Source: Octopus sinensis (taxonomy: Eukaryota). From it: DNA of 64,000 nucleotides. Made by a program: the position numbers and the translations under genes. How positions within the stretch are numbered: position 1 is the stretch's first letter; every line of letters begins with the position of its first letter. The notes under the pieces are model-generated. The model made no database searches and was not told the DNA's origin. It was given only the letters and a program-made list of their open reading frames with translations. Positions 1 to 64,000 of this stretch are shown here, piece by piece. The DNA is taken from positions 13,330,001 through 13,394,000 of the forward strand of contig NC_043008.1 of NCBI RefSeq assembly GCF_006345805.1. Reading direction: 5' to 3'.

Positions 1-454
1 ATCTTTCAAACTTATGTATATCTCTTTTTCTAGATTTTGAATACGTTCTATATTTATCTGAAATTTTCATTTATGTTGCCCACAAAAAAAATGGGTTAAT
101 GAGAAGAACACCACTTCATAACTCATTTGAAATAGCTTATAACAAAATATATTAATTCTTTTTCATTCTCTGAAAATCTTCATGTTGTTAGTTTACACTA
201 CATATCTGTTCAAAATCTAAAATATTTAATTTTTTCTCGTGCAATTATCTCCGGCATATATCGCGTCCGTGTAATCATGCTGTTTGAAATATTGTGTATT
301 TAGTCAGAATAAGTGAACTCTCGTTGTTTTCATGCCTTAGTATTTTTATGTTTGTAATGTCCAACTGGGAAAGCATCACTCATGCAATCTATGTATATAT
401 ATACATACATGCATGCATACATACATACATACATGCATGCATACATACACATAT

Positions 455-760
455 ATAATACAAAAGGGGGACAAGAACGCAAAACATCCAGACAACTAGG
501 TGATACAAAAAGGGACAACAAAACATCAAGATAGACGACACAAAAAAAAAAAAAACAAGGACGGGTCATTCGAAGATTTTTATCCTTAGTTAAGAATTGG
601 ATCATCCTCGGAATTTCGGCTGATTAATCTTCAGATTGCTCCAATATAGCCAGCCCCAAGGAAAAACTAAGCTAAGAGCATTAGATTCCTGGAAAAAAGC
701 ATCGAATGTATACGCAAACAAGGACGGAAAAACAGACGATGTTACACGAATATGAATACA
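455..760. mobile_element. Microsatellite-embedded interspersed repeat (family E), copy 1
   Basis: Clear similarity to 39592-39850 (gggacaagaacgcaaaacatccagaca..taggtgata.aaaaagggacaacaaaacatc...aaaacaaggacg.ggtcatt...gagcattagattcc). Flanked by TA/CA and TAA repeats. Class unknown, possibly Penelope-derived. Confidence 0.7.
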
Positions 761-1121
761 ACAATAATAATAATAATAATGATAATAATAATAATAATAA
801 TAATTATAATAATAATAAAAATAAGACATAACAACAGGTGTCTTTAGACTGGGGACGAATTGAATTCAGCTGGCGTGTGTGGAAATGAAGCCTTATGACA
901 GAGATACAAAACTTTCACGAACGCATGGAGGAATATCGATACAAAAAGAGGGCTAGCAGTCTAGCCTCTCTGTCACGTGAGAAGAGAAGACAGAGAAAAT
1001 GAGGAACAAAAGAATTAACGAGGCGGAGGAGAGAAGAGAGAGAGACAGACTGACAGACAGAGACAGAGTTGTAGAAGCAGATGGACAGAAGAATTAAGGA
1101 AGAACGAGAAAAAAGAGACAG

Positions 1122-1170
<49 letters not shown>

Positions 1171-1233
1171 TACATACATACGCTATTTTTTGCTGTATGA
1201 TGTTTAGCGCATGCACTTGTACCACTTTTCTTT

Positions 1234-1430
1234 TTTCTTTACTTGTTTCAGGTATTTTACTGCAGCCATGCTGGAGCACCGCATATAGTCGAGCAAATCG
1301 ACCCTAGAGCTTATTCTTCGTAAGCCTAGTACTTATTCTCTTCTTTTGCCGCACCGCTAAGTTACGGAGACGTAAACACACCAGTATCGGTTGTCAAGCA
1401 ATGTTGGGGGGGGGGGACACAGACACAGAA
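1234..1430 (-). mobile_element. tRNA-derived SINE family A, 3' half
   Basis: Matches the 3' half of the full copies at 10426-10844 and 13318-13714 (acttgtttcag...gccatgctggagcaccgc..tagtcgagcaaatcgacc...gtaaacacacca). Confidence 0.9.
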
Positions 1431-1473
1431 ATATATACACACTTACACACACATATATACATATATATTTTTA

Positions 1474-1605
1474 TTCCTGTTTCTTGAGTAACGCTGCGAT
1501 GGACTCGCGTCCCGTCCAGCTAGGGGGCACACGTATGCCATAGAAACCGGGAAACAGGGCCCATGAGCCTGGCTAGGCTTGAAAAGAGCGCATAAATAAA
1601 TAAAA
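1474..1605 (+). mobile_element. SINE family C, 3' fragment
   Basis: Reverse complement of the 3' end of the SINE at 61430-61729 (ttcctgtttcttgagt.acgctgcga...gaaaccgggaaac.ggg.ccatgagcctg..taggcttgaaaa). Ends in an ataa tail. Confidence 0.85.
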
Positions 1606-1614
1606 TTTCTCCAT

Positions 1615-1740
1615 TAATACCACTGTCGGCTATTCTGTGTTTCATCCTTCAGCGATCGATAAAATAAAGTACTAGACAAGGACTGGAATTAGCACTTCAC
1701 AAATTTGTCGTGTTTGTGCCTGAGTAAGAATCCATAATTA
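1615..1740 (+). mobile_element. Degenerate SINE family B fragment
   Basis: tttcatccttcagcgatcgataaaataaagtact resembles the family B core tttcatcctttcggggtcgataaattaagtacc. Confidence 0.5.
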
Positions 1741-2842
1741 GTATCGCCGCTGCTGTTGCTGTTGGATTTGTCAACCAACTCGTATAATCGCGTTTTCATG
1801 TATATCTCAAAGATACCAGATTCACCAAGTGGAACTGCCAGAAAGAGAATCTGTATTTATTGATATCCTTTTACGAGACGAATTTTTGCGCATTCATAAT
1901 TTTGCGCATTTAATGACGAAAATACGAATTTGCGATTTTTATGAAAACATAAGTTTTCATTTAGCCGCTTGCACGCGTGCACAGTTTTGCTACGCAGAAG
2001 GAGAAAATATATATAAGAAACATGAACGTGAATCCACGGATCGTAAAAGGGTGATAAAAAATGGAAGTTTAAGCGTAAATGAATGTGAAATATAGTATTA
2101 CAATTATGAAGAGTGCCATCAAAATTTTATGAATGCATTCTCTCTCTCATTCGTACACATGTTGCGCCAGGCATAAGTACTTCTGAAAGTTTTAATGATA
2201 GCAACAAAAGTTTCTAACCTGAACCAAGTCATAAGTATATATCTCATGTACATATTTATGTACAGCTCTTTATTTTCTCATTAATGTTTTTCATGACTAA
2301 GCTATATCTAGCTGTCTCACCTTCACCTATTTCGACAGTGTTTTCGCAAGAAATTGCTTAAATCAACAACGTATATCATTATCTTCCCAGTATTCGTTTT
2401 CTCCTTATTTGCGGCCATAAAATTGTTCTCTATTTCAGTGACTGCTTCGAAATGCTTAAGAACACTAAACAGAAATTTCGCTCTATGAAAAAAAAAAATT
2501 CAAGACCGTTACAATTCAGCTCTGATGATATCTTCTACATTTGCTAAAACCCTGCTAAATTCCCTCAATGGTGAATTGCGCAACCGCTGGAATAGGGATT
2601 GGCTGAATTTATGCGAATGTAACGTCATAATTTCTGCTGCTTGTCATTTTAATGTGTGATTTATAATTTCAATTAGAACGATTCTATGTTCAAATATTAA
2701 CGTTGTGTTAACTCTTCCTAGAATTGATACTTTAGTATTTGAATCTGTATCATATTTCACGTTAAATGTGAGGCCTATCAAGTTAACATACAATATATAT
2801 TTGTTATGACGCAATGCAATTTCACAGGTATTCTTCAAAATT

Positions 2843-3010
2843 TACGGAGATGTACTTGCATAGCAAGTGACCTGATCTGAGATCGTGTGTTGGAACGAAA
2901 ACAATTGCAGCGTAGAAGGTGTTTATAAGCCACTTAAGAAACACACAAAATCCATTAGATTCACTTGAACATTTAAATTTAATTTGTCAAAATATTTTCG
3001 TCGCTTTGAG
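2843..3010 (-). mobile_element. Family D repeat (putative Penelope-type pLTR), truncated
   Basis: Reverse complement of 14918-15080. Keeps only the 3' half of the hammerhead-like motif (gcgacGAAAatattttgacaaa). Confidence 0.75.
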
Positions 3011-3204
3011 AATTTGAAATACAATATGTATGTGCGTATTATATGAATAATACGCACGTGCATAAAGACATATACCCAAACCTACAAATCCTCGTACACA
3101 CAACTAAGTGTCTGCACAAAAATAAGTACCAAGTATCTATTTCCAAGTCATAGGCTCATAAGGTTAGTTTCCCGGATTTTGCAGCATACAAGGAGAGGTG
3201 GGAA

Positions 3205-3457
3205 GTGAACAGAACACGATCATTACACGGGGACGAAGAAGCACCAAATGCAGTACGAGAACTTTTATTCTGGGGCCGAGATCATGGACCCGGCAAGCTT
3301 CGGAGACATCGTCTGACATCCGAGGACAGCCTGGAAGAGTGGGCAAGGTTGTATATTATTCACGAACTGAAGGTGGTAATGATGGGTCGAGTTGTTTGAC
3401 TGAAGACGACAGATAGCGGCGACCCAGCGGGAGGTCTGCAATGTAGCAAGAGCCAAC
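3205..3457 (+). mobile_element. RTE-clade LINE 3' fragment, degenerate
   Basis: ORF 3205-3399 VRELLFWGRDHGPGKLRRHRLTSEDSL...ELKVVMMGRVV fits the RTE ORF2 C-terminal pattern (LLxW.P.HG.R..GR...Y.D.L...EL...M.DR..W). Confidence 0.65.
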
Positions 3458-3471
3458 ATTATATATGTATG

Positions 3472-3701
3472 TATTTCTTTACTACCCACAAGGGGCTAAA
3501 CACACAGAGGACAAACAAGGACAGACAAACGGATGAAGTCGACTACATCGACCCCAGTGCGAAACTGGTACTTAATTTATCGACCCCGAAAGGATGAAAG
3601 GCAAAGTCGACCTCGGCGGAATTTGAACTCAGAACGTAGCGGCAGGCGAAATACGGCTACGCATTTCGCCCGGCGTGCTAACGTTTCTGCCAGCTCGCCG
3701 C
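3472..3701 (-). mobile_element. tRNA-derived SINE family B, full length
   Basis: Head gcggcgagctggcagaaacgttagcacgccggg with B box gagttcaaattcc, core ctttcatcctttcggggtcgataaattaagtacc, tail gggtagtaaagaaata. Same family as 31657, 50297, 51732 and 54196. Confidence 0.92.
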
Positions 3702-3779
3702 ATGTATGTATAATATATATGGGCGTGTACGTGTGTGCGTATGTATGTATGTATAATTCTTAAAGAGTTCAACAAACGT

Positions 3780-4900
3780 TAAGGCAAGGTAAACATCCTA
3801 AACACTCAGTCTTACAGCTGGTTCTGGAATATCCCCGATTATGGGATATTCCGTCAACAGAAACAAATAGGGGAAATATGTGAAATGAGAATGGTATATA
3901 TTAAAGAGATCACGACATAGAAGTAAGGGAGTAAAAGAATAAAGAGAGGGAAAGAAAGAAGAAAAAGAAGCATAAAAGTTCATAGTTCAACTGTCCGAAG
4001 TTATAGAAACAAGCGCACAAGCCCTTAAGTGCAATCCTGCGTAGATCCACGTGGGTTAATGTCCAGATAAAGTAGATACCCATAGAAAAAAGACGCGAAC
4101 ATATCAACGTTCAATAGAAGAATGGTAGCAGAGGTGGTTATTAAGTGGGAAAACGAAAGCAAAGGAAAGAAATAAAAGGAAAGTGAGGTGGGTGAATTTT
4201 AGGATTGGCTTTAGGATAAAGTAAAGCTATTGTGTATAGCGCAGCCGAGAAAGATAAGAGAAAGGGTGAGGGGGTGGAGGAAGACAGGTTTTTTTAAAAT
4301 AGAGCAAAATTAAAGGAATTTAGAGAGAGTAGTAGGTGTCTGTGTTAGTCTTAATATAGGTGTTGGGGATAGAAATCTAGTAGTAATTCCTTGTGTCCGT
4401 TCTGGCTAAGGTCAGTGGTTGCAGAGTTATTTTTAGCAATGGGGTTATGGGTATGCAAGTAGTCGATAAAGGAAGAGTTAGTTGAATGTTAAATTATTTG
4501 AGTGGGAGTAAGGGTTGGCGATTAGGGGATTTATTGGGTTAAGGATTAAAAATAAAATAATATTATAGACTTAATATTTATCTAATAAAGTGATGAGCAA
4601 AGTTAGATAGAAGAGATGTAAGCTATAAGGTAGAAATAAGAATTGTAGATATATAGGAGATATAGAAAGATATAGAGGGGTAAGCACAAATTCTTCCTCA
4701 CATTAAATTATTTCATAAATCTAAATGTAAGTTCATCCCCAGCCCCACGAATAGCACCCACATACAAACCCCCATAGTTATTAACAGATACCCCTCTATA
4801 TCTTTTCTATATCTTTGGATGTCTACCTTATCAGGATTTAACCCACGTGGATCTGCACAGGATTGCACCTAAGGACTTTAGCCTTTGTGTACATCCTGTT
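3780..4900 (-). mobile_element. Decayed Penelope-like element (hammerhead at 3' end plus inverted repeat)
   Basis: Hammerhead motif at 3809-3864. Inverted repeat ccttaagtgcaatcctgcgtagatccacgtgggttaa (~4023-4059) versus ttaacccacgtggatctgcacaggattgcacctaagg (~4838-4875). Purine-skewed interior, no recognisable ORF left. Confidence 0.5.
3809..3864 (-). ncRNA. Minimal type I hammerhead ribozyme motif, variant core, probably inactivated
   Basis: Minus strand reads GUUU-CUGUUGA-C-GGAAUAUCCC[auaaucg]GGGAUAUUCC-A-GAAC-CAGCUG-UA-AGAC. Stem I 4 bp (one GU), perfect 10-bp stem II, palindromic stem III, GUA cleavage triplet. Core deviations are A6U and GAAA>GAAC. Confidence 0.7.
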
Positions 4901-5278
4901 TGGGTTTCTCCTGAGAAGAGTCAATATAACACTAGTATAAATGAAAATGTGTTCTCTTACTAAATTACTTACCTTACACCTCTCTGTGTATATCTCGCGC
5001 TTTATCTCTCCCTCTTCCTCTCTCTCTCTCTCTGATATATATACATGTGTTCGGATTTCTATCCATAACTGTTTCTTTTTAAGAATGATTACCTGGTTTA
5101 CGTATATCACCCCTGTATGTGAATGTACGTAACGTAGTGATTTAAAAAGTGGAGTTTAATGCAGAAAGTAAAACCAACAATATGTAATAATTTCTTGAGA
5201 GTAGTTGCAAAATTGAGTGCAACTACACTTAAGTAATTCTACAGTATATTGAAATCCACTGTAAAGTATGTTCGTTTT

Positions 5279-5319
<41 letters not shown>

Positions 5320-8300
5320 CATACATTTAAATACAGATATCTCTGTTGATGACAATATCTTCTTAACAATAAATGATGCATTAGTTTAAATTTCTTTTAT
5401 TGAATCAGTGTAATTCAGGTCCGATACACATGGAACTATTTCAATTCACAGTGACTATTTCAAGTACACTAACACTATTTCGATCTACAATTCATTTAGT
5501 AGAAAGCAACTTGCTGTCGTGATACTTATATTTATATCACTATTTCATAGATCCGAAAATATTCAGAAATGAAATATCTTGAAATCAACTTTTATTCAAT
5601 AGTGCTGTCATACATTTGCTACGACAAAATCTAAATCGTTGTAGAAATCCTTATCTCCTACATCATTTGTAATTAATGACCAGTGTGTGGGCTGACTTGT
5701 TAAAGTGCTTCACGTCAATTATTATGACATTTCTGATATAATTTATAACTTTATTGAGTGCTAAGATCTCAATATAAATACAATGAAGCGTACGGCTAGA
5801 TGTATGACACCTAGTATTGTTACAAAACTGGCAGCTGACCCAATACGCCATCTGTTCCGGATGCAACCGTATTTTCTTTTATATTCAAAATTTTAAATCA
5901 GGCATGCTTTTCTCATAAAATTTTTTTCCTGGATTCAAGATTCTAACATCATTCTAGGAGAGACGAATTTTCAGCTAACGAACCCATTATGTCACTCGTC
6001 ATTTATGTTTTTTTGACATGAATTCGATAAACATGAAAAGTCTAATATAAATAATCAAATTGTAACTTATGCTTGTGACTGTTTGAGCGCTTCGTCAATT
6101 TTCCTTTTTCTAACAATATAGATTTTGTGTGATAAAGTCTTAAAAGCGACATATATAAATTATAAAGAAATCAAGCATAATATTCCTAAAAACATTGTTT
6201 AACATATTGTAAAATGAGGTTAACAATTATAATACAGCCAGTTTTTGTGTATTTGAGCAATCTACGTGTTTTTAGCAATAAATTCACCATCAATAAAATT
6301 CTTTTGCAAGCACATATCTCATTTAGTAGTCTGCCAAATAAATCCCATAAATATTGTGGTAACTTACTTTCGTGACAGAAACATCAGATGTCAGGAAATA
6401 TATTTGTAACCACATCTTTTAATGAAGAATTCAACTTAAATTATCTGACATTAAGCTATTATAAAGAGCAGTAAACATTATTTCCACAAAAAAAAAAAAT
6501 CCATTTTAGATTTCTTAATCAAAATCAATACAAACAACAACAGAAAATACTATTAAACTTGTGGCTATAAAACATAAATAGCAACAAACGTGCACAAATG
6601 TCATTGAACGTCAATATTTTATGCCAAGTAAAACGTATATTTCTGGCAAATATTCTATTTAAAACAGTAGATACCGTCTTAATATTTCATTGTATTTTTA
6701 CTTTGAATTATATAAAATATAATTTTTTTTTTGCTTGTTTGTTTCTGAATGTGAAAGGAAAATGTAATATTAATAAAATTAAACAATTGTTTAACTATAA
6801 TATGTTTCTTAAGGGAAAACATTATGTAGTAATGTGTTCAAAACTTGTATGGGCTGATTGTCCATTTTTTCGAAGCGTATAAATACATATACACATCTTA
6901 GTTTCTATCTACAACCATTATTCGCTGTGTAAAATGAACTCAATACCCAAATTTCTGAAAGCAACTCCCAAAAAACCGTGTCCGCCTCCGTAAACTTTAT
7001 TTCTCTTGCTTCTCACATTTCTCAACTTTTATCCTTTAGATATCAAATTTAAAATCTCTCAGCGTTTCTGGTTTTAAGTCTCTATTTCTTATATCCTCAA
7101 ATATGTTTGTTCCTTCTGTCTGTCTCTGAACTCCTCAAATATGCAGTATCTCGTTGAGTATGATGCTCCTAGATTTAGAAATTTTATTTAACCACTCGTT
7201 TATCTGAAGAAATCGTCTTCAGTAAATTCCGATCCATCTTAATCCCGACTGCTCTTACTACTCAACCCATATTCATTTAGCTGGTGTAGAAGCCAAATAC
7301 TTTTATTTGTCAGCTTTGGAAACCAAATTTACATCTGTGTTTCAGGTTTCAAAGCGGCACAAAGAGTCTCCAAACACCACTATTATTTTAAAACATAACT
7401 GCTGTTGAGGATGTCATCTGGCCAGTGTATCAGTGTCATTGCCTAACACTTAATCACATACAACTCATAACCCTTCCCAACGGAACGTATCACACTTCAA
7501 GTTATCCGAGCAGTCGGAGTTCCATCAGTTTTACGTGATTTGTCCATGACAGAATGTCTTCTGCTAGGAATCAGTATGCAAAGCTGGCTTCGGGGGTAAC
7601 CTAGACCATCATTTTCGACGTGTCCGTTTGCATTCTACACACAATAACCGAGGTTTCACGTGTGGTTTTCATGTAGTTGTGTAGGAGACAAAAATATGGT
7701 AGGCAATAGCGAATCTCACTTGTTTCTAACACCTGGGTCGTTTTTCACCCAGCAGCTTAAATTTTGTCACATCACTATCATGTGCACAAGTACTGCTGTT
7801 TATTTATTTATCAAACAGCCCTTCAGAAACCCCACCTGCCAGATTGCAATCGTTCCTTTTCTCATTTACTAAAAGAATGTCCATCACTTTTATGGCATCA
7901 TTTGATCCAATTAAGAGATGATTACTTTGCTAGCGATATACCACTCAAAAACGCTGTCGTTACTCTCTACTTTTCATTCAACTACACATTACACACCTCT
8001 GTCCAATTTGTTTCAGTCTAATCCATTCAATTCCAATCTTGCTCCTCACATTAAATACATCTACAAATTTGAAAACATTTGTAGTTGTTACAATTAATCG
8101 AGAACACTGGGCGCGATAATACATCACAAAATCTGAATCAACATAAAATTAGACGCATGCTTATTGAAGTTGCAAGGACAACCGTTTCTTTTTTGCCGCA
8201 TCTGTAGTTGAATCTGAGATCACAAATGGACCAAATGGGATCCAGTAATCCGAGTTCTGTAGTTTATCATACAGCGTATCCAGAACGATATCATTACGTG

Positions 8301-9563
8301 TTAGTCTCATTCCTAGGAACTTGATTTAGAGGAACGTCCTACCTCTGCTTATCACATCTCTCAACTGCCTATAGCCTTTTCCATTGACTTCGCCACAGAA
8401 CTCATAGTGCGCTAAGTTAGTGGTCACAGCAATGAAATTTCCCAACCACACAAGGCAACAATTTTAGAGAATTAGATAGACAATATGAAAAGCTCTACAT
8501 GTACGAGGACCCACCATCTTAGAGCTGGGTTTAAGCTTATTTTATTTTATTGACCCCATTATTTAAATGGTAGGCCTTGCATCAAATCAGGAAGGAACGT
8601 AAGTGAATTATTTGTTAGTTCGTTAACCAGTAAAACAGTAAACAAATAATAGCAGTAATGGAATCTGGAGAAATAAACCACTCCGTCTCTGTTATCGTAA
8701 CATATCAAATGATGTTGTAAATATGCTACTTAACGTCCGCGTTTTAACAATTTTAGCTTCGATCAATTCATTTTCTTTTCCCCTTTTTTACTGTTTTACG
8801 GTTTATCGGTCTACGATGATTATACCGTTTTCAGTGTTAATGCAGATGATTGTCTGAGAGATAAAAGAACAAAGAGAGATAGAAGAGATGCTTTGATTTT
8901 CATTGAAAATTTCTAGCGGAAATTTAGAGTTTATTTGATATCTTCCGAATATTAACTTTGTATTTAACAAAACATTTTTGATGCATCTCCTAAAAAAGAA
9001 ACTGTCTCAGCATATTTGCATCTAAGTGAACCACATGCAGATCACTCACGAATTATTGTATACAGATGTATACTTATTTCCAGGCACGAATATACACGTA
9101 ATTGCGTGCGTTGGAACATACACACTCTCGCGATTAATGTCGAGTAAGATTATAGAAAATTACTGATATCGTTGTATCAATGCAGAGTGCAGCCTCTAAA
9201 TCGATAGTAATTGCAATTTTATTGTATAACCAATAGACAAAAGTATGTGACATCCATTAACACAATAACAATGTAACTAACTACAAGCACAGAGTCAAAG
9301 GTGCAGCTGGCCAAGGAGAATATCAAAACTGGAGACGTGTAACAGAATAGTTATTGCAATGGTATTAAATATAGGTTTACATACTTTAGATTTCCTCATT
9401 AAATTGTATTTGTCTGAAGCTCGACACTTTTATTATCTTAAAAAAAAAGATAACCCTTGTTAATATTTCATTGCTATTACAGCATATTTCATACACACAT
9501 CTATTCATATCTCATTCTTTCTTGCTCTGTCTTGCTCTCCCATTCTATATCTCTCTTTCTTTC

Positions 9564-10030
<467 letters not shown>

Positions 10031-10094
10031 GATAGATATACATATATACATACGCCCACGCATATACACAGAGATATATGTATATGTATGTATA

Positions 10095-10380
10095 AATATA
10101 TGTATACATGTAGTTCAAATTTACAGAAAACAAAAGACTAAGACAGGAGAAGGAACTACAGGCAGGTGTGTTAGTTTAACACTCAGGAAGAATGGAAAAG
10201 TGTTGGACGTTTCGAGCCTATGCTCTTCGAGGGAAAGGTTTAAGAAGGAAAAAAACGAAGAGGGAAGTATACGAAAGGGAGAGAGAAAATGTGTACGGAT
10301 TAACGGTTGGACATGACGAAAGATCCAGAAGAAAGAAGCTGAATGAAAGGGAAATAATAACAGTGACCCGGTCGAACTAG
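10095..10380 (-). mobile_element. Family F repeat carrying a hammerhead relic, copy 1
   Basis: Homologous to 34826-35015 and 40560-40805 (tttacagaaaacaaaagac..agacagg...gtattagtttaac.ctc.ggaag...acgtttcgagccta.gctcttc). The minus strand at 10202-10237 reads CUUU CCCUCGA A GAGC auag GCUC GAAA CGUC. Confidence 0.75.
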
Positions 10381-10425
10381 AGTACGCATGCGCGTGTGTG
10401 TATGTGAGAATAATATGTGTGTGTG

Positions 10426-10844
10426 ACTCTTTTACTCTTTTTACTCTTTTACTTGTTTCAGTCATTTGACTGCGGCCATGCTGGAGCACCGCATTTAGTC
10501 GAGCAAATCGACCCCGGGACTTATTCTTTGTAAGCCCAGTACTTATTCTATCGGTCTCTTTTGCCGAACCGCTAAGTGACGGGGACGTAAACACACCAGC
10601 ATCGGTTGTCAAGCAATGCTAGGGGGGACAAACACAGACACACAAACACACACACACATACATATATATATACATATATACGACAGGCTTCTTTCAGTTT
10701 CCGTCTACCAAATCCACTCACAAGGCATTGGTTGGCCCGGGGCTATAGCAGAAGACACTTGCCCAAGATGCCACGCAGTGGGACTGAACCCGGAACCATG
10801 TGGTTGGTTTGCAAGCTACTTACCACACAGCCACTGCTTGCGCC
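10426..10844 (-). mobile_element. tRNA-derived SINE family A, full length
   Basis: Head ggcgcaagcagtggctgtgtggtaag (A box), ggttcagtccc (B box), cttgggcaagtg central motif, internal (TA/TG)n, (agtaaaag)n tail. Confidence 0.93.
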
Positions 10845-11222
10845 TATATATATGAATGGAATAAATGGATGTGAATGTATGTGAGTGCGAGCTAAATATT
10901 ATGTGGGCTTATGTGTGTGTAAGTGAATAATTTGTGGAGTGATGGGCGTTTCTTGTATTGCAGAATGTGCCACAGATATAACAAAAGGAAACAAAGTAGA
11001 TATTTTGGTTCCCATGATTGATGAAAATTTGTTAAAAGAAATTGTTTAGCCTTTACGTTTGAAGTCTATGCGGTCATCTGACAAGTCCGGCTTCTTTCAA
11101 ATTGATGTAATGTTTCAGCGGTATTTTTTTTCTGTGACAATACGTAGCTAAATAAAAGAGGTGAAACTCTATAATAAATAGAAACATATTATTCAGTAAC
11201 AGTACTCTAGATTAAAGCTTAT

Positions 11223-11689
11223 TTGCCAACATAATGTGGCAGTCCTGATTAGAACAATTGTTGCTGTTATTTAGCCGTAGAAAACATCGTCTCCAGCTAG
11301 CTATACGACACATCTGCGTCATTATATTTTCGAACAAGGGAATTTAGCGTCCTCACGCGGCCCAAAGAAATATCTGCGTACCAAAGGTTTCTGGGTTATT
11401 TCGTCAGAATAATTGCTCGGCTGCTTGTCGTTCTGCACGTATATATTTCGAACAAGGGTTTAGTGGCGACATCTCGAACCAAGTAGTTATTCTGTGCTGA
11501 TGAAGTGAAATATCCTAGAAACCACTGGTAAGCAGATATTGCTTTGGGTTGAGTGGGAGCACTAAATTCCCTTGTTGGAAAACATAAGGACGTAGATTGT
11601 CCGTCGTACAGCCAGCTGGAGACGATGTTTCCTGGGGCTAAGTAACAGTAACAATCCTCCTAACAAGGGCTGCCACATTATGTTGGCAA
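11223..11689. mobile_element. MITE/foldback element with long imperfect terminal inverted repeats
   Basis: ttgccaacataatgtggcag ... ctgccacattatgttggcaa form perfect 20-bp ends. Complementarity continues inward for ~190 bp (aaacatcgtctccagct/agctggagacgatgttt; aacaagggaatttag/ctaaattcccttgtt). No clear TSD. Confidence 0.85.
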
Positions 11690-11840
11690 GTCGGGATTGC
11701 TTTAAAATCTATAATATTATAAATATATCTTTTCAATTCTTAAAGTACTAGATGACAACTATTTAAAAGAAATTTTTGCGATAATGTGGCTTACATTCAC
11801 AAAGATGGTACGTTTCAAATTTGGGTATCTCTTCCTTTTT

Positions 11841-12055
11841 TTCTCTTTTTAATTGTTTCAGTCATTTTCTGTGGCCATGCTGGAGCACCGCCTTTAGTTG
11901 AGCAAATCGACACCAGGACTTATTCTTTGTAAGCCTAGTACTTATTCTATCGGTATCTTTTGCCGAACCGCTTCGTTACGGGGACGTAAACACACTAGCA
12001 TTGGTTGTCAAGCGATGTTGGGAGTGACAAACAGACACACAAACATATACACAAA

Positions 12056-12107
<52 letters not shown>

Positions 12108-12109
12108 AC

Positions 12110-12192
<83 letters not shown>

Positions 12193-12355
12193 CAAAGGGC
12201 GTCTTTCAGTTTCCGTCTACCAAATCCACTCACAAGGCTTTGGTCGGCCCGAGGCTATAGTAGAAGACAGTTGCCCAAGGTGCCACGCAGAGGGACTGAA
12301 CCCGAAACCATGTGGCTGGTAATCAAGCTACTTACCTCACAGCCATACCTACGCA
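11841..12355 (-). mobile_element. tRNA-derived SINE family A with an expanded internal (TA)n
   Basis: Same head, body and tail as 10426-10844. Internal (TA)n of ~130 bp at 12058-12190. Confidence 0.92.
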
Positions 12356-12788
12356 TATATTTAGAAGAGATTATAAACTGTTTCCCATTTTCTTAATGGA
12401 CGTAAGCATAGTGACTTCCATCATCAGAGAATTATCAGTTGAGATATAAGAAGTGTGCATCTAGTCCATAAATTACAATGCGGTTTCTAACATTGTCTTA
12501 GCTGGTTCTAATTTCAGTGTAGTTTGCTATAGAATATCTGACCAACTTCCCTGTTTTATAAAATGATTGATGAGTTTCTCTGGAAGGCGATGAGAAAATG
12601 TGAAACCTGAAATGTACGAGATAACCACCTACTTATTTACTATCCGGTGCGAAAATTATTCGTATGGTCGGATATTACGACCATACGATATATAAGGCTG
12701 TATAGCTTCACTTGCATACTCATTCTATTCACAAATATATGCGTGCCTATTTTTTGTAACTCAAGGAGTGGCAGACTATGAGTCACCT

Positions 12789-12863
<75 letters not shown>

Positions 12864-13317
12864 CGAAGAATGGGGGTTTAGTTCACAGGAGATCTAAAAT
12901 ATTAGATTCACTAGGTAAGACCTGTAACGGATTAGTACGGCTCATAATACATACAAGCATACATACATACATACACACATATATACATACAAATATTCAT
13001 GTACATAAATACACAAATAGACATATGGAGTGATGGATACATAGACAGACAGATAGACAGATAAAGAGAGAGATGACGTACATGCCCGTGTGTGAGCACG
13101 TATGAGTATGCATATATATGAATATACACACATATACGTATATATATATATATATGCATTTATATACATATATGTTTATACATATACATATATATACACA
13201 CAGATATATATGTATGTATATATAAATATACATATGTGTGTGTGTGTATGCATACATATATGTATCTCTCGCTCTCTCTTTATATATATACATATATATA
13301 AATATATATATATATAC

Positions 13318-13714
13318 GCGCAGGAGTGGCTGTGTGGTAAGTAGCTTGCTAACCAACCACATGGTTCCGGGTTCAGTCCCACTGCGTGGCATCTTGGGCA
13401 AGTGTCTTCTACTATAGCCTCGGGCTGATCAATGCCTTGTGAGTGGATTTGGTAGACGGAAACTGAAAGAAGCCTGTCGTATATATGTATATATATATAT
13501 ATATGTGTGTGTATGTTTGAGTGTCTGTGTGTGTCCCCCTAGCATTGCTTGACAACCGATGCTGGTGTGTTTACGTCCCCGTCACCTAGCGGTTCGGCAA
13601 AAAGAGACCGATAGAATAAGTACTGGGCTTACAAAGAATAAATCCCGGGGTCGATTTGCTCGACTAAAGGCAGTGCTCCAGCATGGCCGCAGTCAAATGA
13701 CTGAAACAAGTAAA
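13318..13714 (+). mobile_element. tRNA-derived SINE family A, full length
   Basis: gcgcaggagtggctgtgtggtaagtagcttgc...ggttccgggttcagtcccactgcg...gcatggccgcagtcaaatgactgaaacaagtaaa. Confidence 0.93.
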
Positions 13715-13844
13715 TTTTAAAAAAATACTTGTATAAAAAGCTAGCAAGAAAGGGAGTGGAGGAGAGTATTACACAAGCGGTTAGATATAAACACAAATAA
13801 TACACAGAACGTATTGCCGTATACGTTAACGTAAAAGAAATCTA

Positions 13845-14210
13845 ACGCGAGAACCATGGATGTCTTTTTGTCTACATTGCACAGAAGTGCAATTGTGATC
13901 CAGCAGATATCAAAGTAAAGTAAGCCATAGAGAATACAATTAATCCAATTGTGTATCTCTGCATGTAAATATACTTCTTATGGAATTGCTGATTAGATAG
14001 ACGCCAATTCATTACATTGTTTTGTCTGGTTTACTTATTGGATTGGTTTTCTAGTTACAATATAACTACAAAATTTTCAATTTGTGAGGTTAACCAATTT
14101 GCTTTATTTTCTTCTAGAATCCTACAAATTTAGCATACGAGACACATAATCCACAGGAAGTGCTATAATGATGATTTGCATGTGATATCAGCAAATTTGG
14201 TGAAGATATT
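13845..14210 (+). pseudogene. Possible decayed EGF-like-repeat (MEGF10/11 or SCARF-type) exon remnants
   Basis: Frameshifted peptides QKCNCDP (then gtaag), ACKYTSYGIA, NPTNLAYETHNP/KCYNDDL after the acceptor ttattttcttctag (14117), and ACDISKFGEDI resemble C-x3-[YF]G-x2-C-x3-C-x-C laminin/EGF repeats. Several cysteines are lost and stops are present. Confidence 0.35.
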
Positions 14211-14306
14211 GTCACTCCTACTACAACTTTTACAACCAGAGCTGCTACTACAAACACTAGATGATGATGATGATAATAATGATAATAATAATAATAATAA
14301 TAAAAA

Positions 14307-14358
<52 letters not shown>

Positions 14359-14801
14359 TAATATTACTGACTGTCTCTCGATGGTGTTCATATCAGTTCT
14401 TCGGGTGCAGGATACCGTAAGTGAAGGCGTATTATTTTATCATTATTTTATTATTGTTGATATTGTTGTTGATATTATTATTATTATTATTATTATAATT
14501 ATTATAATAATAATAATAATAATAATTATTATTATTATTGTTATTATTTTCATTAGCATCTTCCCTCAATTCTCTTTCCATTTCTTGCCGAGTGTCTTCC
14601 TGACACCTAGGTCAGAGAAATGTACTGTATACATTGGGAGGCTATTAAAATAAACGCGACAGATTGTTAACTTACAAAGTTAATCAGCATAATTTTTTAG
14701 GTTTTTCTTTTTTAAATTTGTAATTATTAGTATCAGATTTTCATCGTTGCCCATAGAAAAAAAACAACAGTGTGCTCTTAATGTTTGCTTTAATTATTAA
14801 A

Positions 14802-15080
14802 AAAACATTTGCAGCGTGGAAGTTGTTTATAAGCCATTTAAGAAACACACAAAAGCCGTTCGATTCACTTCAACATCTTTGCACGGATTTTTGTCAATGA
14901 ACAGGTGGCGGATTTTAGCGACGAAAATATTTTGACAAATTAAACTTAAATGTTGAAGTGAATCGAACGGCTTTTGTGTGTTTCTTAAATGGCTTATAAA
15001 CACCTTCCACGCTGCAATTGTTTTCGTTTCAGCACGCGATCTCAGATCAAATTACTTGCTATGCGAGTACATTTCCGCAA
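14802..15080 (+). mobile_element. Family D element: foldback with a hammerhead motif in the spacer (Penelope-like pLTR architecture)
   Basis: 68-bp arms at 14809-14876 and 14950-15017 with 1 mismatch. The unique tail 15018-15080 is shared with 2843-2905. Confidence 0.8.
14890..14939 (+). ncRNA. Minimal hammerhead ribozyme-like motif with an altered 3-8 pair
   Basis: UUUGUCA-AUGAACA-G-GUGGC[ggauuuua]GCGAC-GAAA-AUAU-UU-UGACAAA. Perfect 7-bp stem I, stem II 4/5 pairs, palindromic stem III AAUAUU. Core has C at position 8. Confidence 0.6.
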
Positions 15081-16924
15081 TTAAAAAAACAGCCTTATAG
15101 GAATTGATAACATGAGAAATCCTGCAACTGTTAATACTCAAAAATTAAACATGTCAACCTGTTGAAAAGGTTTGCCATATAAATAGAAATCTGTCAGGGA
15201 AAGTTAAAAAGTTAACAAAATGTCACCAACGAAACGGTTTGATTTGAACTTGATGCTTTCTCTCCAAAACTTTTTATATGAATAGAACACAAATACGGGC
15301 GTATAAGTCCAAGTGGTTTTAGGTACCTGCTACGCTAAATAATTTTATTGATGTTAGGAGCTTCTGTACGGCTGTAGTGTGCGACATCTCTGCAGCATTT
15401 CATAGGAAGAATAACCTCCATGTATCTGGCTTTTGAAAACCCAGAGCGTTAATCGTTGAGAGAGTAGGAAAATAGACGTTGACTATGACACATGAGATAT
15501 AGCACAATGCCTAAATATTTCACTTGAGATTATGATTTTCTCGTCTGTTATATCATATTGATGGGTTCAGTTTCTATAATCTATGAATAATACTTATGTA
15601 ACTTTGCATGTACGCCTACATCTCTTGAAGCATCCTTTAAGACATTTGAATGTATTCAGCAAAGGTAAAATCATTCTATAGATCAAATTCCAATATTAAA
15701 ATTAATAACTGTCTTATATTCAATGATATAAACCACATGATTTCTGCAATATAAATAACCTGGCATGTTACAAACACTGAATGTAATAAGATCCCAAACT
15801 AAGATAAATCAAATTTCAGAATGTATTCTCTTTCTAGAAATATAGTAGTAGACCTGTATTGTGTCTTCTTCATTAAGTATGCTGGATTTAGGTTAGGCAT
15901 TTGTTCGAGTGTTGCATATTATAAACCGGGAGGCCTTGTCTGTGTTGTCTTATTGAAAATCAAAACTGTTAGAAAAATACCGCTACAGAAAAATAGATGT
16001 TTATGATGAATGCATATATGTATGTATATATACACATATACATACATATATATGCATATACATGTAATATATAAATTTATAGATATAGATAGATAGATGT
16101 ATGTATGTATGTATGTATGTATGTATGTATGTATGTATGTATGTATGTATGTATGCATGTGATGTACCGATGTCTCTACATATATCCATGTGTTGTGTGC
16201 GTGCGGGAAGGCACAGATAGTTACAAATACGCCGAAAAAGAGGGAAGAACGCAAGATGAACTGTAGAAAAATACGTAGCAGAAAGCAAGACAAGAGATAA
16301 AATATTACGAATCAATATATGTCAGTTCTGAATGCATTTCGTAATAAATTTCTTAACGTGAACACAAATAATTTACACTGCTTAATGTCTTTATAAACAT
16401 TAATATACAGCGCTACGATATTGAAGGATTCCGAGTCATTAAAACGTTAAAGATTGCGGTACAAACTTAGTTTAACAGCAAACGACATTCAAAAATTAAA
16501 TATATCGATGTATATTATTCAGTAACGTAATTCAATTATTCTACTAATATATTTTGAGCTGCTCTTCCATTAAACCAAAACTATGTAATTTGTATTCATT
16601 AGCGTATGTCTAATGCTTAAATATATTAGGATACTAAATGGTGTTTCACGTGTAATATAAACACACTGTATAGCATTTGTAATTCCTTGTTTTACTTAAA
16701 TATTGTATATGCTTATTAAAAAAATATGCTTTTAATTTTGGAAATTTGAATGCGAAATATGCATTAGCTTAAATGTTATTTCCTAGATCATAATTTATTT
16801 ATTTATTTATTCAGTTATTTATTTAGTTATCAGTAATACTGCCATAGCTGAAGCTGCGTTACATTTTCATTTAGTTTGTTTTGAATAATTGAAATCCAGC
16901 ATGATTGATATGATAACGCACGAA

Positions 16925-17560
16925 TTCATGTACGGTTTTTTTTTCCGTCTTTACTTGAAGTCTTCCTCGAAAGAAGAATGTGCTTTCTAAGAAAGACACA
17001 AAGATAACGTAGATAACAAAAGAAATATACATTTTTAAACTGAGAAAAGTCCAATATATTTTTCCTGTTCTGCTAACAGGTTGTATTTGAGATTGTACGA
17101 GTTCGTCCATTGATTTCTTCTTCCGAAAGATTCTACTTCTTCTCAAAGACATTATTTTATAACTAAAATTAATGTATAAACCTTTGACAATTCTATAGAT
17201 TTACAAGGGATTTTTACTTGCAATAATTGTGGGAATGTTTTGTTGGGGTTTTCTTTTGGGGAAAGTGTGATAATAATGGAATCACCGGCTTCCAAACGAT
17301 ATTTTATATAAGCTCAGGGTCTGTATGTGGCAGTGTTTTAGTAGGGTTTTCCAGGAGTTTCTGGATGTGAATGTAACATGATAGCATGCTTGGTTTATAA
17401 TTGTTTTGATATAAATTGGTGTAGGTGTGGAAGTCATCGGTGGTTTAATAGACAGATACGGAATGGCCAGGTTGGATTTGTAGATTAGGTAGAATTCAGA
17501 GAAGCAATTATTGGGTACCCTTACAAAGAACATCTCAATAGTACCAAGGGATCTACGTAC
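16925..17560 (-). mobile_element. Possible Penelope-like relic (GIY-YIG-like text followed by a hammerhead relic)
   Basis: ORF 17282-17533 VPNNCFSEFYLIYKSNL resembles the CP...NCL...VIYKA motif that precedes the Penelope GIY-YIG domain. Downstream on the same strand (16931-16975) is UCGAGGA A GACUU[caagua]AAGAC G GAAA..CCGUA. Confidence 0.35.
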
Positions 17561-17709
17561 AGAGCTCTTAATGGAGAAAAGAAACGAGTTTGCTAATTTT
17601 TTCTGTCGGTTGTATACTGTGTAAGTTCATCCTTTAATATATAAATATGTATATATTTATACTTAAATATTGATCGGCTGAATATGTTCATTCTTATTCT
17701 CTTTCTGTT

Positions 17710-17726
17710 TATATATATATATATAT

Positions 17727-17789
<63 letters not shown>

Positions 17790-17801
17790 TATATCTATCC
17801 A

Positions 17802-17839
<38 letters not shown>

Positions 17840-17847
17840 TATATCTA

Positions 17848-17925
<78 letters not shown>
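17710..17925. repeat. (TA)n microsatellite, interrupted
   Basis: Visible directly in the sequence. Confidence 0.95.
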
Positions 17926-17928
<3 letters not shown>

Positions 17929-19844
17929 TTTTAACATTTTGATTGGATAATCACTTATATTCCGTCATTTCAAAACATTCTGTTGTTTAAAATGTTTATT
18001 ACTCATTTATACTGGGCAAAAGTGAACTTCCCCAGGGGCAAGCATCTCAAAACTTGTTCGTGTCTATAATGCATTATTTTACCCTCAGATGCAAAAATAT
18101 GGTAAGATTATTCTCAATATAGGTCACATTTTTTTTGTTGCAGGTCTGTATGATTTTTCAGTACAAACTACTTGCCAATTGTTAGTATAGTCTTTGTTTC
18201 TGTCTTTATATATATAATGGTTTTCTCATAACAGAACACCAGGGTAGGAACGGTGCTTACTATCACGAAATCTTAGACTAAAATGAAGCATTAAGTGCAG
18301 GAACATATTGTTCTCAACTTGATGTGTTCCACTATTTGCAGAAAAGTGGCTCATTATTGGTCATTCCTAACAGAATATTACTCTTACACGATCATTCAAT
18401 ATCAGATATTAGACAAGTCACGTAGAAGGTCACTGCATTAACTACGTATGTTTTCGCTCATCGTCCTTACACTTCTGACCCTGTTCCATGTGACTAACAT
18501 CTTGTCAGATCTTTGTGTTATTACGTAGAGGACAAACAGGCTATTAATTGCGAAGAGATTAAAAATGATACTAAGTGTTTCTTTCCTTCAAAATCGGAAG
18601 AACGTGACGCCTTAAGGATCAATAATTTACGAAACAAATGGTATATGGTGCTATTAAATATATGAGAAAATATCTTGATTAAATACATCAATTAAAACCA
18701 AAGAAACATTTGTTTCTACCCGATCTTAAAATGCAATAGAGCAGCAGTCTTTCCAAACTAATATATGTGTATGGGTTTCTGCATATACGTCCCCATGTGT
18801 TTATGTGGAAATATTAATGTACTTTTACACACTGTGTTTCACTCTCTCTCCCTCATTCCCCACCTCTCTATCTTTCTCTTATCTCTCTCTTAATCTCTCT
18901 CTCTCTCATTTTACCTCATTCAATCGTGCGCTACGGTTTCTTTGTATGACTTCATCCATCTTTAATACAATATAAATATATGTCAGTATCACTGCGTCGG
19001 GTTAAGAGACGGAAACTTTTTTTGTGTTATTAATTGGAAAATTATTTCCGTAAGGGGGATGGGATATAAATACCTAATATCAATCAACCAAAATTAATTG
19101 GGGTTACGCTCTATTGACCTTCTTTCACTTTAGGGTTAAAATGACCATTAATAATAACGCACACACGCACACACAAATGGCCTAGAGAAGTAGTGTAGCA
19201 TGAAATTGAATATACGTTCTTCCTGAAGAGCGTAATCATGAGAAGGTAAGCAGTTCGAATAATTTAAATTGACTAATAGATGAATATACATTATAGAGAC
19301 ATAGAAAAAAAAATACTATTTTATGAATTATTGTGAAACCTAGACAATATTCAATGAAGTATGATGTCTCGAGGGAGACGCCCAGAAATGTCACCATGTT
19401 TAACAGATATCAGAATCGATCCAGACGAAAATGAAAGGACATATTTATGCGACATTTTGTTTCAATAAAATTTTAGGCCTCCTACGGTCTGAGCTTTCTA
19501 ATTACAATTAAAATGCTTCTGAATAAACAGCGATTTCTCGTCCATATTAAACTGCATATAACACACGAAGAAGGCATCTAATGCAGCACTCTCATGCAGT
19601 TGAGTATTAGATGTTGTACACACACACACACACATACATACATACATACACACATACATACATACATACATACATACATACATACATACATACATACATA
19701 CTTACATACATACATAACAGTCCACTAACTATTCTACTCTACCTGTGTAAACTGTGGGAATGGAGGTATTATATCTACTACGTATATTTCCAGGCTAAAC
19801 ATATATTAGTACTTCGGTTTGTTTCATTCTACTAAAAGAATCGA

Positions 19845-19905
<61 letters not shown>

Positions 19906-19946
19906 TAGTTTCGGCTCAAAGCTGTGGCCATGCAGGGGTACCGCCT
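19906..19946 (-). mobile_element. Short SINE 3'-end fragment related to the family A tail
   Basis: gtttcggctcaaagctgtggccatgcaggggtaccgcc, with a second copy at 53762-53801. Confidence 0.6.
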
Positions 19947-20222
19947 TTTTGCTCTACACTGTTATTGCTGAGAGCCTCCTCTAATATGGGGCATTTGGTG
20001 AATAAGGGTTGTTTGATGTCACTACCCTTATTTGCACCAAGTGGGGAAAAGGAGGAATATATGAAAGAGAGGGAGGGACACAGTGAGGGAGAGAAGAGAA
20101 AAATAGGAAGGTATTAAAGAGGAGCAGGTAACGAAGGTATGAAGGAAAGAGAAAAACGAAAGGTACAGAGCGAGAGGGGAGCTGTAAGTAAAAAGATAAG
20201 GTGAAAAACCGATTGTGAAAAG

Positions 20223-20375
20223 AAAGAGGTTTCGTAACGAATTTGCTACCGTAATGTTTTTCAAATAGAATATAAATGAATTAGAATATAACGAAGTTAA
20301 ATGGAAAACGATAATGATAAAAAGAAGAGGTTACGTGACGTATTTGCTACCGTAAATTTTCAAATAGAATGTAAA
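20223..20375 (+). repeat. Diverged ~52-bp direct duplication
   Basis: aagaggtttcgtaacgaatttgctaccgtaa..tttcaaatagaatataaa repeats ~100 bp later as aagaggttacgtgacgtatttgctaccgtaaattttcaaatagaatgtaaa. Confidence 0.85.
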
Positions 20376-20669
20376 CAAACAATTCGTTTTATCTCAAACC
20401 TCATCCGATATTACCAAAGATAACACAAAATAAACAACAAAATGAATAGGATACTTATTCCCAAGAGGTAAAATTCCAATCCTTGTTCTTGTAGGAAGCG
20501 GTTTTGTTTCAAAGAAAAATCGAATACTCTTTACATACGGCCACTAATGAAAATACTATTTATCACCACGTGCTTTCTCCGAGGAAAACTCTGACTTGCG
20601 TCACTGATTTTAATGTAATATATTGAACTTTTAGTGTGATTTATTAATTATTTTTTTACTAATATATTA

Positions 20670-21483
20670 TAGTAGGCCGTTATGAAATAACAAGTACTAC
20701 GTTTTAGTTTTGTCAGCTGCGGGCCATAGGAAAAATTAGCAAATTGGGTCAATGTGTTCTAAACAAATTTTCCGAATCCTGTGGCGCACAAAGAGCGAAT
20801 GTGCGCTCTTCTTTGTTGTCACGTCTCACGTATGGACTTTTTTTTAGACCGAATAGTCACTGGTAACTAGAAACGGGTTCTCTATAAAAATGTCAAGCGC
20901 CGAAGATAGTGGGTAAGGAAAGGAGTATTACCGGCACCCCAGGCTAAAGAAGGACTTCATCCATGTAAGGTGTTGTTATATGTTTGGTGGGATATGAAAT
21001 GTACAGTCCACTTTGAACTTTTAAACCCAAACCAAACGATAACAAATGTGATCTACTTGACCGGCCTAAGTCAGCCGACTAGAAAAAGACGATCATCTTT
21101 GCTTTCTATCAGGATAATGCTCGGCCACATACAGCGAGGATGACATTCCAAAGGCTGGAGCAGTTTGAACGGGAAACGATGTTCCATCTACCATATTGGT
21201 CATTGCCCCATATGATTATCATTTGTTCTGCAGTCTTCAAATTCATTTGGACGGAAAAAATAACAATTCTATAAACGAAGTCAGAACAGTACTACAGGAG
21301 TATTTTTCTTCACGGACAATTGAATTTTGGAGCAAGAGCATTGCAAGTCTATCAGATATATGGAAGAGCCTCGTAGAAAATGAAAGTGTGTATATCTTAG
21401 ATTAGAAATGGAATTTGTTTATCATAATTTAGAAAAGTAAAAGAAGTTTAAGAAAGCCGCATTATGTATGGGATGGCCTAATA
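20670..21483 (+). mobile_element. Mariner (DD34D) transposon relic, internally deleted
   Basis: Disrupted transposase motifs FLDRIVTGN, LYKNVKRRR, GLHPCKVLLYVWWD, HFELLNPNQTI, QDNARPHTA and IAPYDYHLFCSLQIHLDGK. The right end gcattatgtatgggatggcctaata looks like a TIR plus TA. Confidence 0.9.
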
Positions 21484-22727
21484 TTTTCGTTGCCGTTTTC
21501 TACCGTTTCGGTGACTCGTGATCTCTCAACCCGCATCGAAGGCTACTTTTCTGTCTCTGCGACCCAGTCCAACGTATTTATATGTGTATGGATGCTTGTG
21601 TGTACGTTCGTAGGTGTATCTAGACAAGAATGACGGTTAATGGTGAGAATAAAGAAAAGGATTGTATGCGCTTGCACGCGTGTGAGCGAGTATGCGCGTG
21701 GTGGTGTGTGTATGTCCATGTGATTACTTTGTTGGTGTTTGTGTGCATTAGCCATCCGTGAGCTCTTTCAGGGTTCTGTGATTCGTATTTATCGTTTTAT
21801 TTTCGTCTTAGGTGTACTATAGATTTATGGGTTTCTGTTAAGGTGTACGATTAGAGAGTTGGGTGTGTTTAGGGTGTGGGTTTTGGAGAGTATTGCTTTT
21901 TTGTGAGGAGGGGAAGAAGAGAATAGTGGAGGTGTGGGTGCAAGATTCTGAGTGCGCCTGAATTTGCGTGTGATTACCTGCGTGAGTATGTAAGTTTATA
22001 TACGTTTGTGTGTTCCAACAGTCATGTGAGTACGAGTTCTTTGCAGTAGGAGAAGGGAAGAGAGAATAGAGTAGCTTGTTGCTAACATGCGTGCACGCAT
22101 GAGTGCCTATGTGTGTATCTGCGTGCATATATATATATATGAAAGTGTGTGTCCCTCTGTGTAAGAGTGTATGTTTGGGTGTATGCCTGCGTCCATGTAT
22201 GTGCATGTCTAGGTGTGCGTGTGCATAGTTTATGTCTTTGCCTGTACAAGTATGTACGTCTGCGAATATATATCTCTGTGTGCCTCTACGCGGTGTGGTG
22301 TGTGTGTGTGTGAGTGTGACTGGTTGTTTATTCTACTGTCCCTATGTGCGCTATGTGTATTTATTCATGCATATATGTACATATCTGTCGGTACGTTCGC
22401 GTGGATGTGTGTAGGTGTAAAATGGAACTATTAGACATGTAAACATATTAACTTATATATGTTTGTATGTTGTGTGTAATTTTGTACAGGCTTTCGGGCG
22501 TTCTGTTGCTCTAATCCTATCTTTTACAATTTTGCCTATGTTAGATATGTAAGTATGCCTACTTACATACTTACATATATGTCTCCTTACATATCTACAC
22601 ATATATCAATATTTCTACCTCCCTGTCCAATCGGGCGCACCCATTTATGCATAAAGCGTGGCGGCAACAGTAGCGTTGAATTACTCCTGCCTACACACAA
22701 ACACATGCGCACACACACACACACACA

Positions 22728-23295
<568 letters not shown>

Positions 23296-23949
23296 GTTAT
23301 ACATGCATGTGTTTATACATGTGTGTGTGTGTCTATTTATCTGTCTGTCTGTGTTGAGAACTGGGGTTGATGTAATCGACTCATCCCGTAATTGCTGGCC
23401 TCATACCAAAATTCGAAATCACTATACATGCACGTAAATACGTACGTATGTGTGTTTGTATAGATAACTATTCAGACATTAAAAAATTCATAGCAATATA
23501 AATTGAACATGATATGATATAATATATTCAGTGAATGTATTTATAGCACAAATATTTTACATATTGTATTTTTTTGATTAATTTCCCAGACATTATCAGT
23601 TTCAATATTTTTCTGAATATATATTTAATTAATTTAAGATATATTTAATTACTTTAAGATATTCTCGCTATAGACTTTCAAATAATATTTTACTACACAT
23701 TTACTGGCTCTGTGTTCATTACGGAATCTATTTAATTAATAACTTATATATGGTAAAATTTGTTTCTTTGAATTATAGAATGTTTGCGTAAAGATAAAAG
23801 ATGGTACAGATTTGGTGTGATAGTTTAACACTGAAGATTTTGATGAATCCAAGAAGGACATAGTTGAAGCCAAGGAGAAACAGATTGATCGCCTGACCAT
23901 TGGAACAAGAATTTAAATAAGAGACACTCCAACCTGGTCAAGCAGTAAT

Positions 23950-24940
23950 AGGGACTAGGCATGACGGTCAGGTGATTAGTGATAACAGAAACGATGTAGA
24001 CATTTGCCCGACCTTTCTGAGACAGTTTCCTCTCGACCCATTTCTGTGTAAGTTTGACGCTCTGTTTGCCACCTCGTCCCAGTTCTTATCCTGGAGGTTG
24101 GGACCGAACCAGACCCCGACCAGTACAGCTGGTCTGTCGGTCCAGCGTTCGACGACGCCATACTATGGCATCGCCCTGCCTCTCCAAGAGACCAACCGCA
24201 AACCCACCGATATGTTGGCGTTGATTTTAGCCCTTGCAACCGATTCAGATTCCTTGAGAATGGTACTAACCGTCTCCACTTCGGAGGCTTCCCTTCTGTG
24301 TCCGACTTTGAAAGGGATGTTCCTTATCTGTACCAACTTCCTCAGCAGTAGCTCGAGTGCCAACACGTACAGACGAGGCGACGGCGAGCAACCCTGACAG
24401 ACCAAGGGTGCGATGACAAACGGTTCCTCAGATCACTGAACAGATGTTGCTGTTCATTGCAGCGATCCAAGCTCTGAAAATGGGTCTGCATTTTTAAAAC
24501 TAATTGCGCTCAAGAGAGGATCAAATAGGTCCTGCATTCAGGTCGGCTTCTAAGTATCGATGGTCGACCCTATCGAATGCTTTCTTTTGATCCAAATTGA
24601 TCAGAGGACTGTCGAAGCCAGCTTTGGTCCCAGACCTCTCTATAATGTAACGCAGAAAGTAGAGGTTGTCGTGGATAGACCTGATCGGGATTGCACACGT
24701 TTGCGCTTCTCCGACCAGTCTATCGACGGCTAGTGACAACCTTTTCTAGAACATCTTGGCTAAAATCTTAAAATCTGCGTTTGACAGAGTTATGGAATGA
24801 AAATTCCCTAGTAGGTCCCTATTTTCGGCGTCCTTTCTCAGCAGTGTCGCCACAAATCGGCTAACAGGACTAGAAATTCTCCCCTTCTATTTCCAGTTTC
24901 GGTAGACGACTACCAATAGGTCATCGAGCAAATCTGGCAA
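23950..24940 (-). mobile_element. Tx1/L1-clade LINE reverse-transcriptase fragment, frameshifted
   Basis: Minus-strand peptides ATLLRKD...SITLSNADFKILAKM, QTCAIPIRSIHDNLYFLRYIIE, LINLDQKKAFDRVDHRYL and QGCSPSPRLYVLALELLLRKL correspond to RT motifs 1-4, followed by AKINANISVGLRLVSWRGR. Confidence 0.92.
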
Positions 24941-25209
24941 AATAGTGATGATGGTGATGCTGATGATGATGATAAATGCGTGATGCATCCAAAGACTAAT
25001 TTCAGAGGTGCTTGTCTCCACTTTGAAAACATAAAGACACAGGAAATGTGTCAAGTCCAATAGGAAACGTTGTTTCCTAGGGCTAAATAACAGTAGCATT
25101 CTTCCTTTTCATGGGACTGTCATATTAAGTTGACAACATACTATCATTTTATTGTGTTGTTATTCATAAATCTTTCTGAGAGATTTAGAAAATTATTATT
25201 TCTATTTTC

Positions 25210-25261
<52 letters not shown>

Positions 25262-25264
25262 TTG

Positions 25265-25315
<51 letters not shown>

Positions 25316-25320
<5 letters not shown>

Positions 25321-25692
25321 TGCTTTCTAATTGAGGTATCAATACCGGCAGATGACAACGTGTCTCTAAAAGAAATGGAGAAACTCTCAAAATACAAAGA
25401 CCTGGAAATAGAGGTAACTAGAATGTGGAACCTGAAAACAGAAACAATTCCTATCATAGTAGGTGCATTAGGCATGATAAAAAAATATTCAGACAAATAC
25501 ATAACAAAAACACCAGGACTTACAACACATATAACATACAGAAAATTGCACTACTAGGCACTGCACACATCCTACGCAGAACACTTTCCATACAATAACC
25601 ATCAGAGTATCACAACAAATCACAGCACATACCCAAGGCACACAGAGCTGCGCTCGGTAGTGAAGTGAAAGCACGCTATAAAAATAAAACTA

Positions 25693-25696
<4 letters not shown>
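25316..25696 (+). mobile_element. R4/Dong-clade (RLE) LINE 3' end inserted in (TAA)n
   Basis: CFLIEVSIPADDNVSLKEMEKLSKYKDLEIEVTRMWNLKTETIPIIVGALG...QKIALLGTAHILRRTL is a restriction-like endonuclease C-terminus. Long (TAA)n on both flanks (25211-25315, 25696-25764). Confidence 0.93.
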
Positions 25697-25766
<70 letters not shown>

Positions 25767-27859
25767 GAACAGGTATAAAGACTCAGAATCACATTTTAAA
25801 AATTCTAATTGTGCTCAAGAGAGGAATATATTCTTGAGTGTGTGTGTGTGTGTTATTCCATTGTTCTCCAAATATTGAACATTTGTAAATGCTTTTACAC
25901 GAAGCTGTGGATATAGAAAGACGCATAAATATAACGAAGTATTTTAAGCCAAAGAAATACTTGGTATATGCGAAAATAAACTGAACTAATTACATATGAA
26001 CATCTCCTTCGTACTTGATGTGTTCCCAATTAATTCAGAACCACTTTTGTAAAGTAAACCCAAGTAGCAAACAACAAGTAGTGTTCACGAGAACTGTAAT
26101 TTGGACATTTATTCATAGATATTAACTGAAGTATACCATCACATCTAGCGTGAAATTAGAAATACTTTGGCGACTGTCATAAGAATCAATGTTTGTCATT
26201 TATGTACATTATTAGGGAGACATGTAATTGATCTAAACTTTATCCCCAAAGTATGCGACAGAAATAAATGGCCATATTATATGCCGCAAAGCAGCAATTA
26301 CATAAATCTGAGAAAGCATGAAATGATGCTAACATGGCCCGCCTCTCCATTTTATTATGCGGAAGAGGTTTAATACAAAGTAGTATATTATCGGAATTCA
26401 ATTTTTTTTTTGTTTAACAGAGTGAAGGCCAGCGGTGTGTCCAAGGGGAGAAATGTCATTTAAAGACTATATCTACTACACTGCACTGTTCACCATACTT
26501 AATGGCCGGCTAATTACCGGAAAAGTTTGCAGACGCATAACTAGCTATAATTGCATTACATTAGTTTCATAGACAGATTCCGAAATAATATGTTGCGATT
26601 TTCTTTAATTCGAATGCAGAACAATTTAGAGTGTATAAATATAACGTTCACGTCGTTGAAGAAATTGAAGCATTCTACAACGCATGGAATCTTGCATGTT
26701 TAATATTATATATGGCGCACGTTTTAGAATAAGTGCGGAACCATTTGAGTTGAATATTAATAAAACAGATGATATTGAATAGTTGCTTTGATGGAAGAAC
26801 ACTAAGAGGGAACAAGCACACAAGTATAGGATGTCAGATAACGAAATTAAATATGTAAGCCATGTAATCAAGCTCTCTATAATTTCCGTTTCTAATATCA
26901 CCAAGAATGAAATATTTAAATGCTGTGGAGACATTTAAATCTCTCATGGCAATAGAGAAGTAATCTTAACAGACTAAATTACAAGAGAAGACACGGTTTC
27001 ATAAATAGTATTTAAAAATTAACAAGGACTCGATGAACTCTTTGTTATGCATAATGAACTGTTTATTTGATCCTGTCAATGCTACCATATTTGAAGTTCA
27101 GTTTGGGGAATATTTCCTCTCATATATAAATCACACACTCACATATAAGCGCACAAATACATGTATCAGATTTTATTTTTTCCCGCTAACACTAATGCCA
27201 CTTAAACAATATACTTCGACTGAGAGATGACACCGCCCATCCTACGCATGCTAAAGTATTTTTATTCTGGAAGGTCGCATTAGTTCTCCGCTGTCACGCC
27301 TCGAGTACAGACGTGTAGTGCTCTGTAAATGTGTTTTCGTTATCCACCGAAAGTATAAAACATACATATTGCATCAGTATACACACACACTTTACTCCAC
27401 ACAAGGACACATATTGAGACACATTTCCACACATGTAGAGATGCACATCCCTACATACAAACATGATACATAGTTGCAAAACACACACACAAATACAGGC
27501 ATGCACACACAAGGAGGCAGAGGTACATACATATACAAACACAGGCTCACACACACAAGGAGGCAGAGGTGCATACATATACAAAAACACACGCTCACAC
27601 ACACACATACAAAAAAAATACGCAAAAACAGACATGCAAGCACATGAATATGCAAAATACATACACACAGAACCACACATATACATACATACATACATAT
27701 ATACATATGCATACACACATGTATACATGCACATACATGCATACATACATACACACATACATACATACGTACATGCATGCATGCGTAGGAACACACACAC
27801 ACACACACACTGATCCACACACATGCGCACAAACAAACAAAAAGGAACGCAGTTTAAAT

Positions 27860-28310
27860 AACGGTCGGAGTCATGACTATTGAAAAGGTTGCAAGACGCA
27901 AGGAAAACTTTAGGAAAATAAAAATAAGAAATAAGTGGAAATTTTACCGGTGGGTGTGTTTCAAGTAATGAGGCACAAAAAGAAAATGACCCTCCCCAGA
28001 CACAACAGAATATTGCATCAAGTTTCGCCCAGAAAGCTCAAATTACACAGGTTATCCAGCTGGCCTTTTGCAATAATGCAATGGGCAAAACTCAGATCAA
28101 AGATTGGTACAGCCGCTCCATACATGACCGTACTTCAATGGAAAATGAGGCACGCTTAAACAGGCCATTCACAAGCCGAAATGAGGAGCTGATTGAGAAG
28201 GGTCGGCGAATAGTCAGGGAAAATAAAAATCATCGTGTAAAAAAGACTATTGAATTTCTCGCGAAATTATTCGGTAGCCATGATAAAACTCCGAGTTTCG
28301 GATGCCTACC
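27860..28310 (+). mobile_element. Mariner-type transposase N-terminal (HTH) relic
   Basis: [45 protein letters not shown] fits the mariner pattern W..RF..GR.S.ED..RSGRP.T..N.E..EKV. Confidence 0.75.
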
Positions 28311-28369
28311 AATGACTGACTATGCGCTTTTCTCCCTATTACTTATATTTCTCTATTTTATTTTGAATA

Positions 28370-28371
<2 letters not shown>

Positions 28372-28409
<38 letters not shown>

Positions 28410-28523
28410 TTATACATATATACATATATATCTATACATATATACACACATATATATACACATATATATATACGTATATATATATATACACACACATATA
28501 TATATATATATATTATATATATA

Positions 28524-28555
<32 letters not shown>

Positions 28556-28593
28556 CACACATATATATATAATATATATATACACATATATAT

Positions 28594-28636
<43 letters not shown>

Positions 28637-28732
28637 TATATACACATATATATATACGTATATATATATACACATATATATATATATATATATACATATA
28701 TAAGTGGGTGTTTGAATGTTTATATGTAGTTA

Positions 28733-28770
<38 letters not shown>
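28372..28770. repeat. Compound (TA)n/(CA)n microsatellite
   Basis: Visible directly in the sequence. Confidence 0.95.
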
Positions 28771-29336
28771 CACATACACCAACACACATATGTGAGTGAG
28801 CGTATGTCTCTGTGTATATACATGTACGCTTTCCTACATGTATGATGTATGTCCATGCGTCTTTGTGATGGGCACCCGTTTTGCGAATTTCTCTTTGCAA
28901 GTCGATTTCTTTTTGAGTATCTTTATCTCAAGATCTAACAGAGAAATACCGAGAATAGAAATCGACCAAAGAAATATGCGACTAAAATGCTATAAATACT
29001 AACATAGTCAGCTGAAAAACAAATAAAATAATTAAATGAACATTTTTGAGAAATTACAATTTAGTGCTGCTGACGAAAATTTCCTATTTTCAGACTATAT
29101 TTTGCGCAGTTAACGGCAATAAACGATATAATATTGTATAGTAAAATGATCTGATTCTTCTTGGTAAATATGCTAGCAAAGTTCATTATTTACATTAAAA
29201 ACAATCTTATTTGATGTTTGAATAATTGAGGACACTTTGTAGCAACATAATTTCAGGAAGACGTCTTTATTTAGGAGTCCTTATAAGGAAATGTAAGTCC
29301 GGTTGTTGTATTCCTTAGCTGTCTTTGCTAAGTATA

Positions 29337-29555
29337 CGAGGGATTGCTGAAAAGTTCCTGGTATTGGGTAAAAGAAAATACGGGAGGATTAGTTAATGAA
29401 GATTTTATTCAATATATCCCCTTCTCAGATCGACACACTTATTGTAGCGGTCGTTCAGTTTTGCTAAGTCCCATGAAAAAAAACCCGGATGATTGGAGCC
29501 ACCAACCTGACTTTCGCGATACCCTTAAATCCAGGGACTTTTCAGCATCCCCTCG
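29337..29555. mobile_element. Tc1/mariner-derived MITE, 219 bp, TA TSD
   Basis: TIRs cgagggattgctgaaaagttcctgg and ccagggacttttcagcatcccctcg, with TA on both sides (29335-36, 29556-57). Confidence 0.92.
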
Positions 29556-29562
29556 TATATGG

Positions 29563-29611
<49 letters not shown>

Positions 29612-30343
29612 TAGTGTACATCTACATGAACATATACACATATGTATATATAACTGTGCATAAATATATGTATGTACGTTTACACACACACAAGCGCACA
29701 TACATACACACATACATACACACATATGTATATATATATATATAACTTAAATTGATATAAACTATATGAGGGCCGAGTTACAGGAAAAATGTGTAAGAAC
29801 CTTTCAAGATTTGGGGGTGTAAAACACATCGTTTGCACACATGTGATTGGGGTGTCAATTTCAATATTATTAGCCTCCACTGATGCGCAATTAGGAACTA
29901 TAAAAGGCCACGTATTACAGAATTCTGCTTCGCAACCATACGTCTCTTTAGATTCCTCTCTGCTGCATCTTGCTAACGTGGGTGACTTCTTTCTTGCCAA
30001 AGCTATATAGTCCCTCTAACGTTAACGTTTGTGAATGAAATTCATTCAACCGAAACATACCCGTTGCCAACTTAAAAGCCTTCAAACTGGGGCATTATTT
30101 CCTCTCACACACCTATGCTTATTAATATTCAGATTCCAAGGTATTAAATGACAGAGGCAAATCATTCTCCTCGCATGACGTCAGCCTGTCCCAAAATTGC
30201 ATTGTATGCGCTATTGAAACCCATAACACGATCCTATATTTCACAATAGTGTTTATTTTCGGACTTCCTACGCAACATTAAAATTATCAACCCACGACTC
30301 TGGGATATCGAACATTGAATTCTAAATATCTGTGCCAAAGATA

Positions 30344-30384
30344 TAACTCATAATCAAAGACCTAACTCATAATCAAAGACCTAA
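30344..30384 (+). repeat. 19-bp perfect tandem duplication
   Basis: taactcataatcaaagacc occurs twice in tandem. Confidence 0.9.
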
Positions 30385-31656
30385 TCTCTTTAATTTCACT
30401 GGAAGTAGTTTTTACCGATGTACTATTAAATACACCTGCCGAAATTTGTAAGTCGGCCACCTGCACGCTTTATAAGTCAGCCACAATTTATTTTTTATAT
30501 CATAGTCATCTACGGAATATATGAGTTATAAATGTAATCCTATATACGCTAATCATTAATAGCTTTAGTTTGTATGTTGAAGGAACATGCGCAATTTCTT
30601 TACTGTACAATTAAAAGTGGGGCAGTGGAATGATTTATGTCAATAACCCTGACACGATTCAATATAATGAACTAGATTGATGTGGGAATAGCAGTGGTAC
30701 CTACTTTATTGAATATGAATGAGAGAACTGATATGAAACGCGTTATCTTCGACTTCATTAAATATATATAAATGATACTAAATACCATGTGTGATTTTGT
30801 CTAATGCACCGTCATTTCGGCATTTGTATAGCACAGGAATTAATACCAACTTAAATATGGAAATAGATGCAGTATAAGGTATGCTGCGAAGCTATTGATT
30901 ATGATTCATGAAGTCGCAATACAAAATTCAAAATTGTTCACTTATGGAAAGTCAAAATCTATTGCTTCAAAATATTTGCATATTCATTGACATTAAAGAT
31001 TTATTAAATCCTCTATAGACTCGTTTGTTTGACTATTTCACAGTATTTAATATTTCTATACCATTCATTTCCCCCCGTTATCTGCTGTACACCGATTGAA
31101 TGGAGAGATATGCCTGATATTTACTAGTATTAATAATAGCGCCTTTACTGTTTGCTACCGTCAATGTTCAGCACCATCACTGGCTAATTATTATTTACAG
31201 GGCTTTTAGCGTTTGATTCATAGTCCTTAGTTCCGTTTTCATGCAGATGGGAGATAAATCATACATGAATTACACTTATGTGTATCGTATGCATTAATCC
31301 TTGATGATATCGTATTTATGGTAACGACTTAAATATACCTAATGTTGAACAGAAGGACAAATGTATTCCATCAGTGATTATAAATTCCGATCTATGGGGA
31401 GAACATCCAGTAAGTTAATCGTTCGGCCATATTAACTTTGCATATTATTAGGAACGAGCAATTTCAGAAAAGGAATTCTGCAGGAATTATAATTACGAAC
31501 AAATCTATTGTGACATCGACTTTGAAATCAGTAAATGTTCATATATAGAGTTCGTTTAGAAAAAAATCAATGTGTATAACTATCAAATATATAGCTGATC
31601 TTGATATTTTGTCACCCAGAATTACCCTTACCTAGGACAGAATAACCCTTACCTAG

Positions 31657-31884
31657 GGCGGCGAGCTGGTGGAATCGTTAGTACGCAGGGCTAATGCTTA
31701 GCGGCATTTCGTCTGCTGTTACGTTCTGAGTTCAAATTCCGCCGAGTTCGATTTACGATTCATCCTTTCGGGGTCGATAAATTAAGTACCAGTTACGCAC
31801 TGGGGTCAATGTAATCGACTTATACTTTTGTTTGTCCTTGTTTGTCCCCTCTATGTTTAGCCCCTTGTGGGCAATAAAGAAATA
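31657..31884 (+). mobile_element. tRNA-derived SINE family B, full length
   Basis: ggcggcgagctggtggaatcgttag...gagttcaaattccgccgag...gggcaataaagaaata. The flanks share agaataacc and acctagg, possibly a TSD. Confidence 0.92.
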
Positions 31885-33518
31885 AGAATAACCTAGGACA
31901 CCTATCATAAAATATTGCCAATCCTAAATATTGAAGACTTCTGTTGAGACCTGTGAAATATATAAACACTCACATATATCGATCTATTTCCAAAAAAGCT
32001 AGCTTGTAGCGCAAGAGAATATTGGTTGTTATTTCTAGCAAGCTGAACGGTCACATGAAGTCTTCTGAATTGCTTTAGTCCAGTCAAACTACTGAATGTA
32101 GTTATCTAATAAATCGTATGCCAGTTTGTTTCTTGGGTGAACAATTGATTTCAAATCCATCACACAGAGGAATGGATTGATTTTCTAAATCAGAAAATAG
32201 ACCCGGGTGCGGAGAAATATCAATGGAAGATTCATTCTTGCGTGAAGGCAGAAAAGATTCAACAGTCACACGCTTAGACTCTTATCAGGTGATAAACATA
32301 CAGAAACAAGTTCTTGCAGACAAACAAATATAATAACTGGATTGTGTAATAATGTTCTTCTACATTTGAGTATATCACAAGTGTAATACTTTATATAATA
32401 CCAAAACTGAAGAATCAAAGTGTATGAGGTTATGGACACTCTCTTTTATTAATATTCCAACGCGAAGTTCATACAGCTGTCAACTTCAACTCTATATCTT
32501 TCAGTTCCATGGAAATTGGAAAAGGTTTATATCCTGAAGATATCTCCTACACTAAACGAAATATCCTGTTTTCTCCCGCTACGATACTTGTTTGTTGTGA
32601 ACCTGGTTAGTTGTTAAATCCTTGACACTGCATACATTTCTGTTGCATATCAAATTTTGTACCTACCCATGTACATATACGTGTTATGAGTCCAGCGGAC
32701 TTACACTACGGAACTCTGCTCAAATTATAGAATATATTCTTCCTTATGGGTTAAATTGCTTCTATTACAACAGGCATCATAAGTTGTTTAATCATTATTT
32801 ATTCCTATGCGTCGACCAGCTCCAAATGTACTAACTACGATAAGCCAGTATTCATGCAGCAACATTCGGGTGTTAATTTACTTCTTGCAAATCGACATTT
32901 TCCTCTCCCGATACACGGAAAACCACATATCGAAACCGCATACATAAACCTACGCGCTGTAATATTTTACTTGGTGACTATTCATTTGATATTTTCAAAT
33001 CAAATTTTATAGATTTTTCTGCACTGGGGTTTAGCAAGCGACTTTGTTTGCATTAAAACCATTGCAATCTATCGAATTTTCACGCACAGCGCTCATACAA
33101 ATAGCTTATATACGCTACGTAAATAAAACTATTTTATTAGGTCACTAAATGCAGGTTGAAAACTAAAGCTTCTGGAACTGTATTCGAAACGTTCATCATG
33201 GAAGGCTGGAGAAATATAAAATCAAAAATTGAAAATTTAATTTCTTCAAAAGCCTATATATTGAATTCAAATTTCACTTCTTTTGATCGAGTACATATTT
33301 ACATATATCAGGCAATTGATATTCTCCGCATTCAAAAGACGGTTAAACTCAAAGAGAAAAATAAAACATGGCAATTAGAGATAGTCGCACTACGCTATAT
33401 CAAACTCATTTGTATGCAATTTTCTCCAAATATACTATACATAACGTATTAATTCGAACCGATAAGCATATGTATATCTATCTATCTGTTTATGTCTGTA
33501 TGCATGTATATATATATA

Positions 33519-33564
<46 letters not shown>

Positions 33565-33677
33565 CAATGTAGCTGTGCGCACGCACACACACACACACAC
33601 ACACACACATATGGATGTAAACAAAATATTTACATATGTAAGGCTAGATATGTAAGTGAATATTTAAGCAAATATAA

Positions 33678-33740
<63 letters not shown>

Positions 33741-33744
33741 TACA

Positions 33745-33915
33745 GGCGCAGGAATGGCTGTGTGGTAAGTAGCTTGCTAACCAACCACATGATTCCGGGT
33801 TCAGTCCCACTGCGTGGCATCTTGGGCAAGTGTCTTCTGCTATAGCCCCGGGCCGACCAATGCCTTGTGAGTGGATTTGGTAGACGGAAACTGAAAGAAG
33901 CCTGCGCCTGTATAT

Positions 33916-33985
<70 letters not shown>

Positions 33986-34200
33986 TATATATATATGTGT
34001 GTGTATGTGTGTGTGTGTTTGTGTGCCTGTTTGTCCCCCTAGCATTGCTTGACAACCGATGCTGGTGTGTTTAACTGCCCGTCAGCTAGCGGTTCGGCAA
34101 AAGAGACCGATAGAATAAGTACTGGGCTTACAAAGAATAAGTTCCGGTGCCGAAGCATGGCCGCAGTCAAATGACTGAAACAAGTAAAGGAGTAAAAGAG
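33745..34200 (+). mobile_element. tRNA-derived SINE family A with a small internal deletion
   Basis: Full head and tail present. Lacks the ggggtcgatttgctcgactaaagg segment near 34145. Confidence 0.92.
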
Positions 34201-34637
34201 AGAGTATGCGTCCATATATGTCAAAAGGTTACTAGGATCCAACTATACAAAATGTAGGAATTATGCAGCTAGCACGGAAGACTGTGTATATAATAAAATA
34301 TATATTTATTAGTATCTTCCCTGCAAATATACATACATGTAATTATATATATGTCCGTGTATGTCTGCCTGTGTGTGTTTATGCATGTGCGTTTGTGTGT
34401 GCGCATGCGTACTTTGAAAGGGGGACGAGATAGATAGATATGGATGTTGGTCGGTACTTCCATGAAAGTACAGGTTTTTTAATATCCTGTAGAAAAAGGT
34501 GAGTTCTGAACATTATTCTCCTGCTTATATTCTTCTAACTACTTTTACTCTTTATTCTTCTATTCTGGTCTTTTAATGCTGTATTTTACTCCTTTTAAAC
34601 TGTGAATCTTATTCCTCGTAAGCTGTAAATTTTCTCC

Positions 34638-34701
34638 GTCTATGAAAACCCAGTGCATGGACATGCTAATCTACTACTTATTCCAGAAACGGCCGTAAGA
34701 T
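34638..34701 (+). ncRNA. Degenerate hammerhead relic
   Basis: GUCU AUGAAAA ... UGGA...UCCA GAAA CGGCCG UA AGAU. The 3' half has the same layout as the 3809-3864 motif, and the 5' core is mutated. Confidence 0.4.
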
Positions 34702-34825
34702 TTGAAAATATTCTAAATGACTTCAGGTACCCGCTCTGCCTTGGTTGTGATTTTTCCTCTCTTATAATATATACCCGCTATAACGGATCCCACAGTGCTT
34801 CTACAAATGTATATAACTCTATCTA

Positions 34826-35015
34826 GGGAGAGTTTACGAAAAGAAACCAACAAAAGACGAAGTCAGATGGTGTACAAAACAAATATGTATTAGTATAACG
34901 CTCAGGAAGAGAGAAAGTCTTTTACGTTTTAGGCCCACGCTCTTCTACAGAAAAGGACACAGAAAACAAGGAGAGAAACAAGGAGAGAAAAAATGTGTGT
35001 AGTGGCTAGCGATCT
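34826..35015 (-). mobile_element. Family F repeat carrying a hammerhead relic, copy 2
   Basis: Homologous to 10095-10380. The minus strand at 34919-34955 reads CUUUU CUGUAGA A GAGC gugg GCCU AAAA CGUA AAAG. Confidence 0.75.
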
Positions 35016-35571
35016 ATGCATTACATATCGTATGAGACTTTTTAACATATAGCAGTTTGTAACTTGTGTTTCGATAAAACTTTAAAACAAAATGCACCCT
35101 AGCTTGCAGAACTATAATAGACTGATCGTTTGGTGTCTACCGCGCTGAAACCCCTGGTTTATCGTGTTGATATCTTCTGAAATCTACAATAAAGTGTTAG
35201 TTTATCGTAAGTGTAATTGTAATATTTCTGACTAAAAAGAATTTCGTAAAAGTGCATCTGAACCAATCATGTGTGAAGGATAACACAGGAAATTACAGAA
35301 TCAATGATGATAATATGAAAGAACCGAGGACAACGTCATCGGTCTCTGATGAGAAATAAAGAACAAAGAACATTTCCATGCAACATTAACGAAAATATTT
35401 TTTGCGATAACACCTTTGTTTGCTCTGATTCCCTGCAATATTTCTTTTCTTTCGGTTTAATTCTGCCTCATTAATCGTCCAAAAACTGATTTTAACATCA
35501 CTAACATATCAAGATATGAAAAAAAAAGGTCTCGTTTCGTTAGCAGTCTCCCTTGTGTTGACTACCTATTA

Positions 35572-35880
35572 ATGTTGTTTTTATTGTTGTGGTTGTTTGT
35601 TGTTGTTGTTTTTCTTCTTCTTCTTCTTCTTCTTCTTCTCTTCTTCTTCTTCTCTTCTTCTTCTTTTCCGTCTTCTAGTGATGCTTATTTCTCTCCTCCC
35701 CTTCCTATGCCGCTTCCTCCTCCTCCTCCTCCTCCTCCTCCTCCTACTACTACTACTACTTCTACTACTGATAATAATGATAATAATAATGATAATTACA
35801 ATAACAACACCACTACTAATACTACTACTACTACTAATGCTACTGCTGCTGCTACTACTACTTCCACTACAACTATTACT
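35572..35880. repeat. Chain of trinucleotide microsatellites (GTT, CTT, CCT, ACT, AAT, GCT)
   Basis: Visible directly. It explains the 188-aa low-complexity ORF. Confidence 0.9.
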
Positions 35881-36069
35881 GAGTTAGAGACGTTGACAAT
35901 AGTAGTAAAGAAAACTATTTTCTATACTAAAACAATTGCCAATTCTATAAGAAGGATTTATGCATGTATGTGTGCGTGCAGGTGTATGTGTGTGCATGCG
36001 TGTTTCTGTATGCATATATATATATACATATATACACGCACAACCATTCACACACGTACACATACCCAT

Positions 36070-36102
<33 letters not shown>

Positions 36103-36872
36103 ACATATACATACGTGTGTGTGTGTATAAAACGATAATGTAAAATAAATATATAGACATAAATGTATATATAAAAAGAGAAACAAATTTAAATGAAACC
36201 TCTCTGTAGGTGGGTTCTCTACATTAGCATGTAAATTTAACTCGAATTTAAGTAGAGAAGAATATATTTGCGTGCAAAGATTAAAATCATACCCAGTATA
36301 CCGTCCCCACTAATAAAGGTTTTTTCTGGTCTTTGGAACTGTATATCAAACAAGTACGCGTATTAATATATGATATCAATATTTTATCCCCTTGATATGT
36401 AGTTTTTCAGGGTATCAAAGTATGTAAATACACATACAGCAATCTCGTCCATCATGTAGAAAGAAAACAGTTTGAATTACACTCTTTTAAGCACACATGT
36501 CGCTGGCTTGAAGCAAAATACGAAATGTATAGCAAACCAATCTGAAATAATGTAAGTGCTTAGCAAAATTTCTCCGGGGATATATTCTCCAAATTAAAGT
36601 GCTCGACATTTTCAGATACAGAAATCAAAGCGCACAACTGGAGCTATGTAAATCTAAATTTTTGGTAAATACATAAAGAATGCTTTTACACGGAAATTCC
36701 TATTCCTTGAAAGGGCATGATATTCGTGAATAGGGCTAGGAAGAGAAAATAAAACATATACTGCAAAACGCAATGAAGGCGGAAATAAGTCAAGGCATAG
36801 ATATCAAAATAAAATACAAACATGTACATAATTTACGCATGACATAATCTCATCTCCAGGAGATCAAAGGAT

Positions 36873-36957
<85 letters not shown>

Positions 36958-37325
36958 GACGCATATGCATGTAAATATAGTTAGAAGTTGCTTCAAACAA
37001 TTTCGTTAATGCACACACACCCGTAACTTACAAAACGTACATATATTGAAACGAACAGTGGTAACGTGTGAACGAAACTCCTGTGGGAAATTCTCTGCAT
37101 CAATGTTCTTCCAAATGGCTTTAAACTACAGAAAATGATAGGTAAAAATATAACTGTAAATAATCTTCCGCTATATCACAATATCAAGGCTGTCATTCCG
37201 TGAAAATTTACCTAAGGGCTATGCAAAATTCAATTCGCATCACAGGCCCCATAATAACTCTATACAGGAAATCAGAGATGAAAACTATAGGGTAATTCCG
37301 AGTCACTTATTGTAAACTACACACA

Positions 37326-37500
37326 TTGTGTGTGGCTGAGAAGTTTTCTTTTCAACCGCATGGTTTCGTGCTTAGTTCAAGTACGCAGTATCTTCTGCGA
37401 GTGTGTTGTATGAAAACCCTTGCGATCGAATTTGGTAGACATAAACTTTGTAGAAGCCTTTTGTATGTATATCATATGTGTGTGTGTGTGTGTGTGTATG
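37326..37500 (+). mobile_element. Old, degenerate SINE family A 5' half
   Basis: tgtgtggctgagaagttttctt.caaccgcatggtttcg...gaatttggtagac..aaact.tgtagaagcc followed by (TG)n. Confidence 0.7.
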
Positions 37501-38209
37501 TTTCTCTTGGTTCGTCAAAAATTGGAATGTGAGATTGCTGTCATTTCCTACTTCACCCATACGCAGCCATGGAACAACTTTCTTTTAAGAATGAAACTAA
37601 ATATGTATAGTTTGAGTGAATTATTCCGCGCAGAATGCATTTTGGGTGCCTTCATATTGTATATTGTCATATACTTGTTCAGAATCATTATTAATACAAA
37701 TCTAACTAATATACAAACATTCTATCACGAATATATCTTGAAGGAATTTCAGGGTATACAATATAAATTTTTTAAGGCACTTGTATCCACTTCAGTTTGT
37801 ATCATCAGCACACCTTATAAAGAAAGATATTTTCTGTGAGATTTAGTCATATAGCTCCACGTTTGTGATTTTAATTCGCGATCTAAATTTATTGATCGCC
37901 TTGATGTAGAAAATCTCTATTCAGAGTCATACTTTCGTAATTGACTAGGTTTCTGCATTTACATATGTATAACTTACGTTTATGTTTTGTCTTGTGCTGC
38001 TGCAGCTAATATAGTTTCGAAAACACTCTTTCTGATGCATTCTGTCGCGAGTAATAGATATATTAATATAATATGCATTTTCTTTTAATATATATGTTGC
38101 GATCGATTTTCAGAGCATTCTTTTTATACACAGCAATCGCTTACACGCCCGATCACGCATATGACCATATACATCTTGTTTAGAAATAGACGGCCTTCAT
38201 ATATATATA

Positions 38210-38655
38210 TGGCTCGGACACGTCTGCCGCATGCAGGACGGTCGCATGCCTAAAGACATCCTGTACAGCGAACTCACAACGGGATCCCGACCGAAGGGAC
38301 GTCCACAGCTACGATACAGGGACGAGTGCAAGCGCGACCTGAGGACTGCCAACATCTGTGTGGACACGTGGGAGGAAACAGCTGCTGACCGCTCTGCCTG
38401 GCGTCGGACGATGAGGAAAGGCGTTTCCATGGCTGAGGAGAGGAGAGCACAGCTGTGGTTGGACAGGCGGGACAGGAGGAGGACAACTGCAGCAACACCC
38501 CACACGTACCCATCGATGTTCGTGTGCAGCAACTGCACCAAGGACTGCCACTCTAGAATTGGACTGTTCAGTCACAGCAGACGCTGCACATCATCAAAGT
38601 AGGCCCCACCCTTGGCGCAACCCATTGTCTATCAAGACAGACGGGGATAAAGAAT
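38210..38655 (+). mobile_element. RTE/BovB-like LINE 3' end, young and 5'-truncated
   Basis: Uninterrupted frame WLGHVCRMQDGRMPKDILYSELTTGSRPKGRPQLRYRDECKRDL...W....DRSAWR...CSNCTKDCHSRIGLFSHSRRC (C-terminal C2H2-like finger). Much more GC-rich than the flanks, and inserted in (TA)n. Confidence 0.95.
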
Positions 38656-38753
38656 ACATACATACATGCATTACATACATACATATACATAAACAAATAC
38701 ATATATATATATATATATAAATATGTATATATATGTATGTATATATGTATGTA

Positions 38754-38944
38754 TAATTTCTACTCTTCTCCTCTGGAAGCCATCTACTCGCAATACCAGA
38801 GGGCGCACACTCTCCTACCCTGATGTAATCTCCAGGGATACAGGCATCCAGCAACAGGACCTCCGTAATGCTATGATGGACCGTGAAGTCTGGCGTAACA
38901 TAGTAAATTCCATTGTTTCGACCACGGTCGAACAATGATGATGA

Positions 38945-38947
<3 letters not shown>
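38754..38947 (+). mobile_element. Second RTE-clade LINE 3' end with a (TGA)n tail
   Basis: ISTLLLWKPSTRNTRGRTLSYPDVISRDTGIQQQDLRNAMMDREVWRNIV, a terminal hairpin ttcgacc-ac-ggtcgaa, then tgatgatgatga. Confidence 0.88.
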
Positions 38948-38979
<32 letters not shown>

Positions 38980-38981
<2 letters not shown>

Positions 38982-39367
38982 AATTAAGGACTGAACACGA
39001 AAAGTGGACAGTCAACATGCTAGATATAGACGTCAAATCGCCATTCACCACAAAAGATTATGTTCTCAGATCAAACTCAACACAAAACCATAGCAATAAA
39101 CAAGTGAAAAATATACGAATTAAAATAATTATTTTATTTTATTTCGTATATTTTTCACTTGTTTATTGCTATGGTTTTGTGTTGAGTTTGATCTGAGAAC
39201 ATAATCTTTTGTGGTGAATGGCGATTTGACGTCTATATCTAGCATGTTGACTGTCCACGTTTCGTGTTCAGTCCTTAATTGGTATATATAAATATTTCAA
39301 TCTTCGGATTCTTTTTTAATATGCTAGACCACTGGTCTTAATTGATAAATATCAATTTCTACCCTTA

Positions 39368-39378
<11 letters not shown>
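38980..39378. mobile_element. (TA)n-embedded near-perfect foldback (140-bp arms) with a unique tail
   Basis: Arms 38980-39119 and 39143-39282 differ at one base. 23-bp AT spacer. Tail 39290-39378, then (TA)n. Confidence 0.9.
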
Positions 39379-39436
<58 letters not shown>

Positions 39437-39439
39437 GAT

Positions 39440-39510
<71 letters not shown>

Positions 39511-39591
39511 TGCGTGTGTGTGTGTGCGTGTGTGTTTGCGTGTTTATATGTACATATAAGTGTACGTACACCGCTATTAATATATATTTAA

Positions 39592-39848
39592 TATAAAATG
39601 GGACAAGAACGCAAAACATCCAGACAGTTAGGTGATATAAAAAGGGACAACAAAACATCCAGATAGAACATACAAAGAAAACAAGGACGTGGGTCATTTG
39701 GAGTTTTCTTTCCTCAGTCGAGTTCCAGATTATCTTTGCAATTTGGGCTGGTTATACTCGGGTTTGCTCCAATCCGTCCAGCTCCAAGGAGAAACTAAGA
39801 GCATTAGATTCCTTGGAAGGAAGCAGCAAATGTATACAGAAACAAGGA

Positions 39849-39850
<2 letters not shown>
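39592..39850. mobile_element. Microsatellite-embedded interspersed repeat (family E), copy 2
   Basis: Homologous to 455-760 and followed by (TA)n. Confidence 0.7.
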
Positions 39851-39890
<40 letters not shown>

Positions 39891-40181
39891 TGCAAAGATA
39901 CCGAAAAGTGAGAATGAATGCATTGGTGGATAAATATTCTTCGTTTCTGTGTTAACAGAGCGGTAGATGCTTTTATGTCAAGACATTTTTACAATTGTTG
40001 GAGTTTACTGTTTGGAAGTGGGACTTCTAATTCCGTGTAGCCATTTTAAGCGCCTTTGAACCCTAGCACGGTTTTTATAGATTCTTGCAAACTTAATTTG
40101 CATACCAAATTAGATCCCAAATGAACTATTTCTAAATCGAATATCGTTGAGCTTTGTGGAATGTGTTTTTCTATATGTATG

Positions 40182-40245
<64 letters not shown>

Positions 40246-40249
40246 ATAT

Positions 40250-40548
40250 AGAGGGCATTATTACACATACATGCCACACGCTAAGAGGGACATTAGTCAT
40301 TTCTACCAAAAAATGTTACTAATCACACCCAATGCAATTTTTCAAAGCAAGACATTTAAAAAATGAATTTAGTCTTGTATCACCTGTGATTTCGTACTTA
40401 CCGCAGTTGCGACCGTACTCATCAGCAAGACTGATTCTGAACATATCATAAATAAACGACCCCGTACCGTCAAAGCCGAACAACTATCTGCTCCACTCCA
40501 ACGAAGCACATGGGGAAGTTTACACATAATACATCCGGTAAATGGCAG
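40250..40548 (-). mobile_element. ~300-bp non-coding hammerhead-bearing element in (TA)n (retrozyme or solo Penelope pLTR candidate)
   Basis: Unique sequence bounded by (TA)n on both sides, containing a complete hammerhead and no meaningful ORF. Confidence 0.7.
40364..40437 (-). ncRNA. Type I hammerhead ribozyme, canonical core
   Basis: Minus strand reads gaauc AGUCUUG CUGAUGA GUAC[ggucgcaacugcgguaa]GUAC GAAA UCAC[ag]GUGA UA CAAGACU aaauuc. All core nucleotides are present. Stem I 7 bp plus an extension, stem II 4 bp, stem III 5 bp. Predicted AUA cleavage between 40378 and 40377. Confidence 0.92.
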
Positions 40549-40559
40549 ATATATATATA

Positions 40560-40805
40560 TGGTTGAAATTTACAGAAAACAAAGACAGGTGTAAAAACAA
40601 CAAGCAAATGTATTAGTTTAACACTCGGGAACGTGAGACTTTTACGTTTCGAATCTACGCATTTCAAGAGAAAGGAACACGAGGAGATAAACAGATAGAG
40701 TATGAAAGACATCTTTTGGAGCTAATGGTCCATCATGACGGCTGGCTGGACAAAGGTAGTTAAACAGGCCAAACAAAGAAGAAGGGAGAAAATAAACCGA
40801 AGGTG
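40560..40805 (-). mobile_element. Family F repeat carrying a hammerhead relic, copy 3
   Basis: Homologous to 10095-10380. The minus strand at 40639-40674 reads CUUU CUCUUGA A AUGC guag AUUC GAAA CGUA AAAG. Confidence 0.75.
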
Positions 40806-40889
40806 TACGTGCGTGTATTTGAGAGTGTGTGTATGCATGCAGGTGTGTATGTGTGTATGCATGCATATGTATACACAAATATATGTGTA

Positions 40890-40928
<39 letters not shown>

Positions 40929-41021
40929 CCATGTATGTGTATATATATGTATATATATACTTATATATAAATATATTTATATGTATATATATATATACAT
41001 ATTTGTATCTATAATTATATG

Positions 41022-41083
<62 letters not shown>

Positions 41084-41127
41084 ATATACATGTACATATT
41101 TGTATATATATGTATCTATAATATATG

Positions 41128-41164
<37 letters not shown>

Positions 41165-41175
41165 TAGATAGATAT

Positions 41176-41248
<73 letters not shown>
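40890..41248. repeat. Compound (TA)n/(TAGA)n microsatellite
   Basis: Visible directly in the sequence. Confidence 0.95.
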
Positions 41249-41249
<1 letters not shown>

Positions 41250-42027
41250 TAAAATTATTCGATATGGATTTGCCGTTTTCTTCCTATGATATTCTTTTAT
41301 TCACTGATAGCATGTATAACCCACTACATTGGCGGATAATTTGGGTATTTTAGTAATATAATGCTACATATACTAGGGAATACTAACCGAGATTCAACAT
41401 GTAGTGATAACCTCTTTTTATGGAAATCGTGCAATAAATGTATGCCGCGTGTTCAGATAATTATTTACACCAAAAAGCTTTTGGAGAAACAAATCAGAAT
41501 CTAAGATACACATTTATATACATTATCAATACCTTTGATTATTCCATTTTTTTTTTTGCAAAGATACACTCATCCTTTATTGTATGCTTGTTTATTCTAC
41601 TACAAAATTTGTGAGAAGCGTCAACATCAAGTTATGAGTTTGAGTTGTTTATGTGACACGGGTGATCCTTGTGAGTCGGTAATTATATGCCATATTGAAT
41701 AAAGATTATAGAATTCATTTGAATTATTTTCTCCTTCATAGAATATTCTTACCGAATAACTTTAAGGCTTCTCTATTCCATAAATAAACATTGTCAGAAT
41801 ACGTCTAGTTGAAGTTCTACTAAGAATGCTATCCGCGTAACGGGTAACGGATGGGTATATTGTCACCAGAATCACTATTGATCATCGATATCGAACGCAT
41901 TAAATTGTTTGCCAGCTATTCTGCAAGTGTGATACTTTTTAATATACCTAGATTGATTGTGGCAACACTTCCTTTTAGTAAACTCGTAAAAGTTAGAATA
42001 CTATGTTCCATTTTGTATATATATATA

Positions 42028-42060
<33 letters not shown>

Positions 42061-44324
42061 CATTCACACACAGAGACCTATATACATATGCACACACATA
42101 TATATTCCCATTCATACACATATATACATATATATAATTATATATATATATATACATACACACACACAGACATATATACATATGCACACACATATATATT
42201 CATACACATATATCCATATCCATATATATATATATATATATATTATATATAAACATACATACATGACTGTGTGTATATGTATATACATACTTGTGTGTGT
42301 GTGTGTGTGTGAGTGCTGTAATCTCAAGTTTTCTGATTTTATGAGCTACACACAACAACATATCAAATTCCTTGTATGTATAGCACATTTGTAATTAAGA
42401 TGTTCAATCCGAAAATTCCACCAAGTAATGCACTAAAATTCTAGCTTTATTTCACTTTTGTATTTACTGGCCATATATAACTTTGATAGGTCTCTTAACG
42501 TACCTACTCTGTCTCTATGTGATTTGCAATAAAACATATGCCTGTGTGGACAGCAGGAAACCAGAGACGCAATGTACTTATCCCAACGCAGTTTCTAATC
42601 TTTCGACAGAAATCCATGTCAAAATTTTATGCTTAAATAACAAAAACTCTCAAATATATATCATATACCTACCTTAATTTAATCTTGTGAGAAATGTTTA
42701 GTACCTTAATTTTTGAAAACTTTGACAATATCTGGTAACAGACCAGAAAGCGTACTAGAATAACACATTGCTACAATAATCCTTTTCGTTGTTGATAGCA
42801 CTTCAATCCAATCGAACGGGGAGTTTTATATTAATGCCGATTATATGATAGAATCTATCTAACAAGAAATAACAAAAGAACAGATCATAAACAAGGTATA
42901 TAAGCATACACATTGATTAAAATGTGAATACTTAATGTATTTCCGCTTTTGGATTTGCAGTTATGTGAAATATATATAACCGTAGAGAAGCCTACGTGTG
43001 TGGGGGTGTTGTTCGTATCACGAGTCAAATATAGGGAGAATTTTAGGAGAAAAACGAAATGAAACGTTGATTTTGCAAGTCTTTTGATCCTAAGAATTCA
43101 TCCAATGGAAGATGAGTCAAAAACATTTATTCTACTATACAGCATACCGCAATTTCACATTTTAATTGAATTAACGAAACGTTATAACTGTATGAAATAA
43201 ATCATCGAACAAAAAAAAAACAATCAAAAAGAAAATGCTCACCGCATTTTGTTTACCTAATCATGTTCCCTGTACAAACATGTAAACATTGTAATATCTT
43301 TATAGTTATTTCTATATTTATGCAGAGTTTGTATTTTGCGATCCTCTGCTAAAACGTTTATCATCAGTTTGTTTTATGACTGTAGAAAAATAATAATGTT
43401 TAACCAATATTAAACGCGATTTATAAGCATATCATCATAGAACAGATTTATATATTTTGTTTACGATAACGTATTAAGATTATGGTTTGTTTTATATTTT
43501 TCACGAATGAAAACGTATAGATCTTGAAGCATTCTGCGCAATGTATATAGAAGAAAATAAATAGATTCGTCCTTTCACTAGGTAGTAATTGTTTTCAGTA
43601 TCCTTGTAATATAGACATCAAAAGGACAAAAAAATGAGTTAAAAAATGAAAAGATAACAAGGCTCTAAAAAAGGAAAACAGAATCTCTGTGGTTTTTGTC
43701 TTTGAAAAACAATACAAAGGAAACTTTCGTTAATAATAATATATTATAAAAACATCTTTTGATGAGATAGGAGAGTCATTTTCTTTTGTTATTTTTTGTA
43801 AACTCCCTTAAAACAGAATTTATAAAGGATATATATCTATAACAATATTGGAAGGTGTTGCGTTATACGGAACGGTGTTTGCCTCAAAGACAATTTTCTA
43901 AAGTAATGATGGTCTTCGTAAATGCTTCGAATTATTCTTCAAAGTGAGCCGATGTTAATACAGTAAATATTTATATTAAATACACTTGCTTATACATATT
44001 GATATTGTTATATTCCTCAACCATGATTCTTACATTCGTACAATCACGTTATTCTTCTTACTCATTCTACCAAAATAAATAGATATCATGCTGAGAAACA
44101 TGGAAACGTACAGATTTACATGCAGGTTCATGTGATTTACGTGTTGGTCTGTGGTTGTGTATATGTATGGTAGTGACTCCATGGGTCACACATGAGGTAT
44201 TTGGTTGTCCGACAGAGAGAAATTCTCATTCTAGTACGTTTCTCAGTTTCGTAAATTTACGTGTAAGCGTCAAATAATTATCGGTCGAACAACGTGATGC
44301 GGTTGGACATTCGAAGTATAGCTA

Positions 44325-44600
<276 letters not shown>

Positions 44601-44959
44601 TGAAAAGTTTATATCTCAGTCAAATTGAAATCTTAGAATGTGTGGAAATTTAAACAAATATTTTCAGATTCTACAAAGTAATCGCAGTAAATGAAGCCCA
44701 AAACCTGAGGCATAGTCCTGTGGGTTTGGGCCCTAACGTTATTACTATTATCTGAAATTGGGCACAACTTGTATCAGCTAGAAACCTCATCATGGTGAAT
44801 GATAAGTACATTATGTCAAAGGAATCCATGCATCATTGTCAAGAATTAAATCCTCATTTTCGACACTAGAAATGATAACGGAAGGAAAAACAAAAAAATG
44901 AAGATCGCATTCACATTGCCATTCCGTATGATAGGAATTTATACAATAAGGTAACCATA

Positions 44960-45377
44960 GGCGTAGGATTAGCTGTGTGGTAATTAGCTTGCTTACCAAC
45001 CACATGGTTCCGGGTTCAGTCCCACTGCGTGGCACCTTGGGCAAGTGTCTTCTACTATAGCCTCGGGCCGACCAAAGCCTTGTGAGTGGATTTGGTAGAC
45101 GGAAACTGAGAGAAGCCCGTCGTATATATGTAGGTATATATGTATGTGTGTATATGTATGTGTGTATATGTTTGTGTGTCTGTGTTTGTACCCCCAACAT
45201 CGCTTGACAACGGATGCTGGTGTGTTTACGTCCCCGTAACTTAGCGGTTAGGCAAAAGAGGCCGATAGAATAAGTACTAGGCTTACAAAGAATAAGCCCT
45301 GGGTTCGATTTGCTCGACTAAAGGCGGTACTCCAGCATGGCCACAGTCAAATGACTGAAACAAGTAAAAGAGTAAAG
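44960..45377 (+). mobile_element. tRNA-derived SINE family A, full length
   Basis: ggcgtaggattagctgtgtggtaa...ggttcagtcccactgcgtggcaccttgggcaagtg...gactgaaacaagtaaaagagtaaaga. Confidence 0.93.
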
Positions 45378-46424
45378 ACTAATAAAACTAAGTACCATAG
45401 GTTAAGTGTTACGGATATCCTAGATCCCAATAGTGGATATTGCTCATATGGTAACTAGTGCTGTTGAAGGAGCACCTAATTTATCTCATGGTATAAATAA
45501 AACTGGAACTGAAACCAATTCCTGTATTTTCTTCCAAGAAACTTCAGACATTGTGAATAAATTGAAATTTTGTCTAGACGCCAAATATCAGAAAATATCT
45601 GAGTATATATTCAATTTTTTATTGTACAGTAAATATAATCTACAATAATAATAATAATATATATAAATGTTTGTATGTGTGTGTGTATATTAATTTCATT
45701 GATATATATATTTCTTACATATATACTTAAATATACACACATACGCGTATATAATTTAAGTACTGTTATAATAAAAATAATTATTTCATCATCAATATCT
45801 GACGCAGTATTCCTGTTTTTAAGGATGCCACGAAAGGCCCGACAGAAGGTCCTACCCTCGTATTTCTTTTACAGAGCTTAAGAAAATAGGACCTCTGCAG
45901 TAAGTGTATGAACCTGACCTGTGACTATGTTGAATGACATCATTTTACTTACAGATCGTCCTGCCCAGAGCCAGGAAATTTCCAGCCCCTACTCGTATAC
46001 GTTCATGAATTTTTACAGAATACCTTTTGAAACACTATAGATCAGTGAAGTATATCGTGGTATAATTGAAGACATACTAATCAGCCATTAGTGTTACCTC
46101 ATCAATCCTTTTGATGCAGGATACTACATATATCTAAGCCTTTCACTCAATTTAACCATCTATATTTTTTTTTTCAACATAATGTCTATATTCCCCAGAC
46201 TGCATATCTACAGACATTGACGTTATTTCACAAATGTTACTTAAGAATCAGCTAAAAATCTCATACAGACGATAGTATATCATCGAAACAAAAATACAAT
46301 AAAAAGTATTTCACTAAAAACTTTAAAAGTTTATTCAGGCGAAGTATGAAATATCATTGCTGTATTTGCCCTGACGCACACCTACTTAATCATGTACATT
46401 TGTACGTGAATGTCTATGTATATA

Positions 46425-46465
<41 letters not shown>

Positions 46466-46690
46466 CTCACTCACGTACATGTGTGCGTGTGTGTGTATAT
46501 ATGTGTGTATATATATATATATGTATGTATGCATGTATGTATATATATATATTGATATATAGATATATAGATGGACGCATAGATGCGTAGATAGATAGGT
46601 ATACACATGTGCCTATATATCCAGGTATATATACAGACACATATACGTCTGTATACGTGCGTGTGTATGTGTGAGTGTGTGTACACACAT

Positions 46691-46725
<35 letters not shown>

Positions 46726-48102
46726 CATAGGAACGCTTAAACACGCATGTGTATATTTTATGCGTAATATAACCAAACAGGCAGACATATGCATATATGC
46801 GTTTGTGTGTGTGTTTGTGTGTGTGTGTGTGTGGTCGAAAATGCTGCACCAAATGTATATAAGAATGCTATATACGTACCTACATCATTTGCCGATGAAA
46901 CCACTTTGAAGAATACTGCCAAAACCTTTCTAAAATTACCATCAATATTTGATGTCGTACATTATCAAAATAGCTTTTAAACACACCTAGATATGCCAGG
47001 AACTAAAATCCTCTAACATTTTACAAACATTCTCTCTGTAATCTTTGATTGCTGGAGCTTTTGAAACTGTCCGTACCATATCCGTCAAAGTATATTATTC
47101 TTTATGAAATTTCTTCCTTATTTTTATTTGCCTATGTATACACTTAAAATTCCGTGATTACTTTGTAAATGAACGCTGACAAAATTCAAAAGCTTTCCTA
47201 TGCATTCGTCAATTATCCCACTTCTTGCTATCGTGTTGTCACTCTATTTAATTTCGTTTTACATATTGGAAGTATGAAGTAAATATTGTTCATTGCTTGG
47301 ACATATTCAATGGGAAATACACATTAACAAACATGTCTAAATCTTAGATTAAAAAAAAAACCCATTTCAACTCAAGAAAGAAAAATAAGAGCACATAATC
47401 AATGAAATTGAATTCCAAGCTCGTACGGAAATGCAGAGGAGGAAAATTAATGTATATGGATTTTGGAAGTCTTCAGACATCTACATGAATTTTTGTTTAA
47501 TCAGAATAAGGGGCTATTTTGTTAAGCAACCATCATTAAAGACATAAGTTATATATCACAAAACTTATATAAATGATGTACCATCAATATCATAGTTTGT
47601 CATATATACTGAAATTTATGTTCCCTACGTAATCGGTTCTGTCCTTAAGAATTATTGTTTCCTTTAAATAAAGCCCGAATAAATCTTCTAAGTAATAAGG
47701 TTTTGTTGGTCTGTAGTATTAAAAAGAAGTAAAATTGCTTAAAGCTGTAATAAGAAACTCCGTTTTTCCTGTTTTCAGGCAATTGCAAAGCTTAGAGTTA
47801 GGGCGTTTCGCTCGTTAGCAGGACACAAACAACGAATGCCTGCTACCATTTTACGATATCACTGGCTGGCGGTTTCATTGATGCTCGATGTAGCATACAC
47901 TGTTCTGCTGTCGGTCGCTAATGATCAACACTTGGTGAAATCGCAGGAGATCCCAGTGGCATCCGCTAACGCGGACGGAATTTGACCAACGGATATTATT
48001 CGTGCCTTTTAGCGTATGTCGTCTGCACAAGAATATTGCATGGACAATTTAGCATAGGGTAACGCGTTAGAGAATGACGCAACAAAATGAGGTTGGATGT
48101 AC

Positions 48103-48142
<40 letters not shown>

Positions 48143-48146
<4 letters not shown>

Positions 48147-48362
48147 CTTTCTTGCCTTTTGTTATTTCAGTCGTTGGACTGCGGCCACACTATGGCACCG
48201 TCTTGAAGAATTTTTTGTAGAAATTATTATTATTATTTCTCCTTTTTTTTTGCCAAGACTGATACATATTCTAAAAGACTCTTTTTCTGGACAGCTAATT
48301 TATGGAAATGTAAACACACCAACACGTTGTGAAACGGGGTGGGGGGGCATACATAGACACAA
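48143..48362 (-). mobile_element. Degenerate SINE family A-related 3' portion
   Basis: tttcagtcgttggactgcggccacactatggcaccg...gtaaacacaccaacac...ggggggggc. Confidence 0.65.
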
Positions 48363-48451
48363 AGATACACGCACACACATCTGTATATATGTGGGGTTTA
48401 TGTATATATGTATTTATATATGCATGTATGCATTTACAAATGTATATATGC

Positions 48452-48502
<51 letters not shown>

Positions 48503-48504
48503 TA

Positions 48505-48623
48505 TTGGCCTGCTCGCTTAGCCAGCGGGGTGGCGTCATTTAAAGGCTAAAACAATGCGAAGCGCATTGTGACCAGCGATGTGTAGCAACATCTGATAGC
48601 CTGGTTGGTCACGGTGATCGGCG
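48505..48623 (+). mobile_element. Short GC-richer repeat fragment in (TA)n, probable SINE/LINE 3' end
   Basis: 120-bp island between TA runs with a self-complementary gtgacca...tggtcac. Family membership cannot be confirmed from this window. Confidence 0.5.
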
Positions 48624-49210
48624 ATATATATATATATATATACACACATGTTTGTATGTGTATACATTGGTTTATTTGTAAGCTTGCATAATTTTTTCTT
48701 TGAATTTCAATAATATTATTTGCAAAACTCTTTAATTTTAAGAGGCATCTACAATTTTTCTTTACAACCCAGTAGAATATTTTAAACACAAAATTCATTT
48801 AATCAGATTACGAATAATATTCTGTAGGCTTTTGATCATCGTTCATGACCATTGTAAGTCCCATTTCGTATTTTTGCTGATATTCACATCAATAGAAACA
48901 TTTCATATTCCGATGATTGCATATTTCAGTTCGTAGAACTCTCATGTTCCTCCCTAAGGGTAGACATTGAGATGAACTCTGTAGAAGAAGTAGCATTCAT
49001 CTCCAAATAAACTCGAAGGATCCAATTAATTTCAAATTAAGAATTATACAACTAATGGCAAATTCAAATTTGTTTGAAATTGTTTCGAAGCAACAGATCA
49101 TAACTATAATTACATACAAAGAAATGCAATATCTGAATGCATTTCGAAGCCTTAAGAAATACGCTTAAGAAACTCGCACAAATCTATTTAAACTGCTTTA
49201 TGTATATATA

Positions 49211-49250
<40 letters not shown>

Positions 49251-49276
49251 TAGCTTGATATATGTATGGGCTTCTG

Positions 49277-49335
<59 letters not shown>

Positions 49336-50296
49336 CATATATATATATATGTGTATGTATTGTATATATAGTGAGAAGAATCGATATTATTTAAGAAAAA
49401 GTTTCTATAATTTCAAGATTTTATCTTATTAATATTAATCTTTCAAATTTTGCTGCGCTGAAATCTAAATTAGGATTTTCGTAGCCTAATGATATCAATT
49501 CCTTCTGGGATCTAATGAATATTCCAAAATTTATTCGGCTTCATTCACGGATTAGAATTATATAACCTGCGCAGATATTGCACCAATTTTTCAAGTTACC
49601 TTAATAGTTTAATTCTTTCATATTTACTTATATGAGTTGCGAGTGCATTGGTACAAAGAGTGCAACACAAATTTCTGTTTATACTCACGCTACTCTTAGG
49701 TTTCAATGAAATATATTTATTAACTATACTTAAATAATCATTATATTGTCAACAACGCTTGTTTTCCGGGAAATGGAAAACATTTTCGATGCGTCATTTG
49801 AATAAGAATATCAAGATATTTTTCTCTGCAAATAATTGTTCCAATCAAAGTCACATTTCTATATAGAATGGAGAAATCTTTCGTCACAATTCCCCCCAAA
49901 ATTTGAATTTCTGAAAATGAATTATCAACTGATCGCTTAGATGCTACACATATTTTTTTCCTCAATCAAATATCACCATATATTACGCACGAACCTTGTG
50001 TATTTGACCTCAAATAAAATTTATTTAGTTACTATGAAATCTGTGCCCAAAATACAAAACCGATGTATTAAAAAATATTCAAATCGCAGTTTATATATGT
50101 ATTAAGAAAGCATCGCGCAGTGAAACGTTGTCAGTGTCTCTTTTACCACATACAACGGTACCAACTTGTACCACTTTTCCACATCGATGACCAACTACAC
50201 CGGCACAGCTACCACCATCATCATCATCCTTAGCATCAACAACAACAATAGCGGCATTATATTTATCACTCTCTTTATCAACAACTTTATATTATC

Positions 50297-51284
50297 TATT
50301 TCTTTACTACACAGAAGGAGCTAAACACAGAGAAGACAAACAAGGACAGGCAAACGGATGAAGTCGATTATGTCGACCCCAGTGCGTAACTAGTACTTAT
50401 TTAATCGACCCCGAAAGGATGAAAGGTAAAGTCGATCTCGGCGGAATTTGAACTCAGAACATAGCGGCAGACGACATACCTATTTCTTTACTACCCAGAA
50501 GGGGCTAAACACAGAGAGGACAAACAAGGACAGACGAACGGATCAAGTCGATTACATCGACCCTAGTGCGTAACTGGTACTTATTTAATCGACCCCGATT
50601 AAAAGCAAAGGATGAAAAGCAAAGTCGACCTCGGCGGAATTTGAACTCAGAACGTAGCTGCAGACGAAATACCTATTTCTTTACTACCCACAAGGGGTTA
50701 AACACAGAGGGAACAAACAAGGACAAACAAACGGATCAAGTCGATTATATCGACCCTAGTGCATAACTGGTACTTATTTAATCGACCCCGAAAGGATGAA
50801 AAGCAAAGTCGACCTCGGCGGAATTTGAACTCAGAACGTAGCTGCAGACGAAATACCTATTTCTTTACTACCCACAAGGGGTTAAACACAGAGGGAACAA
50901 ACAAGGACAAACAAACGGATCAAGTCGATTATATCGACCCTAGTGCATAACTGGTACTTATTTAATCGACCCCGAAAGGATGAAAAGCAAAGTCGACCTC
51001 GGCGGAATTTGAACTCAGAACGTAGTTGCAGACGAAATACCTACTTCTTTACTACCCACAAGGGGTTAAACACAGAGGGAACAAACAAGGACAGACAAAC
51101 GGATCAAGTCGATTATATCGACCCTAGTGCATAACTGGTACTTATTTAATCGACCCCGAAAGGATGAAAAGCAAAGTCGACCTCGGCGGAATTTGAACTC
51201 AGAACGTAGCTGCAGACGAAATACCGCTAAGCATTTCACCTGGCGTGCTAACGTTTCTGTCATTATCGTCAGCTCATTATCGCC
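50297..51284 (-). mobile_element. SINE family B pentamer: one head plus five tandem 184-bp bodies
   Basis: Unit starts at 50297, 50481, 50674, 50858 and 51042 (periods 184, 193, 184, 184). Single head at ~51226-51284. Confidence 0.95.
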
Positions 51285-51731
51285 AGCTGTACCCTTATTA
51301 GCAATAGTTGCAACTTTACAATAATTGTTATCTCATTCATTCTCTGAGGGAATAAACAAAAACAGAAATCATTTGTATTCTAACAAATTATTATTCTTGA
51401 ACTCATTATATAGTTTGAAATCCAGCGAAGTGTTTGTTATGAAAATAATGATTACTTTCCATTATTCAAGAGGGAGATAGACATGAACGATGTTTCGGTA
51501 TATTTCAGGTGTACGTACGAAAGAAATAATTTCTTTGCGTAATGTTCTATTACGTTTTGGTATTTATAACAAATATTCTGCTAGAAATTCTATTGAGCAT
51601 CAGGTGCACACAAATATTTATAATAATAATAAAGATTAAATATTTCATGGTGAGTTCTTAACAATTGTATATCCGTTTGATTCCGATTCATTAAAGAGAA
51701 TTTCCTCAATGATATTAGATTTTCTGTTGAA

Positions 51732-52145
51732 GGCGGCGAGCTGGCAGAAACGTTTGCACGCCAGGCAATATGCTTAGCGATATTTCGTCTGTCGCTACGT
51801 TCCTAGTTCAAATTCCGCCGAGGTCGACTTTGCCTTTCATCCTCTCGGGGTCGATTAAATAATTACCAGTTATGCACTGGGCTCGATATAATCGACTTAA
51901 TACGTTCGTCTGTCCTTGTTCGTCCCCTCTGTGTTTAGCCCATTGTGGGTGGTAAAGAAATAGGTATTTCGTCTGCCCCTACGTTCTGAGTTCAAATTCC
52001 ACCGAGGTCGACTTTGTCTTTCATCCTTTCGGGGTCGATAAATTAAGTACCAGTTACGCACTTTTGTTTATGTAATCAACTTAATCCATGTGTCTGTCCT
52101 TGTTTGTCCTCTCTATGATTAGCCCCTTATGGGCAGTAAAGAAAT
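51732..52145 (+). mobile_element. SINE family B dimer: one head plus two bodies
   Basis: Head ggcggcgagctggcagaaacg, with the junction aaagaaataggtatttcgtctg at ~51955-51975. Confidence 0.93.
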
Positions 52146-52911
52146 CATATTAAATTTTCTGTGGACTAAAAACTACAGAATTGACAAAACACTTTAGTGT
52201 AGACTTTTCTATATCAAGTATATGTTCAGCTTGTAATTTCTCCTTTCCCAAGAAATATATGTTGTACCGTGGAAACGAACGCTAAGAATACTCAGCAGTA
52301 TATTTCAAACACTACTAATACATGAATGAGTAAAACCGACTTTTATATAAGCAAATACCCACATTAATAAAGAAGGTGAATTAGGTCCAGAACTTTCTAT
52401 TGCAATACTTAACTTAAGGTTTTGACCGATCAAATGAATGTGTATCCTCTAAAATGTGGAGTCCCTAACGCAATCATCAAAATCAGAACAAAACAAAGTT
52501 ACCTGAGATCACATACCCACCTCACGTATATGAATGCTTTATCTTTTGACATGTTATTCTTGGAATTAAGATAGTCAAATATTAACGTAACGGTGATTCT
52601 TACATCATCTCTCCTATGAGACAAACTTACATTCCAGTTATAAAAAGTAAAATTACAAGAATCAGACAGCAATGAAAAATTTCCAAGATATGGAGACTTC
52701 AACTAGACGTATTTTGATTATATATTTGAAATACAATCATATCAATCAAATTCTTATGAATAAGAGCAATTGCAGGGGTATTCGCTTGAATTTCATTACA
52801 GTATGTAGGCTTCTTTAAATCATAATTGTGAGGTGGTAATTATCTTTCATGTATATATTGGAGGTGTTTTGGTATTAACTAATTTCGTAAAATATAATTG
52901 ATAGTTACTGA

Positions 52912-53041
52912 ATTTATTCCCTTTAGCATGTAATAATGCTCCAAATTTAACAGGGGTAATTTCTGAATTAATTCCCTTTATTTATTCCCTTTAGCATGTA
53001 ATAATGCTCCAAATTTAACAGGGGTAATTTCTGAATTAATT
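52912..53041 (+). repeat. Perfect 62-bp tandem duplication (period 68)
   Basis: atttattccctttagcatgtaataatgctccaaatttaacaggggtaatttctgaattaatt occurs twice, separated by cccttt. Confidence 0.93.
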
Positions 53042-54195
53042 ATTCATATTCATATGATCGGTATTCTCTGCTGGACCCACAAAATGACAGAATTTAATCA
53101 GTTAAATTCAGAGATTAGGTATATAACATTACATAGACAGTTTAATCATGCTGGGTATATATATACGTTCACAAAGATATGTGTGTGAGTGCAAGTGTGC
53201 GTATGAGTGCTTGTATGTTATCTTCTGTTTTTAACTATCTAGATTCTTCATCTGAAGAAGCATCTGGTTTCTAACAAAGCCACAAAACTTCGTCGTTTAA
53301 ATGTAAATTAGAAAAAATGCAACTTAAACTTGAGAAAATTCTTGCACATTTCTACTGTTCCACTTACAGATTGTATTTCTAATGTTTGAATTGGTTTTTG
53401 TTTTGTGAAACCCAGGCCTATCCAGGTTGTCACTTAGGAATTTACTCACAAAACCAAGGGCACCAATTATTATTGGTATAAATATGAATTTATATTCTGG
53501 ACATAATTCTTGGAGTTTCCGAAGGAGTTGTCCATAGTTACCTTATGTTACATGTATGTATGTATGTATGTATGTATGTATGAATTTATATATGTATATA
53601 TGCATGCACGTAGGTATATGGGAGTTTTATGTGATGAAGTACAGTGTCCTCCATCAACGCGGGGATGAGATTGTGATCTCTACTGTAAAAATATGTGTAC
53701 ATTTTTTTACTCACGTTATCTTGTTTAGATTTATTAAAAGACGATATGATTGATTGATTCTAGCTTCAGCTCATGAGCTGTGGCCATGCTGGGGCACCGC
53801 CATTTATATTATGTTTTAGTTAAAAAGTGATTAGCGATTATAAATGAAAAAAGAACTCGGTATTAGAAGATGTGACGTTATGTAGAATGTGTATCCTCAT
53901 TCTACAAGAAGCAACCTGAGATGCTTAGCAAATCTTTGGAGGTTTTAATTATACGCATGTTTAAATAAAGGAGGCAGCGTGGGTATATTTGTAATGAGCA
54001 TGGAAGAAATTTAATAATGGTGCAACATGTCGCAAATAAGAAAGACAAGATAGACCGGGATACAACTGAACAGAAATGAATAAAGTGTGGTGAATAAAGA
54101 GAAAACTTCGAGGGACAAGCGGTTATTTTATGTGTATGTGATTTATTAATGAAGCGATATCTGCTGCATAATAAGTTATTAAAGAAATGAAATAT

Positions 54196-54559
54196 TATTT
54201 TCTACTCTAGGCACAAGACCCGAAATTATGGGGAAGGGGGCCAGTCGATTAGATCGACCTCGAAATTATGAAAGGCAAATTTGACATCAGTGGAATTTTA
54301 ACTCAGAATGTAAAGACATACGAAATACCTATTTCTTTACTACCTACAAGGAGCTAAACACAGAGAGGACAAACAAGGACAGACAAACGGATTAGGTCGA
54401 TTATATCGACCCCAAATGCGTAACTGGTACTGATTTAATCGATCCCAAAAGGATGAAGGGCAAAGTCGACCTCGCCGGAATTTGAACCCAAAACGTAGAC
54501 AGACGAAATACCGCTAAGCATTTTTCCCGGCGTGCTAACGTTTCTGCCAGCTCGCCGCC
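54196..54559 (-). mobile_element. SINE family B heterodimer (second unit has a different tail)
   Basis: Head at 54559 and junction cgaaatacctatttcttt at ~54321-54338. The second unit ends ...aatttcgggtcttgtgcctagagtagaaaataa. Confidence 0.9.
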
Positions 54560-56995
54560 TTAGAAGAGACGAAATATTGCAATTAGGCGACGAACATTGG
54601 AATGGGTACTTTAATGTATATTGTAAAGTAATCTTTGTCTTAAAATTCGTTGTCATTAGATGAATGATGGTCGTTTGAAGTAATGTGAACATATTAAAGA
54701 ATTTAGATTATCTAGGACATTGGTCTCTAACTTGTGCGATTGCATGTACAATGAGGTGAAATATAAGGGAAAATATAAAGCGGAATAAAGTGAAGTTGAG
54801 CGTAATTGAAATTGTACATATGGTGTGTATCGCAGTAGGTAGAACGTGCGGAGGTGTGCATGGCTGCGTGCACGCGTGTATGTGTGTGTGTGTAAGTGTG
54901 TTGCTACCAGGAAATAATAGTGATGATATATGTAGTCTACGCTAGCATGAGCAGTGGATGGCTTCCTCTCATGCATGTGCATTAGATTTCAATTACTTTT
55001 AATGAGTTTTGGTTATAAAAAAAAACATATTCTGTTTTGCCTCTTGAGTGGAAGACAATTATTTCGTAGATTTTTAAAAATCTCTGCAATGTGTACTCCC
55101 CTCCATTGTAAAATTCAGTTGGAGTGAGTATATTGCAATTCAGAATGTACCATGTGTTATTGGATTCGATGCTTAAGATGTGTTTTTTTGGAGAGGCATT
55201 TACATGGAGTTATGGCACAAATAAATTGTGCGATAGTTTTCTCTAGTTCGTGCTGAATTGATAGTGTAGATTTTATTACGTTATATAATGGCGTCGGCTA
55301 TTATGAGTCGCATGAAGAGAGTTTAGTAATTTTCTATTTGTCTTAGGTGGGTGTGTGAGATTTCTAAATTTTCCAAAACAATGTATTGGCTACCAGTAAA
55401 AGTTCTAGAATCTTTTAAGCAATGGATCGTAGATAGGTTGAGATGAGAAATATTTCTTACGATGGAAATGTGTGTGTGTGTCTATGTGTTACTTTTGCAA
55501 ATTATAGACTTTATAATATAGTACACCTGCAAATATTTGCTTTTCCATTCTTATAATTCATTATTCAATATGGAGAATTGCTGTAACCTACGATTACGAG
55601 ATCATTATCCCGTTACAGGCCCACCAAAAGGAAAAAAAAATTGCCTCATTTCAGGCTGGAGAGTAAAAAAGTTAATACTGTGTTGGTCACCAATGAGGAA
55701 CCGCTTTCAGTGTATTGATATCGAACGGAATGCAAAAAGATTGCTTTTGGTCATATGGTGCTGTTATAAGTAATGATTGAATTCGCGGCTGGTATTTCTA
55801 TGTCAATTCTCACTTCGCTGATTTCTGAGTGATGGATTGGAAGCCGTCGTAAGATTTCATCACAAATAGTTTCCTAATTAAGACTTGATAGTATATTTTG
55901 ATACGTTTATCAAATTATACGAGCTAGGGTTTCTCTGTGTCAAAAAGCGATTTACTGTAAGTGGATATTGATAAGCTAGCTACTTATATCAAAATTAGTG
56001 AAAATGGGAATACTTTCGATTTATGTATACTTAGACTAAAACAATCCTGCATACACCTACAATCCGAAGTTTAAGATAAATTGCAGCTAACAAATAAAAG
56101 GAGGCAGTTTGATTGAATATAAATAGTTTGAATATAATAGTCTGAATCCAAGAGTAAGCGACCTTCTGCAATAGAGTTCGCATGATAAACATAGCATTAT
56201 GGAACCTACTTATGATCATTCTTTACGACAAATACTGATTGATAATTTGTATTAATTATATTACAGCTTAATTTCATTATAAATTTAAAGCACATTCACA
56301 AGGCAGTAATATAATTCTTGAGCAAAATATATATTTAAAGAACAACATAATGAAAAATTAATGACACTCTAATAACGAATGCAAAGGAGCTTATAGAAGC
56401 CAATTAAATTTTATAGCTGTCTTTCAATCGCAGATCTCCTTTTTAATAACATTATTTAGTGAGAGAGTACTTTTATGGACATCAGGTGGGAGATATTATT
56501 TTACATATAATTGTAGTTAATAGAGTCGTGTAATTATTCAAAATGCGTGTGAATTCAATGTCAGAGAGGACAGAAAGGGTGGTTCTGCAGAACAAAATAT
56601 TTAGTACATATACAATTTCTCACAGATGTATTATTTGAGAAATTAATATTTCAGTAGGTTCATAGATATTTAGGTACACAATATCGAAAACAAATGATGT
56701 GAAGCGTGTAAATCTAAGATTGATGAGTTGGTCACGCGTAATATAGAACAAATCATGCGTTCAACTAAAAGGTATTCCCTTCTGAATCCAAGAGTGAGAT
56801 TCGGTTACAAATACTTAATCATGATAGCAAACACAGCTGATGGAAATGCAACTAATGTTATTTCTCATATTACGAAACATTAAACACGAATATCCTGAGA
56901 AGCAGAAAGCTACTTTTTTTCCATCTGATGGCAAAGCAAAGTCAGATATGTTGAAAACGTCATTCGTGTCATTCGACCTGTAAAGCAATCATAGA

Positions 56996-57008
56996 TGTAT
57001 GTATATAT

Positions 57009-57054
<46 letters not shown>

Positions 57055-57063
57055 ATATATATA

Positions 57064-57113
<50 letters not shown>

Positions 57114-57146
57114 TAATATATATATTATATATATATATATATATTA

Positions 57147-57231
<85 letters not shown>

Positions 57232-57440
57232 TTATATATATATATATGTATATATCTATTATATATATATGTATATATCTATATATATATATATCTATCT
57301 ATATATATATGTATATATATATATGTATGTATCTAAATATATATGTATATATCTATCTATATATGTATATATCTATATATATATGTATATATCTACATAT
57401 ATATATATGTGTGTGTGTGTGTGTGTATGTATGTATATAT
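56996..57440. repeat. Long interrupted (TA)n microsatellite
   Basis: Visible directly in the sequence. Confidence 0.95.
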
Positions 57441-57509
57441 GAACATTTATGGGTGTGTATATCTGTATCCAAGTATGTATGATACCGTGCCTATGATATA
57501 TACAAATAT

Positions 57510-58090
57510 ACAGCGTGCGATGGGTAAATTGTCACCATTTGACGTTTTTAATTTAGAGTAAGCGCTTTGTTTGTTTTTGATTTTGTCGACTACACAGTAT
57601 AGTACGGTAAGTTGGGCACCGTCTGCAAGCAAAACAGTACCATGACGCAATTCACTCTGCCAGCAATTTGGAAGCCACATGCTGTACTGCTTGGCTTTCG
57701 TCCCGGAAGCTTCAATACGAACACTTCAAAATTTGTTTTTTAGTTGTCAATCTGAAGAAGGCGCAATCTGAAAACATGTACCGAGAGTGATAAAAGTCAA
57801 ACTTCAAATCAATATCATGGTATTTGGAGTGATCACTAGTGATGTCGATGTTATGTCTACATTCGTCTTCTCACATGGCCTCAAATTGGCCCGGAGGAGG
57901 TAGCGCAGGCCTGGATCAAAATGGTGGCTGATGGAAGACCCTATGTCTGACAACAGGACTCTCAACCACGTCACATAAGCAGGAGGACCCAGTCATAGCT
58001 GACAGACAATTTCTGTGAACACATCAACCCTGACATCTGGCCACCTGATTCCCCAGACTGCGACCCCATTGATTATTATATGTTGAAAAT
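57510..58090 (+). mobile_element. Tc1/mariner DD37D (maT-type) transposon relic
   Basis: IMVFGVITSD...AWIKMVADGRPYV*QQDSQPRHISRRTQS*LTDNFCEHINPDIWPPDSPDCDPIDYY has 37 residues between the second and third catalytic D. The left end ta-cagcgtgcgatggg is TIR-like. Confidence 0.88.
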
Positions 58091-58125
58091 GCCATTCTTG
58101 TCATTCAATCTGTAAAACAATCATG

Positions 58126-58208
<83 letters not shown>

Positions 58209-58211
<3 letters not shown>

Positions 58212-59180
58212 CAAGGAAAACTAATGCAAAACACGATCAAAACAAAGTACTGTTTTCTGTATTTTAGGAACCTGAGAAATAAAAAAAGGACTTCATAGTA
58301 CCTAACAACTATGAAGAAAGAGAGGAAACAACAAAAACTGTAAAACAACTGAAATCCAATCTAAACTTGAAACAGGAACGTGTAATAACACGATGGCAAA
58401 AATAGCCCTTACATGGTAAGTATTAGGTTAAGCTAAACAGAAAAGAAATAAACAAAGCAAAATTCCATCAATGGCTGAGAAGCTCAGGACTCAAAGTAGG
58501 GACTGAAGGATTTAATTGCAGCACAAGTTCAAAGGCTTCCCACTAGGAATCACGAAAAACATATAATGGAAAGAAATATAAGTGACTGCAGAATATGTGG
58601 TGATGGAGAAGAAACAATAACTTTTCTGGCTGCCCAGTCCTGGTTTAGAAGGAATATATTCACAGACATGACAGAGTTGGGACCAATATACACTGAAATA
58701 TGTGCCAACACTATGGAATAACAACATAAAAAAAGATGGAATAGACATTCCAGATAACGTCATAGAAAATTATAGAGAAACAATACTCTGGGATATGCCA
58801 ATGCATACAGGTAGCGAAATTAAGGCTAATAAGCTGGATATAATTGTCAGAGATTCCAAGGAAAAATGCTTTCTAATCGATGTATCAATACCAACAGACA
58901 ACAAGGTTTCTGTAAAAGAAACGGAGAAACTTTCAAAATATAAAGATCTGGAAATAGAGGTAGCTCGAACGTGGATCCTAAAAACAGAAACAATTCCTAT
59001 CATAGTTGATGCATTAGGTATGATAAAAAATATTCAGACAAGACACCAGATATTACAAGTATAGAGAACTTACAATACAGTGAAAATAAGAGCACCACAA
59101 TAAATCACAGTACATACCCAAGAGATACAGAGCTGCGCTTGATAATACAGTGAAAGCACGTGATAAAAATAAGATTTCTT
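58209..59180 (+). mobile_element. R4/Dong-clade (RLE) LINE 3' portion, degenerate
   Basis: LHGKY...HQWLRSSGLK..TEG..IAAQ.Q.LPTRN, a CCHC knuckle (CRICGDGEETI...SGCPVL), YIHRHDRV, and ILWDMP...ANKLDIIV...CFLIDVSIP...KETEKLSKYKDLEIEV. Same family as 25316-25696. Confidence 0.93.
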
Positions 59181-59312
59181 AATAATAGTGATGATGATAA
59201 CACACGGAGCTCTGGCAGGTGATGCAGCAGAAATTTGCCTCAATTTACTAAATATTGAACAGTTATACAATAATTATAATAATAATGATAATAATATTAA
59301 TAATAATAATTC

Positions 59313-59495
59313 TGTGAGCTGGCAGAATCGTTAGAATCTTTAGTCGCATTTCATCTATTTTTTACGTTCTGAGATCATATTCTCTCGCGGTCGACCTTTC
59401 GTCCTTTCGGAGGGGATAAAATAAGTACTTTTTAAGCGCTGCTGTGATGTAATCGACTTACACCTTCCTAGCTTTGCACCAAAATCTGAAACCAC
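59313..59495 (+). mobile_element. Degenerate SINE family B-related copy
   Basis: gtgagctggcagaatcgttag...acgttctgag...ggtcgacctttcgtcctttcgg...gataaaataagtac...gatgtaatcgactta. Confidence 0.8.
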
Positions 59496-59532
59496 CATTA
59501 CTACTACTACCACTAATAATAATAATAATAAA

Positions 59533-60087
59533 TGCCCTGATGCAGTACCAGGCAGTGGCTCTCATGGCTGCTGATCTTAACTGATTGGAAGTGTTATCAC
59601 GTACATTGTTTTGTCTTGGTATAAAAGATGGGCTACAGCAAATATTCTGCTCAATACCACAGATTTACTTGTCACTTGTTTGACCTTAACCAGTTGAGCA
59701 TGTCCCTTGGTAGCCGACGATATGTACATCTCTGATCATGAGCAGAAGTAGTGGGGGAGCATCATAGCCGTATGCTGAAAGGAATTTTTAGAGGTTTGGT
59801 TCATTCACTTTTGGAAACATGGGTGGTTCGTTCAACATCCTTAAGCAATCCTTATTCAAGGACCTTTTGAGTGGGATGGGCTAGTCGACCACAAGAAAAT
59901 TCTAACTGGGCCCCACCTGCAAGGTCATGCACTGTTTATCTTGATATGAGATCAGCATGTTGCGCACATATGGTTGTGATGCATGTGCCCGGTGTACCCT
60001 TATCAGACGGATAGTCATGATGGGTATATTGGGCTTCGTATATTTTACCCCAGTGTCACTTTGATGGCATGCACTGCTCTCTCACTC
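59533..60087. mobile_element. ~555-bp non-coding element inserted in (TAA)n, probably Dong/R4-related
   Basis: GC-richer island bounded by (TAA)n on both sides, as are the Dong copies. No recognisable ORF. The class assignment is inference. Confidence 0.5.
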
Positions 60088-60111
60088 AATAATGATAATA
60101 ATAATAATAAT

Positions 60112-60161
<50 letters not shown>

Positions 60162-61429
60162 TAATAATAATACTGCTTCTACTGCAGCTGCTTTTGTCGA
60201 TATTGCTTTTTGGAATCGTTCATCTTGGATTTATACGAACGCTCACTACGAAAGCACTGCCCAGCTTTTTCGTAAAGGAGTAACCGTTACACTTACTGAA
60301 TACATTGTCGATTGTATACTACTTTCCAATAATGCAAGGGTCGATTTTGCTTCTTATGATGCAAATATCAGTCTTTCATATACTAATAGCAATATATTGT
60401 ATTTGATTCTATCGACAACATCTGCATATGCTTTATACGAGATGGCTGTCTGCTTACGCAAGATAAATAATCATATTTATTTCACCTACACATATTTTCC
60501 GAGAAGAAACATCGATGTAAATTTGAATGAGAATTAAATCCACGATAAACAGTCAACATAGAGTGAAGAATGTTCTCGTAGAATATTAGATTTTCTAATA
60601 TTCGGTTCTAATACTTGCAATTCTTGGATAAACATGACATTCCAATACATTATTTTTCATGTGTAACCTTTATGTTTAACATTCCTTTCTTGTATTTATC
60701 TTATATCAAAGCTCAAGAGCTTTCCAAAGTACGAGGCTAAGTTATCTGCAGTGAATTAATATGTCTGAGTTTAGCTTTCAACATTCCTAATCTCCTGCAA
60801 AACAAACTAAAATACAGAATTTACCCTATTATCAACTGAATTTCTTTTAATGTCATGAGGTAGCCTACTTGTCATCGTAGCTGCTTAATGCATTTACATT
60901 TTCTAAGCAATGAGTAACGCCACAATCCACCGTCACTCAAGGGAAATGAATTTGATTTTTTTCCACGTCGTAATGCGTTCTGATTTAAAAGGAAGTTTTA
61001 GCAGAGTTTCTGTAAAGCAGTTCATTTGTTATTAAACAGTTTTCTACCATGAAAGCACAATAAAGTTATGACAAATTGCATAGGAATTGGTTAATCGAAA
61101 TTGAATCGCTTCTTTGCTGATGTTTTAGTGCATTTTATGCAGTTTTGATGGTAGTGTACATATGACATTATAAAATAAAAGTCAATGTTTCGAATTCAAC
61201 ACTTCTCTATAACCAAATGATTAATAACATGTATACGAACTATAAAATTATGTATATGTAAATACAAACAATGGTGGAATTGATACATTAAATGTTCCGT
61301 ATAGGGATTATCACCTGTTTTCGGACTTAAAAATATAATATGATGTACATGCACTTACAAGTGATACACCTTCTGATCTTATTCTTTTAAACAGGGAATA
61401 TTTGTCAAGTTTAAAAAAAAAATTTTATG

Positions 61430-61729
61430 TACCTTTTTCAAGCCTACTCAGGCTCATGGACCCCGTTTCCCGGTTTCTTTGGCGTATGTGTTCCCCCCAG
61501 CTGGGCGGGACACCAGTCATTCGCAGCGTCACTCAAGAAACAGGAAGAAAGAGTGAGAGATAGTTGGGGTGAGAGAGTACAACAGGGGTTGTCACCAGCC
61601 CCTGCCGGAGCCTCGTGGAGCTTTAGGTGTTTTCGCTCAATTAATACACACAACGCCCGGTCTGGGAATCGAAACCGCGATCCTCCGTCCACGATTCCGT
61701 TGCCCTAACTGCTCGGCCATTGCGCCTCC
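61430..61729 (-). mobile_element. tRNA-derived SINE family C, full length
   Basis: Minus-strand head ggaggcgcaatggccgagcagttagggc (A box) ... ggtttcgattccc (B box). The 3' end matches 1474-1605. Confidence 0.9.
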
Positions 61730-61846
61730 ATATGTCATGTAGTTTATAAATTTAAAACAATGAGCACATTTTATCATATTGAATTAAAGAAATAATTGCC
61801 ATAAGGACTAATCTATGCCTAAAAGAGGAAGATAACTTGGGATTAC

Positions 61847-62164
61847 CTGATAGGTAGCCGAATTTCAAAGATCTTATCTTTGAAAAGTGCCCTTGTTGGG
61901 TTTGCTGTTTTTCTAAATAGCGTCACTAAAACAAAAACGAGTTCCTCAACAGGTAGGTTCTTTTCGGAACCAGAAAATTCTTTAACCTTCTGCACTCTTA
62001 TGATTCTACAAAAGTTAGGCGTAACCCAAAATGACGAAATTGCGCATATCTCTCCTCCACTTATCACGAATATCTTCCTCTCTATCCCAAGCCCCACATT
62101 TGGCACAACAGCCGTAGCATCGTCTCCTTTTTCAATCCGATCTCCGCAGTTATTTTTCTTGCAA
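61847..62164 (-). CDS. Candidate internal coding exon, product unknown
   Basis: Non-repetitive open frame CKKNNCGDRIEKGDDATAVVPNVGLGIERKIFV...EELVFVLVTLFRK...KDKIFEIRLPI ending at the donor cag|gtaatc. The acceptor caatag| gives a 318-nt phase 2-2 exon. A stronger acceptor (ttcttacag|g, exon start 62223) would include stops in all frames. Confidence 0.3.
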
Positions 62165-64000
62165 CTATTGATTTGAAGTCGCGTAAGGAAAAGGGTTAAC
62201 CGAATTGATTACAATATATACACCTGTAAGAAAGTTATTTCCATTGGACCAATCAATAAAAATACCCAGATTAGTTCAGCTACAGTGGCCAATATCACAT
62301 AATCCACTATCAGTTTTTATCAAATACATCGACATATTTCAGTAAATTTCTAGCGATCATATGGTTCTCAATAACATGATGATAACTTTTAAGAGAATCC
62401 TACAACGAAAGTAGAATTCATTTAATATATATTCACCTATGAATAGATATGATATATATCAACATAAGTGAGACAAAACCTAAGTGTAAACGAAACATAA
62501 GCAACCAGAAAAATGTATCTCAAATATTAAGATTTCTTTCTTTCGCATGATATTACATTCTGGCATTCAATATGATGAATCTATTGTAATTTCGCCGATC
62601 GTTTGATAGATGTATATACTTACATAACAAAAAAATATATCACCCAAATTTCAAGATATAATAACATAGAGTTAAATACATGGGCAACGTTTTTTTTACG
62701 CACAATTTATAGAGATGTATAATATTACTATAAATCTGATATTTATTTTATTATTGGCTTGTTTCTGTTTAATTTTTTTTATTATTTCCAATACGGAATT
62801 TTCTCGGCATATTCAGATATATTTGATATCCCGTTTGGTTAAGTCGATTATTCAGAATAACACATTTTCATTGCTAACTATTATATTCACCTATTAATTT
62901 CAAGTAATATCATGTTTTGATCGAAGTATGAGGCTTTAGATTTTGCTTGCCTGTCTTATATATTCTGGAAGTAAAATTGATATAGCAAGCGCAGCAAAAA
63001 GAAAAATAAATAATAATCATATACAGTACATTAACTGTAATCTTATTCAACTGTTAGTGGAAAAACAGGAAACGTCTGATAGTAGTTGAAATTGGCCTAA
63101 GGACTACGATGAGGTCAATGTGTAAATAATCTTTGGATTGATCTAATGTTTCTTACGACTGTAACTACATCAGAGAGCTGCTTACATATATCTCGAGGAA
63201 CAAAACGTAAGGATGTTTAGGAAATCGATATTGTTACAAGGCTCTGCAATAATCGATAACGATTCAATAAATTCAAGTGATAGTTGATGTGAGTAACGCT
63301 CTAGATATCAAGTGATATTTAACGTTAACTAGCCTCTGGATAACAACTTATATTAAATTATTATCCTCTCATAATCATCTTTTGTTATATGATTAATCTA
63401 TCACAGAACATTACTGGTATTCAATTTATTACCATCAGCCTTTCTTGAAATTGAAAGTAATGAAGTTTATATTACCAAATTTTCATTCCTCCTTTACTAT
63501 TCCTTCCATCATATTTAATATAGTATTATTGATTTTAGATTTAACAAGGTGCAAGTCCAATATTTGCAGTCAAGCAGTATCTTAATCGACTCATTCCATC
63601 TTTCCCACTATATTAAGGGTGCTCATTATATTTAGGGCAGTTAAATGTAAGAACAATAAATTCATCTTACACCAATATTTGGTAACCGATCGTAGTCGTA
63701 GGAAATTAATACTCTCCAATAATATACGATTTCTCTATAATCTCATCGCGGTTTACTCTGATCTATTATAGAATTTCTTCTATGTAGAACAGAGATTCGG
63801 CAGAATAGTAAATCTAACGTAATGGTTTATATCATTTAGTTGTAACAATCCACTTTCTCGTTTCGATTCTAGCTGACATGGTCATATATTTTACTCGCGT
63901 CATTTCATCGATTAAATTAGTAGCTGTCCAGAATTCGGGTCAATTTGATCGTCTAAAATATTCCTCCAAATTCTGTAGCCCTATGCCTATATCGGAAATC

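Follow-up and report, generated by a model that had tools for sequence, protein, structure and literature searches.

A hammerhead retrozyme in the octopus genome with the insertion anatomy of Penelope-like elements

What is a complete hammerhead ribozyme doing between runs of TA in an octopus genome, to what kind of element does it belong, and how does that element get about? The questions are raised by a stretch of Octopus sinensis DNA (the window, 64 kb in all), in which an earlier note, made from the letters alone, had picked out a self-cleaving RNA of a 'retrozyme or Penelope family'. Hammerhead (HHR) repeats without an ORF have been described as common in invertebrates, and in coral, mussel and axolotl such RNAs cleave themselves and are found as circles, with Penelope-like elements (PLEs) suggested as their helpers (portions of PMC7229834). 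This link has so far come from co-occurrence and from similarity of pseudo-LTRs (pLTRs) (portions of PMC7229834 and 10.64898/2026.07.22.740005), and in vertebrates from co-occurrence and pLTR phylogeny, with the mechanisms of mobilisation named as future work (same portion of 10.64898/2026.07.22.740005). Our own answer, to which we would give a probability of about 0.7, is that the window contains a likely self-cleaving hammerhead in a truncated non-LTR retrozyme, which is probably copied in trans into (TA)n by a Hydra-like Penelope RT-endonuclease. What is new here is the insertion anatomy, which supports the published proposal that Penelope-like elements may mobilise retrozymes; the kind of element is already known, and the ribozyme is otherwise ordinary.

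Is there a hammerhead in the window?

Indeed there is: a complete type I motif can be read on the minus strand at 40437-40364 (Table 1), with a CUGANGA, GAAA and UH core, three helices and an open stem I, all seven pairs of which are formed (AGUCUUG, 40432-40426, with CAAGACU, 40377-40371). The extension of this stem, GAAU/AUUC beyond a C/AA internal loop, is present just as claimed. The three perfect helices of the earlier note held for stems I and II, but its version of stem III (AUCAC/GUGAU) includes a pair made from the final A of GAAA and the U of UH; the hairpin that it saw within loop II is there, but as five pairs including wobbles (GUCGC/GCGGU, 40413-40400) rather than as CGC/GCG. With hammerhead numbering as we take it to run, the AUA triplet at 40380-40378 puts the predicted cut between 40378 and 40377, where it had been expected. 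The consensus used for this predicted bond is that in the portion consulted of PMC4209133.

Table 1. Features of the hammerhead locus, in positions of the window
Feature	Position	Strand	Basis
Type I hammerhead ribozyme motif, extended stem I	40364..40437	-	Motif reading, fold, covariation, descriptor
Stem I 5' strand AGUCUUG, partner 40371-40377	40426..40432	-	Pairing; covariation
Catalytic core CUGAUGA	40419..40425	-	Sequence reading
Stem II GUAC/GUAC (4/4 paired) and 17-nt loop II with hairpin	40394..40418	-	Pairing, covariation, subfamily alignment
GAAA (40393-40390) and near-palindromic stem III, monomer or dimer helix	40379..40393	-	Fold, pairing
AUA triplet 40380-40378 and predicted scissile bond	40377..40380	-	Hammerhead consensus
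5'-truncated single-arm copy of the 479-bp unit, ending at the short 3' end	40251..40548	-	Genome comparison
(TA)n tract at the 3' end, inferred target	40189..40250	.	Sequence reading
Short (TA)n at the 5' junction, inferred other side of the target	40549..40560	.	Sequence reading

Chance is a poor explanation of the motif. A descriptor that demands at least five pairs in stem I, three in stem II and two in stem III matched this one site in the whole window, and 300 dinucleotide shuffles of the 64 kb, searched on both strands, yielded one loose match and none that was equally strict. The Rfam search that had been proposed as a check was of no help: at the gathering score nothing matched the window's hammerhead, and below threshold RAGATH-1-hammerhead appeared at the motif's place with 16.5 bits and an E-value of 8.7, in a list for the window that consists mostly of TA-repeat miRNA artefacts. 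The long loop II is a likely cause of this miss.

What kind of repeat carries the motif?

The motif belongs to a short tandem repeat with one type I hammerhead per unit, whose period between neighbouring copies is 479 bp (482 in subfamily C). The unit has 33-34% GC and no protein-coding capacity (the stop-free frames of a tandem stretch reach 55 aa at most), and no LTR layout was seen in the family. Copies are both dispersed and gathered in tandem arrays: the 297 nt round the ribozyme have at least 48 matches in the 2.72-Gb genome (40 of 2,268 candidates scored), and exact patterns taken from the 5' half of the window-type ribozyme, from the 18-mer downstream and from the 3' half with either loop III gave 91, 148 and, genome-wide, 2,568 matches respectively, each with none for the reversed control. 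We distinguish three subfamilies, namely A, to which the window copy belongs, B, and C, which stands at about 80% identity by blastn and supplies most copies and arrays of up to about 35 units. The hairpin in loop II is a 13-nt insertion exclusive to A, the place of which is taken by a GUAA loop in the others, and among the A haplotypes that of the window's ribozyme is the most frequent, occurring in 21 insertions. One B array (L063, C1:112.632-112.634 Mb) is rearranged to a period of about 606 bp, each repeat having one whole and one broken ribozyme.

Since each tandem unit leads straight back into the next and an ORF is lacking, the evidence favours the first of the two identities offered by the earlier note: the family is an ORF-less tandem repeat with a hammerhead, that is, a non-LTR retrozyme. 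The metazoan non-LTR retrozymes, in the descriptions compared, likewise have a type I hammerhead in each ORF-less, low-GC tandem unit, thousands of copies, a highly paired predicted circle and autonomous PLEs in the same genome. The differences are a longer stem III here and a unit of 479-482 bp, against ranges of 150-450 (PMC7229834) and 51-972 (10.64898/2026.07.22.740005) in the portions compared. The words 'inverted' and 'cephalopod' do not occur in the main text of PMC7229834, nor do 'hammerhead' or 'ribozyme' in the main text, as far as available, of an octopus repeat annotation (PMC13282606).

How are the insertions built?

Our first sample comprised 105 distinct insertions from pattern and similarity searches, biased to subfamilies A and B. 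Their 176 arm ends fall mainly at two fixed sites, 87 at the one that we call short and 71 at the other, called long, with 15 elsewhere and three at locus edges; TA follows 146 of the 158 ends at either site. The two sites lie 129 nt apart, and no other part of the unit is as well conserved between A and C as this tail (122 of 128 columns). Two head-to-head arms are present in 57 of the 105 insertions, and where both ends could be classed, 45 of 47 pairs had one short and one long end, the others being one long+long and one short+short (P 8e-12); in 10 more inverted pairs an end could not be classed. Another 60 loci then supplied 58 new insertions, of which 38 came from the first 100 matches listed for the 3' half and 20 from another search; here 38 of 38 classed pairs were short+long, or 35 without three duplicated blocks, and seven pairs were unclassed. 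Over both samples the rule is obeyed by 80 of 82 distinct inverted pairs. The 5' ends are spread round the unit; piles of them at unit position 1 and at 85-88 are probably artefacts of query boundary and subfamily divergence.

This is the signature to be looked for in something mobilised by a PLE, with 5' truncation, an inverted head-to-head arm, a tail at one end and a microsatellite target all found. The Hydra-clade PLEs in particular, in the portion of PMC8557442 compared, share the (TA)n target, a canonical hammerhead, partial tandems, an inverted 5'-truncated arm and a one-end tail; they differ in that our unit has no ORF and in a tail of 129 nt, against the 30-40 nt described there for PLEs. 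That inverted PLEs have a tail at one end was already known (portions of PMC8557442 and PMC3846280). By comparison, neither a (TA)n target nor a pair of fixed ends nor inverted arms were found in the retrozyme descriptions compared (in PMC7229834 and 10.64898/2026.07.22.740005), and a literature search returned no report of this repeat family, of the short+long rule or of PLE-type ends on a retrozyme, although supplements may hold such.

Could the family instead be a satellite that spread as DNA, by unequal exchange or extrachromosomal DNA circles, or else by means of a LINE, its ribozyme being a relic? Birth of satellites from pLTRs by local expansion has been proposed (a portion of 10.64898/2026.07.22.740005), and there is one array here (L282, L138 and L283; C2:8.216-8.234 Mb) of about 35 tandem units, forming one insertion, that is mosaic at recurrent sites in a manner unlike copying from one template, through gene conversion or assembly collapse. 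However, even this array has one short and one long end, and the retrozyme agrees with the genome's PLEs in having fixed, paired 3' ends, 5' truncation at evenly scattered points, head-to-head inversion and a TA target, with no poly(A). We regard the satellite account as very improbable for the family, with dispersal by this route, or by a LINE, largely refuted and growth of the longest arrays a possible place for it. When both arms are taken together, the units of one insertion differ by 1.2%, a figure to which the C2 array contributes the majority of pairs, as against 3.9% between insertions.

And the copy in the window?

The window copy is a 316-bp piece that runs from unit position 1 to about 298-314, with the remainder missing, so that 40250-40548, which had been offered as the element to transcribe, represents only about 300 of 479 nt. 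Its 3' boundary is blurred by the element's own TATATA at the short end, the match reaching 40233. It is a single arm with the short end, broken off after about 300 nt, and since it has just one ribozyme and lacks the tail it is probably a dead end; as a partial monomer it falls short of the two units by which 10.64898/2026.07.22.740005, in the portion compared, defines 'active'. No PLE ORF was found in the 64-kb window.

Two other repeats flank the copy (39590-39850 and 40560-40810), each beside TA runs, and recur elsewhere in the window (457-725; 10113-10238) and in 8-11 of the loci examined; to the eye they look like decayed Penelope-type ends. Further along, at 50296-51225 and 51781-52145, there is a 184-bp unit in tandem, which is unrelated to the hammerhead repeat.

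Does the ribozyme matter to the element?

For the alignment we took 68 of 95 distinct ribozyme regions (from 157), leaving out by eye those that were indel-heavy, truncated or near-redundant. Pairing was kept in 96.9% of stem cells, against 21-40% in slid controls, and pair-preserving helix variation is thus present among the copies. Four pairs have changed on both sides, two in stem I (A and B versus C) and two in stem II, a count reached in 144 of 500 shuffles and hence no better than shuffles; the remaining covariation scores are inflated by kinship and come down to about four events. The core-and-stems test was passed by 111 of the 157 regions; core conservation is not counted as evidence, since most loci were found through patterns that contain the core. 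In subfamily C, the bulk of copies, stem II starts from a G-U, A-U or U-U base, and such weakened bases would speak against full activity in every copy; an axolotl retrozyme with U-U at this place nonetheless cleaved, weakly and better as a dimer (a portion of PMC7229834).

Folding brings the dimer question to the fore. The minimum free energy (MFE) fold of the 74-nt ribozyme has -19.5 kcal/mol (z -2.5) and keeps stems I and II, with the core paired to the 5' strand of stem III; the catalytic monomer fold, at -16.4 kcal/mol, lies 3.1 above it, with an ensemble probability of 0.0014. A 2-nt loop is barred by the folding model, so that stem III of the monomer becomes four pairs with a CAGG loop, a marginal hairpin of +0.4 kcal/mol compared with -11.2 for the homodimer. 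Stem III is near-palindromic in both main subfamilies, and the predicted energetics make action as a dimer through this stem plausible, in keeping with the dimer regulation described for metazoan hammerheads (a portion of PMC4209133). Folded as circles, the units are 66-68% paired (z -5.6 and -6.2, 60 shuffles each), a highly self-paired predicted form. Both this predicted circle and the changes by which stems I and II keep their pairing suggest that RNA structure is under selection; the motif likely self-cleaves, and we call it functional by inference from structure and covariation.

The same helper and the same element would, of course, also serve if the template were an uncleaved linear multimer transcript, with the ribozyme a passenger or no more than a trimmer of RNA, and with no role for circles. 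In green anole Poseidon, hammerhead mutants had no effect on insertion in vitro (PMC11167929), and in subfamily C the base of stem II is often weakened. We also took 75 arms, picked by the downstream 18-mer on C1-C17, and of the 68 that reach the cut site 64 read through it; this read-through, like the homogeneity of arms, fits a linear multimer as well as a circle. Four arms stop at the cut site, where 1.4-1.6 are expected (P 0.05-0.08), which is a weak hint of cleaved templates and counts against the linear multimer, as do the selection on RNA structure suggested by stems I and II and the paired circular fold, and the circles made by coral, mussel and axolotl relatives (a portion of PMC7229834). 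On balance we consider an uncleaved template unlikely, and keep to a retrozyme whose ribozyme would take part in its copying.

Which Penelope elements could help?

The genome contains three young PLE families that are candidate helpers. PLE-A, with identical 138 aa in at least 26 places (150 scored), has a 947-aa open frame, a hammerhead motif of its own and, like the retrozyme, ends at two sites in (TA)n, here separated by 122 nt. PLE-C (L198-L211) and PLE-D (L327-L333) have frames of 717 and 727 aa and tails of 73 and about 71 nt. The three are mutually 36-44% identical over the main aligned blocks and display, by eye, the RWK, DKT, CxCX5C, CxxC and CxH motifs, a C-terminal endonuclease and a (TA)n target, with F replacing the second C in several copies of PLE-D; Pfam found nothing above cut-off in helper ORF pieces, those of PLE-A included. 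Those motifs have been given as marks of the Hydra clade, whose members have (TA)n as their target (a portion of PMC8557442), and by motifs and target all three appear Hydra-like. Their inverted pairs are again short+long, in PLE-A (4 of 4), PLE-C (8 of 8 readable) and PLE-D (4 of 4 among those listed).

Some details of these families may be recorded here. The PLE-A copy at L128:4498-9010 (C17:13.318-13.323 Mb) has asparagine-rich inserts in its 947-aa frame, of a sort described in rotifer PLEs (a portion of PMC3846280), together with a 3' UTR of 1.55-1.67 kb and a hammerhead loop II of about 55 nt. Roughly 1 kb away from one retrozyme insertion, and not joined to it, is a relative of PLE-A (L109:158-971; 70% aa across the start of the ORF) that likewise carries a hammerhead motif. 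The hammerhead-like motif of PLE-C reads CCGAAGA with an extra U before GAAA and is missed by the strict descriptor, and the hammerhead-like core of PLE-D has a very weak stem II.

Is the unit simply the pseudo-LTR or 3' UTR of an autonomous Penelope-like element yet to be found, its copies being truncated debris? Ends, tail, inversion and target are all of PLE type, the 163 insertions examined are to be set against 2,568 ribozyme matches in the family, and in one case (L030) the unit lies directly beside an old RT fragment of like orientation. Against this, PLE-C and PLE-D enter a 5' UTR and ORF past the long end, whereas the retrozyme unit goes back into the unit in every multi-unit arm examined; none of the 163 insertions continues into the start of a same-sense RT and GIY-YIG ORF, a tblastn search with PLE-A and PLE-C detected no unit that leads into the start of an ORF, and other copies of the L030 RT family lack the unit within 1.5 kb. 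We therefore hold a hidden autonomous parent to be improbable. The four families PLE-A, -B, -C and -D were themselves rejected as parents, since blastn found no nucleotide similarity between them and the unit, and alignments of the tail with those of PLE-A and PLE-C were at shuffle level (930 and 826 of 1000 shuffles scoring as high); the PLE-D tail was compared by blastn only.

The retrozyme, then, would be copied in trans, and two chimeras join it to different PLE families. In L003 a unit arm stands head-to-head with a 370-aa frame of PLE-A, and in L215 a unit arm leads through a 40-nt fold-back into a PLE-D arm, again head-to-head; both junctions have small templated duplications. Both chimeras are short+short, against the rule, and are accordingly events involving two RNAs or deletions between nested insertions. 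In L114 the unit and PLE-D lie within one TA tract. We did not count L030 as a chimera: its RT fragment is old, in the same sense and without a 3' end, and insertion plus deletion is likelier.

Non-autonomous parasites of PLEs are not without precedent. The MRC1-type elements of Chlamys are also ORF-less and inserted as multicopy head-to-tail arrays, but their 3' ends resemble that of the autonomous partner, and hammerheads are absent from most elements of Chlamys (a portion of PMC8557442), whereas our unit has a hammerhead and no detectable similarity to the partners found. A further comparison is with Poseidon PAc of the green anole, in which two internal RT start sites define the PLE tail in vitro, AT-rich DNA is nicked on both strands, the protein is predicted to be a dimer and hammerhead cleavage is dispensable in vitro (PMC11167929). 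Two tail-defining sites and an AT-rich target are common to both, the start sites and the nicking of both strands being proposed in this octopus from genome sequence; the difference is that in vitro the strands did not differ in start site (PMC11167929), whereas here one site per arm is a nearly strict genomic rule.

How might the cycle run, and what would it mean?

In the cycle that we propose, transcripts of the tandem arrays would be cut to unit length by their ribozymes, which may act as dimers by way of stem III, and the resulting RNA would be circularised. A Penelope protein would then bind the structured 129-nt tail and nick both strands of a TA tract, and cDNA would be primed from the two ends of the tail, one for each strand. 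Copying would run round the template for anything from part of a unit to 11 or more units, whereupon head-to-head joining of the two cDNA ends would complete the insertion.

A more specific version is attractive but tentative, and we would sooner bet against it than for it: that a dimeric Hydra-clade protein, seated on one circular ribozyme RNA, primes rolling-circle RT at two sites 129 nt apart, one per TA strand, the rare short+short chimeras being two-RNA events. If this were true, retrozyme insertions would record the Penelope mechanism itself, and multi-unit arms joined head-to-head as short+long would be explained; and if the chimeras with two Hydra families are indeed two-RNA events, trans-mobilisation would be promiscuous. 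A retrozyme that bears the PLE insertion signature together with a nearly strict end rule constrains a PLE mechanism that is still open, and since the genome holds young helper candidates of 947, 717 and 727 aa, the question can be put to the test in an existing in vitro system.

Follow-up and report, generated by a model that had tools for sequence, protein, structure and literature searches.

The described systems closest to the locus analysed here are the retrozymes and the Penelope elements (PLEs) of animals. According to the excerpts of Cervera and de la Pena 2020 (PMC7229834), hammerhead ribozymes of the retrozyme type have all three helices in full and lack an additional base between A9 and G10.1, and the retrozymes of the mussel Mytilus galloprovincialis are units of 350-390 bp. 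Animal retrozymes as a whole are given in the partial sources as 150-450 bp (up to ~1 kb), with highly self-paired RNAs. The minimal hammerhead of metazoan PLEs, in the portion of Cervera and de la Pena 2014 (PMC4209133) used here, has a short helix I, an unpaired base 5' of helix II and no helix III. For PLEs, the available part of Craig et al. 2021 (PMC8557442) reports 5' truncation and, for the Naiad and Hydra elements, a preference for (TA)n; it lists the octopus Naiads as (TA)n and describes Naiads as being without canonical hammerheads. Monomer derivatives of retrozymes are found in Li, Clavereau and Pollet 2026 (10.64898/2026.07.22.740005), where it is argued that retrozymes and PLE ends form a continuum. 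Hammerhead retroelements are already known from many animals, and the kind of element treated here is not new. From cephalopods, 235 Rfam hammerhead matches have been counted in the giant squid, and beyond this count no such cephalopod family was found described in the literature; the supplements of PMC7229834 and 10.64898/2026.07.22.740005 may list it.

The window, i.e. the whole 64-kb stretch of DNA that was analysed, is AT-rich, animal-type DNA (GC 27-40% per 2 kb), dense in microsatellites and short dispersed repeats. At 40250-40548 it contains an island with a hammerhead on the minus strand, and the features of this island and its flanks are as follows.

40250..40548, minus strand: 5'-truncated copy of a hammerhead-bearing retroelement family, its RNA sense being the minus strand (contigs of four sequencing runs)
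40189..40249: left TA run (40189-40238, 50 nt of perfect TA) and an AT-rich stretch to 40249
40549..40560: TA run of 12 nt on the right, directly at the point of truncation
40371..40432, minus strand: type I hammerhead ribozyme (descriptor scan, pair listing and fold)
40432-40426 with 40377-40371, minus strand: helix I, 7 bp (pair listing)
40425-40419, minus strand: hammerhead core CUGAUGA (descriptor scan)
40393-40390, minus strand: hammerhead GAAA (descriptor scan)
40378, minus strand: cleavage triplet AUA, with the predicted cut after this position (descriptor scan)
40394..40418, minus strand: helix II, two stems of 4 bp parted by a 2x3 internal loop with A as its last base and capped by a 4-nt loop (fold)
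40379..40390, minus strand: palindromic helix III, with 5-bp arms around AG (fold energies and a variant in runs X7 and X2)
40439..40536, minus strand: rod of 41 pairs, rich in G·U, upstream of the ribozyme (minimum free energy, z and pair counts)
40327..40352, minus strand: segment downstream of the cut, predicted best partner of the missing 5' extension (duplex prediction)
40254..40275, minus strand: 3'-terminal hairpin of the element, tandemly repeated in some members (fold and loose contig ends)

The ribozyme is real. An earlier note had placed a hammerhead midway in the island, and the type I descriptor indeed matched there, at 40432-40371 on the minus strand, and at no other place on either strand of the 64 kb; 100 shuffled sequences gave a mean of 0.15 loose matches and no strict match. 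The motif is complete, with the CUGANGA core, the GAAA, an NUH triplet and three helices, of which helix I is open. Among the Rfam hammerhead families RAGATH-1-hammerhead gives a weak match (40373-40449, minus strand, 16.5 bits, E 5.2) that lies far under the gathering score of 56.3, and an Rfam scan of the whole window returned no family at threshold.

Variants of the family bear on the three helices in different ways. One contig of run X2 has both sides changed at three helix II pairs (40394/40418, 40395/40417 and 40401/40412), keeps two further pairs as wobbles and has an insertion in the outer stem, which suggests, on this single contig, that helix II may be kept by compensatory changes. 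At helix I, among the best 40 of 65 variant rows, one variant retains a wobble and one breaks a pair whose partner is unchanged. Helix III is weak as a hairpin (+0.4 kcal/mol) and strong as a self-duplex between two molecules (-11.2 kcal/mol) and thus would suit cleavage as a dimer, of the kind described in the accessible part of PMC4209133. Loose contig ends of X7 and X2 reveal a subfamily whose helices I and II differ in sequence and whose helix III is palindromic around a centre of 1 nt. The active secondary structure of the isolated motif is predicted to lie 2.1 kcal/mol above the minimum and to make up ~1% of the ensemble, falling to <0.3% in longer RNA and 0.06% in the whole island, in a model that covers neither tertiary contacts nor dimers. 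U1.7 and the last A of the helix II loop are present in the window copy and in a variant; here U1.7 can pair with A, whereas the contact between loop 1 and loop 2, in which U1.7 meets the last A of loop 2, is described in the excerpted text of PMC11875169 for an unpaired U1.7.

In form the ribozyme is of the type that PMC7229834 links to retrozymes, with full helices I-III and without the extra base between A9 and G10.1, unlike the minimal ribozymes of PLEs: helix I has 7 bp, helix III has 4-5 bp and no base is inserted. This does not by itself exclude a PLE, since some PLEs carry less minimal hammerheads, as far as the partial sources go. Two traits differ from metazoan retrozymes, namely a helix II lengthened by a further stem beyond an internal loop, and the 5-bp palindrome of helix III.

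TA repeats flank the island on both sides, as the earlier note had it, although unevenly, with 50 nt of TA plus AT-rich sequence on the left versus 12 nt on the right. The last ~10 nt of the left AT-rich stretch may belong to the tail of the element; contigs of X2 and X9 are identical to the window from 40240 onward. On the right, one X9 contig matches up to 40548 and then departs. The window has 112 TA runs of at least 10 nt, and 0.8% of its 300-bp segments have both ends in, or at most 12 nt from, such a run. A target-site duplication is unreadable inside TA.

The island was also said to be free of open reading frames, and no credible one was found: stop-free frames through it reach 59 aa at most, none matched Pfam (148 of the 181 frames of the window were scanned), and for two open frames no longer protein homologue was found, which is weak evidence. 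Among the same 148 of 181 frames there was no Penelope reverse transcriptase (RT), GIY-YIG frame or other PLE protein remnant. The 64-kb window holds no second copy of the island. The segments 39888-40170, 40561-40800, 39584-39851 and 38980-39128 were considered as decayed tandem copies and rejected, the best similarities being reached by 9 of 200 and 11 of 200 shuffles in eight comparisons.

Outside the window the family is widespread. Part of the island occurs in 20 of 24 listed sequencing runs, from nine studies under three species labels (best share 0.54). Contigs of four runs were aligned to 40240-40580 at 80% likeness; all runs are contigs and none is on record as RNA, that status being guessed for X9. 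The runs contributed 791, 914, 55 and 29 aligned contigs, those of the two large runs (probably DNA) being mostly 90-99% alike; some contigs stem from the neighbouring repeat at 40552-40580, and the summed depth is not a copy number. Contig depth is higher at 40336-40371 and low over helix II, a measure that cannot rank the parts of the element. The island is covered end to end, in pieces, by contigs of four runs, and many different variants cover every bin of the aligned stretch. The notion of a dispersed copy of a multi-copy hammerhead family lying by TA microsatellites has therefore held up, and the single-copy alternative fails against the contigs of the two large runs. Judged from these contigs, this is a multi-copy family of hammerhead-bearing, apparently non-coding retroelements. 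Of two pattern scans of metagenome contigs, one gave no match and the other 7 matches of 21-38 nt, all by chance; scans of viral contigs and of bacterial and archaeal genomes gave none.

The two ends of the copies behave differently. On the left, among the listed 24 of 131 loose ends, 13 contigs of X1 and 2 of X9 turn AT-rich from ~40243-40245, and loose ends at 40260 (X1 and X7) and at 40276 (X7) repeat a ~23-nt unit of the terminal hairpin; none of those listed leads into a second unit. On the right, a contig of X2 continues from 40538 with 88 loose letters and a contig of X9 from 40548 with 22; these extensions, which rest on one contig per run in two runs, are related non-TA sequence with a 12-nt word in common. 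A contig of X7 with a depth of 398 has 23 unaligned letters past 40549. Since contigs continue past 40548 with sequence other than TA, the window copy is 5'-truncated at its right TA run, and the earlier description of the 299 bp as a monomer of ~300 nt fails, longer members running past 40548. In a further X9 contig the family sequence reaches from the 3' end only to 40283, where a TA-type microsatellite takes over, so that two truncation points are seen. The extension sequence is absent elsewhere in the window. The element would be at least 321 nt long, and ~377 nt if the whole X2 loose end belongs to the family, which fits the 350-390 bp of the mussel retrozymes. The contigs of the four runs, which are short and of which none spans the stretch, show no head-to-tail joint; this negative is weak, because the far end of the unit lies outside the aligned stretch and the loose ends come from the best 24 of 131 rows.

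Strong self-pairing is a property of the ribozyme strand only. For the island as a whole z is -3.3 to -3.9, and the rod upstream of the ribozyme (-44.6 kcal/mol) has z -6.5 on the minus strand versus 0.05 on the plus strand. Its pairs comprise 15 A-U, 13 G-C and 13 G·U, with no A·C mismatch. Decay of an inverted repeat at the DNA level would yield both kinds of mismatch, and we infer from the lack of A·C that the rod may be under selection as RNA. The family variants do not yet confirm this: among the best 40 of 65 variant rows, 10 of 12 transitions keep pairing versus ~66% expected without selection (p ~0.17), and 3 of 3 transversions break it. An origin of the G·U pairs by RNA editing is not supported, because paired sites show C/U as well as A/G differences.

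A long-range helix may join the missing 5' extension to 40327-40352. Two motifs of the extension both pair best with this segment in duplex predictions, and the segment overlaps a 6-nt repeat of the 5' strand of helix I that is predicted to be able to capture the 3' cleavage product. The helix is suggestive only, given that controls reach its energy in 3-16% of cases: shuffles of the island in 33 and 28 of 500, shuffles of the motifs in 81 and 36 of 500, and real pieces in 12 of 420, the antisense duplex being nearly as stable.

Taken as a whole, the element resembles metazoan retrozymes in its canonical-type type I hammerhead, its GC content below 50%, its non-coding RNA that is self-paired on the ribozyme strand, its many divergent copies and its plausible size; dispersed single copies are known for retrozymes as well. 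It differs from them in that the window copy is truncated, in that no tandem copies were seen in the window or among the contigs of the four runs, and in its TA targeting, which the parts of the retrozyme literature at hand do not describe. With the 3' ends of endonuclease-positive PLEs, as depicted in the excerpts of PMC4209133 and PMC8557442, it has in common a hammerhead near the 3' end, 5' truncation, insertion into (TA)n and a palindromic helix III. The two pseudo-LTR (pLTR) traits of PLEs, 5' truncation and insertion into (TA)n, are found in the window copy and in one X9 contig. Unlike those 3' ends, it has a non-minimal ribozyme, and no RT or GIY-YIG domain was seen in the window.

Our preferred reading, on which our own judgement is evenly balanced, is that the 299 nt of the island are the 3' part of a longer, highly folded, non-autonomous retrozyme-like RNA element that does not code for protein, bears a full type I hammerhead, has spread in many copies via RNA and is moved by a PLE. 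A PLE with a TA-preferring GIY-YIG endonuclease would cut a TA microsatellite, its reverse transcriptase would prime at the fixed AT-rich 3' end of the element, at ~40250, and reverse transcription of the window copy would have halted after 299 nt, with TA remaining on either side. The fixed AT-rich 3' end, the variable 5' ends and the TA flanks agree with target priming of this kind by a PLE that prefers TA. The hammerhead of an intact source copy would cleave its transcript after 40378, on its own or more efficiently as a helix III dimer, to give unit-length RNA, and two tandem ribozymes would release a circularisable monomer, as in retrozymes. With its single ribozyme the window copy cannot release a monomer; it is an offspring rather than a source. 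Tandem copies and circles are the defining features of retrozymes, and the element is classed here as one that works like a retrozyme or a PLE end rather than as a proven retrozyme. A more far-reaching version, which we consider unlikely, is that of a true retrozyme of ~380 nt or more, probably cephalopod, that rides a TA-targeting PLE and whose source arrays elsewhere in the genome release abundant viroid-like RNA circles; such a circle would stay folded through its G·U-rich rods and its long-range pairing, and would avoid perfect double strands in animals with very high A-to-I editing.

The same island might instead be the truncated 3' end, or solo pseudo-LTR, of an autonomous PLE, most likely Hydra- or Neptune-like, with its ORF further upstream, and we regard this as a serious, if somewhat improbable, explanation. 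PLEs typically show truncation at the 5' end, a fixed 3' end and flanking TA, and most of their hammerheads are, in the available text of PMC4209133, single dispersed motifs of truncated copies. According to the excerpts of PMC8557442, the hammerheads of Hydra PLEs are 'canonical' and these elements insert into (TA)n, and the palindromic helix III recurs in the PLEs of Drosophila, rotifers and shrimp in what the partial sources report. The lack of a head-to-tail joint in the contigs of four runs agrees with a PLE end as well, as a weak negative. Against this, the island motif does not bear the marks of a minimal hammerhead of metazoan PLEs, the 190 nt that lie upstream of it form a rod with no coding trace, and no PLE protein remnant was found among the 148 of 181 frames scanned. 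Furthermore, 10 short motifs of the family have no exact match in the Naiad, Chlamys and Hydra sequences of the PMC8557442 supplement, where line breaks and cut runs may hide one; an eleventh, of 8 letters, has 17 matches there, of which the two listed fall in unrelated sequence. Naiad_Obim was also considered as a relative and set aside, its 3' end having no resemblance to the island by eye. On balance, the full ribozyme, the non-coding rod and the likely size favour a non-coding retrozyme-like unit over a PLE end, while a PLE end stays in play through the truncation, the targeting of TA and the lack of joints.

Two other explanations carry less weight. The element could have been moved by a LINE outside the PLEs, e.g. 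a microsatellite-favouring R4/Dong or Tx1 element, as a SINE-like unit with a hairpin and a short repeated tail. The terminal hairpin is tandemly repeated in some copies, much like the 3' tails of SINEs and LINEs; Dong-R4 and L1-Tx1 LINEs were recently active in Octopus vulgaris, and a LINE-type RT remnant lies 16 kb from the island. Type I hammerheads near 3' ends are, however, tied to PLEs in the portions of the literature used here, and no similarity to LINE tails was seen. We find this origin improbable. That the 299 bp represent a complete retrozyme monomer is largely refuted and, in our view, very improbable. The size falls inside the range of animal retrozymes, both ends abut TA and the island folds strongly (z -3.3 to -3.9); against this, members pass 40548, and what follows there matches neither TA nor the left end of the island, no joint of 40548 to 40250 occurs among the contigs of the four runs, and the island folds less stably as a circle than as a line (-83.1 versus -89.7 kcal/mol).

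The family appears to be large, occurs under three species labels and escapes the Rfam thresholds. If arrays and circles were found, the TA insertion sites would point to a specific PLE partner, and such a link would bear on the question of which enzymes move animal retrozymes. If an ORF were found upstream, the element would be a PLE with an unusually complete ribozyme.

The surroundings of the island, from 38.9 to 40.9 kb, are a nest of short elements parted by TA runs. A second TA-flanked repeat family lies directly to the right of the island, with members at 40561-40680, 10113-10238 and 34850-34960 that are ~71% alike; on the minus strand, two of its copies have a degenerate motif similar to the PLE minimal hammerhead (short stem, GAAA-CGU), with a broken core. 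A third TA-flanked family is represented by 39584-39851 and 451-725 (77% alike). The palindrome at 38967-39295, with 162-nt arms that are 98% complementary and 5 nt apart, has TA runs nearby on both sides and resembles an inverted PLE end insertion.

Remnants of other mobile elements are scattered over the window. A broken LINE-type RT remnant occupies 23800-24890 on the minus strand (RVT_1 at 24524-24745, E 0.0003, below cut-off), and its relatives carry zf-RVT or AP endonuclease domains, by which it is of LINE type and was rejected as a PLE. The frame 25316-25557 follows an AAT run and has a second copy near 58862-59200; it resembles the C terminus of LINE proteins of the R2/R4 type. A Mariner-type Transposase_1 fragment is located at 20910-21140 on the plus strand (E 1.7e-12). 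A dispersed repeat of ~400 bp with an internal TA/CA microsatellite is found at 10440-10853, 13308-13714, 44957-45376, 11839-12363 and 33737-34202, its copies being 73-95% alike. Finally, a SINE-like unit of 184 bp, which has no Rfam match, forms five head-to-tail copies at 50296-51225, which appear to resemble octopus SINEs and on that ground point to a probable cephalopod host, and recurs in dispersed form at 51781-52145, 3472-3701, 31657-31884 and 54253-54561.
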